This document shows positions 1 through 64,000 of a stretch of 64,000 nt of DNA, one piece after another. The notes beneath the pieces were generated by a model that worked only from the letters and a program-made list of their open reading frames with translations, did not search any database and was not told the DNA's origin. This DNA comes from Ascidiella aspersa. Lineage: Eukaryota. The position numbers and the translations under genes are program-made. Within the stretch, counting starts at the first letter, position 1, and every line of letters starts with the position of its first letter. The DNA lies in contig OZ004609.1 of NCBI GenBank assembly GCA_963924565.1, forward strand, positions 26,350,001 through 26,414,000, in the 5' to 3' direction.

Positions 1-63
1 AAAAATGTAATAGTCTTTTACAAGTTAACTATTTGAATACCTTTTATATTTCTGAGTAAACAG

Positions 64-373
64 CAGACTGGAAAGTCAATTCAAAGCAACCAGAGTTGGT
101 CTCCACCTACTGGGGTGTGTTTCACTTTTACAATATACGGTGAAGCCTTATCACTTCTGAACTTGGTACAGCGCATGTCAAACTCTGTAGTCAAGTATTC
201 TAACTGTAAGGCTCCAGCCAACGAATGACCATGTTGGGGTCAAGGTTAACAGTATTGAATTTTTATTCATTGCTTTGCTTTTACAGCAATTTAAGAAGCG
301 GGATGCAGACAAGAAACAGGAGCAACTAGACAAGATGAAGGCAAAGTTTGGTGTCAGCACTGATGCAAAGTAA
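64..373 (+). CDS. Terminal exons of an unidentified gene entering from the left edge (C-terminus ...LQPTNDHVGVK/QFKKRDADKKQEQLDKMKAKFGVSTDAK*)
   Basis: Acceptor ttttacag at ~286 opens a charged-helix frame ending in TAA at 371-373; a short upstream exon ~211-244 follows ctaactgtaag. The frame of the exon at ~64-140 is ambiguous and the product is not recognised. Confidence 0.5.
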
Positions 374-1573
374 TAATACTATGGGAAGATCAACTGGTTA
401 AAACCAAACAACTGTCTACAGACTACAATTGTCTAAACTAAACTTGTAAAAACTTTCATGTTCTGTTAGTTTAATGTAGTATTCAATCATTATTGCCAAT
501 TACAGGTCACACTTTTTTGTCTTATTTTATTGTCTTTCAATTGTTTTTATATAAACTCATTGCAATGCAAGACACAGATCTTTTTTCAACATTTATTTAA
601 GAAGTTCACAGATGCAATAATTATTTAATTGCATAAAAGCCATAAAACATAATTCCTTCAAAGATACTTAAAAGAACCAACATGATTTTATTATGTGCAA
701 TATAAATAGGTTTGCGGTAGGAGCCTTTGTGGAGTACAGAATAATACAAGAATAAACCAATAACAAAATATTGGAAAATAATTTAACAAAGCACATGTAC
801 ATAAACTCATTCAAAATATAGTTTTGTGTTACCATCTACTTTTACAAAACTAAACAAACACACTACTTAAAATGTTGTAACAACATAGTCCTGATTTTTT
901 TTCTAGTAGATTGTATTGGCAATCCACTACGTGAAAGAGATTGTTCAACAGATAGAAAACTTAAAAATGATTACTATTTAGGAAAAACATACAAAACAAA
1001 ATATTCTTGTCCAATTTATACTTTTATGAACTGATTAATGTGGAAGCATTAATGATGAGCAAACTTCATTAAAAAAAAATGGTATTTCTTAAGCTCTGTA
1101 ATTTGAAGGCTGCCTTAAATGCCTAAGAAAGCATGCCCTGTATAATTTTTATTTAATGTTAAAGGTGATACACTCATCAAGCCCGTTTTATCAAAAACAC
1201 ATTATTTTGGGGCCAATATGCTGTAAAAACAGTCATTTATTTCATACCAAAACATTCATCAAATATTTTAAAATAAAGAGGCACCTAGGGCACAGTAAAG
1301 GATAACACAATATGCTAGGGTGGTCCAAACCTAGGCACAGAAACTTTGTACCATATCAAGGTTTTATAAAGTGTTTTCATAGCAAATAAACCCATTAAGT
1401 TAAAACATACTATAAAAAATTTTAAACTTTTTATTATGAGAATTCATACCTAATCTTGTGTGCCCTGTGATAAATTTTAGCATAAAATTAAACCACCCTG
1501 AACTAGTTAAAAAACGCATGCAACAAAAAAGTTGATTAAAAATTCTTAAGGACACAAAAAGTAGTGATACGGT

Positions 1574-3891
1574 TCACAGCTTCTTTTTTGAAAGTGCAGG
1601 AATATAAAAAATAAATCTGATGCATATACAAAACGCTGTCATAATAAGAGGCACAATATATGTCGCAAAGTAGGTACCCTGGTGAAATTTCATCATTGGC
1701 TTGTAGTCTGAAAGTGTGTGAGCAACAAAAAAACTTGCAAAACAAAACATCTTAACTGTTGCCCAATGCAGCCTGAATGATATGGAACAAATAATTATTT
1801 GTATATTTAAAATAGTGTAAAAAGCAAGGACTTACATTGTGTACAGTCTTTTGCCAAGTTTTCCAGGAATGACTTTGTTAGTGTTTAGGCAAGTTTGATC
1901 TAGGGCAGCCATAATAGGCAGGGGCATGAAGCAAATATAAAAACCTGGTTTTATTCCATGCCAAATAGAACTTACCAAAACCACAGAGAAAGCCCTTTAA
2001 AGAAGATTAAAAAGCCTTTTTTAATTCTACAAAGGCCTAAATGTTCCATAAAATCAACATTTCATATTTGGTAAACTGATAATGGCATGAATTTATTGTT
2101 TGTGAACAATGAAGCGTTGTTTTTATTGAAATTACTAAGAAATTTAGTGTATTGTGTTATTATTCTAAAACAAAAGGCTACCTTATAATCTTCAAATTCT
2201 TCGGAATTAAATCACTTTGATAGACAAAATAAGCTAGCCACCATTGCACTGAACAATTCCAAAACAGCATTGATTTTCCAAATGAAGGTTCAAACAGTAG
2301 TTTATCAGTCCTAACATTTTGTATTGTTTTAAAGTCATAATCTTCAGCTGGAACAACCTCATTTTCTTTGGCCTTACTAAAAATAAAGGATTTTTAACGT
2401 ATAATAAATGGCACTCAGATTTATTGCTCCATTATAATTTATTATAATTGTTAGGCCCAACTAGGTTTGAAAGTGTTTAGTAAGTATAGATTTTTGTAAG
2501 GTGCAACTCAGTTGTGGCATGTGTTATTTCTTTTTCCATTGATAATTTTAAGTTTGTAGAAGTACAACCTAAATTTTGCATATATCTTTAGCTTAAAATA
2601 TCCTATTTTATAGTTTGGTTAATTGGTACATAACAAATCAATCCAACCTACTTTTCAATGGGGGTAGTTGGCCCTTGTCCTGGTCTGGTAATACTTTCCT
2701 TTGGGTACATCCCAAGGCCAACACAAATACATACACTCTCTGCCAACAACCAAACACTCACATACCTCAAATGATAAAGAAATCCTGTTGGATATACATG
2801 TAATAGCCTACATAAAAACAAACAATTAGCTTCAGGTCTGTTTCTGGTAGTTCATTTATTTTTAATATATACCTGACAACTAAAGGATCAGTCATAAACT
2901 TGTCAGATGTAAAGTATTTTGTGTTATAAAACTGGAACCCTAATCCCAAAATGAATCCACACAGTAGCAACTTTAAGCACTGGTTGTAAAGATGATTCCA
3001 CACAGGTCGGTAAGTTGACTTGCACATGTCTGAATAAGTTCTGTACTTGAATACAGGCCCTGAAAGTGAATAGGTATACGTAAATTCAGGAAAAGATACC
3101 CCTAAAAGGAAAAATTTCAACTATATAAAAATATATTCCAAAAGAGTGAATGCTCCCAACAAATGATATGTATGTTTTTCAAATGTCTGACAGAGATCAT
3201 GGTTTAACCTGTAAAAATTCCCACAAAACATGTCATGTAACACACTAAATCCATTGTACTTGGTTCTTTTTCAAGAACCAGTATGCCAAATGCATGGTTT
3301 TTGGAAAGACCTTTATCTTTTTGCCTCAAATCTGCCACCTCATAGGCTACAATGATAACCTTAAAATAAAGTAGAAACATAATTATGCATTTTTATATAT
3401 TGTTTAGGCCCTGTAATAGTTTACTTGTAAGTGAGTAAACATAAGCGAATATGAAAAAATAACAGTAATGCATCACCTTTAAAGTAGCAATCAGCATCAT
3501 TCCATTAGCAAGATTACTTTCATCTCTTGGAAGTCCCAAATAACTTGAGCAGGAAAAAAGCACCCGGTATAAGATGGAATAAACAAAAACAATTTTTGGA
3601 TTTGTTCTTAAAATAAATTGATAAATGTTTTATGAATTGACTTACATAAAATGATTTACGGTTATGAAAAACTTACACATATGGACTTTTGATTAATAAA
3701 CATCCACCTCCAACAAGTATAATGAAATGGTAGACATCAAAGCCACAAAAAAGAAGAATGTGTGTAGCACCAACAACCGATAGTATATATTTCCTGTATA
3801 GTTTTATTTTGTACAATCTGAATAGTATGCCCACCAGCAATGAAGATGATATGTACAGAGCATAAGCAAGGTCTCTTCTGGTTTGAATCAT
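1574..3891 (-). CDS. MBOAT7: MBOAT7/LPIAT1-like lysophospholipid acyltransferase, paralog A (8 exons)
   Basis: Exons 3891-3677, 3606-3477, 3359-3209, 3059-2873, 2807-2652, 2376-2182, 1994-1836 and 1772-1574 join in frame across GT-AG introns. Motifs LGLP..NGMMLIATLK, GPVFKYRTY, GLGMYP..RPGQGPT, WNCSVQWWL and catalytic SIWHG match the MBOAT7 family. Confidence 0.9.
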
Positions 3892-5083
3892 GGTTAAAGC
3901 TTTTTTTTACAAATTTAAGTAATTAAAATATTTATTTACAGTGTTCTAAAAACAGTTTTAATTTAGCAATTCTTTGAAATGCACAGCTTGAAATGGCTGC
4001 TTATGTTGTTTTCTTAAGGCTATTTAATTGGCAATTAGGCGTAGTAGGTTGCTATAGTGACACTTCACATAACAGTGCAAGTGCAAGAGCTATAACTTCA
4101 CAAGCTTTATATAGTTGATTTTCGCACTTCCTAACCTGAACCAAACTAAACCTATAATCCTATTGGATATACGTTGTTGGGAATGGCACGGCGGTAAAAT
4201 AATACACCATTTCTACTGCTCGTTAACCTCGTTTATCAAAAACAAATGTAATGTGTTTTTTTTTTAGTTAAATAATAGTAAACAGCTGTTTTTTGATGCG
4301 GAATTCCCCGGTTATATTTTCGTTGAATGGTTTCTATGAGATTTTTAAGGAAAAAAAATCGTTGCGCAAATAGTACTGAAAAGGCGATCAGTTGGAGCGA
4401 TACGGCGATCACGTGCTGCTTGCGCTTTGTGGAAACCGTCACCAAGCGTCTCACACATACACAAAACTTCATAGAGGTTGCAAACTGCATCAGGTTGGTA
4501 CTCGCGTTTGTTGTTTTATATATCGCGACTGTAACTTTCAACTTCTAAGACAATCAGTTTTAATTGCTATTTAAGCGATAGAGCTGTGGATAACGAAGAT
4601 CAACGAACAAAATTCGCAAAAAGTTTATTGCATACACAATTTAGATGCAAATACACACTTTGCTAAACATGAACCATTTCAAATAAACAAACATTTATAC
4701 ACTCTGTACTTGACAATAGAATAAACTATACAAATATATGACTTCTAAAAATATTTTAGTCAAGAAAATAGACATTTAGATACCAGCCACAATGAATATT
4801 CAACATATAAAAGGCAACAGGTGTAAAAACTGTTCTGTTATCTTAATGTTAAAAAACGTGTAAAAATATTTTTCTAACTACATGATTTCAATATTAGTAA
4901 TCAAAAACATAAAACAGGTTTTCAAACATCATCAGCATAATAAAAAGTTTTACTATGGGATGTATATTCATAAATCACAGAAAACATCTATAAAACTATA
5001 GCAGCACTTAAAAAAGTTTGAAAATTACTGCATTATCCTAAAAGTTAAAAACAACTGCATAATAGATTAATAAAATATGGTAA

Positions 5084-6634
5084 TCACTTATACCATCCTA
5101 GAGATTTTTGTAATGCTTTTTCCCAACCACACATTTCATGTGTAAATTTTTTATAGTTAGCAGGTACAGGTTGAAAGACATCTTGCACTTTAACGAGTGC
5201 TGTCAATTCATCTTGATCTTTCCAATACTTTACAGCAAGTCCTGCAAAAAATGCTGCTCCTAAAGCAGACATTTCGCTGTGAGAAGATCTGTAGATTGCT
5301 TTGCCTATAAGGTCGCTTGTTGTCTGCATTACAAAGGAATTAACTGACACTCCACCATCACATACCATCTTTTGAATGTCTAATTTTGTTTCATTGGCCA
5401 AACTAGCAAACAGTTGCTTGTTGCGGTAAGCAAGAGATTCCATTACAGCCCTCACAATGTGACAGGGCCTGGTTTCTTGTGTAATGCCCATAAGACATGC
5501 ACAGGCAAGATAATCATTTATAGGTGCATGGATGCCATTAAATCCCGGCACAAAGTATACTCCTCCTGAAGTGTCACAATTGACAAGTAGTTGGTCAATT
5601 TCTGAAGCAGATTTTATTAAACCTATTGTCACTAACCAATCAATGGCACTTCCTGCTGTGTTGGAGTTTCCTTCTGCTAAGTATGTTATTTTCTCGTTAA
5701 CTTTCCAGCCAATAAGGGGGTAAAATCCTGCAACTGATGTATGCGGCTGAGATCCTACATTAATATCAAGAAATGCACCAGTACCCATTGTGAGTTTTAC
5801 ATCTCCTGGATTGAAGCAGCATTGCCCATACATGGCGGATTGTTGGTCTCCAATGATACATCTGATAGGAATTTTAGCGCTGAATAATTCCTTGTGACAT
5901 TCACCATAATCATCTATAGTATTTAGTATAGGTGGAAACATGCTACGTGAAATACCGAGCAAATTAAAAAAAAAGTTGCTCCACTCTAACAGGTAGGGAT
6001 CAAACAGTCCTGTTGAACTGGCACAAGAGTACTCTGAAACAAAAACTTTTTCGTTTGTCAACTTCCAAACAATCCAAGTATCAAGGGTTGCAAACCTTAC
6101 CTTGCCATGTTGTGCTAACTGATTTATTTCCGGGTATTGTTTCATCAGCCAAAGCAGTCGAATTGAAACATGATTGGTTCTAAACCTAAGGACTGAAGCT
6201 GCGAGAAAACGCTTTTGCTGTGTAACAGTGTGCAAACCCTTCGAACCAACACGTACAGCTTTCATTAAATAGGAATTGTTCCATTCATTGCTAATGGATT
6301 CTCCACGCGTGTCTTGCCACACCAGGAAATTGTGGAAGTATTCCCCAGTTTCACAGTTCCAGACAATAAACGTGCCACGTTGTGTGCTTATTCCCATTGA
6401 AGTGATGCAACTAGCTGTTGTTTTAGCGTCCAAAATCGAACCTTTAATGACTTCTTGAACAGAGGCCCATAGTTCGTCGGGGTTTATTTCCGATGCCTGC
6501 GGCTCAGGTCGAATAATGTTCAGCGGACGGGATGACTTTCCAACAATTGTCGCATTCTTGTCGTATAAAAAACATCTGATATTGGTTGTACCCACGTCCA
6601 ACGATAGGACGTATTCCCTTTGATCCGTCGCCAT
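5084..6634 (-). CDS. GK5: Glycerol kinase 5-like (FGGY family), single-exon ORF of 516 aa
   Basis: LDVGTTNIR, STQRGTF..WQDTRG, GDQQSAMYG, KLTMGTGAF, GFYPLIGW and DGGVSVN motifs are characteristic of the GK5 subfamily. A polyA signal AATAAA lies on the - strand near 4624-4629. Confidence 0.92.
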   Translation of the reverse strand: MATDQREYVLSLDVGTTNIRCFLYDKNATIVGKSSRPLNIIRPEPQASEINPDELWASVQEVIKGSILDAKTTASCITSMGISTQRGTFIVWNCETGEYFHNFLVWQDTRGESISNEWNNSYLMKAVRVGSKGLHTVTQQKRFLAASVLRFRTNHVSIRLLWLMKQYPEINQLAQHGKVRFATLDTWIVWKLTNEKVFVSEYSCASSTGLFDPYLLEWSNFFFNLLGISRSMFPPILNTIDDYGECHKELFSAKIPIRCIIGDQQSAMYGQCCFNPGDVKLTMGTGAFLDINVGSQPHTSVAGFYPLIGWKVNEKITYLAEGNSNTAGSAIDWLVTIGLIKSASEIDQLLVNCDTSGGVYFVPGFNGIHAPINDYLACACLMGITQETRPCHIVRAVMESLAYRNKQLFASLANETKLDIQKMVCDGGVSVNSFVMQTTSDLIGKAIYRSSHSEMSALGAAFFAGLAVKYWKDQDELTALVKVQDVFQPVPANYKKFTHEMCGWEKALQKSLGWYK

Positions 6635-8943
6635 TGTGCGTTACTGCTGAACTGTTTTCCTACTAAAATGCTGACTGCATGAATTGTACGCCATACAACA
6701 CGCCATTTCCTTTCGCTAACCGATCGGGGAATTGGTTATGACTGTCTCGACAAATGGTTTTAATAGCTGCGGGCGCAGGAAAGGTTCGCAATTTGTCGTG
6801 GTGCCAAATTTCGTAAGTTGTATTACTTATGATAACTATGTGAACGTTACAAATCGATTTTTGATGCTCTGTTTACCCTATGCTGCGGAGTCGTAGTGTG
6901 ACACAGCGCAGACGTTGTATGTAAAAAATAACGGCTGACCTGCTTTCAAGTAGGCTAACGTTTAGAACTACTCAAGCAACACGAATTCACTTTTAAATAA
7001 ACGCTCGCAAAGTAATCGACTAAGCCCATCTTTAAGTAACTTGAGCCCAGCGGACAAACAACAATTCATTCACCAGCAAAGATTGCTATTACAAAAGAAA
7101 AGGGTTTTTTTACTATACTGCGAAAAGTAATATTTGGAGAGCGGCGAATGCGTTGTGCATATGTGATATGGCGACATACGAAAATGCGTATAAAAACTAT
7201 ACAATGGAGTAGCAACTAAATGGGGTGACGGATAAAGTAGGTTTCCAGTACTGGATCAAGCAAACCCGTGTTGAACTCTTAGCGTTTAACGTACTAAAAA
7301 CACATTACAGTCATTACACCTACATTCTTTTTTAGGTCTGCCCTTAAATTTGCTGTCTGTCATCGCCTTTAGGTGGTTGACACTTTGTTTTAGTTAGACC
7401 TAGAATGAATATCGAAAGGCCATATAGAAGTAGATAACATTGTTGAAAATAATTAAAGAGATATTCGAAAGTTTGAAGTGTTTCCTACTTTTATATGTGT
7501 TTTGATATTTCTACTGCTTAAATCATTTCTCGTTGTTTGCTTCGGCACGCATAAAATAATTTGAACTTTAGAGGTTATTTTTATATCAAAAGGGAGAAGC
7601 ACAATTATAATAAAAAACAGTTTGTTTAAAACTGCTTTAGCCTTTAACTGGCGATCCCTTACAGTCGTCCTCTCCCAGTTAAGAGCCCTGATTTAGGTTA
7701 CTAAAAGTTATATGAGGAAACAATGACCTAAACCAGTGTTTCCCAACGTTTTTATATTAGTGCCCCCTTGGGCTTCATATTATTTCATATCGCCCCCCCC
7801 AAAAAAAAAAAAATTCTGTCTTTAGCTTAACATAAAAGAAAACTTGCGCTGATCTAATATAGTGCTCCGCAACTTTTTTTTAACTTGTGGCACACTAAAA
7901 ATTTTTTTAAATTTAAATACGTATTGTTCAACGTTAGCCTACTAATATTTTGTAATAGACTTTCGTATCAGCTATGTTTCAAAACAAGGCAAAATCCAAA
8001 CAATTAATGATTTATAAAGTGATTTCGTCGATACTGTTTCACTTCCTGTTATGACCTAACTAAAATAATATCACAGGACCTATATTTAAATTTATAATTT
8101 GTTCGTGTTTTAATTATGCTAAAACCTTCTCGTGGTTAGACTGTTACAGTGTTACATGGTAAGCCGCTCACCTATAACTTTGGGTTTGCCCAACTAAAAT
8201 GATAAAAAAAACGCCTATAGACCATCGCCTTTAAAATTCTTTGTTTTAATTTCATCTTGGTAAATGCTTTTTTGCATTTCTACAGCTTTGACTCGGCCTG
8301 TTCAACTTGCGGCCTGCGGAAACCTTATTTTTATTGTTAACAAATCAATCTTATTCCATTAGTAAATTAGTAAAACCGATAATAATCGCATTTTGAAAAG
8401 GCACTTGCTCCCTCTGGAGTTTAGATCTGTTTTACAAGATTGCTATGCAGAAATTTTAACAAGATATCTTTTAAAAAAAAGGGAGATTGATATTTGTTTT
8501 ATAACTATAATGAGTTGATAAAGCGTATGAAAAATGTAAAGCAGATTATCTACGGCCTACTGATAACCATAAAACATTTATATTGATGCAACCTAGTTTT
8601 TCTTGTTATCTTTCAATGATGAATTAAACTCTATAAAGATACTGCTTTAGAGGTTTGTTTTTGTATACATATTAACAGAGAATGTAATTTGTCATTAGAT
8701 AGCAGAAGCGTAACACAAAATATTTCGAGAACAATTTAAATCAATATATTTATGATTTAATTAAAAGTGTTTATTTCGAGAAAAACTACGCCCTAATAAC
8801 ATTTATTCGACATCTGCTGATTAAGCATAAATGTTCAAGTATAAATCCTGTGTTTCACTGAGCCGACACCAACTTCGATTTATCATTTTTCAAACCGTAA
8901 GAAATCACAGCGTGAGCGTATAGGCTACGTCAATCTGGTTGAA

Positions 8944-11900
8944 TTATTCACGTTTTGCGAAATCATCAAGCCTGTTTCTCATCAGAATTGCTGGGAATTC
9001 ATGTTGACCAACAACCAACCAGATTATTCCGCACATCAAGCTCATCGCAAACGGAAAAAGGAGTCCAGCGAACCAGGTGAGTTGTATAAAGTTGCTGTCC
9101 AGCAGCGTAAATGAAACGAAAAAGTAGCTGTGTCCGAAATGTTTCACGAAAACCCTGTGAAATCTGTAGAAGAATTATTTATTCGGTTTATGTAAAGATG
9201 CATATATGAAAATATTAAGATAGGCTACAATTGAAATATTACGAATTTTTGAGGTTGATCGGTTTTCCCAGATCAAGCTTTTTTAAAGTTAAATACAGAT
9301 TAAATTATATTTTTTAAATTTACCTTTGTTTTTTCATATATTTAAATATATATACATTAGCGTCCTTTATTTGATTCACAACGTTTGGTTAATTAATTAT
9401 GTTTACATGGCAGAGTATTCAGTCACAACACAAGTAGACTTGTATGATATTAAAGTAATGCAGGGCTTACTTTAAATCGTTATTGTAATAACTTAAGTTA
9501 ATAACTTTAGCCTATACTTGAGTGCACTCAAGTCGCCATTTTCAAATAACTTGACTTGACCTAAGTCATTTCACAAACTACTTGAACGTTTTTACCATTT
9601 TTGGAATTCTAATAATAGTTTTTGATGCCGAAGCTATAACTTGAAATTGACGTACGTCATTAAAATCGTTAAATGGAATTTGACTTAATATTGCTATTTG
9701 TTGAAAATGACTAATTTGGACTAAGTCTATCAAAATGACTTGTTTACAACGCTGCTTCAAACCTTCTGCAAAGAAGATTACTTTAAACCTTTTAGTAAAC
9801 GATAAACTTTGTTATTAGAGCATATTTTTTTCTGGAAACATTTGTCATGTAAACAGCCAAATTATCGTTTTATTGGTCGAGCCTTAAAAACAGTTCGGCC
9901 TGTCTGATAAACTATTGACAACAGAAACATTTTGTTATAATTATCATTACATATTGGCGCTTGCAAGTTAGAATCCGATGCAAAAGTTAAGCGCTAAAAA
10001 GAATTCCCGAAATTCCCCATGAACCGGTCACATGAACAAAAGTACGAGTGGACGCAAATCAACATAAACCACCGACTAACGTTTTGTAGGCTTCCTTTTT
10101 CCATTCTTCCTTGATACAGTTTTTTTCAACGTGCAGGCAAACCCGTTCGAGCGCCATTACCAGGGGAACTTGCAGGAAAGTGACGAAGTATCCTAACTTT
10201 GTTCCGTGCCACAAGGCGCTGACAAAGAAGACCGCCATTCCCCTTCATAAAGCATTTGCTATTTTCAATGTCCGTTAATATACAGGTAAGGTTCGTCGGC
10301 AGTGTTTTTATGGACGACGTTTTGTGACAAATACTTTTAAATTTTTTAAATTTCCAAATTAACAAATTCACCACTGTACAACAAAAAATTGACTACACAA
10401 AACTTGAACCTTTTGGAATGGTTATTCCTGGGGCGATTATGTTTTGACATGTCAAATAAAGTCAAAGTTTTGTCAAAATTTACACGTTCGGTCAAACTTT
10501 GTCAATGTGTTTCTCAACCTTTTTAGCATACGGACCGGTAAAATTTTAAAACAAATTGTGCGGACCGGTGGACCTTCAATAATCAAAATCAACCCAAAAT
10601 TTAATTACGCAATAGTGTGCAACTAAAACTCTTCTTAGCTTTTACATACAACTGGTCTTAAAGTTTAAGACTTCGAGTTGTAGCCTACTTTTAATAGTTG
10701 CAGCATTGTGACGTACAATGAAGTCCAAAGAATACCATTAACTCTATTTACGTCACAATGCTGCAATTCCGGAGCTGGCGAAGTTCTAAATTTGATGAAT
10801 TCAACATCTTGAATTTTGCAATTGAGATATCAAATTTTAATATATTTGCCGACCGGCAGGAAAGTTGACGCGGACCTGCACCGGTCCGCGGACCGGCGGT
10901 TGAGAACCACTGCTTTAAACAACAATGTGTTGTTCAAATCAATACATTTCTAATAAGTCAGAATTTTGTCAAAAAAATATATTTTCAGGTCAAAATTGTC
11001 CAAATTTAAACTCTTTAGGTCAAAAAATAATCCCCCTAGTTATCACGTATAGGTACACCTGTTTTTAGGTAGTTTTTTTATCGTTTATTTTACGTCATTT
11101 TTACGTTACGCCCGAGCCCAGTGGTTCTTAACCAGGGTTCGACGCAGCTGTTTCAAGGGTTCGGCGAGAACGTCCTCTGAAACCTAAATGCTGATATTTC
11201 AAGCTAAAATGAATCTCTTTTATGTTTCAAAGTGTATAAATCCAAGTTTGTAGTTTGATTATGCCCAGTTTCAGCTGCTAGAAGGAGCAAACGAATACTG
11301 AGCGAAAAATTGGGGTTCGACGAAAGCTTTCTAAATAACATAGGGGTTCGACAGGTTACCAAAGGTTAAGAACCACTGCCTAGCCAGTAAAAACCTATAC
11401 CTAAGGAATCGCATGCGCCTCGGCAGGAGCGCGCTGCGATAGACGAAGTGCACCATCCACCACTGAACCGTGCTGTTCCAGGCGGGAATCGCCCCGCTAA
11501 AACTCCAGGTGGCCGGGAAACAAGCCTCCACGTCCGTGTTGCGAACCGTTGTAAAATCCCATTCCTCCTCTTCTCGCTCATTTTGTTCGTCCGGTCGCGA
11601 CGATCTGAAAAGGCGGGTTTGCTTATTCTAAAGCATGCGATGCACGGTTTTTAAACACTCGCCTACATTGGTCTTTGCATTTATGGCGGCAGTTTTAGGA
11701 GGCACAGTGCATTTTTCGTCTCGTTTACATGGTTACATGAAAAGGGATGTCCGATAATATTTGATCGGACCCGTACCCAATGAAAGTGAAAGCATCGTTA
11801 CTCGTCCGATACTCGGGTGGTATCTCGGGCCAATCCGATGCCAAATTTATTTCTACCTTGAAAGGCAAATTTATCAAACAATAATAGGTTTCCAACTAGA

Positions 11901-14900
11901 GAAAACTACACTTCTTAACGGTAGAGCAAATTTTGAACTAAAAGCATAGACAAAAAACCTTTTAACATTTAATTTTATCTATTTTGGTTGTTTGAACATA
12001 GCGATGACGTAATTTGGTATCGGTTCGGATCTTGATATTTTGTCAAAAAATATCGGGTATCGGTATCGGAATAAAATGTAAAGTATCCGACATCCCTAGT
12101 TCTTCTTCTATGCTTACACCACAATCATTACAAGTTCGCAAACCCATTTTCGTTCATTGCTGGCCGGGTCATAACGACTTAGCAATTACAATTCCCTTTT
12201 TACGACTACTGCAGTAAAAAAAAACAAGATGCGATTAAAACACAACAGTATTTATATGTGTTTTGGCATTGCTAAAACAAACAGCCCTTATCTGAACGCG
12301 TAACAATCTCACATTTTGAGTAGAAAGGCATTTATTTTAAGGTTATAAACCTTGTTTTATAAAGTTCGGTTGGTCCTTGTCCAGGCTTCGGCTTGCTTTT
12401 ACTGGGATACATTCCAAGACCGAACAGAATACACGCCATTTCAGCTATCGCCCAAACTCCCATCAAGCGCATTTGGAGAAAAAGCCCAACGGGAAAGACG
12501 TAAAGCCACCTGAGAGCCAGTAAAGATATGTAAAAACAGTTTACTTTTACGGCAGCGATTAATTTAATTAAGCAACATTTTCTACACATTAATTAAATTA
12601 TTCACCGGCCTATTTGCTTATTAAACATAATTATCATGGCACAAGCAATTGGATTATTTTTACCTGATATAGACAGGGTCCGATTGAACAGACTCGCGTA
12701 CGAAGTAATCGGTGTCAAAAAGAAACGAAATTGACAACATAATTACCCCAAACATTGTGACTAGAGCCGACTTACGGACCAGTAGGGCTTTAACTGGCCT
12801 GTATTGTTCCTTGAACATGTCTTCAAAGGTTTTATACTTGTAAATGGGTCCTGTGCAAAATTGAAAAACCTCGGTTTGGCTTTATATTATAGAGACCTCG
12901 TTTTGATGTGAGTCTGCCGTGTTTCATGTTAAGCTATATGCATTTGGGATAGTGTTTTTTAAATTAAGTAGTTGGACGCACACTTATAAAATAAAGCAAA
13001 ATCGCGGCACACGCTTTTACCAAAACAAGAATAACTTGTCAATCGCGCTTAATAAACGACATGGAACTAGGTAAATATCTTGACATTGTTAAATCTTTTG
13101 ATGAATAGTGGCATTGAGGTCTCGAACTGCAACAGGCAAAATTTCTGAAATCACTTGAAAGTTTTAATTCCAAGTAAGACCATGAGTTTTGTTACGACGA
13201 AATATACTTTTAATTGCAACGCAACTTGGTAGTCCTTATATCGTCAAATGTCGTTGGTGCCATTAGGACCGCGGAGGCGGACTCGGGACTCGATAGAGTC
13301 GGTTTGATTTGCTGAGTCGGAATAGAGTAAGATCACGTAAAACTACCCGAGTCCGACGTGCGCATGGTCAGTATCAAATTTAAAAATCTATATTGCCGTT
13401 AACTGTAAATTGTAATGGTTGGATAGCAAATTATGGATATTTTTCGACCATTCATTGTGAGTGGAATAATTTTGTGGCACTATTTATGAGGGGATTGATA
13501 AAAATCCACCTTATTTTATTTACTTAAATTACTAAAAATGCTGTAGAGTCGGAGCCGAACTCGAAACTCAACGAAATCAGCATTTAGCCGGAGCCGGGTT
13601 TATTTTTTTGGCAGGGGTCGGACTCGAGAGTTGAACTCGGGCTATTTTCACCCGACTTCGCAGCCCTGGTCGCCATCACAGTAAGGCTAATAAATAAAAA
13701 ATTTCAATAGAAAAACCTGTAAATAAAGCTGGAAGACACGTCATGTAACAAATAATATCCATAGTGTCCGGCTCTTTGTCCAACGCCAGCACTCCCAACC
13801 AACGTCCGCCTGTCACCTCATTTGCTTTTCCCGCTTGGACGGATATCTTTCTCTTTCGAAAGTCGAACACTTCGTAAGCAACAACTATGACCTAAAAGGA
13901 ACAAAAGCCTCTTTTGTGCGCTGTTTTGGTTTCACACCAATTAAGCTGTCACGTAGTAGTTTGGTCGACCGGTAACGACGTGCCGTGTATCCGTTTTATT
14001 GCAGTTGAAATTGTACTGTGTTGCCACACAATCACCACGCACTAATTGCCCATTCAGGTTTGTTAAGGTCCGTTGTAAGCCGAGGGCAAAATGTGTGCCG
14101 CAGTAATACATATTTTGTTGCAAAGTTCAAATTTAAAGAACCACCACGCACTAATTGCCCATTCAGGTTTGTAAAGGTCCGTTGTAAAGCGAATGCAAAA
14201 TGTGTGTGCCGCAGTAATACATGTGTGTAATACATGTCTGTTGCAAAGTTTAACACTTTAAAGATATAAAATCATATATTAGGTCTTACGAGATATCAAA
14301 TAAATTATAAACTCGTTTTGAAATCTCATTATTTTGTTGAAATGTGTTATTTACTCTTTTCTAATTCGTTTCCGGGTGCGCAACTGTGCGCTACCCTATA
14401 CCAGTGGTCCGTCACCCAAATGCTGTCTTTAACTGCTAAAAAAGAGTATTCAGCCTTCCTAATAATCCAGTTTTGCGGGTTATTTGAATACAAATTATTA
14501 GGCCATTATAAATTTGAACTTTTAATCGATTCATTTACAGTTTTTAAAAGGGTACAACACTAAAAAGTCAAAGAGTCTTTCCACACACGAACCTTTAGTG
14601 TGGCGACGAGCATCAGGGCATTAGCGAGTGCAAAGTTGTTGCTTGGAAGTCCAAGACGATCGGCTGAACAAAAGACGAGGCGCCACGCGAATGCAAATGC
14701 GAACACATAGCGTGGGTTCTCTCTGCGAATAACACAGTTTAAAACGACCGGGATCGTGGTTATAGGAGTACTGGACTTTTGGCAGCCTTATGAAATCCCT
14801 ATTCCACCGTTCACCTAACCCAGTGCTTCCCAAACTTTTCTTTACTACTAGCGTATGTATACTGAAATAGGTAATGCTAAACAACGTATCTAATTTTTAT

Positions 14901-15415
14901 CTATTTGTGGTATTGATGCATAAATGTTACGTAATGGCAATGCAATAATTTCCCGATGTAATAGAAAACTGTAACATTTAGAGATGCTTCGCGACCCACC
15001 TGAAATAGCCTCGCGACCCACTGGTTGAGAAGCACTGACCTAACCGATCCTAGAAGTTAATGTTCTCAGTGAATTTTCTTAAGGCGTCATTTGAGCAGAT
15101 GAAACAGAGTTTTTTATGTTTTAAAAACGCTGAAACTAAAATTTAATGCTGCAGCGAAATTTAAAACAAAACTAAGAACATTTATTATATTACTTTTCAT
15201 ATGCAGACGTACGTGGTCTTTATGATGAGACATCCTCCCCCAACCAAGACTGCTAAATAGAATGCGTCCAATCCGCAGCAGACAACTATCAGCGCGATTC
15301 CCAAGGCTGACAAGAGATGCTTTTTCCTCCATTTAATCCTGAAATATCTGAAAGCGCAGCCAACCAGAAAACTGCCCACTATGTGCAAAATGTGATAATG
15401 CACCGTTGTCGCCAT
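8944..15415 (-). CDS. MBOAT7: MBOAT7/LPIAT1-like acyltransferase, paralog B (8 exons)
   Basis: Exons at approximately 15415-15213, 14722-14593, 13891-13717, 12849-12664, 12508-12350, 11604-11400, 10242-10079 and 9163-8944, with the same intron positions and phases as paralog A. Motifs GPIYKYKTF, GLGMYP..KPGQGPT, WNSTVQWWM and ALWHG are present. Confidence 0.9.
10429..11038. mobile_element. Non-autonomous hAT-like element containing a nested CAGTG-type MITE (~10503-10912)
   Basis: Imperfect TIRs tggggcgattatgttttgac / gtcaaaaaataatcccccta with flanks gttattcc/gttatcac (degenerate 8-bp TSD). The inner element has gtgtttctcaacc...ggttgagaaccactg ends. Confidence 0.6.
11119..11378. mobile_element. 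hAT MITE
   Basis: TIRs cagtggttcttaacc / ggttaagaaccactg with internal ggggttcgac subrepeats; TSD degenerate. Confidence 0.8.
11743..12098. mobile_element. hAT-like MITE (TAGGGATGTC-type ends)
   Basis: agggatgtccgata ... tatccgacatcccta inverted ends with internal ccgata/tatcgg subrepeats. Confidence 0.7.
13265..13668. mobile_element. hAT-like MITE with GAGTCGG subterminal repeats
   Basis: Degenerate TIRs taggaccgcggaggcgg / ccgacttcgcagccctg; flanks ggtgccat/gtcgccat. Confidence 0.6.
14033..14264. repeat. Tandem duplication, ~109-bp unit, 2 copies (MBOAT7-B intron 2)
   Basis: caccacgcactaattgcccattcaggtttgt...gccgcagtaataca...tgttgcaaagt starts at 14033 and again at 14142. Confidence 0.9.
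14821..15037. mobile_element. hAT (Charlie-type) MITE
   Basis: TIRs cagtgcttcccaa / ttgagaagcactg with a perfect 8-bp TSD acctaacc. Confidence 0.92.
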
Positions 15416-17181
15416 AACAACCTTGCTATGTTAAAAAATAAATAGACTTTTCGTTCCAATGAAAACCAGCATTTTACCGCCTTGGTAGGACCTTGAATAT
15501 ACGCTTAAAAAATGTTGGTAATACTATCTACGTTTTCTTAGTCTGCTGATGGGTTTGAATAAAACAGTGCCTAAACGTGGTATTTTACAATTTTCCTCTA
15601 ATACAATTAACCCCGCGTGTTCTCTGTTACGCCAGCAAAATTTCCCTTTACTCTGGTTTATTCTAGCTTTAAATGCTTTAAATCCTTGAAACAGATCAAA
15701 TGTGTCGCTCTCCTGTTCCCACTGAATAATCAATAGTAACTTGGCCACTAAAAGCGCGTAAAACGATTCGAAAAGCACGATAAACTAACCAACCGTGCAG
15801 CCTTAATGGCGACATGCGGCTTATTCGACAGTGGGTTGGCTGTGATTAATTACAATGATCTCGCATTGTTTACGTTCTTTGTTAACTGTGCAGTCTTTTG
15901 TCATGCTGTGTTCACAATATCGGACGCTTCTAGATCAAACCATACAGTTTATGTCAGCCATTTTTGGACGAATGACTGCGCACAATCACAGATAACGAAC
16001 GGAAACCGCTTCATCACGACCGCAGATCGCATCAGTAATATCACAAGTGCCGGTTTGTTGGAACTTATAACTAAATTAAATGGACTACGTAACGACGAAC
16101 GCAAAAAGAAAACCAAGATGGTAATTTTCTAACAATTTTTTTCAAATAAAATTAGGCTAAAGAGTATTATAGACTGCTAAAAACATTTGTCGTTGTCCCC
16201 GTCTTTTCTTGGTCCCGAAACTTACCTTAGGCGGATCATTGTGCCACATAGCTGCACCATATATTATGTAAACATAGCACCAGGTTAATTTCAACTCACT
16301 GTAAATTGTTTTCTTCTTGATTGTGGTTTGTTTATTTCTTAGACGACTGTAATTTTTTTATATCGCATATGTGGATTGTTTGTTAATGAGTATAGAGAAA
16401 TAAATACCAATGGAAATGCGCCAAAGCTTTTTTATTCTAAGTTAGACAGCCACTTATCGTAAAACGTTGAAAGTTAATTTTAACCACATGACATATCGAT
16501 ATCAAAGTACGGTAACTTTACCAAGATTTCACGATAACAGGGTGGAGATTTACACGTTATAAATCTTATACTATTGGTGTTGGTGGAAAATTAAATGCTC
16601 ATGGGTTTTACTTTTATTTCCACCTTTTTCACATGATTCTGAAATTTCACTCCATTTCTAACAAATTTTCACCACAAGATGGATTATTACAACCTCCAAA
16701 TTTTACAGTGATATTGGAAACTAGAGCAAAGTAGTGTTTAGTTTTAGGATACTCAGCTGTCGAGATAATTCGCTCGAAATCAAAAAATCAACTGACTATG
16801 AATTGTAAGCACAAATTTGACCCAATGCATTAGGCGTTTCAGGTTCCAAAGTGTTAACATCGCTACGTTTACCGCAATTAAAAGGGGCACACCTGCTCGA
16901 CATTGTGGTTACTGTAATTGCTCTTTTGTTGGAATTTCCGCTCCGTTGAATTGTCGCAATAGAAAATGGCCGTTGCCTGTTCCCAACGCAGTTTAAATAC
17001 ACGTTCTTCTTGTGACCCGCTCGCCGTTTTGAAAACCCTGGGTAAAAGGCCTGTTCATTAAAATTCATAAACCGTTATAAGTGTTTGTTTGCGTTTCGCG
17101 CCGACGTATATTGGTGGTTCTCGGGTGGCAACGAACTTGCATAGCTTTCGAAAGAGATCTTCTTGATTTTAAATTGAAGGT

Positions 17182-20100
17182 ATGGATATTTTTACCTGGG
17201 TTTTATGTTTGATCGCCAGCCACGGTGTTCGCCTATCAGAGGCGGGAAAAGGCGGCGGCAAGACTGCTTCAAAAGTCGGCTTGGCAGCTATTTCCCAGGT
17301 GTGTTGTTGTTGGATTTTTTGTCGAATTAGTCATTTCTGTTGCGGTCAAATGACCGGATTTCGGTTCGGCCAATTGTTGGATAGCGGAGAATTGTGGAGG
17401 TCATGTTTTTGCAAAATTTTTAGGCTACATATGAATAACTCGTAAAACAAATTCAGTGAAAAATATAAGCGGTTATAATTCTATAATTATGGTTTCCAAA
17501 AGAGACATTTTTGATTAACATTATGCCTGCTAGCAACAGTTTATATAATTTGAGCGGTTTTAAAATGTGAGAAACAGACAGGGATTTGTTTGGGTCGGGC
17601 GTTTTTCGTCAAAAATCGTAATAATAACACACACAAACATTCAAAAAAGGATTGCCGCTTTGCTGTAATGATCCAGGATGTATATTGACTAAAACTTGTA
17701 CAATGAAATACGTAATAAGGCAGTGCTTCCCAACCGTTTTCAGTTCGCGACCCACTTTAAATGCAAGTTTTATTGTTGCTATACCCACAATAAGATATTA
17801 CCAAACGAAAAAAGTTACATAAAACCTTCGACGTTACTACTGGCATACTCTCTGAAATAGTTATTGCGAAACAACGCGATTGTTAAGTATTTGTAATATT
17901 GTTGCATAGATGTACCGCTAGATAATACAATAATTTCCCGTTCTTATAGAAAACGGTAACCGTTAAAATGATTCGCGACCCACCAGTTGGTCACAACCCA
18001 CAGATCGGTAAGCACTGTTATAAGGCACTGGTTATTTGCTTGCGCGACATTGGGCTATTTTAATAAAGTCACTAATTTATTTTTGTTTATTTTTATTTCG
18101 TTGTGTAATCTGGCTAACTATTTTGTGCTGTGAAGGTTGTAGGCCTATAGAGGTCAATACATATAGTGTCTAAATTAGCAGATAAACGCAAACTAACATG
18201 TTATTTGTCGTTATATATTAATTTTTTCAGACCGGTGGTGGGTCGAATAGTGGAGGAGCTTCAGCAGTCTTCAACGCAGAACAAAACAGTCGCGGCAGCA
18301 ATGGCTCCCTGATGCTAGGCAACGTCATCGCCAGATTAAAACACCAACTTTTTTACATCAACGGTAATTTAAGGTGTTGGTTTTATAAGTATGTTTACCA
18401 CGATATCCTGCATGCGTTGCCGAGTTTTATATTATTAGTATTATCCACATTGAAATAAAGACATATTTAAAGACCTGAGTTGAAAAAACTATAACAATGT
18501 CACAAAAGACAACTTAGGAGATAAATTGAATTGTAGATTTGTAAACCTGTTTCAAATCATGTTTTTAACGAGATTGTTTTATAAGTTATTGAAATGATGA
18601 TTCGTGTACTTGACTCGGAGAGGGAACTCGCTTATGTTGACAAAACTGTTTTCGTTTATTTAACACTACACATGAAAATTAACATCGACTTAAGTATTTT
18701 GTAACGAAATGTTTGATTTAAGTTGGTTGTTTTACCTAAATTGGAGCATTCGGTGGAATTTGGTGGTGAGATACCCGAATACAGTAGTAGTTTATTCAGA
18801 TACATTTTTGCACTAAGACATTCGCTAACAACCAAACAACTCGTATCTGGTAAAATCTTCATTTTTTTTTAAGTGTTTTGTAAACTCATGTCTTCATATG
18901 TTCTTTATGAGTCCGGTCTTTTTAAAAAAATACATAAGTAGCCTACATTTTGTTAAACTTGACCTATTGTTTATTGAATACGTGTAATATAATTTGGAAT
19001 ATTGACATCTCATTGTTGCATCATTTTGCTACAGGTTATGACAAATCGGTCAGACCGGTGAGAAATCACAGCGAAAGTATCAAGTTGTCGGTGGACGTTT
19101 CATATATACAGGTATACGTTAAAATAACTTTGTTAAACAGCACCAAACAGGTTCTCTGGCCCCTTTTGGTGTAGAAGGGGGGGGGGGGGACTTTTGAATA
19201 GCTTAGTGTTATCATGTGGTTGTGGGCCGATTTTAATTATAGCCGTACATTCATTGTACTTTATTTTAAAAGTTGGTATGGCATAGAATTAAAAAAAAGG
19301 CCCACGTACCTGTCAAACTATTTTTTTGCCAACTTTAACTACATATGTAAACAAATTTTTTTCGCGCTTCGCGCTTATATCCTTCATTTTATAGTAGCGG
19401 TATGTTTTACCTTATTGTATGGCAGTGTTTTGGGCATCAAAGCGCCGTGTAATATTTAACCTTAGAATCAAATATCCTAATTCCGCCACTTTTTCGTAGT
19501 GGTTACGTAGTGGGCCTTCAATAGCTCTCTGAAAAGAGTATTTTGGGCCGCGACAAAAAAGTTTGCTGTCCACTGGTCTACGCGAACTAAATTATTTTTT
19601 AGGAGTCCGCGTTGAAAAAAATTTCTTTTATTTTAAAAGGTTTTGCGTCTCAACGAAAAGGACCAGATTCTCAAGAGCTTGTTGCGATATCGGTTGTCGT
19701 GGAAGGACGAATACCTCACGTGGAATCCCGCCGATTATGCAGGCATCACGTCCCGTAAGTTGTGGCCTTCCTGGATATTTATTTGCTTTGATAGAAAGCG
19801 AAGTCCATAACGAGCGTAACGTATATCAAGTATGAGGACAGTGGTCTAAAGTTTAGCTTAAACAGCTTCAAACGTATTTTGGGACTAGAAATACATCGTC
19901 GTCACGCAAATAAGCGTATTCCACGCAGCGGTATTCTTCATAGCGCCAATTAGGGTTCCTCTTTTTCCCGGATTTTTTCACTCCCGGGAAACGGGATTGA
20001 AAAATAAAAAAGCGGCTAATAAAGCAACTCAGGCAACGACTTTAATAGGTTTGGTAATATTTTTTTTCTTTATATTAGTCAAAAATGACATTTTTTTTTA

Positions 20101-23100
20101 AGTTTTGCTTTGTTGCCGAATAACCGGGATTGTAAAAAAAATTTCCCGGGATTCGGGATCGTTATTTCGCGGAAAATTCCCGGAGAGGAACCCTAGCGCC
20201 AATAAATCTAATATGAAAAAGTGCAAATCTAATATGAAAAGAAAAGTGCTGCACTGTTTAAGACTTTAATTGTTCATAAATTTGGCAGTATATGCCGGAC
20301 AGATTAGTTTAAACTGTGAACGAGGCAGTAAAAGAATCACATCACAACCGTTCATACTTTACTTAAACAAAAATAACAAATCGCTAAACTCAGCTATTTT
20401 AAGAACCTCGATTCTGGTAAAATGGTCACGAGAGGGCAAATGTGTAAGTCTTCTGATAGTTTCGCGTATAATGAGCCATTGTGCGTGGTCTAAAAGTTCA
20501 ATCCCTAACCGCTAAGACCCGTGCCGTTCGTTTACCGCAGTGCGCGTGCCATCGAACATCCTTTGGATTCCCGACGTGGTCTGCTACGAGGAGATCGGCG
20601 TGAAGGATTACACTCCGCGCATTCCCTACATCGAAATCGCCAGCGACGGCCTTGTTCGCTACTTCGAGCCCACCGCTTTGGAAACGACGTGCAGCGTCAA
20701 CATAGCCATGTTCCCCTTCGATTATCAGGTATACGTTCGGGTCGAGTCGGTCAAAAAATTATCGTGTATATTGCTAACAGATTAATTTTTCTTAAATTAA
20801 AAATTATACAATTTATCTTTTATATGCACTTCACGATTAATAGTAAAACATTAAATCTATTTCCCAGTCAAAATCCTTTGGTCTTCGCTTATAGTTTTAC
20901 GACATAATTACCCTTGAATCGAAAGTGCTGTGGTGCACCAGGGAAAACAAAAACACGAGTTTCGCACGTTCATTCAACTGCTTTACGACTCGCTGTATAA
21001 CTAACGATGTAAATTTTAATGAGCACAAGTCTTTCAGGCATTTTGCTTTTCTCTCAAGCGTTTGCGTCTCCTGTAACATTTGGTGAGTATTGGATATATG
21101 GCGGCGCAGGGGTGGATCCACGATTTTAGTTTAATCCGAGGCCCAAATTCTTTTTCCGATATAACGTGACGATTTACGTCATAATCTTGAAAATGTATAG
21201 GGTGTAAGTTAATCATGACTAAACTTGATTCCCCTTGTATCTACAAATCGGCTTTTGAATATTGCAAATGGCCTTACAACAGTTTTTGCCTCGACTGTTA
21301 TAAACTAAACGTTTACACGACAGCCATTAAAAAACTACGTTTGTTAACGCGTTTCAGACTTGCAAGATGACGTTCACGCCGTGGACCTTTCCAACTTCGA
21401 AAGTCGACATCCAAGCAACGCGCGGCCGAGACGAAATGCTGCAGGACATCGCCGTTTACTTCGTCAACACAGGCGAGTGGTTCTTGGACGACACTCACAT
21501 CAAAAAAACGGTAAAAATATTTAGGGACTCCAAACAAATAGGCGGTCATGTCATCTTTTTAGGGAGTATAAGTCGCTATGCATTCGTCCACTGAACAGAG
21601 TTTCGACACACATGATTATTATTTTAGAAACAGGCAGACATTTAGCTGCCGATAGGAATAGAATTGTAATGATGTCACGATTTCGAAATTGGTTGCCACT
21701 TCGTATTTTATTCCAATAGAGATACGCATCAAAAGAGACGTCTGACCTATTACACTAACATCATTATCACAGTTAAAAATCAAACGTAGTATGTTGACAC
21801 GTACTAGATCATCTTAGGCTACGAAGCCATAATTTATTGGGCGTAAAAAGGTTTAGCTACCTTTCGTCTATAACTTCGTATTTTAAGTTTTAAGAGATGA
21901 CCTCATAAATTTACGTCACAATATAAATAGACTTTTGAAATTTACTGTTTCCGGTCCAAAAATGTGAAAGTGAAATAGAGCTTAAATACATTATGTGCAA
22001 ACATGTTTTGGTTTTGATCTATTTTCTTTAAAAAAATTATTATACTTTATAACTATATGCTAACATTTCAATCAGGACTTCATTGACCACCTAAAACTAG
22101 TTCACGTACCCCCAAGGGTCCATGGACCCCAGTTAATAAAACCCTGGTTTAATCGGATGTACTTTCACCTTGACAGTCGCAAAGCTACGTGGCGCTGCTC
22201 GCCACTCATGAGGAAGAAGACGAAGATGAACACGCTGACCACGAGGACGTGGAGACCATCCTGGAGCAGAAGTTCTTCCACATGGACCCACAGAAGAGGG
22301 TCGACGAAATAGCGCCCGGCCGCCTCACCGACTTGCATTGGTTTGTTGTTACACTTTAAAATCTACTTTCATAAAGACTGAAAAGAATTGAATCAAAACT
22401 ATACTGTTTCATCGAGCGTAAAAATAATTAGAAATATGTGGGTAACAGTACAATTTCCGTAAAGTCCGGTTTGACAGTGACTCAGGTCCTGTATTGATAG
22501 TTTTTTATGGTATTTACTTTTAATCAATACTTAAAACCCCTTTTTAAAATTATTACTGTTTTCTTTCGCAGGTCGGAGGTTCAATACAAATTCACATTCC
22601 GCCGCAACTCTTCGCTTTACATGCAGGTTTATATTTTTTATTATTCCCAAATAAGTGTTATTAGCGTAGCAAATGTAATTTTGAAGTGTCAATGAAAGGT
22701 TTCCTGACTCGCCTGAAAGATAATCTTAAAACGTAGTTTTACAAAAACTTAAATACAAATACATGATTTTGTCCCGCAGAGCATGGTTTTTCCGGCGCTT
22801 CTCCTAATGACGATATCCCTCCTGGGATTTTACCTTCCCCCAGACAGCGGAGAGAGGATTGGCCTTCAGATTACCATCATGTTAACGTTCATGGTATGCA
22901 ATATGAAACGCCCCTTTGTCATTACTTAATGTAAATTTAGAGGTTGTACAATGCACATTCTGAAGATGCAGGACGAAACCGTTATACAGTTTGGTCTGAC
23001 TCCTTGTTGCTTGTACCTATCAGCATGCGAAACATATTATAGTCTATACAGCGTCGAATCAGCTTTTTTAGATTGCCTTGCTCGTTAAAATCGATATTCT

Positions 23101-25829
23101 GTTTTCGAGACATTGGTAGGCCTATAAACCCCAACGTAGTATTTCCCAATCCTTGGTGACAAGTTGCTAATCTACATTAAAACTGTCCAAACCATTCGAT
23201 CGTCAGTCATGATTTTGGTAAAAACCAAGTCGGCTGTTCAGGTTTTCCTGCTGACTGTGGGCGACATGTTTCCGGCTTCCACGGGTCCCTACCTTGGCCT
23301 GTACTTCGTGCTCTGCATGGCGATGCTGGGACTCAACATGATCATGACCGTGCTGGTTCTGCATCTGCACCACATGCCATGCGCCTCCGTGATAAAGGGT
23401 CCAAATGACGATGTGAGTTTGTAGTTTAAAATTATTGCTGCCTTAACGGTTTCGTGCTAGACGCAAAATCTATAATCAGAATTTTGTAAAAGTTAAAACG
23501 TTTTTTCGTTTTGAGTCAAGTACATGGATCATTGGATTTTTGGTAAAATTTCTTTTTGTGTTTCTTGCAGGGCGTTTACAGCATAAACATGAAAGCCGTG
23601 CCTTACTGGATCAAGGGTGCCCTATTTTTTTCGGGTTTATACCCTGAGCTTACCAGCTTCAAATTAACAGTGGACGACATTAGGGGTCGAAAGAGCAAGA
23701 TAGCAAAGGTGAGAATAGGTATGGGTATACGGAGAATTATTATCGAAACCAAAAAAAGATGCAATAATTATTAAAAATAACATAAATCAGCATAAGCTGT
23801 TGTTTAGGTCTTGCTGATGTTTTAGTTTTTAAACGAAACCAAAATTTACCTAACATAAAACCTATTTTTTGCTGTTTATTGTATTATAATAGTGGTAAAA
23901 AGGATGCTTCCTTCAATCTTCTATAGCAATAAACCTGTCTTGTCGAATTTATTTATTCACAGAAACCTGTTTTTTTCTAACCCATTCAGACGAGCGTGTC
24001 AGCGAAAGTGAAGCCTATCTTTAATCTGGTGCGTTCCAAGACGCTAGGCTCAATCAAAGTAAGCGCAAAGGCAACCGAAAAGTCGAGCGATTTCGAGCGC
24101 GGCTTCAGTAACGAGTCGTTCGAGTTGCCCGGCAACCCGGTCAAGTTCTCCGACAAGTCGGGCCAAAGGCGCCGGGCGCCGTCCACGGTCCGTTTTCGCG
24201 CAAAGAGCAGCAGCGATTCGCTGACCGACGTCGATAACCCGGAAGACACGGGAAACAGGAGAAGCAAATCGCGATCACCCCTCAACGACAGCGGTTCGTG
24301 TGCTTAAGGCGTTTAAAAACACATTCAAATATTACTCTGTAGGCATTGGTGGGATTCAATTTTTTGTCAGCCGGTTCTATCACAAAGTCATATTTTTCAG
24401 CCGGTTCTCTTACAAAAAGTTATATTTTTCGGCAAATAATTAAAGTAGTTGCAATAACAGGATGTAAACCCCATGTTCCATCGTAAAGTTAGAACCGGCT
24501 CAATCCAATCACTGCTAACACCCACGCTTAAAAGCATAGTGGTCTTTTGATTTGTCCTTATGAAGCAACAATTAAATTTTCAGACAAACAATCACAAAAG
24601 GAAAATTACTACAAATATACAAATTTACACAATGTTACGTGCGAATTTGACCATTGCACATTGAAGAAAAGGGCGTGAGCTACTTGGATATCGGCGTATT
24701 AGATAAAATGCAAAAATCCATTGACAGTAACCAGTAATGCTAACCGGTTCGCTGATCTTATAAAAAAATGGTGAGCCGGTTCAATAGAACCGGTGTGAAC
24801 TGGCTGAATCCCACCACTGTCTGTAGACCGCGATTACGCGATTCTTTACACATTTTCGAACAGAAGAACAACTGAAGATTTTCAGGCGACGAGTATAGGG
24901 TTTGTGCTGTGGAAGGGTAGGGAAATAGGCAGCGCTCGGTTTATGACATGGGTGTTGGCAAAAAATGTTGCATGTTTCTACAATAAAGCGTTGTATATTG
25001 TGTATTAAATATGATCCAAGCATGGGAGTTGTTGCGAAGAAGTTAATCTGATGTCTTGGTCTGAAAATAAATGACAAGTATGCATAGCAGCTCACAGTCA
25101 ATTAAAAACGGTTTTAGACAATTATGTTCATGTCGCTGAAAATTTTTCCGAATTCGCAATATTTAGTGATCAAAATTGACTACTTCCAATCTGAATGGGA
25201 TCCATAGGTTTAAAATCTATATATAAATATTCTAAATGTCATGGTAGTTAATTTGTCAAATTTTAAGTGCGTCGATTATGGGTCTCGAAAACAGATTTCT
25301 TAAATACCAAATTCGTTTTCACAAATACGTAATTTTCTTGCAGGTAGTCACAAATTGCACAATAAAGTTCCTGCAAATTAAGCATAGATTTAGCCAATCT
25401 TACCAAGTCGTTACTAACCTACAACACTACCTTTCGTGGGGAGTAGTTCGTCATTCACTTAATTGAAATACTTGATAATACTTCTTTCAAGTAAACCTAA
25501 AATTTGTCTCTCTTGTATTTTCTACAGACATCGAAGCGCTGTTCGAGGGCTTGTCACAAAAAGACAAATTCAGTGACCGGGCACTCGCTGAAGCGTGTCG
25601 CGAGTTGATGTCAGTCGGGCGTGACGTGTCGAACGCCACCGATTACTTACGTTGCCAGTACGACGAGCTGAGAGACGACAAACGCTCAGAGGGCATGGAG
25701 GACAAGTGGAGAGACGTGGCGCGCAAGCTGGACGTGGTCTGCCTCTACCTCTATCTATTCATTCTGCTCATGTTCCACCTTTGCCTGGTGATCATCATAT
25801 TCGCCGCGCCGGGACTCACCGACCATTAA
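17182..25829 (+). CDS. Cys-loop (pentameric) ligand-gated cation channel subunit, 5-HT3/ZAC-like, non-alpha (13 exons)
   Basis: Exons 17182-17298, 18231-18363, 19035-19111, 19640-19754, 20541-20728, 21358-21510, 22177-22340, 22572-22626, 22780-22893, 23242-23412, 23571-23708, 23990-24293 and 25528-25829 join in frame. Signal peptide; GYDKSVRPV; WIPD; Cys loop CSVNIAMFPFDYQTC (C-x13-C); FVNTGEW; GFYLPPDSGERI; four TM helices. The IPYI, TFTPW, NxGEW and GFYLPPxSGER segments resemble 5-HT3A as recalled. Confidence 0.92.
17721..18017. mobile_element. hAT MITE, same family as 14821-15037 and 57882-59904
   Basis: cagtgcttcccaacc...cgcgaccca...aagcactg; TSD taataagg/ttataagg. Confidence 0.88.
19951..20195. 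mobile_element. hAT-like MITE
   Basis: TIRs tagggttcctct / agaggaacccta with a perfect 8-bp TSD gcgccaat. Confidence 0.92.
24344..24819. mobile_element. hAT MITE with AACCGG subrepeats
   Basis: TIRs cattggtgggattca / tgaatcccaccactg; TSD tctgtagg/tctgtaga. Confidence 0.88.
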
Positions 25830-26779
25830 CAACAGTTTTATATTTTGCGAGTTGTACTAGTGGTGAATGTGCGTCCGAAGCCGGCTGTATCAATATCTAG
25901 TGAACTGTGTACAAGATAATGATGCAAATTTTGGCCGGCTTAAAAAACAATCTTCAAGAGGGGCTTTAAACCCTGCTGTTTTGGTCATAAAATATCATTT
26001 TGTTTAACACACTAAGGCCGCATAAGCTAATGCGTTGCGCTTATCGGTTGGGGAAGAATGATAAAAATTTTACATAAAAAAATCTTAAAGTACGTATATT
26101 GTTAAAGGTTGCTAAAATGTATAGGAAGGGCGACGCGACCGAAATTTCGTTTACACGTTAACTTACTCGAATATAAGTTGCTAGTAACATAAGATTTACA
26201 ATTTTTGAACAATTCAATGCAGGCATAGGTACAGCCTGTCTATCGCTTTCAATAAGACGTAAATTTAATCCATATTTGTTTCAGATTAAAAACAAATCTA
26301 TATGAAATATGATTTTTAGAATATATATTGCCCGGTTTATAAATTGGCATAAAAACAAGATCGACCTGAAAGGTCATTAATTGTCTAACTCTAAATGAAA
26401 GATAAATTACCTCCTTTTGGAAAATTCACAATAGATAAAAAGTTTCTCTTATGTGATATTTGTATGGAGAAACATCCCTTTCTGTATTTCTTTTCTGACA
26501 ATGACGACTAAACTTTAAACGAAGACCTTTTGCGTATATTTTAAACATCACAAGAAGATTCCTATTTTATTTTTGTACGTTGCGCTCTGTACAGAATTTT
26601 GTTCAAGTGTAGGGTTAGTTCATTTACTTTTTCCGTGTTCTCAGTGTACATATTACTTGCATCATTGTGATACTGTTGTTTTTAGTACGGTAGCCTATTT
26701 TAACTATACTAGGTACGGGATTATGCTATACGAAAATATTTTCTGATGTTTTCCTCTTTCAAAATGTTTTTTTCTAACC

Positions 26780-27351
26780 CAGTGGTTCTCTTAACCTATG
26801 GGTAATTACCTACATGTGGGTAATTTCAGGATAGCAGGTGGGTCAGCTGAACCAAAATATTTAAAGTTATGGTTGTAACAAACAATGTCACACCTGTAAG
26901 TGGTAATTAAGTTGCTTTATTACTTACAATTACACCTTTTTTGATGTTCTGAGTCCTTTTAAGTTAAGACAATCAAACAAAGCACAAAGATTTTGTCATT
27001 TTTACAATTGTTTTGTCATAGTGATCATTTTTGTGATCGGATTTACGCATTTATTTTTATGTGACGTAATAGTAAGATTTTTCTTGTATCCGCCAACGAC
27101 TAGCATACCTATTTTTTCATAATCAGTTTGCTGTTAGTGCTTATTTTTTAAGGAGTTGTTTAGACTAGTATAAAGTAGCTATAAGTGTCCATTGGAAGTT
27201 GTTGAGACGAGCGAGCTATAATTTGTTGAATAACGCTGTTTTATATTTTTAGTATGGTAAAATAGTAAAATGGATAAAATTAGATTTTGGGTAATGTGAC
27301 TTTGATCTGGACAGAAATGGGTAATAAGGGAAAAAAGGTTAAGAACCCCTG
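26780..27351. mobile_element. hAT MITE
   Basis: TIRs cagtggttct(c)ttaacc / ggttaagaacccctg with a perfect TSD ttctaacc. Confidence 0.9.
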
Positions 27352-28625
27352 TTCTAACCACATAGGCTACGAACAGAAAACACGTTTTTACTGCCATGAC
27401 GCACAATGTAACTATAAATATTGTGGGTGTGCCATTCGTGATCATCAAAAATATAAACAGGAAGCAACTCAATAGCTATGTTTATTGAAACAGGGGTGAA
27501 TGGGTGATGTAAAGGAATAGACTGGATTTATTTTTTTCTTGTTAACTCTGTAAAAATATAAATTTACATATTTTTCAATGACAGGTCACACACTAATTTA
27601 ACGTTGGGTTACTGTGTGCTCTTTCTTATATGTTTAACTCTGTGCGCCCAGGTAAAATTAAAGTTCCCTTTTCATATCGCGTTCACCACCGTCCTGGTAA
27701 ACTAAACACTGCTCCTGATGCCCTTTCAAGAATTTCTTCTCTATGTTTCATGGGAAATGCTGGACTAGTCCAAATCCATAGGCAATTGGGGCACCCTGGG
27801 GTAACACGCCTACTTCATTTTAGAAAAGCGCTCAACTTAGCTTACTCTATTAATGAGGTTCGGCAAACATGTGCAGAATGTAAAGTTTGTGCCGAAGTAA
27901 AACCTCGTTTTCACCGCAAGTCTAATAAGTCTTTAATCAAAGCTTCTGCTCCATGGGAAAGAATTAGCATTGGTTTTAAAGGAGCTGTCAGGGGTAGAAG
28001 ACATTACATTCTCTTTGTGGTAGATGAGTTTTCCCGTTTTCCTTTTGCAATTCCCTGTTCTGACATGACTACCAAAACCGTCATAGCTTCGCTAACTTCG
28101 CTTTTTGCTCTTTTTGGTCTACCCTCAATTTCGTCCACAGTGACCGGGGCACAGCCTTTGCTTCTGGTGAATTTAAAAAGTTTTTGACCGATAGAGGAGT
28201 GGTACCAAGTCGGACTACTCCCTATCATCCTACTGGTAATAGCCAATGTGAAAGAGTGAACCAAACCATATGGCGAACGGTTAAACTCCTTTTAAAGGAC
28301 AGGGGTCTGGGCGAAGACAGATGGGAAGAAATCTTAGTGGAGGCCCTTCATTCCGTAAGATCTCTGCTTTGCACCTCAACAAACCAAACCCCTCATGAGC
28401 GTTTCTTAAACTTCGGACGAAGAACTATGCTGGGGAGATCATTACCATCATGGCTGCTCCAGCCTGGAAAAGTTTTGATGAGACGTTTTGTGCGAAATAA
28501 AGGAGATCCCTTAGTTGATGAGGTAGACTTGCTGGAAGCCAATCTAAGTTTTGCACATATTCGGCTTCCAGGGGGGCGTGAATCGACAGTGTCTGTGCAG
28601 GATTTAGCTTCTTGCCCTGAAGACT

Positions 28626-29427
28626 GTAGTAGCCACTTCGTCATATTGTGTTTACACAGAGAATTTTTGTTTTTAATCGATGTGTCGTAACGGAAAATTT
28701 TCAGTAAAAATCTATGGCCTAAATTCTTTGCAACCACATTGTAATGTTTGCGTTACTCATTGCAGCCAATGTGCAAACGATAAGCGGAAAGTTTTCGGTA
28801 AAATTCCGTTACGTAGATTTCTTGCAACCACATTGTAATGTTTGCGATATCTTTGCAGCGAATTTGCAAAAATTCAAATTGCTGACACCAATTTTTATGC
28901 GTCAAGGCATTTATATCCGTTTAATGTGAGCGCTTTGTTTTGAAATTCGCCTTATTGTCAACAATGCGGTATTTTTTAGAATCGAACGCCAGTTACGTCG
29001 CAATGTAGATCGAAGCGCTTTTGTTCAAGCCATATTGGGACAAAAATATTATTTCCGTCTATAAGAGTCGAGAGAAAAAGGTTTAGACCACGCCTTGTTG
29101 TCACGTGATTTATTATTGAAAATCGTAAGAATATCTACGTCAATATTTCCTGTGCATTACGTCAATATTTCCTGTGCTTTAGAAATATTTTCGCCAATAA
29201 GTATAGTCGCACAATCGATTAAAAACCAGTATCAACCAGTATCAACCAGTATCACCCAGTACTGCCTAGTGCAGAGAGAGAGGCTTTTACAGCTTTTACT
29301 AAGACAGCAAAGTTGACTGTTCATGTATCTGAACTAAAGGAAAGAATTGGACCTGAATGGCCTCACGAAGACAGGCCATCTCAAATCTTGTAGGAGTGTG
29401 GTCGATTCATCTTGGCAATTATATAAA
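28626..29427. mobile_element. Unclassified 802-bp insertion interrupting the Gypsy integrase
   Basis: Flanked by the direct repeat TGAAGACT (28618-28625, 29428-29435); excision restores the reading frame ...SCPED/SLIRS... Confidence 0.8.
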
Positions 29428-29836
29428 TGAAGACTCATTAATCAGATCCATACCCCCACAAGACCATGAAGTCCCTCCACTGCCAGATGCAAAATCCTTT
29501 GGCAAGTCTCTTGAAAATGGAGTCCCAATTTCTACCAATTCGCCTCCCCATACGACTAGGCCATCTACGGTTACTACACCAGAATCTGTATTGGACAGAT
29601 CATCGGTAGAAGATTTGGCTCATGGTACAGATGAGTTACCTCCTACTTCACCATCTCCTCATGCGTTTCCACCTGCTTCGCCTACTGGTTTGCAAGTGAG
29701 GCGTTCATCCAGAATTCATAAACCCCCTTCACGGTTTGGGGATTGGACTCATTAAAAATGAACCCTTAAAATTGTTTAATGAAACGATGCTTTTTGTTGG
29801 GTGTACAGTGTACTTTCATTATTTAGAGGGGAAAAA

Positions 29837-29969
29837 TGTGGTAAATTTGTGCCATGTACCTTATTCTATGTTATTTATTAGGCTATGTTTATTTGTGACA
29901 TGTTGTGTTGCAGGTAATGTTTAGTTAAAATTCAGTTAATAAAAACCTAGCAATCCCTAGGTCACCACA
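29837..29969 (+). repeat. Short (133-bp) 3' LTR
   Basis: Starts TGTGGT immediately after the PPT, ends ACCACA, and contains AATAAA. Confidence 0.85.
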
Positions 29970-30909
29970 TCTCCCAAAGCCTATTCATTGTTACGTAACT
30001 ATCCCTGTTGTTTCGTATCATTACGATCTTCAAAACACAGGTCAAGTCAATTGTCAACAAGAAGCACAGTTTTGAAAAGCGGTACAACGCTGTGGGACAG
30101 TGCCAGTGGCCGTTAGTTATGTCAAACTATTGCTCTTGATAGATATCAACTACTACAAAATGCTAGTTGTACGATAAAAATATTCTTGGATCAAATTAGT
30201 TGTTCTGCGAGAAGTGGTACGCGTGACAGTACAGAGCGTCCAAGTCGTACGAGATCGTAAAAAGGTTGGGAATCTCTGCTTTAAAGCATGTCCGAAAATC
30301 CAGTGTTAAAATCCTATGAGAAAATTGGTTGCATTAACCGACTTTACGCTAACGGAGTGAAATTTGGTCACGGCAGTTAGCGTTGGTAATGTCAGGAATG
30401 TTCTTTCCTTAATCTATAAAAACTATTGTTTTTAAAAACATTGTTTAATACATAAATAATATTTTAATACAAATAAAAGTTTTGCAAATACAAGTGGGGA
30501 TTTTTGGGGACTTTCCCTTTAAAATTTTTGTTTTGAAGTTTTTGTTTTGAAACCTTACAATCTCGTTTACGAATACTTTGTGCAAATGAAAAAGCATTTG
30601 TAAAAAAGAGTGCTATTAAGTTACTTGTATAATTTAATTTAATTTATCCATTAAGCACTATGTTACTCTTTAAATCTATTTGTTTTCTCTCGTCGGCCCA
30701 CATATTAAGTAGTAACCAAGACAAGTCACCAGCATGCTGCCATACGGGTACTTGGGTTTATTTTTTGGCGGGGGTAGGACACTGGTTGTTTGTAACCGAC
30801 TCCACAGCTCTGCTTAAACCACTCAAAAGAAGTTGAAGCTAGATAAACTTACAAATTCAATTTTTAACACATCCTAAACTTTTTTTTTCACCAGCATAGT
30901 GTTTGTTTT

Positions 30910-31163
30910 GGCGCTCTTTCACTATTGTACGTGAAAAGTTATGCAAAAAATAATAATACCGCATACCACAACGCATATTGTTTGGGTTAGGGTGCGGGTG
31001 AGGGTGGGTCCAGTAATATTATGTTTATTATTAATAATAACTTGACTCACCCTCACCCAAACGCTAACCCGCACCCTAACCCAAACAATATGTGTTGTGG
31101 TATGCGGCATTTGAAGAAAAAAAAAAATTTATTAATTTTTACGTACAATAGTGAAAGAGCGCC
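30910..31163. mobile_element. Foldback/palindromic MITE with telomere-like GGTTAGGG/CCCTAACC motifs
   Basis: ggcgctctttcactattgtacgt ... acgtacaatagtgaaagagcgcc plus a second inverted block ccgcataccacaac..tttgggttagggtgcggg / cccgcaccctaacccaaa..gttgtggtatgcgg; flanks tttgtttt/tttatttt. Confidence 0.88.
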
Positions 31164-31277
31164 TTTATTTTTCTATGTCATATTTTCTTATGCTTCTCCA
31201 AACGTTTAGCTGGTACACGTGCAAAACATTTAGATAAAAAGATCAAAGCATTAAGTTTGTTTTCTAGATAGAAAAAA

Positions 31278-34712
<3,435 letters not shown>

Positions 34713-37700
34713 CTTCCAAGTTTACATTAGTCGAACTGTAATTTAATATTCAGAATTACTTCAGGGATTTGCAAAAATGCGCGTTTTATTTGAGTCTCAT
34801 GCATTTTATTTGAGTACTTCATTTATGTTTGCATTTGTTAATGATAATTTGTCAGAGTTAAAATTATTGCTTGAATAGAGTGTTGTATGTATAGATGCAA
34901 GTTATGGTGTATATATTATTGAATGAAATTAATCTATTGTGCATACTTTTCATTGTTTTTTTTTCACACAAATCGTAATTATGTAAATTGAAAAAATTCA
35001 AGATTATTCTACTGGGGCGAAATATATATTTTAAAATTGCCATTATGTGATAAAACATTCCATTTAAACAAAAATCCTAACTATTCGCCTAATTTTTTTT
35101 ATTTTTAATTAGAAAATTGTCTTTGGTAATTATTATTCAGTAGGAATCGAAGGAATGATGTGGTAAGAGTACACAAAATTATTAAATATAAAGTACACAA
35201 TACACACTGCACCACAACACATCGTGCCCAATTTTCGACAAGGGGTATTGCACATCTCTACTGATATATATTACTTCGTGTCTTGCTATTTGCTTCTTCG
35301 GTGAATTTCTGACAACTTGAGTGAAGTAGTAAATACTTTGTGTATTTTCAATAACGTTTTGTTCCTTCCAAGTTCAATATATGATTAAAACGCCAGCAAC
35401 TTCCGAGGACTCCTGTTTTACTATCAACACTTCATGTACTTCATGCAAGCCTGCAGTAAAGTGCAATAGAATGTTTTTTTTAGTCATTGAGTCAAATACA
35501 CCACTTAATGCGATACGATCGAGGGAAATGTTGTAATCAATGCCCTATCTCGTTCGAGTATATACTTCTTGCATTGAATTTACGAATTTTTTTAGATTAC
35601 CCAGATTCGCGACTGTACGGCAAGAAACGTGTAATGAGACTCTTTATTTGATCCTTTAATATTTTTGTCACGAGATGACGCTGTTGCGCACTTTGTTAAT
35701 AATGTTAAACACGCAATGAATTAAAATCGATAAAACATGTAGGGATTTTTCATACACCCAGAAGAACAAAATGTTTTGAAGCTAAAGAACATTAAAAAGA
35801 GCCTCTACGCGACTACGCTAAATATGCACTGCTACCAAAAACAATTTAACGTGAAATTTAGTTTTACAAAATGTTACAAAAAAAATGACTTTCGTAATGG
35901 CTTTGAGTTCTGAGAAACAACCTCCCGATTAAGGACTGAGGATCAGAAATTTAATCATAGAGCAGATGAAATCGTTTTATGGGAGTTCAACGCGCGAGTG
36001 TCAAAGTCAACTTTCTCAGAGAAGTTTTCATTTGGCCTTCACAGAACCGGTCAATTAAATCATAGTCGGAATTCACTCGCCTCAGAATGTTTTTACTGCC
36101 TGAATGGATTTGTATACCGCGGCTGCCTTTGGCTTACACTCAAACGCGTTGGTTCGGGACCTGAGCGTCGTCGGGACTGAGAGGTAATAATTAAAGCCGG
36201 GACTCTGTTATTAGAGGCCCTTCTTTCGCCCTGTCTGAAACGTAATTAAACGCCGCTATTACCGATCCTACACCCCGCAAGAAGTCAGCCGTCGCAAAAT
36301 ATAGACGCCTCTTTCGCTGCCGACGTCAGGTGGACAAGAGTGCGAGACGCATTTTTTTTGTTTTTGTGTAGGTGTACAATCGGCCCGATTATCCGAAAAG
36401 CCCACTAACCCTTCAATCTCGCCGCGTGGAGTCTTTGCCGTAGCGATTTATTACCTGCCCACCATGCTTTGGCATCTGCGAGCAATTACCAGGCTTGAAA
36501 TAGTGTTAATTTGGACTGGAGCTCGCCCACCAGCTGTACGCGTTAAGGAGAAACTGGCGCGTACAAAATTGCCCATTTTACCAGAACACGATCAAAAATA
36601 ACAAATGCACCGAAGCGCTTGTACCAGACTGAAGTGTGTGTCGTTGCTTGGTCGCACAGCAGAAAATATATGCGTGGGAAATGCGAAAACGAAGATACGC
36701 GCTCGTTTCCACTTTGATGAAGCACAGCAGCAGCGGCAATACGCGTCGTCACATGATTGTAAGTTTAACGGTGAGAAACGAAGGAAAAGGTCGCTTGTGC
36801 AAATCGGTTCGACGGCCGAGGAATGGCGAGCGATAATAAAAAAGCTAATACTTGAGTTAAGGGTCGGCCGAGCAACTGGATGGGATTAGAACGTGTCACA
36901 ACAACCTGAAGCCGCGGTCGAGCGTTTTCATGCGCGCGCTAATATGTCGGGGCCGTCGTTAAGCAAACAGGGCGACGCAGCGTCGGTCGGCCCGGCCACA
37001 TGAAAGAACGCCATAGAACAACAACAGTTGTGACTGGCGGGTGGCAAAATCGGTGCATCCTTTGGCTGGATCTTCCGATGCGAAGCGGACGTCGTTATGC
37101 GCCACGCGTTTAAAGGTGGAACGCGCCTGTTCGTCGTTATAAAGCAAAACCGCAACGACCTAGACCTAGTGGTACAACAAGTTGTAAGGTGTCAGGAGTG
37201 AGTCCAGTTCCACGTTTTTGTGGAAGATTTGCGCAGTTTAGTTGGTAATTTCGCTTAAATCACGAAGGGCTCAATCTGCCATTTAAAACCGGACGAAAAT
37301 GTCAGTTCAACTCAGTGAAAAGCAAAAAAAAGTGGTATGGCGACGACTTTGTTTGATAAGTGTCGCTGAACAACCGCCAGGAACGTGCTCGCTTAAAAAG
37401 CAATTCGTCACACGTAGAGAAAGAACCGCCCATTCCTAAACCACCGGCCGCCCGTCGAGATGGTCATTGAAGGGCGAGCCCGGTTATATATACATAACAA
37501 TGAATTTCGGGCGCTTTTGCGGTTCTGATCAAAGTGCATCTGCGCAATTGGGTTAGATCGACAAAAAGGATGAAGGGCGCTCGTGTGTATCCAGCTGGTT
37601 AGGTACAAGACTGGCCACTAAAGCGGATGCGGATAATGCTACATGGATAAGTTCTTGTTTAATTACTATCCGGATTTGAGGCCGTCGCAGCAAATATACG

Positions 37701-38834
37701 CCGCCGATAAGCGGTCGCAAAGCAAGGCCAACTGCACACTTCTAACCGCGACCCCTTGTACCTGACCTTTCCTCCGCTTCTTCTGACGGCGCTTGTTTTG
37801 CTGATTAGTGAGTGAGTGAGTGCGCCATTATAGGTTGCCCTTGGGCCGCGGAATAGGATTGTAGTCGCGACGCCGGGTTGTCCGGTCATTCCTTTTGTAT
37901 TAACTTCTGTTAATGAAAAACGCTTCTGCAAGAAATGTTTAGTTCCAATTCAGAAAGTTGGCACAGCCAACTTACGGTTTGTAAGACTACTGATTAAGTT
38001 TATGCAGGATTCCTAGTTTGAATGATAATTATAGTCTGAACTTCGACATTACAGCAGTTATATGATAAAGTTAGCGCTTTTGTATTGCCTTTTTTTTATG
38101 TTCTCTTAGTGGCATTCGTCTGTTCAGTTGGTAGTATAGTGAGCTCGAACGTGTGAGTTTGCGAGTTTAGGTAGTTTGGTCAAACGCACAAACAGACAAT
38201 TCATAGCAGTAATGGTAATAATTTTTGTTGTCGCTCCTTCCTAGATCACAAAAGTGTGCGCAGCAGTAATTAGTCGATAAACTGGATATCATGTTAGTTT
38301 AGTAAGATTTTGTGTTTTTAAAAAACAACGGTAAAACAAATAATGAGGCAATTGCCAAAACAGCAGAATTGTGTGAGGCTTGTAAATGAACCAATGGCGT
38401 TCAGTGTTGATGCGTCTTGTGGTTGTTGCGATTATTCATGTGCGTTGCGATGATAGACGAACACACAACGGGTATTGTATTTTTCTAACTTGAGCGTGAC
38501 GTTTGCTGTTGACAGAAGGTTTCGTAAGGTTTGGTATTTACGAGTGAACTTTTGAAATACGTTAGTACACAAACGCTAGTTTACTTCGAGTCACACAGCG
38601 CAGCTATAGCCACATTTACTTTATACCTCCCTAAAGTGCAGTTTTATGAGTAATTATTATTTATTAACTGTTGTTTATAGTTTGAGATTTCATATCACCT
38701 GATTAACGTATGGTTTGAAGCCTGCTTTGTTTTGCATCGCTCGGTTTTGCGTCTCATTTAAAACTTGCCCTGCTTTCATGTAACAGGCTCGGATAAACCC
38801 ACATAGATGATAGGTAGGTTAGCTTGTAGAAATT

Positions 38835-41800
38835 ATGGAGAGCCCGTCTGTGTTCGAATGCCTTGCCACTGTTGGGTCAGCTTCGGTCACTACCTCATCC
38901 GAGTTTAGCGTCGACTCTGGAACTGAAACCGAGTCCCACCGGAGCCCAAGTGACAGCGAGTGGAACGACGGGAACACGGACGCTCTTTCCCCGCTAAATT
39001 CGTCGGTCAGTTTTGACAGCGCTTTTCGGACCGGTGACGACAGTCCGACTTTTAAGAACTCACCAACCACAATGGAAATAACCTCAAGCATTCCTCCTCA
39101 ATCGCCCAGTATTCCACCGCCTCCTTCCTTAGGGGATATACCCCCACCGCCTCCCCCTTTTGGAAGTATACCCCCTCCCCCTCCGCTTTCATTCGGAGGT
39201 ATACCCCCTCCACCGCCGTCCGGCATGTTGGCTCCACCTCCACCGACAGGAATGTCGTTCGCGAATCATAAAGGAAAAAATTATGACGACAGCACAATTA
39301 ATAGAAAAAAACTCCGAAGGTATGTTGAATAGTTTTGTTTTGCAAGTTAACTTAATCCAGTACGCATACGCAATACCTGTGTCTTAAATAAATGATATTA
39401 CAATGAAAAAAACTAGGACTATACTTTGTGTTATGCTGACAATTAAATAATTCGGGAGCAAATTTGCCTAATACGGGACTTGTAATTACGCCAAATTCTC
39501 CCAACTGACATGCGTATGTTTATAAGCCTTGTTTGTTGGAGATATCTAGTAGCATGTTGTACCCAGTCTATTTAGTCTATTTTTATAATAATCTTTGCTG
39601 ATACCTATTCTAGGTGTTTGTATTTACAAGCAGTATATCTAGTATTTTATTCTTTTCTATGGGTTATGAGATTAAATTTATGAAAACAAAAATACAAACT
39701 TCACTTGAAAAAAATGTATAACCTTTTCTGTCAAATAGTGCTTCATTTATAAACGACTGAAACTTGTTTTTAGGCTGAACTGGACTAAAATCCCGGACAT
39801 TCAAGTGAACAACGCCAAAGCGGAAACAATATGGAAGGAGGCACAAAGCGACAATCAAATTCTGGTGGATTTCGACGCAATTGAGGACCTTTTTGCCGTT
39901 CAGGATAGACCAGCCTCGGGAAATCGAAGGGGGGAAAGATCTTCCTTTTCTAAGTCAAGCGACGGAAGTAACAACGAGGCCGACGATTTGAAAGCAAAAA
40001 AAGTAAGAAACAATTATAAGTGTTTAAGTTGGTATTTCTACCTTGGTAATTCTGCCATTATTTTAAACATATAATGAAATGCTTGATAAGGACAGATGGC
40101 CAATGCTTGATATGCTACTATAAGAATAATCAATATTTCGTAACAGCCAAACTGATGTCGCGTCACCAAAGCCCTTTTTTGCTTTCCGCACATAAAAGTA
40201 GTTCTTCCAAATCTTTGAAAACGTAGAAAACGGCAGAAAGTCACATTGAGTAAACGTCGTGACCTAGAAAAGTGGGTTTCATTTAGATTGCATGTCATTA
40301 TCCCGGAGATAGCCGCGCCCACACCCGAGTCACAGTTCACATGATTCGAATCGGAAGGGTTTACTCGAGATTACGGTTTTCCAGTTAGTTGCCTCCAGTT
40401 CGTTTTGATATTTGTGTGACTCCCCGCCCTTTTCGAAGGCGCTTGTTTGTCGACAGACCAGGCGTGAGACATTTCGTTTTAGGCGCCTTAAAAAAACTTA
40501 TTTAAGTCCCCAGGTTCAGGGCAAAGCTAAACGAAAAGGTCGACGTGCGCTGTGCGAAACCCGAACGGCTAGCGCTATGTGCTGACTGCTAATATAAGCG
40601 CGAGTCGTTTTTTCGGCGAAAGTCGAGTGTAGAGTTCGTTTACAAGCGGCCACAGCGTAATCTTACTCCGGCTTTAAGTCGAACCAAAAGGGTGCACGAG
40701 CGCGTTTTGTGCGCACAAATCGCTGTATCAACACTGCTCAGTAGAAAGCTTTGACAACGGATCAAAGTCATCCCGTTACCGCGCTCCTAAGTAACAAGCC
40801 TCCGCCATACAACTCGGCGATCTAATGTCCAAACACACGCGCTGCTGAAAGGCACTAATTATAGCGGCTCTTAGTTCGCTGATTTTGCTGAAAGGAAACG
40901 CGACGAAAATAGACGCACGGTTATTTTTAGGCGCGCGAACTCGCAGCAGGAACGTACAGTTTTTTAAAACAAAACCCGACCCTAATCGCGGGTGGCCCGA
41001 TCCAATTTCATCGCCGCTGGCCACTGTCAAGTGAATCTGGCCTTGGTAGTAATAATAACGTGGGTCGACTTCGGCTAAGTCTATTTGGGGAAGTTCACAG
41101 CGGCGTGAATGCGTAGTTCCGCCACCGTCGCAGCCCGCGCCCGTCCATTGAACAGCAAGTGGTCGAGCCCTACCGTTTTGGGGAAAAGGCGCGACTGGGC
41201 GAGGTCACGCGGTGCCGGTTCACGTCAAATTGACGCGGTGCAGTTACTACCGGCGAAAAACAGCACTCTGTCTTACGATAATTGTAGCCTTGGAGGGGCG
41301 CAAACACCGGGCCGCGGCGCACCTTGCAGGCTTTTTCGCGTCAAAACGACATGGACTTGCCTTGCACGGTGCGCGAGATTGCCAATTAGCCGGCGCTTGT
41401 GAGGTTTGACGAGGACACTCGCCAAGTCCAAGCCGGTGCGAGGCTTTGTTTTTCGCTGATGGCGATAAACAGGGCAGCCGCTTTCGTTCGCCACTCGCTC
41501 TATGGCCTTTCCTTGCTTTCTATCCGCGACTTGTTCCGCTGATGGATTGGGCGGCGAGTGACGTCATTTGAGCCCAGGCTAAACACTCGGGCCGCGCGGC
41601 CTTGTGGGAAAGAGGCGCGGCAAGGGCACCCAGCGACCGCGGCGACTTGCTATTTCGGTCAGGCACAAACAACCCTTGCTATAAAGCGCGCACTAAATGC
41701 GAAGTGAAACGTCGTTGATCGGCGTCCACGCGCTGCCGTTTGACGCCCAAACCGCTTTGAGGGCCTTCTCAAACGGCGCTTTCTCCCCTTGAAGTGTTTC

Positions 41801-44800
41801 CAAGTGTGAGCGCCTTGCCCAGTGCTCCAAACGCCCAACTGTTGACAAACAAGCGAACCGCCGCAACCGCCGCATCTTTGCGTATTCTCGTCTCGCCCCA
41901 AAGCCGTCAACGCCTTGTCGCACCGGCACTTACTGCTTTTAAGGTGAATTCCCACGCGCAAGGAGGTTTGGTGAGGCTACGACCTGCCAGCAAAGGAAGG
42001 TTGGGGCCCTTATCCGCTTACGCCGCTTGACATATGTTTTTTATGAAGTAAACTTGTTGACAAGGCAAATAGGGAGCGACTTGCTGCTGTTTGTCCGCCG
42101 CTTGTTTTTACAACGTCGACTCCTTCTTTTCTCCAGGTCAGTCTCCTTGACGGGAAGCGAAGCCTCAACGTGAACATATTCCTTCGTCAGTTTAAAAGGT
42201 ACATTGATTTGTTAATCACGTTTCGACTATTGTTGTTACCGATTGGCACGATGTTTTTAAACAGTTCCAAACTCAATGGTTGCAAAATTGCTGATTTTAT
42301 TTATTTATACATGGTTGGATGAGCTAGTTATCAAATCAGAACAATAACCTCTAAAGTTACTAAAATCAAAGTGTGTAATTTTATGATAACACAGCTGATT
42401 TTTATCATGAATTGAAAAATAAAAATTTGAATTTTTTTGCTTTTTTAGCCGAAACAAGTATTTGTAAAACCCATAAGACCCGCGAGCCGTATTTTTACAA
42501 GTTATATGCTAGAATTCTTGGTCAGGGCGTGTTTTCTTGATTCGCCTTATACAATATTTCTCATTTTAAAACGAACATGCTTTGGTTGTTAAGAACTTAA
42601 TGTGTGCTAAAAGGTAACAGGCAAAAAACGAACGACATTATCCAATCTTTCGCCGACACAGTAGCCTTGTCGTATCGTACGTCGCGGCGTGAATGGGCAA
42701 TTAAGTGTAGATATAGTGCATCGCCGTCACAAATCCGCAGCAGATTACGAGTGTGTGATTACATTTCGCGACCCCCGCGCCGTTTCTAATGAGCAAGTCT
42801 TCCGGCTATATAACCGACGTGTCGCAAATGGACGGCCACGGGTCGGTCCGCTGGTGCTGCCGCCTTGCAAACGGCGACCACGATGCCGGGTTTATTTATA
42901 TTTGATTCTCGCTCTCATGTGTCGGCGTGATCGGCTTTCTCCGTAGCGATTACACTGTGCTCATCGATGACGCAATAAAGAACCGGTTTGTGCCTTCTAA
43001 ATCGAACACTCCACTTCTCGGCGGTTTGAATACGCTGCCGGCCTGTCTTCTTTTGTCCCGGCACCAATAGTACCCGTGGGGGTTTTGTGTTTTAGCGCAG
43101 AAAACTAAGGTTGCTGTGTTTTGAAAACGCCCGGTGTTACGGGTTCCCGTTACTTTTGTTTTGGGTCTCGGCGCCGTCAAGTATAGTGAAACCCTTTCTA
43201 AAGGAGCCAAATTACAACCCTTTTAAGCTCTGCTGACAGTATCTTTTTTTTCTGTTGCCGTTTTGCGCTGTCCTCACATTCGATAATCACAAAACACCGA
43301 AATGCCGCAGCAATCATTTTACTGCTAGTGTATGTGCCTGCACTGTACACATTACTTTGTAATTTACAAGGCGTATAAAAAAATTCATAACGAGTCGCTT
43401 GTGATTGTGGCCTTTTACACAACGCGAGTTCACGTACAATTTCCTACTTAAAATAAACAATAAAAAACCCTGTTCTAATACTCCGGTTTCTTTTGGGGTT
43501 ATCGGTCGTTTGTTATGTATACAGTATTACCTCTGTCTCAGCCACTTTCAGGTTGTAGATCTGGAAGAGTTGTTTAAGTAAAAATCCTTAAGCTTTAAGA
43601 AGTTTGTTTTCTATTTCGCGTAGTACTTTTTGTTAAAATTCTACTTTGATCAAGTTTTCAATGAAATTGCAATTGCTGTTTGATGTCCACCTTTAATAAA
43701 GTTATTGCGATAGCATCAAAGACATTTATTGTAGCCTACGCGGCCATTTAACCCAGCAGGACTGTTCCATCATAAAGGGTCCAGTAAATTTGTTGGTTTA
43801 GGTGTCAACTCCATAAGGAATGTTGTATGTGGCGAGGTGCTGCGTGGGCCCGCGCAGTCGCCCATGACTCGACGTTCGGATGTTATTTTTCAAACCCTCA
43901 ACTCCGATAGTGACGTCATAAAGGATCGCGTGAGAGTAGCTGTGATTGACGTTGTTTATATTACAAACTAAGGCCAGTTCTTTGGTCGACACACAAAACG
44001 GCATGCGATGTTGCGCTGTCGGTCGTGCGGAAGGGGTTTCCGCAACTTTCCTGTTGATGGCAACGTTATTGTCGCGCGTTACAAATATTGTCTTTTTCAG
44101 AGATGCTTTGTCACCCCGCAATGTGTCTCCTAGGAGTCTGAGAGGAATTTTGTAATCGGGTGCGGCATCAGCGATGTTATTCCTCTTTACAAACAAAGCT
44201 CGAGAAACAACTTCTGTGGACTGTGCGCCACGTATGTTGTTGTGATAAAGCCACAATTCCCGACCGAGCGAAACCATAAAAAAGTATTTTTGCTCATGAC
44301 ACCATGATTTTAAATGCAGCACATTTAGAAGGTGCTCAGATGTAATCGCATTTTTGAGTTGGAAGGTTACGCAAGAATCCTCTTCCGTATTCATCGACCG
44401 GGACATATTAGTCAAAAGTAGTATACCTCACTCTTAATCTGTCATGTGTAAAACTAAGCGAAATTAAAGTTCACTATGCAAATATTACTAACGTACGTTT
44501 TTTCACGGCAGTTCAATTTAATTATGAGCGATGCTTCTTTGGCAGTCTTTTAAAATGAACCGCTATATTACCATACATTTAAATGCTCGTAAAACACGTG
44601 CAAAACTATGCTAATAACTTGGCTACAAGATTACCTTGTATTTCTTTTTAGAACATAGGTAAATGCGAAGGTCCAGCTGGCTAGTCTGTCCACGCCTTTA
44701 AAACCCAATATTAAACAATGCTACTGCAACTGTAAGTGATACAGCAGATCCTAAAATATATGCTATTTAGAAACGGTGTTTGCCAAGTTAAAGTGTATAT

Positions 44801-47800
44801 GGCACTAAAAGTTATTGCTGTACATATGATGTTATAGCTTCACGTTATATGCTTTTAACGCCAAAGGCCCAAAGTTGTTCCCGGAATACACAAAGGTTTT
44901 CGTTTAACGGCTCGGACGGCTTTTGTGCGTTTAACCCTGTTATTGGCAACCGCTAAAAGAGCACTCGTTCTGCCAGGTTGGTAGGCTATGGAAATGCCAT
45001 GCCACAGCAGTAATATCATCATCCATATGGTTTGGTGTAATGTTTCAGTTGGGTGCAACCCGGTATTTTAAGAGGCTGACGCGCCGCTCAAGGGTTTCTT
45101 GACTTGTTTCTCTCGGCTGAAGTGCTTCGCCTCGCGGTGAAAAGCCACAGTAGCCGTAATAACCATAATCGCCCAAGCACACCTGTACGTTTTCGTTGTC
45201 GTACAAACTAAAATACAGCTGCTTGTTTTGCAACCCCCCTCAGCTGTCGCGTGTAGCTTGCCGCGTTACGCGCGTGTGTCGCGTAGCCCTAAGCGACCAA
45301 CGACATCGACTTGTTTTCGCATGGATAATCATGGCTAAACTATGCGCACCGAAAACTGCGCGGCAATTTAATGAATATTCGAGTTTGCACCGTGAAACGT
45401 GGAGTTGCGAATACCGAGAAACCTCGTACTAGGGCTTCGGACTGCTGTGCAACAGCGGGGCTCCTTGAAAGACACCCTTTCACTGCGGGATTACCGGCGT
45501 TTAAGTACTTCAGAATGCGGCATTCGTTATGCCGCGCTGTTGTAGTAGCACGGCGTGTTCCGTTGTTTTGAAAAACGACGGAAACGAGCGTGGCAAATAT
45601 TTATTATCTACTGCGACGTTTGTTTTAAAATTTTCCACTATACAATGTATTAATTGAGTTACCCAAGGTACAATGTTTTCTTGTTGCTATTTCTTTAAGC
45701 TCTAATTTTGCCCAAAACTAAAGGCTAAGGCGCCTTAAGAGATCGGTCCTTATAACATGACAGACAAGTATTTCGTGTCACAAGTGTTTGTGTAACGGCC
45801 AATTAGTATTTGCTTGGCGATTTCAGCCCCGCAGGAGCTTCAGGTCGCAAAGATGCCGAACCGTGATCATGTCTAGACGCCCGCGTGGGTTGTGGGACCG
45901 TTTCTTGCGTCGGCGACGTCCATTTACGTTGGAGGTGGCATTGTTTAAAGTAGGATTTGATCGTCGAAATGGAATACATGCCGATTTACGGCTGGGCGTG
46001 ATCGATTTGATCGCTTTATGACTCTGACCCGCGACCTTTTTGTGTTCGCCCCTGCTGGTAATTTAGCAGTTTGCGCGGTCATCATTCAGACGCCCGTCCT
46101 TTATACCGGTTTCCACGAGGCCGTAACCGCGTAGAAAAGGGAACGAGGGGTGTTTGGTCCATCAATATGAAAATTACGCCAAACATGGCACATGACGAAC
46201 CACGCAGCTACTTTTGACGTGTCATTTCACTTGAACGATCGCTGATTTATTTGCTAGAATATATCCCAATGAAAGCTTTCAACTAACAAGTACTGTGTCT
46301 TTTAAAAGTGTGCTTTTTAACTTTGTTTTTAACTGTGAAAAGTTTTGAAATAACATGTCGCGTTGTCAAACAACTTCGATTGCGCTTTTTTAGTAGCCCG
46401 TAATTGAATTATGCAATTTCGACACCGTCAATAATAACCGAAAAATGCCGAACGAATGGTTCGTTTGAAAACAACTGTTGGTTTTTCTGCCAATTGAGTA
46501 TTGCCGCTACACGCCCCGACAATTCACTAGAAAGGCACTTGTTATACGTCATACGTTGATGAGGTTTTGTGACGCGACCCGGTAATATTGTCCGCCCTTC
46601 TAATTCGAGACGGCATTTGCTCGGTCTACTGGCTACAACAGAGGCATACTTTTCCGAGGTCTGCTTTGATGCAATTATTTCGGCTCGTTTCGAAATTTCG
46701 TCCTTTCATGTAACGCGACAAACCGTAGTGACGAATCTGTTTTTGTATATAGGCGTAATTGGTTACGTAATGGATTCACGTAAAGCGCCCATTAGCTGGT
46801 TGAGATGTTTTAAATAGACAACGGAGTTTTTCTCTCGGCAACCTTTGTACTCGCCCCGATGGAGCTGACTGCGTGACGAAGTCCGAACAACGAAACTGTT
46901 AACTTTTCGCATTAACCGCATACGAAAGAGAATTGTCGATTCACAGCTGTAACATAACCGCGGAATGCCGGGAAGGCAGGACTTGGCCGTTTCGGTCTCC
47001 ACAGTTTAGGCGCTGTGTGTACCGTGTTGATTTTGTTTCCTTGGCGGTAGTGCGTGCTTTCCTCGGTCGTAAATCAGGGCCTTTTAGCGTCGCCAGCCCA
47101 GCCGAGGTATAGGGCCTCGATTCGAAATGCCCATCTTGCCTTGTAGATTCGAGAGCAGGGCGCTGAATGTTGCGATTGCCACACAAAGGCCGCGAACTGA
47201 TAGCGACCGAGGCAAGCCTGGACAGGGCGACTGTAAATGCTCTTTCAATTTCTGATCAGTCCGTTTATTGCTCGGCTTCGGATTAAAGCCCAGTGCCATT
47301 ACTTCGGGGTCTTCGCTCACACGCTGTGTATATAAACGAGAACCGCTCTTCGTTTACAAACACACGTCCGTCGTGTAACGTATGCGTTTTCGCCATACTT
47401 GTCAACGAAAAGTTGGTGAATTTTGGTAAATAGGTTGTTGGTATTCTAATCTTCAAATATTCCATACTCGGTGACTGCGAAATACATTCCCTTACTAAAA
47501 AGCATCTTATAGTACCAATTGTATGTTTTAAACTTACGTATGGTCGTATGTGTTATTTCAGCCGCAAATTTAAATTTTTATTATTAGTTAGTATATACTG
47601 TAGGATAGTGGTTATCAAACTTTGTCACTGGGCGAACCCTTTTTTTTTCTTGAAATAATCAAGGACACCATTTATATTTATACGGCACAATAAATATGAT
47701 TAACATTCCAATCAAAACTCGAACAAACTATTTAGGCGTACTGTAAACAAGTTGTAAAATAATTTCGTATCCTGAAAACTAAATGAGATGATGTGCTTGT

Positions 47801-50800
47801 GCTCCTTAATTATAATTTGATGATTTTAGAGATGTTGCGCGAACCCCTTAAACTCTCCCTAATTTGAGAACCACCTAAATTAAAACAATAGTGGGCAGAA
47901 AATTTAAGGCGAGAAAAACACAACAGGGGGGCCAGCATAAGTCTTCCAAGATAAATCCGCTGCCCGAATAATGCCAATTGTACGACTTAAGCTGAACAAT
48001 ATTTGCGCAGACTTATCCGCCCCTCCTAAATCAAATACAGTTGTTCTATTGATTAAGGCCTTTGCACGACTTCCTTATACTTTGGCCATTTCGCACGCGA
48101 CGCATCTTATTTCTTTTCATAATCCGGTGACTTTGCGTATTGACGCAACTGTCAGCGGCAGAGTAATTGGCTAATTTCTTGTGTGCTGATTCTGACCACT
48201 TTCATTCTGATTAAATATGCATTTATAAGTTTGTTACCCCCACCTGGATGTGCAAGGCCTAGTTTTAAATTGTATTGTTCGTTGTATAAAGTTAGCATTT
48301 GTGCATTAAAGTGATGTTTATTTCCTTTACGCGCTCACATTTATATCTTATTGAACCGTACAAAATTGTCAAACTACAAAGACATCGATTTTTACAAACT
48401 TGTTACTTTTATGAGGTGTTTTACGACGAAATACTAGGCGATTGATTGTAATTTTGGTAAATTTGATTAATTGTAATTTGTATTTTTGAAAGTTTCTACT
48501 AAAATATAGGCTTCCAATTTGTTGAAAATCACGAGCCTCGTATTATTTTGTTAGGCAACCTTTTCGCCAATCAACTTTGTACGTTTGCTATGAGGGTTTT
48601 TACATGACATGATCACGTCGCTAAAGCACCAATTAATGTATAAACGCCACGGAAAAGCACAAATAAAATGGGTCTGCTTGTAAATTACCTACACCGACCA
48701 ACAACTATTAACCTCTCCAAAAATCTACTCTCAAGTAATATTCATAACTTTTTGTGTGTGTTTTCCAGCAAACGTGTATTTATGTGTTAACATTTCAGAT
48801 CAACCGCGGTCCTTGCTGAGTCGATAAAGTCATGCGACGTGTCATTCATGAACTCTGACAAACTAAGGGCTCTCCGCAAACTTCTTCCAGACAAGGAAGA
48901 AATCAAAACCTTAATGGGTATGAAAATAAATAATAATCTTCTGTTTCATATAAGTGGTCAATCCATTATATCTCTGCAGAATGTTCAAACTATAGTGAGC
49001 TAATTATGCATTATAAATGTGCTGGTTATTTAATGTTTAGCACCTATTATTGATATATTTATCTCCAATAATAAATATAGATGAGACTTTTTTAAATCAA
49101 ACCTTAACAATATCGAAATTTTTTTTAAATATATTTATCAATTAAATATTCACATATGTTAAATAAACTGTAAAATATATATGTTTTGGGTAATTGTTGT
49201 GGTAATTCAAACGAACAACACGTAAAACAAACGCCACGTTAAAGATGATTCAGTTTTCGTAGACATCAATGCAAACTGGCACCAAGAGGTGATGACGCAA
49301 CTTGGCGTTTAGTCAGATTGCGCACTTCGTTTGCCTCTCTTGGTTTAAAGACAGTGTAACGGACGCACACACGCGCATACACGCATGCATACGCAATCAC
49401 ACACACGCACTCGTAAACTTAACGATGGCAGTGTATACAGCAGAGCGGCAAAGGTGGGCGAAATGGCATTTAGCTGAACTTTGACGAATATGACGAGACG
49501 GTACTTTATAAGGCAAGGTTTAATGTGTATTGGCCGCCCGCGAATTCCGATCCATGGAATTTTAATTGCTTTTACCTAACCAGCTCTTTATAATGATGAC
49601 GTAGGAAACTGCACAATCATTATCGAAATTTCACCTTACTTGGTATCGAAGGCAGCTGCTCGTGTCGTACAAACCAAATTTATTACGCGGTGTTTTAATT
49701 TTAGAAACAAAGTCATGTTTAATTCGAACTGTTAACCGACTGCGTTTACAACTTGAAAAAAGTTACTTCAATATCAAACTTAGCCGTTTTGTGCTACCTG
49801 TTTCGGCAAAGGTTAAATGCTACCTGTTGCGGCAAAGGGTATTTAGAACAGCATGTGCATAAACTACTTTTCGCAAACATTAAACATCGAAACTTATCAC
49901 TTTACAGGCTATGATGGAAATGTGGATCTTCTCGACAACGCCGAGAGCTTCCTGCGTCGCGTCATCTCGATTCCCCATTATCACGTAAGAATCGACGCCA
50001 TGTTGCTCCGAGAGGAATTTGACCACGCCATGGTGCAAGTTGAACACTCGGTAGAGGTCTTGCTTCAGGCTATTAGAGGTAAGATAACGCGTTTGGAACT
50101 GATGTTGATTTTATTTTTTTTTTTTGAAAAACTGCCTGCTTTTACGCGGGCGGTTTGTTATATACCGTTCAACGTATGCAAGAACAACCCCCACGATCCA
50201 CATGTTTGCTTGTGTGATAAAGTTGTTATAACAGTCGAAATATATCTGTGCGGTTAAATTCTAAATAACTTGCAACTCATAAAGCTAAGTGGGCTGGCCT
50301 TTAGCCACCCTGTGGCTTCTTAAAAGGAGTTTTTTATTCTTCTCTGTCTTTTCCTATTTTGTTGTTTTCTGTGTAATAACAATAAAATAGAAAAAAATAT
50401 ATCAGAGGTAAGACAGAGTACGGTTTATTTTGCACTTGTTCCCACGTTTTGAGTTCTAGTCAGTAGCGACACTTAGCGGAATTTGAATTGCTTTAGTATA
50501 ATTTGGCGAACATAAAAAATTATAGTTTTAGGAAACACTGGCTTTGTGCTTTATTAATTGCTGAAAAAAAAAATCCCAGTGCGAATGAAGATTGTCTTGC
50601 ATAGTTCCGATTTGTTCGTTAAGATAATAAATATAGCTTTGTTTAAGCCTTAAAACAAATTATCCATTTTTAGAAATACGAGACTGCCGCGCTCTGCCGA
50701 CCATTTTGCACTTGGTATTGCAAGCGGGAAACTACCTCAATCGCGGCGCGGCATTCGGCAACGCGTCCGGATTCCGCCTTGCTTCGCTCCAGCGACTTAC

Positions 50801-53800
50801 AGACACGAAGGCCAACAAACCCGGGATTACCTTGATGCACTATCTTGTGACGGTAATTATATGTGCTGAACACTTTTGCCTTGTTCTAAATCTAAGGTGA
50901 TGGATTTTTATAATGCCATACTTGTGGCATGTATATTTGCGAATTGCAAACTTGAAATTAATTGGTCAAAATGTTTCTACTTATATCATTTACATCTTAC
51001 TAAATAGTTGGTATATAGAACGAGAAGATGATTATTGATTATGGACTATAAACGTTTTAAAAACAACCAATTTGTGTAAATAAGTTTAAGAAACGCCAAG
51101 TTATGTGTGTAATTGACTTGGAGCTTAGGTCCAAGTAATTTTCCAAAATACTTAAATTGATATAATTTACGATTAATTGCGTTAAAATAAAACATTGAGT
51201 TAAATTAATCAAAACAGTTCCCCTGATAGTAATTAAAGTGGGAGAAAAATTTAACTACTCGAGGAGCCATTGTTAATTAATATTATACCTGGTAAAGCAA
51301 CAGCTTACATTTTAAACTAAATTATTGCAACACAGCTGTATACTATCCTGCAAAGTGTAAACTATTATTTCACACTAGAGTCTCTGCGTTACTACCTCTT
51401 TCCCTAACAAAGGCCTATAGAGATTATCGCTTTTAACCTTTCTCGTCAAACTATTTCTACAATTCAGGAGCTAGAGAGACACAATCCTAACATGTGCTCC
51501 TGGACGTCGGATGTTCCGAGCGTGGACGCCGCATCCAGGATCTCGGAGGAGGAGGTTTCGGAAGAGATCAAGGCCTACCGGATCCGTGTCAAGTCGCTCA
51601 AGCACAAGGTGCATCAGGAGGTTGACGAAGAGCTGCGGGAGAGCGTCTCCGACTTCCTCGAGGTGATTGTTCGTGTGCAGCTCCTAAACTTTGGAGCATT
51701 ATCCAATACCGCGAGTTTATATCTGCCTAAAGAACCTTGTTTTGCCATCCTGTATGTATTGAACATATCCAAGATGTTGGTGACGCAGAAGCTGCAGACC
51801 AGTGGTTACTAATCTTTAAAGCGACATTAGCTCCGAGAATTACTTAACCAATACCCCGTTAAAAAATTAAAACGGCATGATCCGTCATCTTCAATAAAAT
51901 AAATGAACAACACCTTTACCTAATGTTTGTATTCATATAATACAAAAATCTACATTTGGGGGAAAGAATAGTGTTTTTTGTAATCAATTTATTCAAAAAA
52001 ACACTCTTAAATTTTGAAAATTAACCCATTGATTGGCCATTACCGTTGTTGGTCAATTATTGATATAGGTAAAAATGGGTATTATTCTAATATTTTTAAA
52101 ATATTTTTTTATTTTTTGGCTATCAAGAGCTACCAACTTCTTTAAAGTTAAATTACCCCGTAAAACTACAGTTGCACTTTAATTTACAGTAACACTGATA
52201 GAATGTTGCTTTTTGTGCTGATACACAATTAATAACCTTGCAATGAAAAACAGCTTAATGACGTTAACGGCTGAGCCTGTATACTCTTATATGGTCATTG
52301 TTTATTTTATTCGTTTGCTGTTTACATCAAATTAGTTTTGAAAACTATTCAGCCCAACTTAGCAATATCGACCTCGATCTATGAGTCTAGTTATTATCAA
52401 CTGATTTTGCCCACGTAGGAAGCCGAAAACCGCCTGAACCTTATCGAAACCGCCGAGCAACAACTGAAGGATTCGTCGCGCGATCTTGCAACCTACCTCT
52501 GTGAACGACACGAAAAGTTTTCGTTGATCGAGTGCTTCCAAATAGTGTCGACCTTCAGGAAGAAATTCGACACCGTCTCTGAGGAGAACAGACAACGAGA
52601 GTCAAAGAACAAGCGGTAAGCTGAGATGGCTTTCAGCTATAGAATTTGGAATGTTAATAGGAATTTGTTATTCTTTAATCTTGGTGTTCACAAAGCTAGC
52701 GACACAGTGCATATCTAACAAAAATGTCCTCTATCTATATCGTTTCTGATTCGTATTTCTCTGACTAACTAAACATGTAATCCTAATCTTGCTTAATTGT
52801 TCTCCTCTGTGTGTAGCTCTTCTATGGGTTCCACCTTGCGCTCAAGAAATAAAATCACGAAAGACGACAAGCAGACGAACGTCACGGATTTGGAGGGAAC
52901 GAAAACTCGAAGAGACTCGTTCACACGTCGCCGAACCATCGCCACACCTCATCAGCGATACGCAGGGCTTAGTCGGCAAAGTAACGCCACCGACACTAGC
53001 GAAGAACCGCCGCGGGAAAGCAGGGAGTCGAGGCTCCGAAAGTACGACTTATCCCACATCAGGCGCTCCTCTCTTGCCAAACCATCTCCGGCCGAAGTAT
53101 TGCGCTTATACCAGCAAGACTTGAACGCAACCGGGAACAAGGACTGCATTGACGAGAACAGCGAACCCAATTCACCGAGGGAACCTCGAAAGGCGTGGGG
53201 CCAAGAAGTCCCTGAAATAATTGAACCACACAACGTGAAAAGCCCGCTTTCTTCCAGTCCCTCACTCAGTTCAAACGCCAGCGATTTCAGTCTTTCTTTA
53301 GAGACAGACAGCAGTAGCTTACAAGGGACACCGCAGCGCCGTCGCCGTCGTTTTGGTTCAATGCGCAGTCGCTCTTTGCGTACTGGTCTTTGGGAAACGA
53401 TCGACGACCCCAAAGATAATAATTATCTTGTACCCAGTGGTGGAAACTCACCAGACGTTGTTCTTCGCCATAGAAATAGTTCAGTTGGAGAAAGTGACCG
53501 GCAAAGGCCCGTGAGCATGCTGTCATCTTCTCAGTCAGCAGACGACATCGAAACTTCCTTAACTCGCTTTATTAACGGTGAAAGGGGGAGGGCTTTCGAA
53601 CGAACGCAGATGCGAAGGTCGTACATAAGGCTTCCCGTTGACGACGAACAAGCAAAAACACCGGAAAGTGAAAACCCTGATGACGATGTGGGTCTTATGA
53701 TAAAGTTGCGCCGTCGCATCTGGAGGAAATCAGAAGCACCTCCTTCCAAAGAGCCTCCCTCTATGGGTTTCGGTGTCGTTTTGCGCGACGGAAGTCAGAC

Positions 53801-55712
53801 CGATCCGTTCTCGTCCGAAGCGTCAAGCGCTTTAGATTTTGAACCTTTGGAAGAAGGAGATTCTAAAACCGAAGATAAAACGAAACGGCACGAGGATATC
53901 CGAGAGCGGATCCGCCGCTATAAGCAGTCTTCTGGCGAATCTAGTTCATCCGAAAGGCGGCGCAGTAGCAATAGCTCTATTTCCGAATTTTGGCATTCAA
54001 AGCGAGGTATTTTCGCCGCCTTAAATAAGTTCTTTAAAAAGTCTATAGATAACCTCAAAAAAACGTAGTAGTTTGATAGTGGTTAGTGGATAGTAGTTAG
54101 TTGGATAGTGACTTAAAAATCTTATAACTTTGACGGCGTGTAGTGATTTAACTTGTTTAAATCCTAACTTGATTAATCTTGAACCACAGAGTCTTGCCCC
54201 AGCCTTTCCTCTCAACCCTTATCACCGGTTAATCTAAATGAGAAGAACTCTACCGAATCCAGTTCATGGGCAAATCGCAAAAGAAGCCTCACCCGCCTCG
54301 CGGAGATGTATGAGCAAGATGACGACCTTAAAAAGGAAGTATCTGACATACCTGACAGCGATGAGAAACTTCCTGTCGTTGAGACAGAAGAAGAAGGTAT
54401 AGTTGCAATTCAGAGCAAGGTAGAAGAGGCTGAATCCGAAAGTGCGATCAATGTTTTACAAATCGCGTCGTCTGACGAGCAGCAGCAAACTGCAGAATCC
54501 ACTGTTGCAGGTTTGCAAACGCCAACTACCGAAACCGATTCCAAGAAAGCGGTATCAGTAAAGAGCGCCCCAAGCACGCCGACCATGTCTAGGAGAAAAA
54601 CCACCAGCCTTAAACCACCGTCCACTCCGTCCCCGACGCGTCGTCCGCGTACTCCTGTGCTACCCAGAAAACAGTATCACAGTCCTACACCGTCTCCTGC
54701 CAAGTCCCCTGCGCCGTCGCCTGAACGCACGACAAAGCAGAAAAAGACTAAATCAGGAGGTCCTATTAAGAAGACCACAATTCCAAACAAGGCAGCAAAG
54801 GATACAAAGCCCGCTGTTGTCGACAAGGACAAACCTGCGAAGACTGGATCCACTGTGAAGACGTTCATGAAGAAGCTGTCCTACCACGGACCCAAAACTA
54901 AAACTACAACTCCAAAAACACCAAACAAGGCAGTACCCGAGAAAGGCAAGGTAGCGCCCATACAGAAGACCAACGTCAAAAAGAATGTCACGACGCCTAA
55001 AAGCAAGCCGGCGCTGAAAGTTAGTGGGGCAAATAAAGCTACCACGCCCTCTACGCGACCAATGCGCACCCCATCGCCAGCAACTGGCCCCGGTACTACG
55101 CCCAATGTTTCAAGACCAAACACTTTAAATCCTGGCTTCAGGATAACGAAACCTCCTCAATCCTACGCTATAAGCAGCAAGCCTGCTTCGAGGCTTGTTT
55201 CTCCCGTAGCCCAGAGAACAAACAAAACGATCGGCCAAATGCAATCTCTAGGTCGCGACGTGAGGCCGACAGACGTGGCCCGCAAACTCCCAGCAACCCC
55301 GACCAAAGCTGCTAAAAAGGCGCCCGCCAACAAAAAAGGAGGCATCTCAAAACCGACAATGACGCCGAAAAGCGCTGAGGCTGTCTCGTCGTCGTCTTGC
55401 AATCGCGCGTCGAGCGGCAGCGACAAAGAAAACGACGGCGTCGCGAGTCCTGAAGCTCCAACGGACGCAAAGTCGGCGTCTACATTGAAGGAGACCGATT
55501 TGTCCGACAAACAAAGCGATACAGTTAAAGACATTGCCCCCGCAACCACTACCTCACAATCAGCAGCAACAGCAGCAACAGCAGCGCCCTCCAATAATAC
55601 GCCTTCGCCTCGCAACAATGGAGTGCAGATGAATCGCGCCGCAAGATTACGCCTATCCAAGAAAAACATTACATCCAAGAAAACTTCCGCCACTAACCCA
55701 GTGTTCGTATGA
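38835..55712 (+). CDS. FHDC1: FH1-FH2 inverted formin, FHDC1/INF1-like, with a long basic S/T/P-rich tail
   Basis: Exons 38835-39319, 39774-40002, 42137-42198, 48799-48917, 49908-50078, 50674-50852, 51468-51662, 52419-52615, 52817-54006 (or -54064/-54068) and 54190-55712. Polyproline FH1; LNWTKIP lasso; LDGKRSLNVNIFLRQFK; GNYLN; LTDTKANKP (actin-binding Ile and Lys retained); N-terminal FH1-FH2 with no DID/GBD. The symbol is assigned from architecture. Confidence 0.85.
41545..41686 (+). promoter_or_regulatory. Candidate intronic promoter module (reverse CCAAT, GC box, CRE, TATA) in a CpG-rich block
   Basis: ATTGG-GCGG at 41546-41554, TGACGTCA at 41559-41566 and TATAAAG at 41680-41686, inside a GC/CpG-rich stretch ~41040-42030. 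Confidence 0.35.
47626..47876. mobile_element. Degenerate hAT MITE in formin intron 3
   Basis: tagtggttatcaaact...gcgaaccc...tttgagaaccac ends. Confidence 0.6.
54065..54109 (+). promoter_or_regulatory. Cluster of eight RU(1-3)AGU (Musashi-type) RNA motifs
   Basis: gtagtagtttgatagtggttagtggatagtagttagttggatagt has TAGT at 54066, 54069, 54077, 54084, 54091, 54094, 54098 and 54106, each preceded by R or RT. Confidence 0.5.
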
Positions 55713-56322
55713 CCGATATACCGTGTTATTTATTCCGAACGTGGTCCTTCTCGTTTGTAGTTGAATTTTACTCGAAAAACAACGTTAGTTTGTTTGCGGA
55801 TTAAGGGTTACTGTCGTTGCTATTGCAGCTTTCGTACGTAAAATATACGCCAGAAAATCTTAAGTTAAACATTAGAATTAGTGGATTAGATGAGTACTTT
55901 GACAAAGAATGCTATATTTGATTAATGTTCTACTACTTGTTTGACTGTTTTGTAGTTTTTTTTACTACACACTGGTAGGCCTTTAGCCTACATTATTGGC
56001 AAAGTTTAGTTTTAGCGAATTTGACCTTTTGTCATTGTTATTACACGTGCCAAAATTGTTGTATAGGTTTTGTTGGTTTCACTCTACATTTTCGTGGCAC
56101 TATATCAAGATGAAATTCTATTGATTTGGTGATTTTTAACTGCATAGGTTAAGTCAGTCTGCCAGAAGCAAAATGCATCACTTATGTTTTTTTATAAAAA
56201 AGTAACAATATATCCACTAGCGTAGAGCGGCGTTCAAGAGTTTAATAAAGCATATGTCACCTCCATCTAACTGTAAAGGTCGCCTTACCCTCATGGAAAA
56301 CTATTTTTGCAAAGCTCTAGTC

Positions 56323-57453
56323 CAGAGGTTCCCAACGTGGGCGGTACCGCCCCCTTGTGGGCGTTGGCGAGTTACAAGGGGGCGTTTTTGGTCTTTTACT
56401 AATTTGGGGGGCGCTGAACGCACATAAGGGGGCGTTACATGAAAGTACTGATGGCAAAATTTTGTAAAAGGTTCACATAAAAATAGTGACAAACAGCATT
56501 GTAGGTAACTTTTAACCTTATGGCTACTACCGTCCTGCGAACTTGTAGTAGTTTTCCTACCATTGTTACGTAATAATTGGCTTTCTTATGTTAAGTTGTT
56601 CGATGTTGTTGCGTTTCACCGTTTTATACGCGGCAAATTGTTTGTATATTTAAAGCAGGGGTCACCGCCGGATTCGGCCAGCCGCGCCCCTTTGACAACT
56701 AAACATGAGTTCATTTAAAATACTTTTTGACTATTTTACCTTTAGTACGTCGAAAATTTTTTCGCGAATGATCTTTCTACGTCCAGTTTGATTACACATC
56801 TTGAAGCTGTTTCTTGACTAGATCAGCGCTTCTTTACCGTTGCGCCGTGAAATGCTACGAAGTGCGTCACGGAAAAACGGAAAATGTATTAAAAAATATT
56901 ACACATATATTTTTTAACATTTTTTTTGGCAATGTAATAATAAAAACTAGCAGGAAATTTAAAAGAAATGCCGGTATACAAAAAAATCGCGCTCGCTTCG
57001 CTCGCCAGGTGCGCCCGGATTTCAAAACATTAACAAACACTACACTATCTATTAATGTTAACGCGTTTCCTCAAGGTAGCTTTATTACACTTTTCATTAG
57101 TAGGATGGATAAAAAAATGCGGCCAGCGGAGACCTTTCTGAGTTTGGTTGGTGACTAGAAAAGGTTGCCGACCCCTGATTTAAATTGTTAGTGCAGAAAG
57201 TTCTAATTTTTCTGGTAATGACATAACCTGGTGAAATAATGTATCTATAAATTCCCATAGTGAATGTATGTTAGACAACCTAAAATATGACTGACAGCTT
57301 ATCGAAACGAAAGTGAAGTCAATATGATGTTAGACAACGATTAATATAATACTTTACTGTAAAACAAGATGAGGGGGCGATATGAAATAATATTGAGCCC
57401 AAGGGGGCACGAGTGTAAAAAAGGGAAAACACTGCTCTAGTTGGGAAACACTG
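56323..57453. mobile_element. hAT MITE with a nested hAT MITE at 56656-57177
   Basis: Outer TIRs cagaggttcccaac / gttgggaaacactg with a perfect TSD ctctagtc. Inner caggggtc / gacccctg with TSD atttaaag/atttaaat. A reverse-complement copy of the outer right end lies at ~7735-7800. Confidence 0.9.
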
Positions 57454-57881
57454 CTCTAGTCGATGAAACATGCAGTGTAATATTTTTTACATATTTTGGA
57501 AACACAGTTGTGGCCTACAACCATTCTTTGATAGAGCTTCATAGTTGAACAATGGGGTCCTAACATCCTCACTGTTTAGCGCGAAGCATGCGTAATGATT
57601 GAAAACAACAATGCAGTTTTTGCAATTAGCCTATATGTTTTTTTATAGAGATTGCCCCGAAAATTACTCCATTACGTGACGTCACAACGTTACGTCCAAA
57701 CGTGACGTCACAAAGTTTTACCTAAACGTTACTTATAGGTAGCCTTTAAAACACTGTACAGTTCGTTAATTTTGCTAAAATGTTAGACGTGTTATTTTCC
57801 ATACAAAAGCTTTTTTCGGGGAAGCCATTTGACGTACGACGTCTTCGACTGAAACGATTTTTTTATTATAATGGGCTAGGA

Positions 57882-59904
57882 AAGTGCTTCCCAACCGTTT
57901 TCAGTTCGCGACCTACTTCTATTGGGCGAACCACAATGAGATATGACTAAACGAAAGAAAAACAAATAATGAGAAAATAAACAATGCATACACTTGCGAT
58001 TTACTAGCCTATTAATGCGAAACTTGGCTTGCATATTGGATATTATCAAATCAAGTCTGGGCTTGTTTACAGACAAGCTCACACGTAAAGTAGCACTAAT
58101 AGTCAGAGGCGTAGCGAGGGTATTTTGCGCCCGGGGGCAAACTATAAATTTGGCGCCCCCTCCTCCATGTTTAATCACATTTTTTATGGAATTAACATAA
58201 TATACCGTACTTTATACGGAAAACAGTTACGGCGCGTTTTGGTTATACAAACTATACACGTATGACTCACTTAGTCACTGTCAAACATGAAGGATTAACA
58301 ACTATACATTATTTTTCTTGATTTCACTGTCGCTACTGGTCAATCACGTCATCGAAATTTGTTGTTTCCCATGTTTCTCTTTCAACTCTAAGAATAGCAA
58401 AATCTTTCAGACGATCCTGTCCCATTGATGCACGGCGTTGCACGCAGATACGTCAAAATAAGTTTAATTTGCTGAACGACTGCTCACAACTTGCAATTGA
58501 AACTGCTATTGTTAACAGAATTTGTAGTGAAGATCGCATATTTGGAAATAAGTCATCATCAAAACACAATAAAACCAACAAACTCTAAAGGAGAGCTTCA
58601 GTCCGGTTACTAAGCATTCGGCAATCACCAATTTCAATAAAAAGATCGTTGCCATTAAAGTTCGCGCCGTAGAAATTCGCAAAATCTGCACAATTTCCAC
58701 GCGTTGCATCCTCATCTGTGTCAGATAGAAGAGTCTTTAACCTCCAGCAAATATCCAATTTTATTGTTCAGGTCTTTTAGTCGTGTTGACATCTTATATT
58801 GAAGCCGATCAAATACATTCTTCATAACGCGCTCAATTTCATCTTCTAATGAAAGTCGTGCATCCTTTGCCAGTTTTCCAGGCATTTTTTTACGTCAGCT
58901 GATTCTTTTGTCGTCAGCTGATTCTTTTTATCGAGTATTTTGTTTTGGCCTGTTTTACTGCAGCTTGGCTCAAACCATCACGAAATGAGTCTTGGCTTTT
59001 ATAGTGATTTGAATGGTTTAGTTTGGTGTTCATTATGTTTTTTATGATGTCCTATACTTTACATTAAAATTACACGTGTAGGTAACTGAAGACATAGTTC
59101 GTGGATTTGCGATTTGCCAGCTTCGCTACTAATTTTTAATTGTTTTCAGTTACTGGACTAGAACTGCTACTTTTACGACCGATTAGGGCTATGTTTAGTC
59201 GGAACAATTATACGGCATAGTTGTGCAATTGGGTTGGGCACCACTATTACGCCTGTACAAACCAAACTCCGTTTTTTTGCCCAACTTAACGATTGAAACT
59301 TCTAAAAAGAAAAAAAACCGGTCCTATGTAAATTATAGTTTTAACCAAATAAACAGAACTTTTTCGCGCTACGTGCAACCAACGATACACTTTACTTTTA
59401 TTTATGTTGTCTAACCAATATGCAATTCCAAAATACCGAATTGCTTTTGGTAGGGGGGCGCGAAGCGCAGGACAATTACCAAATGGGGGCGCGGTTTAAT
59501 AAAGGTTAAGAACACTAAGCTAGACGAAACCAGCTGCACGCAGAATCAGTATTTTGGCTGCTGTGAATGGCTGGTAACAGCATCAGTCTGGGTGTGGGTT
59601 GCGTATCAGATGACGTCTGCCACAGCCGCTGCTGCGATCTTGCTTGTGATCGTTTTTTGCCCTTATTGTGAAAAATTTGTAAACCTCATTTTGGCGCCCC
59701 TCTACCTTGGCGCCCGGGGACATATGTACCCCCTCGCACCCCCCTAGCTACGTCTCTGCTAAGAGTGTCCGTTTTCAGGCTTTTGAGAGCCTTGGATTTT
59801 CTAATTGTTAGGTTATGTTACATTTCCCGATCTAATGGAAAACTGTAACACTTAGAAATGCTTTGCGAATCGCGACCGACCGGAAATAGCTTCGCGACTC
59901 ACTT
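57882..59904. mobile_element. MITE of the 14821/17721 family, split by a larger hAT insertion
   Basis: Left end aagtgcttcccaaccgttttcagttcgcgacc matches 17721; the right part matches 14950-15020; perfect TSD ggctagga. Confidence 0.85.
58104..59758 (-). mobile_element. Internally deleted hAT transposon with a decayed transposase C-terminal dimerisation domain
   Basis: TIRs cagaggcgtagc / gctacgtctctg; TSD ctaatagt/ctaagagt. The - strand at ~58380-58550 reads FPNMRSSLQILLTIAVSIASCEQSFSKL...MGQDRLKDFAILRVERE with frameshifts (hAT SxASxERSFS motif). Confidence 0.88.
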
Positions 59905-60809
59905 GGCTAGGACATATGCTACTAGTAGAAACATTAACAGAAAAAATGCGTTTTTACAGGGTATGGCCCAGTGGCCCACCTGGAGCCGCCTCTGATGAGT
60001 AGGTTATCTATAAGGAATTTAGAGTTACCGCCTGACTTGTACAACCATATTTCTGACTAATTAGACAAATTACAGCAAAATGCTGGTAATTCTAACGTCA
60101 ATTTATTTCACAAATTGCTTGTGTTCCTTATTTCTAATTCTAAACCAAATTCCGTATATACCAAAAAAGATACTTCGTTCAACCAAAGAGACACACTAGT
60201 AAATTATTTTTAGACATGCTAGTAAATTATTAGGTCTAAAGTTGTACTAATTTTTGTCATTCATTTTCCGATGTGCAAAAAATTCAATTTTATTTAAAAT
60301 TATTGTGGATTAAATAACACGTCCTGAATTGTTTTTCTGCACAGTTGGACATAGGTAACAGCTTATAATGTCAACTCGTAAATTAGTTATCTTTTATAGC
60401 TACTCGTTGACATAATGTTGCTGTACGTTTCTTGGATTAGTTTTAAGTTTATTTAAATTTTTGTTTATGTTTATTAGGTGGGAAAGTTTTTGTTTTATAC
60501 TACACCAATACATTTTTAAATACAGTTTTTGTTGTCCTTGTTTCCGGTAAAATTTACGCGACCCCTATTTTTGGTGTATTACTCATGGACCAGATAACCA
60601 TCATATACAATTTGGCAAAAATTTAACAACACTGGAATTCATGCGTGACGAAACTTAGCGGACCTTCTATATACATAATATTAATATTCTATAATATAAC
60701 TCGTTTGACCGGGAAATTGAGTTTGGTTTAAAAACAATATCTAAAATATTTTGGAAAACTATACACTTATTTAAGAGAAAAAGCTGGTAGATTGTATAGA
60801 AGAAGCGCA

Positions 60810-63301
60810 ATGCCTCGTAAACGGCGCCAAGATGCGTGCAACAAAGAAGAAAAAACAGATTTAGGTGATTCAAAGAAAAGAAGAACCATTAACAGTTGTT
60901 TTAAAAAGCTAATTGAAAATATGTACGGAATGGAGATGCCAGACGATCTGTACCTTTTTCACCAATATTTATCAGAAAAAGATCACAAAGGTACACCAGT
61001 ATGAAATTCAATAAATTGAGGCTAGTCACCTGGACACCAACTAGTTCAAATCGACATATAATCACTAACGGCTTGCAAGCTTAAAAGAACAATTCTGTAA
61101 ATTAGCCTTTAGGGTCCTGAGACTATTTACATGGCTAACAAAGTAATTTAGATCCATGCGCATTTTGTGTCAAAGTTTCCAATCTAGCCCAGAACCCAAA
61201 TCAATGAATAATCACATATTGGTGCAAGCGCGAATGAGCAAACCCGTCAAATATAGCAACTTCCATAAATTAACCTGTTATATGCTTTTAATGTAAGTAA
61301 ACATACAAAACTACCTGTTGCACCTACCACCCCAATTTTTTTGGCTGTGCCCCATAGCATATAAAAAGTTGCAAATTATTTTTTATTTTCACAAATCGAC
61401 CTTAAATTTGCAGGCCATTCCTTCATTTATAAAAATTGATTCCGTGGTGCGTAACTATAAGTTTGATACTGGACAAAATAACATCTTCCAAAACTATATT
61501 AAAACCTATTTATGTTGTCACAAACTAAAGGTAAACTGCATTTTTCATCTCAATAAATTGTTTTTTCTTTATAACAGACAATCTTTCACTTTTGGATTTA
61601 CAACCAGCTGGTCCATTGTGGTATATGTTTCATGACCAAGAGGAGGGTTGTGACATTGATGTTGTTACGTTTCACATGAAATGGCGCTTTTATTATGATG
61701 TGCCAGAATTCTTGACACTATTTATTTCAAAAAACGAACAACAATTAAATCACATTGGCTACTACCGAGATGATCCTGAATCTGTTAATTCAAATTTAGT
61801 TGTTTCCAATTCAGGAAAAAACTGTAAGCTTAACCTTCTTGGAGATAACATTTTTTCAGCCTTCAGGTAAGATTCAGGTTTCTGTTATTTATTTAATTGT
61901 TTAAGCTAAATAAAATATTTACAAAAACTAGACTAGTGTCTTTATAAAATTCTTTCAATACTTTATATATTATATATATATAATATTTATACAGTGATAG
62001 CTAATTAAAATACTTCCCAATTGGTTTGAATTTCCCGAATCTTAAATCAGTATTTATCTAGACATAAAAAATAAAATGTTTTTTTATTTTTAGTGCTATG
62101 ATCAAAGCTGAACTAAAAGAAGGGAAGCCAACAAATTCAAAAAAACTAAATGCCTTTCTTAAACAAATTGAAACTTTTGCTGAAGAGGTAAACTGATATA
62201 AGGTTAACTACAATTGAAAATAATTATGAAAATTATAATTTAAGTCTATTCAAATATATCCAGGAAAACATAGGCTTGCTACCGAAAAGCCAAAAGTTTA
62301 AAGATAGAGAAAAGAAAGTTGTTTGCAAAAGCTTTCATGGGTTGGGAATTGTTGTTCCAGTTGGTAAAGATGGAGTTGGATACAGACCAATACACTACAA
62401 TACAAGTGGGTTTGAAATTATAGTTATAATATATATTTTACATTGTTAGTTGTGACGTTGTGTGAAACCAAAGGGTCTCAATGAAGTTTAGATGAGCCAT
62501 AGGGGACAGTACAGTATATACTAAAAAATACGTATTAACAGAAATTACATAAATGATTATTGCTTGCACTTTTCTATAATAACATAATCAGTTACTTTAT
62601 ATTTTGCTTTAGGAAAAAAATCTGAAAATAAAAAATTAGCTTATTATTATTCTATTATAAGAAAACACTTCTTTGAGCTTTAGATTACTATTAATTTTAT
62701 TTTGTATAGCCGACCTAAAGCGCTTGTTAAAAAAGATCGTTGATGCTAATAATGATAGCGACCGAATCTCCGCTTTCCAACCAATTCAAGAAATGGTTAA
62801 TTATGTACAAATGGCCAACGATGAATGCGACTATGGAATGGGTTTGGAACTTGGAATTGACCTTTTTTGTTATGGATCAACGTAAGTATTATCCAATCCT
62901 ATGCCATATAGTGAAAAAAACAAATCTTAAAAAGAATATAGTTTTTACATATAGCGTTCCCCCCATAGATTGCGACCTTTAGGGGAACATGTAGGGATGG
63001 TGATCTAATAAGGGTTTTGGGGTGGTACACTGGGGTTACGTAAAACCTGTCAAGGCGTGATTGCATAATACATATTATGCGATCATGTTTTTTGTTTGTA
63101 GTCTGTTCTGGAGGTTATCTGTCTTATGAAAGTTAGCAACTTTCTTTGTTTTAATTTCCGAGATTAATTTTAAGGTATTTTCACAAGATGGCCAAGTTGC
63201 TGTTAACTATGGCCTACCAACTTTTAAATCGAGACCTGTATGGAAAGATTTGCGAGAGGCATTTGGACGATAGAAGAGAAAAAGATATGGCTAGGTCGTG
63301 A
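60810..63301 (+). CDS. HPF1: Histone PARylation factor 1 (6 exons)
   Basis: Exons at approximately 60810-60991, 61578-61866, 62094-62187, 62264-62406, 62710-62881 and 63175-63301. Motifs [33 protein letters not shown] and catalytic [18 protein letters not shown]. Confidence 0.93.
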
Positions 63302-63899
63302 AATGCCGCAATCAACGAAAAACATCGCACTTCTCGGGTAATCAATGTGTTGATTGCAAGCATACATAATAGAAACTTGCTTTACACACTTGTCAAACTG
63401 CCGTATGTTATTTCCACGGACTCAAAAATAACGTTGGGTTTGATCCACAGCACTTATGTACTTTGCATCTCGAAACAATGCAAATCGGCAAACGAGTGCA
63501 TTACTCGGAATTGATGAAGCCTAGGAAATGTTCTTCTTACACAAGGCTGTCACGAAAACACACATTGTCTTTTTCAAATTCTGTTTTCTGCTTTTTGCAA
63601 AGGTTATCTTTCCCCAAATTTATAACCTCAAAATACTAAACGTTGTTTATACACCCTGCACGCCATCATATCATTGATTTGTATGAGTTGTTGATCACTT
63701 AAAGTGTTAGGGATGGTGCTTTGCAGCGCAAAGTAATCGCTTACATAAAAAAATATGCGGATTTTAAGTATTTTAAAACTATATTTAATATTCAAAGGTT
63801 CAGTAGTTCTATATTTAAACTACAACATTTACGTTACGCAAGTTAAACTGCAGCCGGGACAGCTTCTTTAATTGAAGTATTGTCGCTAAACAAAATTAT

Positions 63900-64000
63900 T
63901 TAGTCTTGGGAAAAATGAGAAAGTTGGTCTTTGTCCACTGCATTTTTTTGTGCGAAGGGACTGCCAGTTAGGTTCTGCTGCAACGAGATGCTGTCAACTA
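63900..64000 (-). CDS. Possible last coding segment of a convergent gene entering from the right edge (...VDSISLQQNLTGSPFAQKNAVDKDQLSHFSQD*)
   Basis: One open frame runs from the window edge to TAA at 63902-63900; no recognisable motif. Confidence 0.25.
   Translation of the reverse strand, partial: VDSISLQQNLTGSPFAQKNAVDKDQLSHFSQD

Follow-up and report, generated by a model that had tools for sequence, protein, structure and literature searches.

The gene described here, from the ascidian Ascidiella aspersa, raises two questions: whether a short open frame that would greatly lengthen loop C of a Cys-loop receptor is a genuine exon, and what an acidic, His-rich stretch might do in that position. 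In every Cys-loop receptor, agonist binding is coupled to gating by the movement of a lid, loop C, which is usually short. We analysed the gene in a window of 64,000 nucleotides (contig OZ004609.1, positions 26,350,001 to 26,414,000). An earlier reading, made from the letters alone (the sequence-only reading), had proposed a 5-HT3/ZAC-like channel with a constitutive loop C exon that could sense metals or protons, or dock a basic peptide. We found that 22177-22340 (E6) is very probably a constitutive coding exon. The exon would lengthen loop C in one subunit of a cation-selective Cys-loop family, specific to ascidians, whose sister group is vertebrate 5-HT3A.

The gene was searched exon by exon, and the joined translation was used only for the alignment and the trees. 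The exons and other features are given in Table 1. E3, E4 and E8 each scored above the curated Pfam cutoff alone; the ligand-binding domain model fell on E3 to E5, and the membrane model fell on E8, E9 and the last exon. The probable first coding exon showed 87.5% identity to residues 17-40 of P0139 from Phallusia mammillata (tblastn). Its phase is incompatible with a direct join to 19035, and thus at least one exon is missing between them. The Cys-loop, with FPFD among the 13 residues between its two Cys, spans two exons: E4 has the first Cys at its end, and E5 has the second at its start. In addition, the start of M2 carries a Glu at position -1', and the aligned 5-HT3A and alpha7-like sequences read PPDSGER here, with PPDSGEK in the alpha10-like sequence. 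Judged by its sequence, the gene codes for a cation-type Cys-loop receptor. E8 was 92-95% identical among the subclade members compared. Among the matches listed, 5-HT3A was the best PDB match by sequence, both for single exons (E4, E = 5e-9; E5; E9) and for the full-length ortholog, and also by fold.

Table 1. Features of the receptor gene, in window positions
Feature	Position	Strand	Content and evidence
Probable first coding exon	17182..17298	+	ATG open frame, signal-peptide-like start, GT donor
E2	19035..19111	+	YDKSVRPV..., start of ligand-binding domain; splice sites, frame, alignment with family proteins
E3	19640..19754	+	Loop D region, Arg in place of the 5-HT3A loop D Trp; Pfam Neur_chan_LBD positions 38-74, E 2.4e-6; alignment
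E4	20541..20728	+	Loops A and E, first Cys of Cys-loop, FPFD; Neur_chan_LBD 76-138, E 3e-10
E5	21358..21510	+	Second Cys of Cys-loop, loop B Trp, GEW strand beta9; Neur_chan_LBD 139-189
High-copy interspersed repeat	21903..22134	.	Intron 5; stops 43 nt short of E6 acceptor; outside exon
E6, loop C extension	22177..22340	+	54 codons + 2 nt; no Pfam match
Acidic/His block in E6	22204..22254	+	THEEEDEDEHADHEDVE
Conserved C-terminal module of E6	22258..22340	+	..FFHMDP..V.EIAP.R.T.LH + split Trp; runs into beta10
E7	22572..22626	+	Third base of loop C Trp, Glu equivalent to 5-HT3A E237, beta10, RRNSSLYMQ before M1
E8	22780..22893	+	M1 and M2 start, PPDSGERIGLQ; Pfam Neur_chan_memb, E 1e-8
E9	23242..23412	+	M2 end, M3; best solved relative 5-HT3A, E 2e-5; 86% identity to Phallusia
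E10	23571..23708	+	Post-M3; in-phase acceptor and gtgaga donor; tblastn to P0139 residues 392-438; RNA depth present
E11	23990..24293	+	Intracellular loop, ends phase 1; open frame, splice sites; weak tblastn to P0139 440-510
Last exon	25528..25829	+	Amphipathic helix, M4, stop codon; Neur_chan_memb 167-231; 60% identity to P0139; RNA depth

E6 has its acceptor AG at 22175-22176 and its donor GT at 22341-22342. The splice sites and the frame agree with the earlier description of a 164-nt exon with an entry phase of 0 and an exit phase of 2, and the 54-residue translation given with it was reproduced exactly from 22177-22338. E5 ends in phase 0 at 21510 (...HIKKT, donor gtaaaa), and the downstream exon from 22572 completes a Trp codon (TG/G) with its first base and then reads SEVQYKFTFRRN. 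Because of these two phases, skipping of E6 would shift the frame of all transmembrane exons, as had been claimed, and the phases of the flanking exons agree. Furthermore, E6 is a GC-rich open frame inside an AT-rich intron, which argues that it is beyond chance. The repeat in the same intron reached a DNA word depth of 8,000-25,000, compared with roughly 40-130 in nearby single-copy bins, and its ends (21903 and 22134) are loose. Tandem repeats were sought in and around E6 and none were found; thus, the acidic run is not a microsatellite. In addition, the codons of the acidic/His block are mixed. The identity of E6 to its Phallusia ortholog is 62%, compared with 57% for E5 and 67% for E7, the flanking ligand-binding exons. 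A search with E6 alone against 5.8 billion proteins, which covered lengths of 30-95 aa and left full-length receptors outside, gave no match, and look-alikes in the ESM Atlas scored at most 0.81, which is a meaningless level. A set of mutually exclusive exons was ruled out, since a second copy of E6 is absent nearby.

The transcript evidence came from one RNA run of Ascidiella aspersa, of which about 6% was read, with junctions listed from at least 3 reads. Coverage on the gene is about two reads per exon. For instance, E7 has about two reads, and the depth is confined to the exon. The depth profile is compatible with reads spliced through E6, E7 and E8, and lends them weak support. In the same ~6% of the run, no reads across 21510/22177 were listed, and no junction of the gene reached 3 reads. 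The lack of spanning reads would suit an artefact, that is an open frame that is not used, or an optional exon whose normal form is a shorter in-frame version. An in-frame CAG at 22293-22295, inside E6 and preceded by a pyrimidine-rich stretch, would suit the shorter version as well. However, skipping breaks the frame, the 5′ third of E6 (SQSY...) is kept in the paralog and in other species, the genome holds no alternative copy of E6 except that of paralog P2, and the RNA depth over E6 to E8 is too low for unspliced reads. Thus, we consider an artefact or optional exon very improbable.

E6 encodes loop C, as the sequence-only reading had it, and it was confirmed to lie after the GEW strand and before the loop C aromatic. 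This aromatic is the Trp of the split codon. When vertebrate 5-HT3A sequences were placed in the same alignment as the A. aspersa gene, the distance from GEW to the aromatic was 64 residues here and 19 in 5-HT3A, the very counts proposed earlier; this gives loop C about 45 residues more than in 5-HT3A. The absence of vicinal Cys also held, with 0 Cys in E6 and E7. AlphaFold models were made of two relatives, P0139 of Phallusia and P0138 of Ciona, as monomers. In both models, the C-terminal module forms a helix, a short strand, a turn and beta10 at pLDDT 88-97, and the stretch equivalent to the acidic/His block is flexible and has the lowest confidence (pLDDT 58-70). Beta10 bears the loop C aromatic, a Trp at the position of 5-HT3A Tyr235, followed by a Glu at the position of E237. 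According to the alignment and the models of relatives, the extended loop sits at the mouth of the agonist site. In the predicted structure of the extension, SQSY is followed by a short helix, then by a flexible tip rich in acidic residues and His, and last by a conserved folded module that leads into beta10.

The long loop C is not confined to this gene. A paralog 3.4 Mb away (P2) has the same E6 exon with the same phases, and in a further paralog (P3) the loop C exon could not be joined in frame to the P3 E5. Equivalents of E6, in orthologs or paralogs, were also found in annotated proteins of Phallusia, Ciona, Clavelina and Styela. The family members include Ciona XP_018671462/P0135, P0137 and P0138, Clavelina XP_076805164 and CAK8681888, Styela XP_039258915, and Phallusia P0139. 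P0139 is the ortholog, with support of 97/96 and 98/93 in two trees, and carries PF02931 and PF02932. A long loop C is present in 14 of the 15 scorable family members, from three ascidian orders. The motif of the C-terminal module is common to 11 members, also from three orders, and this module, not the acidic run, is the best-conserved part of the extension. In the family alignment, the middle of the extension differs between members in both sequence and length (about 10-30 residues). The idea that the receptor is lineage-specific stands for the group, which was found in ascidians only, but the long loop C is a family trait and not unique to the gene. The ascidian members are automatic predictions under inconsistent names (5-HT3A-like, nAChR alpha-9-like, beta-3-like, acr-16-like and uncharacterized), and the Ciona model P0001 is without the E5/E6 region. 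In the literature searched, we found no description of the ascidian clade or of its long loop C. In a 2023 survey of 5-HT3 receptors, no sequence from a tunicate was found, and the longest insert in loop C had 17 residues (PMC9977066).

The result of phylogenetic analysis, in trees with few nAChR sequences (alpha7- and alpha10-like, as outgroup) and without ZAC, showed that the ascidian sequences formed a clade with support of 100/99, sister to vertebrate 5-HT3A at 93/93. When the loop columns were removed, the clade was again sister to 5-HT3A (93/92). The grouping with 5-HT3A bears out the part of the earlier label '5-HT3/ZAC-like' that names this receptor, which is both the nearest solved and the nearest vertebrate relative; the other part fell, since ZAC was absent among the matches listed. 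Compared with vertebrate 5-HT3A (PDB 6np0, 4pir, 8bl8), the ascidian proteins share the FPFD Cys-loop, the loop B Trp, the [WFY]-x-E at the loop C tip, the PPDSGER start of M2 and a long M3-M4 loop with a terminal helix. They differ by the longer loop C, with its predicted folded module and acidic/His tip, by a nearly invariant sequence of their own in M2 and pre-M1, and by a loop D Arg in the subclade. In the human 5-HT3 receptor, the agonist-site residues are W184 in loop B, Y235 and E237 in loop C, E130 in loop A, and W91 and R93 in loop D (PMC9977066). According to the alignment, W184, E237, R93 and an acidic residue at E130 are retained. Y235 is replaced by Trp, W91 is replaced by Arg in the subclade, and the loop E tyrosines are partly changed. 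The loop D change suggests that the pocket has been remodelled. The nAChR alpha subunits are the second-best relatives and have the overall fold and the cation-type pore in common with the ascidian receptors. However, the ascidian loop C is without their vicinal Cys pair, and the clade groups with 5-HT3A, not with the alpha7-/alpha10-like outgroup.

Conservation of the His, Glu and Asp residues in orthologs had been set as a check of the sensor idea. This check does not refute the idea: the block is kept in the Phallusia ortholog, where 12 of its 17 residues are the same and its three His all align (permutation p = 2e-5), over a divergence of about 0.8 substitutions per site between the two genes. 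When the loop region of P0139 was searched in the protein collection, it retrieved only P0139 itself, and no further block-bearing ortholog was found there. In both proteins, D and E make up 29-31% of the whole loop, and K and R are few. Furthermore, His accounts for 5-9% of the residues in 10 of the 14 long loops, compared with about 2% elsewhere in the same proteins, and His/acid runs also occur in Ciona P0138, in Clavelina P0007, P0125 and P0140, and in paralog P3. The block is absent from paralog P2 in the same genome. In addition, the His cluster is small or missing in the long loops of Ciona P0025 and P0137 and Styela P0015, as it is in that of P2. Thus, the cluster is dispensable for the basic function of the family. 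A single origin of the His/acid block was tested for the group of the A. aspersa gene, P0139 and Ciona P0138, which was named after the tree was seen, and was rejected (AU test, p = 0.01).

Our best explanation as a whole, which joins the loop C exon to a low-affinity cation or proton tip, is tentative and somewhat short of probable. The mechanism that we prefer within it is possible but rather doubtful when taken alone. The folded module would form a second layer on the lid, and the acidic/His tip would be a low-affinity site for divalent cations (Zn2+, Cu2+, Ni2+, Ca2+) and/or protons, with His embedded among carboxylates expected to titrate near physiological pH. Occupancy of the tip would alter lid closure, so that metals or pH would modulate gating by an organic agonist and would not be primary agonists. 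The residue order kept in Phallusia, the recurrent His/acid runs and the His enrichment favour this mechanism. It is weakened by the members with little or no His cluster and by the predicted flexibility of the tip, which is not a pre-formed coordination site. In addition, sea water and ascidian blood contain millimolar Ca2+ and Mg2+, which would screen the carboxylate run. In GlyR, GABA-A, alpha7 and GLIC, His, Glu and Asp of the extracellular domain form modulatory sites for Zn2+, Ca2+ or H+. However, each of these sites is a fixed set of two to four residues on a folded surface or at an interface, unlike a flexible low-complexity loop C tip. Another possibility, though not a likely one, is that only the folded module is functional, for example by latching onto the neighbouring subunit or by docking an accessory protein, and that the acidic/His run is a soluble flexible linker under compositional constraint with no specific ligand. 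This would fit a module common to three orders, a middle that changes in length and sequence, the lowest model confidence in the run, and the members without His in it. However, a pure spacer is expected to drift, and here the residue order with its three His has been kept to Phallusia, and His enrichment recurs in separate paralog lineages. It is also conceivable, if improbable, that the negative tip acts as an electrostatic antenna, which concentrates or steers a cationic transmitter (an amine or a choline ester) and is tuned by pH through its His, with no metal involved. This is in line with the acidic composition of the loop, with its place at the site entrance, and with the conservation of the loop B Trp and of the loop C aromatic and Glu of the 5-HT3 type. 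However, the pocket is remodelled by the loop D Arg in the subclade, steering is weakened by high extracellular ionic strength, and the paralogs function without the run.

The stronger form of the sensor idea, in which Zn2+, Cu2+, another transition metal or protonation of the His itself closes or releases loop C and gates the channel, seems quite improbable. ZAC is a cationic Cys-loop receptor that is gated by Zn2+, Cu2+ and H+ (PMC13036004). In its structures (8YX6 and 8WGE), loop C is short, does not move and takes no part in Zn2+ binding; Zn2+ is held at the orthosteric site by cation-pi contacts with a loop B Tyr and a beta1 Phe, and mutations of His, Asp and Glu have little effect (PMC13036004). 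The only known metal-gated relative thus uses no His, Asp, Glu or loop C, and this weakens the preferred tip mechanism. With the longest loop C seen, the A. aspersa receptor is the opposite of ZAC in this respect. The idea that this receptor is a tunicate counterpart of ZAC, with direct gating by Zn2+, Cu2+ or H+, is in keeping with the His/acid composition of the loop only. Against it, there was no ZAC chain among the 53 E4 matches, the best 60 full-length matches listed or the fold matches listed (8YX6 and 8WGE being assumed to be included); the sequence and fold matches listed were all 5-HT3A or nAChR. Furthermore, the family adjoins 5-HT3A in a tree without a ZAC sequence. Given these matches and the short loop C of ZAC, kinship with ZAC was rejected, and such a counterpart is extremely unlikely.

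Ascidians are among the closest invertebrate relatives of vertebrates, and three of their orders retain a 5-HT3-type family with a predicted extra folded module on the lid and a tip that is charged and rich in His. Binding of metals or protons by this tip, if it occurs, would be a new means of modulating or gating this receptor class, and the tip would then offer a natural model for sensors engineered into loop C. If the tip is a direct sensor, ascidians, including the metal-accumulating Ascidiidae, would have a metal- or pH-gated 5-HT3-type channel with a mechanism unlike that of ZAC. If the tip binds neither, the family would still consist of undescribed orphan chordate receptors. In addition, the family is relevant to the timing and manner in which the 5-HT3 lineage acquired gating by serotonin.

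In this plus-strand Cys-loop receptor gene, which encodes an ascidian 5-HT3-type cation channel, a constitutive exon (E6) adds a two-part extension to loop C, the lid of the agonist site. The exon layout is partial at the N-terminus, with at least one further exon between 17298 and 19035. Pfam and sequence searches were run exon by exon, and the joined translation was used solely for alignment and trees.

Exons of the receptor gene in window coordinates, with Pfam matches and amino acid identity to the Phallusia mammillata ortholog P0139
Exon	Coordinates	Strand	Pfam match	Identity to P0139
E1	17182-17298	+		
E2	19035-19111	+		
E3	19640-19754	+	Neur_chan_LBD, positions 38-74	
E4	20541-20728	+	Neur_chan_LBD, positions 76-138	76%
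E5	21358-21510	+	Neur_chan_LBD, positions 139-189	57%
E6	22177-22340	+	no match	62%
E7	22572-22626	+		67%
E8	22780-22893	+	Neur_chan_memb	95%
E9	23242-23412	+	Neur_chan_memb	86%
E10	23571-23708	+		
E11	23990-24293	+		
last exon	25528-25829	+	Neur_chan_memb	

The ligand-binding profile is matched up to position 189, in E5, and E6 gives no match; thus, E6 falls at the very point in the profile where loop C is reached. The Cys-loop (C-x13-C around FPFD) is split across E4 and E5, and M2 starts with PPDSGERIGLQ, which is of the cation-channel type. E5 ends after ...GEWFLDDTHIKKT at a phase 0 donor (gtaaaa). E6 is flanked by ...ttgacag on the 5′ side and gtttgt on the 3′ side, and E7 completes a Trp codon (TG + G) and continues with SEVQYKFTFRRN. 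The E6 region is a GC-rich open frame within an AT-rich intron, and no tandem repeat was found in it. The translation of E6 given by the sequence-only reading was reproduced exactly. In addition, its view of the exon as frame-obligate holds, because E6 is 164 nt long and its omission would shift the frame of all transmembrane exons. Its residue counts were also right: the distance from GEW to the loop C aromatic is 64 residues here versus 19 in vertebrate 5-HT3A, and Cys is absent from the translations of both E6 and E7.

When E6 was searched against the whole genome (308.6 Mb), one other match came up, in the paralog P2, which lies ~3.4 Mb away on the minus strand of the same chromosome. The P2 counterpart shares 48% identity with E6. 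It is preceded by an E5-like exon ending in phase 0, begins after AG with the same SQSY, and ends with CTGCAT-TG|gtatgt, and the following exon completes the Trp codon. P2 lacks the ten-residue stretch HEEEDEDEHA. Only three family members were found in the Ascidiella aspersa genome. Relatives were collected with E4 by HMMER from 1.84 billion representative proteins and then by look-ups, and full-length ones came from Ciona intestinalis, Clavelina lepadiformis, Styela clava, and P. mammillata. Loop C has 38-67 residues in all of them except one Styela protein (P0133/P0018), and the alignment showed a C-terminal motif, [FM]-x-[MI]-[DN]-P ... V-x-[DE]-[VI]-[AY]-P-x-R-x-T-x-x-H-W, common to eleven family members. 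Furthermore, the per-exon identities to P0139 indicate that E6 is as constrained as the adjoining ligand-binding exons. The RefSeq protein of a Ciona intestinalis family member, P0001 (XP_078495011.1), is without the E5 and loop C exons and has an unrelated stretch from FPFDQQ to beta10; this gap is probably a gene-model error.

The best solved relative was 5-HT3A for E4 (E 5e-9), E5, and E9. The same was true of P0139 (E 1e-48 versus 1e-41 for nAChR subunits), whose model also had 5-HT3A as its top fold match. When full-length Clavelina P0005 was the query, the first hits were twelve ascidian proteins (E <= 1e-94), followed by vertebrate 5-HT3A. In a maximum-likelihood tree of sequences other than ZAC, rooted on alpha7/alpha10-like sequences, the ascidian proteins formed a clade of their own (100/99) with 5-HT3A as sister (93/93), and the tree was the same without the loop C columns. 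This gene and P0139 formed a pair (97/96 and 98/93), and P2 was sister to the pair (86/83). Compared with 5-HT3A, this gene retains the loop B Trp. The split-codon Trp aligns with Tyr235, and a Glu two residues on aligns with E237. The loop D Trp (W91, human numbering) is replaced by Arg in E3. This Arg is also found in Ciona, Phallusia, and some Clavelina members, whereas the Trp is kept in deeper ascidian branches (Styela P0015 and P0133, Clavelina P0140, and the Ascidiella paralog P3). Thus, the Arg change is specific to one subclade.

AlphaFold2 monomer models of two relatives of this protein agree on the anatomy of the insert. In both, beta9 runs through SQS and is followed by a short helix, and the acidic/His run is coil (pLDDT 58-70). 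Past this run lie a four-residue strand at [FY]-x-M-D, preceded in P0139 by a helix, then a turn and another short helix; these elements have pLDDT 88-97 and lead into beta10. Thus, the insert is more than a disordered loop. The models predict that its conserved half folds as a small addition to the hairpin, with the acidic/His part as a flexible tip.

The sequence-only reading made its proposal depend on conservation of the H/E/D residues in orthologs, and such conservation was found in the Phallusia ortholog. The block of this gene, THEEEDEDEHADHEDVE, matches that of P0139, EHEGEDEDEHEEHEDVD, at 12 of 17 residues with all three His in register; the tree distance between the two is ~0.8 substitutions per site. 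Shuffled Phallusia blocks equaled this match in 2 of 100,000 trials. Similar runs occur in Ciona P0138 (EHDDHDDDHDDD), Clavelina P0007 (SDHDHNH) and P0140 (EEEHDH), and P3 (DDEVHFEHH), and His makes up 5-9% of 10 of the 14 long loops versus ~2% of the remainder of the same proteins. Since grouping of this gene, P0139, and Ciona P0138 was rejected (p-AU 0.01), P0138 is not an ortholog of this gene; thus, the cluster was gained more than once, or it is old with repeated losses. Losses are real, as seen in P2, Ciona P0025 and P0137, and Styela P0015, where little or no His cluster was found, and the family as a whole can clearly do without the cluster.

Several other features were seen at these loci. 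Introns of this gene contain two very high-copy interspersed repeats (21903-22134, ending 43 nt upstream of the E6 acceptor, and 24347-24765), with DNA word depth of 3,000-34,000 versus ~40-130 in nearby single-copy bins; they are the source of most RNA reads on the stretch, on both strands. P3 (locus L005; G000:C8, ~26.52 Mb, minus strand) contains minisatellites built from copies of its own exon-intron junctions (L005:1-600 and L005:1650-2100): about nine copies of the E5 acceptor plus the first seven codons upstream of the real E5, and at least 14 copies of a 28-nt unit, the M2 exon end plus donor, downstream of the M2 exon. Its loop C exon (GTGDDEVHFEHH...DSMFAE; L005:815-917, minus strand) is out of frame with the E5-like donor via the only nearby AG, and its 3′ intron is two codons off the position in this gene; the P3 model still misses a micro-exon or another acceptor. 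Downstream in the window, on the plus strand, are long open frames with integrase-like retrotransposon sequence (27597-28687, two frames around 28064-28184) and exons of a serine-carboxypeptidase-like gene (31272-31977, 10-residue motif).

It is highly improbable that E6 is unused or shortened. RNA data came from a single A. aspersa run, of which ~6% was read, and support in the species itself amounts to a handful of reads, with zero covering the 21510/22177 junction. RNA depth on the gene was confined to reads whose first mate maps to the minus strand; in most stranded libraries this corresponds to plus-strand RNA. E7 was covered by about two reads, with ~105 letters in the bin holding this 55-nt exon, ~100 in that holding the E6 end, and ~67 in the E8 bins. 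This depth fits E6-E7-E8 spliced reads, and unspliced 151-nt reads could not give it. The variants listed from DNA contigs of a second individual are mostly intronic; at least two are exonic (22617 and 23615), and these are both synonymous by codon reading. Just as improbable is a ZAC-type channel. The earlier label "ZAC-like" is unsupported, because no ZAC chain was among the listed sequence or fold matches from libraries assumed to hold ZAC structures (two have PDB codes, 8YX6 and 8WGE; PMC13036004), and because the loop C of ZAC is short and neither moves nor binds Zn2+, which is held by loop B Tyr176 and beta1 Phe67 (2026 structure paper; PMC13036004).

Family proteins in public databases are automatic predictions only, with inconsistent naming, and our literature search found no paper on the long loop C. 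In a 2023 phylogeny of 5-HT3 receptors, no tunicate sequence was found, and the longest loop C insert reported had 17 residues (PMC9977066). A 2019 nAChR study discarded, undescribed, any Ciona or amphioxus sequences grouping with HTR3 (PMC6354393).

As to the role of the extension, the acidic/His run might be a compositionally constrained spacer, which is a possible but tentative reading, and electrostatic steering of a cationic agonist by the run is rather unlikely. Tentatively, we favor a modulatory role for the extension: the folded module would add a layer to the agonist-site lid, and the tip may bind divalent cations and/or protons and thereby modulate lid closure.
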